Below, in pieces: positions 1 through 6,368 of a DNA stretch of 6,368 nt; positions within the stretch are counted from its first letter, which is position 1; each line of letters opens with the position of its first letter. The DNA is from a virus (lineage: Duplodnaviria > Heunggongvirae > Uroviricota > Caudoviricetes), in the IMG/VR virus record IMGVR_UViG_2563366822_000001; one strand, 5' to 3'. The position numbers were made by a program, and so were the translations under genes. The notes beneath the pieces are model-generated. The model ran no database searches and was not told the origin of the DNA. It saw nothing but the letters and a program-made list of their open reading frames with translations.

Positions 1-2093
1 AGAATTTCTGTCATCATGGACAGCACGGAACGGGTGAATCCCCGCCAGTTCTGTTCGCTGCCGGTCAGCATCGCCGCCATATTCTGTGCAATACCGTCAA
101 AGGTCTGCGTGGCCACACTTTTAACCTGCGAAAAACTGTCCGTCGCACTTTCCGCCCACTCTCCCCAGCCGGACTTCATCCCGGCCATCCAGCTTCCACG
201 AAGCTGCTCCTCCGCAGACCAGGTGTTCTTCAGTGCCGATGTGGCCTTCGCCAGCGCAGCCGGATTATCACCGTACACCTCACGAAGGCGCTGCTCTTCC
301 GACTCCCGCTGCGCCTGACGGTCGGTGAGGCCGCGGGCTTTTGCGCTGATTGCCGCCTGCTTCGCGCTTTGCTGCTGTTCAAACCGCGCCGCCTGCTGTG
401 CCAGCTCATTCAGCCGTTTCTGGTGTTCAACTTTGTCTCCCAGCTCAGCCAGCTGGCGTTTGTACTCCAGCGTCTCTTTCTCATGGGTCAGCAGGGATTT
501 TTCCTGCTCAGATAACTGCCGTTTCGTGGCTGCCTCTTTCAGGACCGCATACTGATTTTCCGCTTTCCATAAATCGCGACGCTGCTGGCTGATTTTCTCA
601 TTCGCACCGCTGTGTTTTTCCAGCGTCCGGAGCTCGGTTTCAAGCGCCAGCAGGGCAGCATGCGCCTGGTCTTCCTGACGCTCACCGGCTGACACTTTGA
701 CTCCTGACGACTTCGGCTTTTTCAGCGTCGATTCATAATCCTTTTTCGCCGCCGCCATCAGCGTGTTGTAATCCGCCTGCAGGATTTTCTCGTCTTTCAG
801 GGCCTTATTCAGTTCTTCCTGACGGGCGGTATATTTCTCCAGCGGCGTCAGCAGACGCTCATACGCCTTCTGCGCCTCTCCGGTATACTTCAGCTGTGAT
901 GCGTCCCGTTCGGCCCGGTCCCTGGCCGCCAGTTCACCGGCTTTTTCCATATCCGACTGCAGCGTGGCCGCTGCCAGACCCAGACGGGCATTTTCCCGGT
1001 CATCCCATGCCCCCTGAAGGTTCGCACGAAAAGAGGAGGTCTTTCCCCGGCGCTGGCTCCGGCTCTGGTACCACTGCCATTTTTTATCCGCCTCATCAAA
1101 TGCCTTCTGTGCACTGGCGAGCATATCCGCTGAGGATTCCGGACGACCGATATCCAGAATGGCATCCCACATCGATTTGAATGCCTTCCCTGTTTTATCC
1201 GCCCAGGTCTCCAGTGTTCCCATGTTTTCTTTCAGGCGACGGGTCTGCTCATCAAAGCCTTTCGTGGCGATATCGTTCGCCGCCTGCAATGCCCCGGCCT
1301 CGTCTCCGGAACGCTGCAGCTGTGCAACATACGCAATCTGCTCTGCCGTCACGTTACGGAACTGGCGCGCCATCGCCATCAGTCCCGACGTCGGGTCAGT
1401 GATCAGCTTCCCGAAGGCTTCAGCGACTTTATCCACCTCCACACCGGATGCAGACGCAAAACGCGCGACACTCTGGTTGATGGCATCAAACTGTTCACCA
1501 CCACGCACACCGGCATTCACCAGGGCTGCCAGTGACTCTCTCGCCTGGTTAAACGTCAGCCCTGCTGCCTGCCCGGCTCTTGAGAGCGTCAGCATACGAT
1601 CGGCAGTCAGTCCGGCCTGATTGCCGGAAAGGACCAGCGTTTTATTAAATTCTGAAAGCGTGGCGTCGCCCTGGTACCAGGCGTACGCCAGCGCACCTGT
1701 CGCCACCGCCAGCGAGGTGACCCCGACCATCGGCAGGGTGATCGCACCGGCAAGCCCCCTGAACATGGGGATCATCCCGCCGAAGGAGTCCTTCACCTGA
1801 CCGCCCTGTTGCAGCAGGATCAACCAGGGATTCTGACCACCGGCAAGCTGCGTGGCGATATCCGTAAACTGTGCGGGCAGGGTTCGCATGGCCGCTTTAT
1901 ACTGCCCGACGGAAATCCCGGCTTTTTGTGCAGCCAGCGCCTGGCGGCTCAGGCCCTGTTCAACAGCACTGGCGGTTTTTCTGGCGTCGGTATCCAGACC
2001 TGAAAAATGACGCCTTACCCGGCTCATCTGCTCATCGAAACGGACAGCATCCAGACTCAGGTCAATAACAAGATCACCAACCGGCTGGGACAT
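1..2093 (-). CDS. H: Tail tape measure protein (lambda gpH-like), partial: N-terminal ~697 codons, 3' end beyond window start
   Basis: Manual minus-strand translation from ATG at 2093..2091 stays open to position 1 (codon phase checked at both ends). It begins MSQPVGDLVIDLSLDAVRFDEQMSRVRRHFSGLD..., contains ...NPWLILLQQGGQVKDSFGGMIPMFRGLAGAITLPMVG... and ends ...QTFDGIAQNMAAMLTGSEQNWRGFTRSVLSMMTEI at the window edge; these match my recollection of lambda gpH. RBS GGGAGG about 7 nt upstream (rc of 2101..2108). The start lies inside the 3' end of T (20-nt overlap). It is absent from the ORF track only because its stop codon lies outside the window. Confidence 0.9.
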   Translation of the reverse strand, partial: MSQPVGDLVIDLSLDAVRFDEQMSRVRRHFSGLDTDARKTASAVEQGLSRQALAAQKAGISVGQYKAAMRTLPAQFTDIATQLAGGQNPWLILLQQGGQVKDSFGGMIPMFRGLAGAITLPMVGVTSLAVATGALAYAWYQGDATLSEFNKTLVLSGNQAGLTADRMLTLSRAGQAAGLTFNQARESLAALVNAGVRGGEQFDAINQSVARFASASGVEVDKVAEAFGKLITDPTSGLMAMARQFRNVTAEQIAYVAQLQRSGDEAGALQAANDIATKGFDEQTRRLKENMGTLETWADKTGKAFKSMWDAILDIGRPESSADMLASAQKAFDEADKKWQWYQSRSQRRGKTSSFRANLQGAWDDRENARLGLAAATLQSDMEKAGELAARDRAERDASQLKYTGEAQKAYERLLTPLEKYTARQEELNKALKDEKILQADYNTLMAAAKKDYESTLKKPKSSGVKVSAGERQEDQAHAALLALETELRTLEKHSGANEKISQQRRDLWKAENQYAVLKEAATKRQLSEQEKSLLTHEKETLEYKRQLAELGDKVEHQKRLNELAQQAARFEQQQSAKQAAISAKARGLTDRQAQRESEEQRLREVYGDNPAALAKATSALKNTWSAEEQLRGSWMAGMKSGWGEWAESATDSFSQVKSVATQTFDGIAQNMAAMLTGSEQNWRGFTRSVLSMMTEI

Positions 2094-2945
2094 ATCTCAC
2101 ACCTCCCGGAATCCCCGCTGAAGCCATCATTAATGCGGCATCATCCACCATGACATCCGCCACATCCGCAGACGATAAAATATCGCGCCCTCCGTCCCCA
2201 CCGAACCGGACGCCTCCGGCAAGTCCTGCCGCTTTCTGCATCAGCATTTTGTCCTCATCCGGCCTCTCCACCTGCTCTTCCTCATGCCGGGGGACAAGCA
2301 GACTGAAATCAGAGGGATGCATATCCGGATCGCAAAAAAACAGGCTGAGTACAGCGTACGTCAGCCCGGAAAAATGCATATCCAGCTGGGTATCCTGAAA
2401 ATAATGCGTGCGGTAAAAACGGTGCCAGTCGGCATATTCGGTGGATGTCATCCCGGCAAGCATGGCGCGCCAGTCGGGTCTCCCCATCTCACGCGCCAGT
2501 CTGAGGGCAAAGTTCAGCTCGCCGTCGAAGACTTTCCCGCAGAAAAATCATCATCAGTCAGCGTGTTATTTTTCGCCACTTCAGTAATATCAGTATCCGG
2601 ACGAACAGCTTCGATCATCCCGGACAGGCACAACACCACGTCTTCCGCCCGGGCAATGGCATCGGCAGGCCAGGTGGTGAGCACTTCCTGCTCTATCTTC
2701 ATCACGGCCTCATTCATTGACGGTGACTGCGTTTTCTGTGGATGGTTATGCCACAGGGACATCGCCACCAGAAACGCGCCGGTTCTGACGAGATCTTCCA
2801 CGCTTACCTGCAGGTTGCCGCAGGATTCTGCCTGTTCTGCACGCCGTTTCAGGAGGGCAAGATGCTCGATACGCTGCAGCGCAGACAATTCGGAAAGCGT
2901 GACAGACACACCGTTATATTCAAATTGTTCTGTTTTCAGAAACAT
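2074..2945 (-). CDS. G-T: Tail assembly chaperone G-T fusion product made by programmed -1 ribosomal frameshift (about 290 aa predicted)
   Basis: The G frame (from ATG 2945..2943) contains the heptamer G GGA AAG at 2538..2532 in the correct zero-frame phase. The -1 frame is open from that heptamer to TGA at 2076..2074 and reads GKVFDGELNFALRLAREMGRPDWRAMLAGMTSTEYADWHRFY...GGVRYVPAGW, which is lambda T-like. Gene order and mechanism match lambda G/G-T. Confidence 0.85.
2514..2945 (-). CDS. G: Tail assembly chaperone G (lambda gpG-like), 143 aa
   Basis: ORF MFLKTEQFEYNGVSVTLSELSALQRIEHLALLKRRAEQAES...AMSLWHNHPQKTQSPSMNEAVMKIEQEVLTTW...SAGKSSTAS; recognisable lambda gpG. RBS GGAGGT 5 nt upstream of the ATG (rc of 2951..2956). 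Lies directly downstream of V. Confidence 0.92.
   Translation of the reverse strand: MFLKTEQFEYNGVSVTLSELSALQRIEHLALLKRRAEQAESCGNLQVSVEDLVRTGAFLVAMSLWHNHPQKTQSPSMNEAVMKIEQEVLTTWPADAIARAEDVVLCLSGMIEAVRPDTDITEVAKNNTLTDDDFSAGKSSTAS
2532..2538 (-). other. Programmed -1 ribosomal frameshift slippery heptamer G GGA AAG (G to G-T recoding site)
   Basis: Plus-strand CTTTCCC at 2532..2538 is GGGAAAG on the minus strand, in X XXY YYZ phase within G codons ...GCG GGA AAG TCT..., 6 codons before the G stop. This is the same heptamer type used by lambda G-T. Confidence 0.8.
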
Positions 2946-2958
2946 GTATTACCTCCGT

Positions 2959-3711
2959 TTACCCTGCAGCGCCCGCTTCAGTAACGGTGACTTCAGCCAC
3001 TGCGGCGAACTGACCATTTCCGCTCACCACAGGGATCTGCACCTTACCTGTCGCCACGCCGTTTACCGTAATTGTCATATCTTTCACACTAATGGTGGCT
3101 TTCGACGGATCGGCGGAAACCGCTCTGAACGTCTTGTCGGTTGCACTTTCCGGCTCAAAAGAAACCGTCAGGGTGGTTGTTTTCCCTTTTGCCACCGTAC
3201 CGGATGTCGGCGTCACCTTAATCGCACTGACCGGCGTAATTTTGCTGCGTTCTTCCGCTACAGAAGGTTTACCCACGTTAGTGACTTTCACCGTGCGGGT
3301 GATCACTTCTTTCGCCGTCACGGCCTTACCGATACTGCTGACCCAGCCACGAAACACATCCACCGTGCCATTCGGAAAACGGATTTTATAGGCCCGGACA
3401 TCGCCGCTTTCAAACCAGCCTATAAGCCCTTTCTGGCCTTCCTCTCCCGGTTTCCAGGCCAGCGTAAAACTGGTATCACCTGCAGATTTCTGCCCCTGCC
3501 CGGTCGCGGTCCAGTCCGCGTCTTCATCATCCAGGTAGTTATCATCGTAGGATTCTGCCGTCATCTCGCCCGGCGTCAGATCCTTCACCTTAGCCAGTCG
3601 CTGCCAGTCATCGTCTGACAACGGGTTTGCATAAGCATCACCCTTGCCGTTGTAAACCCACAGAGTGGTACCGGCACCTTTTACCGGCTCAAGGGGATTT
3701 GGTGTTGCCAT
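2959..3711 (-). CDS. V: Major tail tube protein V (lambda gpV-like), 250 aa, with C-terminal Ig-like region
   Basis: [89 protein letters not shown]...[36 protein letters not shown]...; long stretches match lambda gpV as I recall it. ATG at 3711..3709 with GAGGA RBS; stop TAA at 2961..2959. Confidence 0.95.
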
Positions 3712-3718
3712 ATCGTCC

Positions 3719-4114
3719 TCACATCTCGTATGTAATGGAATAAGTCAGATCTGCAGAACTCCATAACGCCATATCGTCATCACGACGATACTCATAGCCC
3801 TGCGTAACCATCGTGGTAATCAGTCCTGCCAGTGCCGGGATCGCGGTCATCGCCGGGTAAATCCGGCTTTCCATCCACTGATCAAGCTCTGAATCCGGTA
3901 CCTGTGCCGGTAAAAACACCTCAATATGCAGCGTGGCCCGCCAGGTATCTGCATCCAGCTCTTCACCGGTATACTCTGCATCCGTCAGATAAACCGCGAT
4001 CGCAGGAAAATCCTCTTCGTCAAAAACAACGGGGCGACCATCAAACAGCGTCGCCCCGTGTTCATGCTGCTCGAGTGCATCCAGCACTGCGGCACGAATG
4101 TCAGTGTGTTTCAT
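3719..4114 (-). CDS. U: Tail terminator protein U (lambda gpU-like), 131 aa
   Basis: [90 protein letters not shown]...[23 protein letters not shown]; near-collinear with lambda gpU (131 aa). Its start overlaps the Z stop as ATGA (4111..4114). Confidence 0.95.
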
Positions 4115-4644
4115 CGTTTTATTGCAATCCTCAGTTGTTGTTTCAGCGCGTATGCCAGTTCTTTAGGCAGGCGTTCACGCCGGATACGGTCAACATTCTC
4201 ATCAAATGCCTGTTTCAGTGGGGCCGCCATCGGGATTTTCACCACATCAATGGGGTAACGGTTTTTCCCGGCCACACGCTGCATGACATGCCAGCGACCA
4301 TTTTTTAATCGCTGAATAAATGCCCGCTGATACCGATGCTGACCGGCTTTGAGTATGCTGTCCGGACGACGCCCCGGCATCCTGATCCCCAGCTTAATCA
4401 CAGGGAGATCACCGCGGTTAACGATAATTCTGGCATTCGGATTTCTGACCGTCGCCCGTTTCAGTCTGGACCGTTCCTTAACCAGTTTCCGGCGAACCTT
4501 TGTCTCCCGGGCAACCTGTGATGAAGACTGATTAATCGCCGTTGTGGCCACGCGGTTAATGGCCATTGCTGAAGCCGCCGGAATGGCGTTTTTACGAACC
4601 CGGCTCAGATTGTCAATCGCCTGATCAAGCCCTTTTATCGCCAT
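4111..4644 (-). CDS. Z: Tail completion protein Z (lambda gpZ-like), 177 aa
   Basis: ORF MAIKGLDQAIDNLSRVRKNAIPAASAMAINRVATTAINQSSSQVARETKVRRKLVKERSRLKRATVRNPNARIIVNRGDLPVIKLG...AFIQRLKNGRWHVMQRVAGKNRYPIDVVKIPMAAPL...[25 protein letters not shown]; N- and C-terminal thirds match lambda gpZ as I recall it. ATG at 4644..4642, 15 nt after the FII stop. Confidence 0.93.
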   Translation of the reverse strand: MAIKGLDQAIDNLSRVRKNAIPAASAMAINRVATTAINQSSSQVARETKVRRKLVKERSRLKRATVRNPNARIIVNRGDLPVIKLGIRMPGRRPDSILKAGQHRYQRAFIQRLKNGRWHVMQRVAGKNRYPIDVVKIPMAAPLKQAFDENVDRIRRERLPKELAYALKQQLRIAIKR

Positions 4645-4659
4645 AATTTCACCCTGCGT

Positions 4660-5013
4660 TTATCGTCGCCGGTTAACTGCGGGTGGTTGACCACGGTTGA
4701 GCCACAGATAACAGCTGCCCCCGTCATCCGGAGAAACACGATCCACCCAGAATATCTCACCATTAATGGTCAGCGTGTCACCACGCCGCACGGCACGAAC
4801 CGTATCCGTCCGCACAAATAATGACGGGCTGCTTCCTTCAATACGGACCCCGCCACCGGCAAACCCCAGCGACTCCGGATCATCAAAAACCCCCTGAACT
4901 TCGCTGCCACACTGTGCCCCCGAGGTGAACTGCGCACAGAGCCCCATCACTTCAACGATCGTACTGTCTACCCCGGCGAGGGCAGCATCAAAGGCATTCT
5001 GAAAATCACGCAT
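4660..5013 (-). CDS. FII: Head-tail joining protein FII (lambda gpFII-like), 117 aa
   Basis: ORF MRDFQNAFDAALAGVDSTIVEVMGLCAQFTSGAQCGSEVQGVFDDPESLGFAGGGVRIEGSSPSLFVRTDTVRAVRRGDTLTINGEIFWVDRVSPDDGGSCYLWLNRGQPPAVNRRR; same length as lambda gpFII and with a near-identical C-terminal half. ATG at 5013..5011 overlaps the FI stop by 8 nt. Confidence 0.95.
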   Translation of the reverse strand: MRDFQNAFDAALAGVDSTIVEVMGLCAQFTSGAQCGSEVQGVFDDPESLGFAGGGVRIEGSSPSLFVRTDTVRAVRRGDTLTINGEIFWVDRVSPDDGGSCYLWLNRGQPPAVNRRR

Positions 5014-5389
5014 ATTCAGCCGTTCCGTGCTGTATCATGGCCGTTGCCAGTGATGATGGCACCAGAACACGCATACCCCGTAACGCCAGCTCAACGGGAC
5101 GACCTGTCTCCGGGCAATACCCCATTACTTGCAGGCACTTCCGTACCCGGACGGCTTTAACATCATCCGGAGCATCCGTGTTGTTCAACTGCTCACCATC
5201 GTCTGTGTGATTTTGATCAGCCCCGCTCTCATCAGAGTGCATAATGCCCTCCGGGGAAACAGCAAGCTCCTCTTCCCACTCAGACACACGTTGAGCAATA
5301 TCCGCAGCACTCCCCGACATATCCGCCTCGCGCCCCAGCAGGTCAGCCAGTTGACGAAGACGATTCAGATTTTCTTCTTTTGTTGCCAT
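5006..5389 (-). CDS. FI: FI-like head protein (DNA packaging/head stabilisation accessory protein), 127 aa from the ATG at 5389
   Basis: Positional equivalent of lambda FI between E and FII. Product MATKEENLNRLRQLADLLGREADMSGSAADIAQRVSEWEEELAVSPEGIMHSDESGADQNHTDDGEQLNNTDAPDDVKAVRV...LVPSSLATAMIQHGTAEYA has FI-like size and architecture (helical N-terminus, acidic linker, small C-terminal domain), but sequence similarity to lambda FI is weak from memory. Start chosen at ATG 5389..5387 because a perfect AGGAGG lies 5 nt upstream (rc of 5395..5400); the track's longer ORF (to 5437) would start at GTG inside the upstream hairpin. Confidence 0.72.
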   Translation of the reverse strand: MATKEENLNRLRQLADLLGREADMSGSAADIAQRVSEWEEELAVSPEGIMHSDESGADQNHTDDGEQLNNTDAPDDVKAVRVRKCLQVMGYCPETGRPVELALRGMRVLVPSSLATAMIQHGTAEYA

Positions 5390-5403
5390 CTCAGCCTCCT
5401 GTG

Positions 5404-5432
5404 AAAAAAGACACGGGGGCATTTCGCCCCCG
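5404..5432 (-). terminator. Putative intrinsic (rho-independent) terminator or stabilising hairpin downstream of the major capsid gene
   Basis: Minus strand reads ...AG CGGGGGC GAAAT GCCCCCG TGTC TTTTTT CAC...: a 7-bp all-GC stem (plus 5426..5432 pairing with 5414..5420), a 5-nt loop, and a T6 tract (plus 5404..5409) 4 nt after the stem. It lies 9 nt after the E stop and immediately before the FI Shine-Dalgarno. Confidence 0.45.
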
Positions 5433-5440
5433 CTCACGGA

Positions 5441-6368
5441 TTATTTCACCTGTACCACCACAAACTCATCCGGGTCCGGCAACACCATCAGCGGCGCGGA
5501 CTGCGTCATGGTAAATTCACGGGCGGGATCCCCCACCGTCAGCCAGTGTTTCGGATAACGGGAAGAGGCCACCACACCTTCGGACAACGCCTGCGCATCC
5601 TGAATGGCACCGTAACAACGGATCCCATCTGCAGCAGTATTCCCCAGAACCAGCATGCCCTCCGGCAGATAACGTTTTTCGATACCGTCTTCTGCTATAT
5701 AAGACGTTTTCGCCACCACAATGGCCAGATCGCCGTAATACCCCTTGAAGGACACCACTGCGCCCAGATCTTTCACTGCCGTTTCGAGTTGAGAATTTGA
5801 ACCGCGACGGGTATCCAGTTTTTCGCGGAACAGCTTAAAACCATTCAGAAGACGCCAGACGGTACCGTCCATAATGGCAATATTCACAAGACCGCTGGCC
5901 TGGTCGCAGTAGAGGTCAATATCATGTGTAGGATCGAACGTGTCACGATCCTGTTTTGACCACTCCTTACCACTACCCTGAGTGATGTTATTCTTCGTCG
6001 ACCTGCCAAAATCGACCTCAATTTTCTCGAACTGGTCTCCTTCCATCGTATATTTGCCATACAACACAGCATTTACCGCCTGTATTTCTTCCACCTGGAC
6101 AATCGCGTGCTCTTCCTGTTTGAGGTTATCGGTAATGATACGCAGACGGCGGTAAGCCGGATCGTTCAGTTGAGCCGGATCTTCACCAGGAAGGCGCTCA
6201 ACCGCCTGCTGGTAATTAAATTCGTGTTTCGGCTTGACGTAGCCCGGACGTAACACGCGGGTTTCACCACCACGATGACGCAGCACTTTTCCTTCAACAA
6301 CCGGGGAGACATAGGCCGCCACCGGCGTTTTTCCGGTAATTTTGTCCAGCATCACCTCTTCGGTATGG
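5441..6368 (-). CDS. E: Major capsid protein (lambda gpE-like), partial: N-terminus beyond window end
   Basis: The frame is open from the window edge (6368) to TAA at 5443..5441. Translation ...AAYVSPVVEGKVLRHRGGETRVLRPGYVKPKHEFNYQQAVERLPGEDPAQLNDPAYRRLRI...EKLDTRRGSNSQLETAVKDLGAVVSFKGYYGDLAIVV...GDPAREFTMTQSAPLMVLPDPDEFVVVQVK shares conserved blocks with lambda gpE (YVSP, PGYVKPKHE, DPAYRRxRI, KLDTRRGSNSxLETAVKDLG, TGDPAREFTMxQSAPLM, DPDEFVxVQ). The track's start at 6355 is a GTG artefact; the true start is upstream of the window. Confidence 0.92.
   Translation of the reverse strand, partial: HTEEVMLDKITGKTPVAAYVSPVVEGKVLRHRGGETRVLRPGYVKPKHEFNYQQAVERLPGEDPAQLNDPAYRRLRIITDNLKQEEHAIVQVEEIQAVNAVLYGKYTMEGDQFEKIEVDFGRSTKNNITQGSGKEWSKQDRDTFDPTHDIDLYCDQASGLVNIAIMDGTVWRLLNGFKLFREKLDTRRGSNSQLETAVKDLGAVVSFKGYYGDLAIVVAKTSYIAEDGIEKRYLPEGMLVLGNTAADGIRCYGAIQDAQALSEGVVASSRYPKHWLTVGDPAREFTMTQSAPLMVLPDPDEFVVVQVK

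Follow-up and report, generated by a model that had tools for sequence, protein, structure and literature searches.

A lambda-type slippery heptamer and a probable G-T tail assembly chaperone fusion in a lambda-like Escherichia prophage

The DNA analysed here (a stretch of 6,368 nucleotides, hereafter the window, with all coordinates referring to features of its minus strand) carries a slippery heptamer, G GGA AAG, at 2532..2538, in the region that separates V (tail tube) from H (tape measure). Programmed −1 frameshifting at this heptamer very probably yields a G-T tail assembly chaperone fusion. This is the reading that an earlier note on the same DNA had proposed, and it is supported by homology to lambda, by the position of the genes between V and H, by the identity of the site itself, and by comparative evidence for selection on the signal.

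The window carries a head-tail module, from a lambda-like Escherichia prophage, in which the genes run E, FI, FII, Z, U, V, G, T, H. The major capsid gene E (6355..5441) is cut by the window end, and FI (about 5389..5006), FII (5013..4660), Z (4644..4111), and U (4114..3719) were assigned from Pfam and from the RefSeq annotation of a 98.9%-identical E. coli prophage. V (2959..3711) encodes a tail tube protein with a C-terminal Big_2 domain (Phage_TTP_12, E=2e-69; Big_2, E=3e-18), and H (1..2093), which runs off the window, encodes the tape measure protein (TMP_2, E=3e-69; Tape_meas_lam_C) from an ATG at 2093..2091 that is the RefSeq start as well. The G and T frames lie between V on the 5′ side and H on the 3′ side, and the RefSeq gene order is identical. 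G (2514..2945), read in the zero frame as a tail assembly chaperone of 143 aa, matches PF06894 (Phage_TAC_2, E=5e-51), bears the name "phage tail assembly chaperone G" in the RefSeq record of the 98.9%-identical prophage, and shares 69% amino acid identity with lambda G (E=7e-67). The T part of G-T (2074..2532; 152 aa, VFDGELNF...PAGW) matches PF06223 (Phage_tail_T, E=4e-14) and is 73% identical to lambda T at the amino acid level (E=1e-75). The closest phage records, at 99%, are Escherichia phage 204576 and the PhiR12 series, an identical G protein is present in Escherichia albertii NBRC 107761, and window-like sequence occurs in about 4000 of the 5426 complete E. coli genomes.

Anatomy of the site and its place among known frameshift systems

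Read directly, the minus strand runs ...GAT GAT TTT TCT GCG GGA AAG TCT TCG ACG GCG AGC TGA, with the heptamer in X XXY YYZ phase and the zero-frame codons GCG GGA AAG (A-G-K) across it. Five sense codons (TCT TCG ACG GCG AGC) follow before the G stop, TGA at 2516..2514. A TGA in the −1 frame at 2548..2550, 9 nt 5′ of the heptamer, closes the T frame upstream and thereby sets the 5′ limit for a productive −1 shift, which has to fall within 2547..2514. The open stretch of the T frame (2547..2074) translates without interruption as far as its stop (TGA, 2076..2074). From base 2532, which is used twice in the G-T reading, the −1 frame continues as GTC TTC GAC... and encodes VFDGELNF..., that is, VFDGELNFALRLAREMGRPDW...GVRYVPAGW, over 152 sense codons. 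The G protein is 143 aa long with the C-terminus ...DDDFSAGKSSTAS, and the predicted fusion comprises 138 + 152 = 290 aa. The T frame overlaps H by 20 nt, as measured from the H ATG at 2093..2091 to the T stop at 2076..2074. The numbers that the earlier note had given for heptamer position, phase, and distance to the G stop all proved correct on re-reading, and its product sizes of 143 aa for G and 290 aa for G-T agree with translation. Its estimate of a T-like −1 frame open for about 150 codons and ending 20 nt inside H corresponds to the 152 sense codons with their PF06223 match, and no stop codon was found in the −1 frame between 2538 and 2076.

Within the 34-nt stretch where G can be joined to T, the only canonical heptamer is G GGA AAG at 2538..2532. 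The bare motif is unremarkable, with two copies of GGGAAAG in the window against 1.16 expected, and by our own estimate an in-phase XXXYYYZ would arise by chance within the 11-codon G/T overlap with a frequency of ~4% (11 x 1/256). The motif by itself is therefore insufficient, and the significance of the site derives from its context: it is the sole canonical heptamer at which G can be joined to T, it occupies the lambda-homologous position, and a shift-prone heptamer stands at every one of the homologous sites considered below.

In lambda, homologous G and T genes occupy the same place between V and H, and the G/G-T site has the same heptamer, in the same phase and at the same distance to the G stop. 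The identity around the site extends over 15 nt (TTTCTGC-GGGAAAG-T; shared DNA TTTCTGCGGGAAAGT), and in the lambda record the T coding sequence begins at the last heptamer base. The two systems differ in the final 30 residues of G leading up to the site, which have diverged here, in the length of G, which is 3 aa longer here, and in the length of T, which is 8 aa longer here and thus extends the T/H overlap to 20 nt from 8 nt in lambda. Studies of the lambda G/G-T frameshift include those of Levin, Hendrix & Casjens 1993 and Xu, Hendrix & Duda 2004, 2013, 2014 (cited through PMC5009743). The earlier note had argued that the heptamer was kept while its flanks diverged. The selection on the signal that this implied is borne out below, but the nearest flanks are identical to lambda over those 15 nt. 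Real divergence from lambda starts ~8 nt upstream of the heptamer, within the last 30 residues of G, and on the 3′ side the flank is constrained by the conserved T N-terminus that it encodes.

The N15 gp14/gp15 and phi80 G/G-T genes are homologous to those of the window and have a slip site at the same alignment position, which the N15 and phi80 records label as a −1 slippery sequence. Their G stop lies in the same conserved GAGCTGA, and the same downstream hairpin is predicted for them. They differ in the heptamer, G GAA AAG, with imperfect re-pairing in the P-site, in a G protein that is 41-52% identical, and in carrying TTC where the ATG at which pipelines start T stands here. Stx-converting lambdoid phages have a homologous site, the same gene order, and a −1 overlap of equal length, with G 45-48% identical and a heptamer, A AAA AAG, that is classically more slippery. 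The E. coli dnaX cassette combines A AAA AAG with an upstream Shine-Dalgarno-like element and a 3′ stem-loop. Common to dnaX and the window site are a tandem slip ending on A AAG, with tRNA-Lys, and a stem-loop that may lie a few nucleotides 3′ (PMC5009743). Unlike dnaX, however, the sequence upstream of the window heptamer (ACGCTGACTGATGATGATTTTTCTGC) has no AGGAGG-like element, and an efficiency of a few percent would be expected at the window site, compared with ~50-80% at dnaX.

Conservation of the slip signal and of the reading frames

Relatives were sampled from 12 diverged phage records and from viral-collection loci retrieved with degenerate DNA patterns, so that tblastn of the phage collection and these patterns were the source of sequence diversity. 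A scan of viral contigs with the G protein returned 98-100% identical loci only, and a scan of genome contigs with the same protein added little diversity, most matches being to low-coverage contigs from unrelated taxa that were identical to lambda and resemble contamination. At the homologous position the heptamer is shift-prone in 230 of 230 sites (75 distinct sequences), a sample that comes mostly from closely related Escherichia prophages and is far from independent. GGGAAAG accounts for 193 of these sites, GGAAAAG for 19, AAAAAAG for 16, and GGGAAAA and AGGAAAG for one each, and every observed heptamer ends in A AAR, decoded by tRNA-Lys. More distant relatives swap the heptamer for other shift-prone heptamers rather than for non-slippery ones. 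In cdtI, Tritos, and Providencia phage PSTCR8lys, whose G proteins are 28-39% identical, G GAA AAG stands 1-2 codons 5′ of the G stop.

The variation within the heptamer is as informative as its retention. Among 51 distinct GGGAAAG-type sequences there are no synonymous changes at GGA or AAG, and one extra haplotype has GGGAAAA, with the Lys codon AAA. Entropy at the 8 frame-0 third positions directly upstream of the heptamer averages ~1.2 bits, and at the 3 frame-0 third positions within the heptamer it is 0.49, 0, and 0.10 bits. The first of these in-heptamer positions covaries with the next base, so that X XX is preserved. An internal control is offered by the second GGGAAAG of the window, at 1047..1041 inside H, which is likewise in phase as G GGA AAG and whose −1 frame closes after 15 codons. 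For the RRGKT peptide encoded at the H heptamer, relatives use CGC GGT AAA or CGG GGA AAA. As judged from these relatives, the H copy (~1.5 kb away) is free to decay, whereas the G/T copy is fixed. Since synonymous change is absent at the G/T heptamer, since replacements are themselves shift-prone, and since the H copy decays, the comparative sequences argue that the recoding signal at G/T is under purifying selection, and on this evidence that conclusion stands.

The same comparison bears on two other accounts of the overlapping frames. If G/T were a decayed gene, split by a frameshift mutation in a cryptic prophage, then no recoding signal would be needed. Many E. coli prophages are defective, and 6.4 kb is too short to judge the state of this one. 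However, two overlapping frames and a shift-prone heptamer in the same place recur in lambda, in N15, in phi80, and throughout the sampled sites, the Pfam domains are intact in both frames, and no relatives with G and T in one uninterrupted frame were seen, so that decay has a negligible claim as an explanation. A −1 shift within the overlap by another route, either slippage of one tRNA on A AAG alone or slippage on the T-run GAT TTT TCT (2547..2541), would preserve the fusion itself and relocate its cause. The imperfect P-site pairing of the N15/phi80-type G GAA AAG suggests that A AAG is the essential core, and the −1 frame opens just ahead of the T-run. Yet the T-run is unconserved, reading CCT GTT TCT in lambda, all three of the frame-0-synonymous positions in the heptamer are fixed or covary in a way that keeps X XXY YYZ, and G_GGA_AAG is documented as highly shift-prone in E. 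coli (PMC5009743). Such a route is improbable, and the tandem slip at G GGA AAG is the preferred reading. Transcriptional slippage at GGGAAAG was considered separately and rejected, as the site is without a long homopolymer run; this assessment draws on our own reasoning together with the lambda literature.

Downstream of the heptamer, the columns that vary are third positions of the −1 frame, including those in the 45 nt ahead of the first ATG in the T frame, with the reservation that the search pattern itself fixed some of these columns and that the sites are not phylogenetically independent. As judged by evolutionary variation, then, the coding frame switches at the heptamer. Conservation as such on the 3′ side is a different matter, since it is confounded by protein constraint on the T N-terminus. 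The frame switch weighs heavily on whether T might be a gene in its own right, initiated at the ATG at 2487, with the heptamer incidental. Such an ATG does exist in the T frame, a separate T is entered in RefSeq/PGAP and GenBank records, and the resulting 137-aa protein is found on at least 1000 contigs. If translation began there, though, the 45 nt between heptamer and ATG would have no reason to evolve with −1-frame codon periodicity, as they do, and the peptide V/A-F/L-D/E/A-G/S-E-L-x-F-A/V-L/M-x-L-A-R-E, which lies upstream of the ATG, is nonetheless conserved in the lambda, Stx, N15, and phi80 types. The ATG itself is replaced by TTC (Phe) in N15/phi80-type relatives, annotated T starts vary between records, no Shine-Dalgarno-like sequence was found at a proper distance from the ATG (GCGCGTGAG directly abuts it), and the ATG falls within the predicted hairpin discussed below. 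In the lambda literature, moreover, the G-T fusion is described and a separate T product is not reported (PMC5009743). An independent T is thus highly improbable, and we retain translation of T as the −1 part of G-T.

A candidate hairpin 3′ of the heptamer

Folding of the 92 nt after the heptamer predicts a candidate 3′ stimulatory hairpin at 2454..2524 (MFE −40.5 kcal/mol, z=−3.27). It begins 7 nt after the heptamer, a spacing that is usual for 3′ stimulators (PMC5009743) and falls within 5-9 nt. Its predicted outer stem of 8 bp joins 2524..2517 to 2461..2454, the inner stem pairs 2498..2491 (UGGCGCGU) with 2470..2463 (GCGCGCCA), and an apical stem pairs 2489..2483 with 2478..2472. A consensus fold is common to 8 diverged relatives, including lambda, Stx, N15, HK225, phi80, and mEp043, although the sequences compared are closely related to each other; the fold z-scores are −2.4 for lambda and −4.4 for N15. 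When the native sequence is set against synonymous recodings of the T peptide, it is more stable in 7 of the 8 relatives (z −1.7 to −3.0), with z −0.4 in the remaining one. Among 209 overlapping 92-nt segments taken from V through H, the stretch is one of the best 4, two other regions folding equally well or better.

Base-pair variation speaks less clearly. At the pair 2523:2455, 33 distinct sequences have G:C, 25 have A:U, and 1 has G:U, with none mismatched, and one N15-like lineage carries G:C. An Ala codon has its third base at 2455, and in the viral collection a purine at this position gave 0 matches against at least 120 for a pyrimidine. Double changes occur in 2 of the 22 pairs, most of which are invariant, and the controls with slid partners gave 0 to 3. 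Covariation was accordingly rejected as decisive proof of the hairpin, since these controls yield as many double changes. The apical pair 61:70 is frequently broken, no significant fold was found in the distant relatives cdtI, Tritos, and PSTCR8lys, and Rfam has no family for the region and returned only chance-level matches. At the lambda site, Levin et al. reportedly saw a modest downstream effect without a defined structure.

The hairpin may be a plausible stimulator of the −1 shift, a role that the folding predictions suggest and that we regard as tentative. A fuller proposal, equally tentative, would have the hairpin conserved in the lambda, Stx, N15, and phi80 types, encoded within the codons for the T N-terminus (ELxFxLxLARExGRPDWRAMLAG), and acting to tune the G:G-T ratio. 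If this reading is true, then RNA structure would restrict synonymous change in T, for instance in the Ala codon that ends at 2455, and if the hairpin is functional, the textbook description of the lambda site would be refined.

Proposed mechanism and the annotation gap

Tail assembly in lambda depends critically on a G to GT ratio of ~30:1 that is set by low-level −1 frameshifting; the tape measure protein is bound by G and by the G portion of GT, the tube protein is bound by the T portion, and the virion contains neither G nor GT (PMC5009743). The heptamer G_GGA_AAG is highly shift-prone in E. coli (PMC5009743). At the lambda site ~96% of ribosomes remain in frame, with a rate that depends on the modification of tRNA-Lys (PMC3296357), and hypomodified tRNA-Lys leads to a higher slip rate and to harm to the phage (PMC3296357; PMC7618472). 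Because the site and the proteins of the window are homologous to those of lambda, we infer the same mechanism here, with lambda as the model for slippage itself, for its frequency, and for the chaperone roles of the products.

Under this mechanism, most ribosomes would read GCG GGA AAG and five more codons and terminate at 2516..2514, giving the 143-aa G. A few would slip back by 1 base with tRNA-Gly and tRNA-Lys on GGA/AAG, re-pair with GGG/AAA, and go on in the −1 frame through 2074, giving the 290-aa G-T. If the slip fraction were that of lambda, about 3-4% of ribosomes would take this path, which corresponds to a G:GT ratio of about 30:1. A GC-rich hairpin 7 nt 3′ may raise the slip rate, a step for which the folding predictions give weak support. 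If the lambda analogy holds, H (the tape measure protein) would then be coated by the G moieties of G and G-T, V (the tube protein) would be recruited by the T moiety, and both G and G-T would be absent from the finished virion.

The annotation of these genes follows another pattern. The earlier note had expected pipelines to mis-annotate T as a separate ORF at 2074..2487, and exactly this call, a 137-aa "T" from the first ATG of the −1 frame, made without slippage, is the one that RefSeq/PGAP gives in the 98.9%-identical E. coli prophage. We read the 137-aa ORF as an annotation artefact, with no independent gene behind it, on the strength of the sequence comparisons above. A collection of 15 billion proteins contains exact copies of the 143-aa G and of the 137-aa T, each on at least 1000 contigs, but not the 290-aa fusion; the fusion is missing too from the one RefSeq record inspected, that of the 98.9%-identical prophage. 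Slippage is annotated in some records only, with G-T joined in phi80 and HK630 and the slippery sequence marked in N15. Since G/T is split into two genes, proteomics and phage-engineering work that relies on such annotations will miss G-T.

A separate observation concerns the detection of the fusion by mass spectrometry. Trypsin cuts after the junction K, and a tryptic digest therefore contains no junction-spanning SAGK/VFDGELNF peptide. The diagnostic tryptic peptide of the −1 part is VFDGELNFALR, which is encoded 5′ of the annotated ATG and so could not come from a T initiated there, and a junction-spanning peptide would need Glu-C, Asp-N, or chymotrypsin.

The earlier note had called this established biology, rightly so for a lambda-type site that was already known. 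Most E. coli genomes contain a member of this prophage family, and the site, a textbook lambda case, adds nothing new to the lambda paradigm. Its practical point is a systematic annotation gap. Beyond this, the comparative data cleanly illustrate selection on a recoding signal: three heptamers stand in for one another at a single homologous site, and an identical copy 1.5 kb away is unconstrained.

Slip-site variants and neighbouring folds

Among the 230 homologous slip sites compared, single variants of the GGGAAAG heptamer were carried by 2 loci, both on viral contigs (L147 and L208), and read AGGAAAG and GGGAAAA. The former is phased GCA GGA AAG, with the first X lost, and the latter lies in a phi80-like background. 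Each may be a sequencing error, a weakened site, or a change that the phage tolerates.

A predicted GC-rich hairpin (2454..2524, minus strand) begins 7 nt 3' of the slip site and is common to lambda, Stx, N15, and phi80-type phages. It contains one clean covarying pair, 2523:2455, and no purine was found in the viral collection at 2455, the third position of an Ala codon. Relative to shuffled sequences, this hairpin is outfolded by 2 other minus-strand segments, 2289..2404 in T and 1605..1696 in the tape measure gene H (z about −4.9 and −4.4, respectively). The T segment also contains GGATATGCAT twice, encoding the peptides LDMHF and PDMHP.

Lambda-like G in unrelated assemblies

Our genome-contig scan with the window's G protein recovered lambda-G-like genes on short contigs (L005-L017 and L019-L021) in assemblies of unrelated organisms, including Neobacillus, Kitasatospora, Shewanella, Pseudomonas, Paenibacillus, and Leeuwenhoekiella, among others. 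A lambda-like G also occurs in MW057783.1, the 48.4-kb record of Campylobacter phage CJLB-4. These copies share 69% identity with the window's G, the same value as lambda G itself, and several of the contig names state a coverage near 1x. Together, these occurrences look as if lambda DNA had contaminated public assemblies.

Ends of FI and T

The mechanical ORF for FI (5006..5437, minus strand) has a GTG start and encodes 143 aa, whereas RefSeq FI begins at an ATG near 5389 and encodes 127 aa (MATKEENL...). The start of FII overlaps the end of FI by 8 nt (5013..5006, minus strand). T is 152 aa long, 8 aa longer than the 144 aa of lambda T, and this extra length includes a C-terminal extension, ...GVRYVPAGW. 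Because of this greater length, T overlaps H by 20 nt (2074..2093, minus strand) rather than the 8 nt seen in lambda.

A second heptamer within H

Another GGGAAAG lies within H at 1041..1047 (minus strand) in the phase G GGA AAG (CGG GGA AAG, peptide RRGK). Ribosomes slipping into the −1 frame at this point would append 15 residues, ending in GKDLLFSCEPSGGMG before a stop, and so leave the tape measure protein truncated at approximately 365 aa. Since relatives write the same RRGK peptide as CGC GGT AAA or CGG GGA AAA, this heptamer is not conserved, and its sole effect is probably a minor loss of H.
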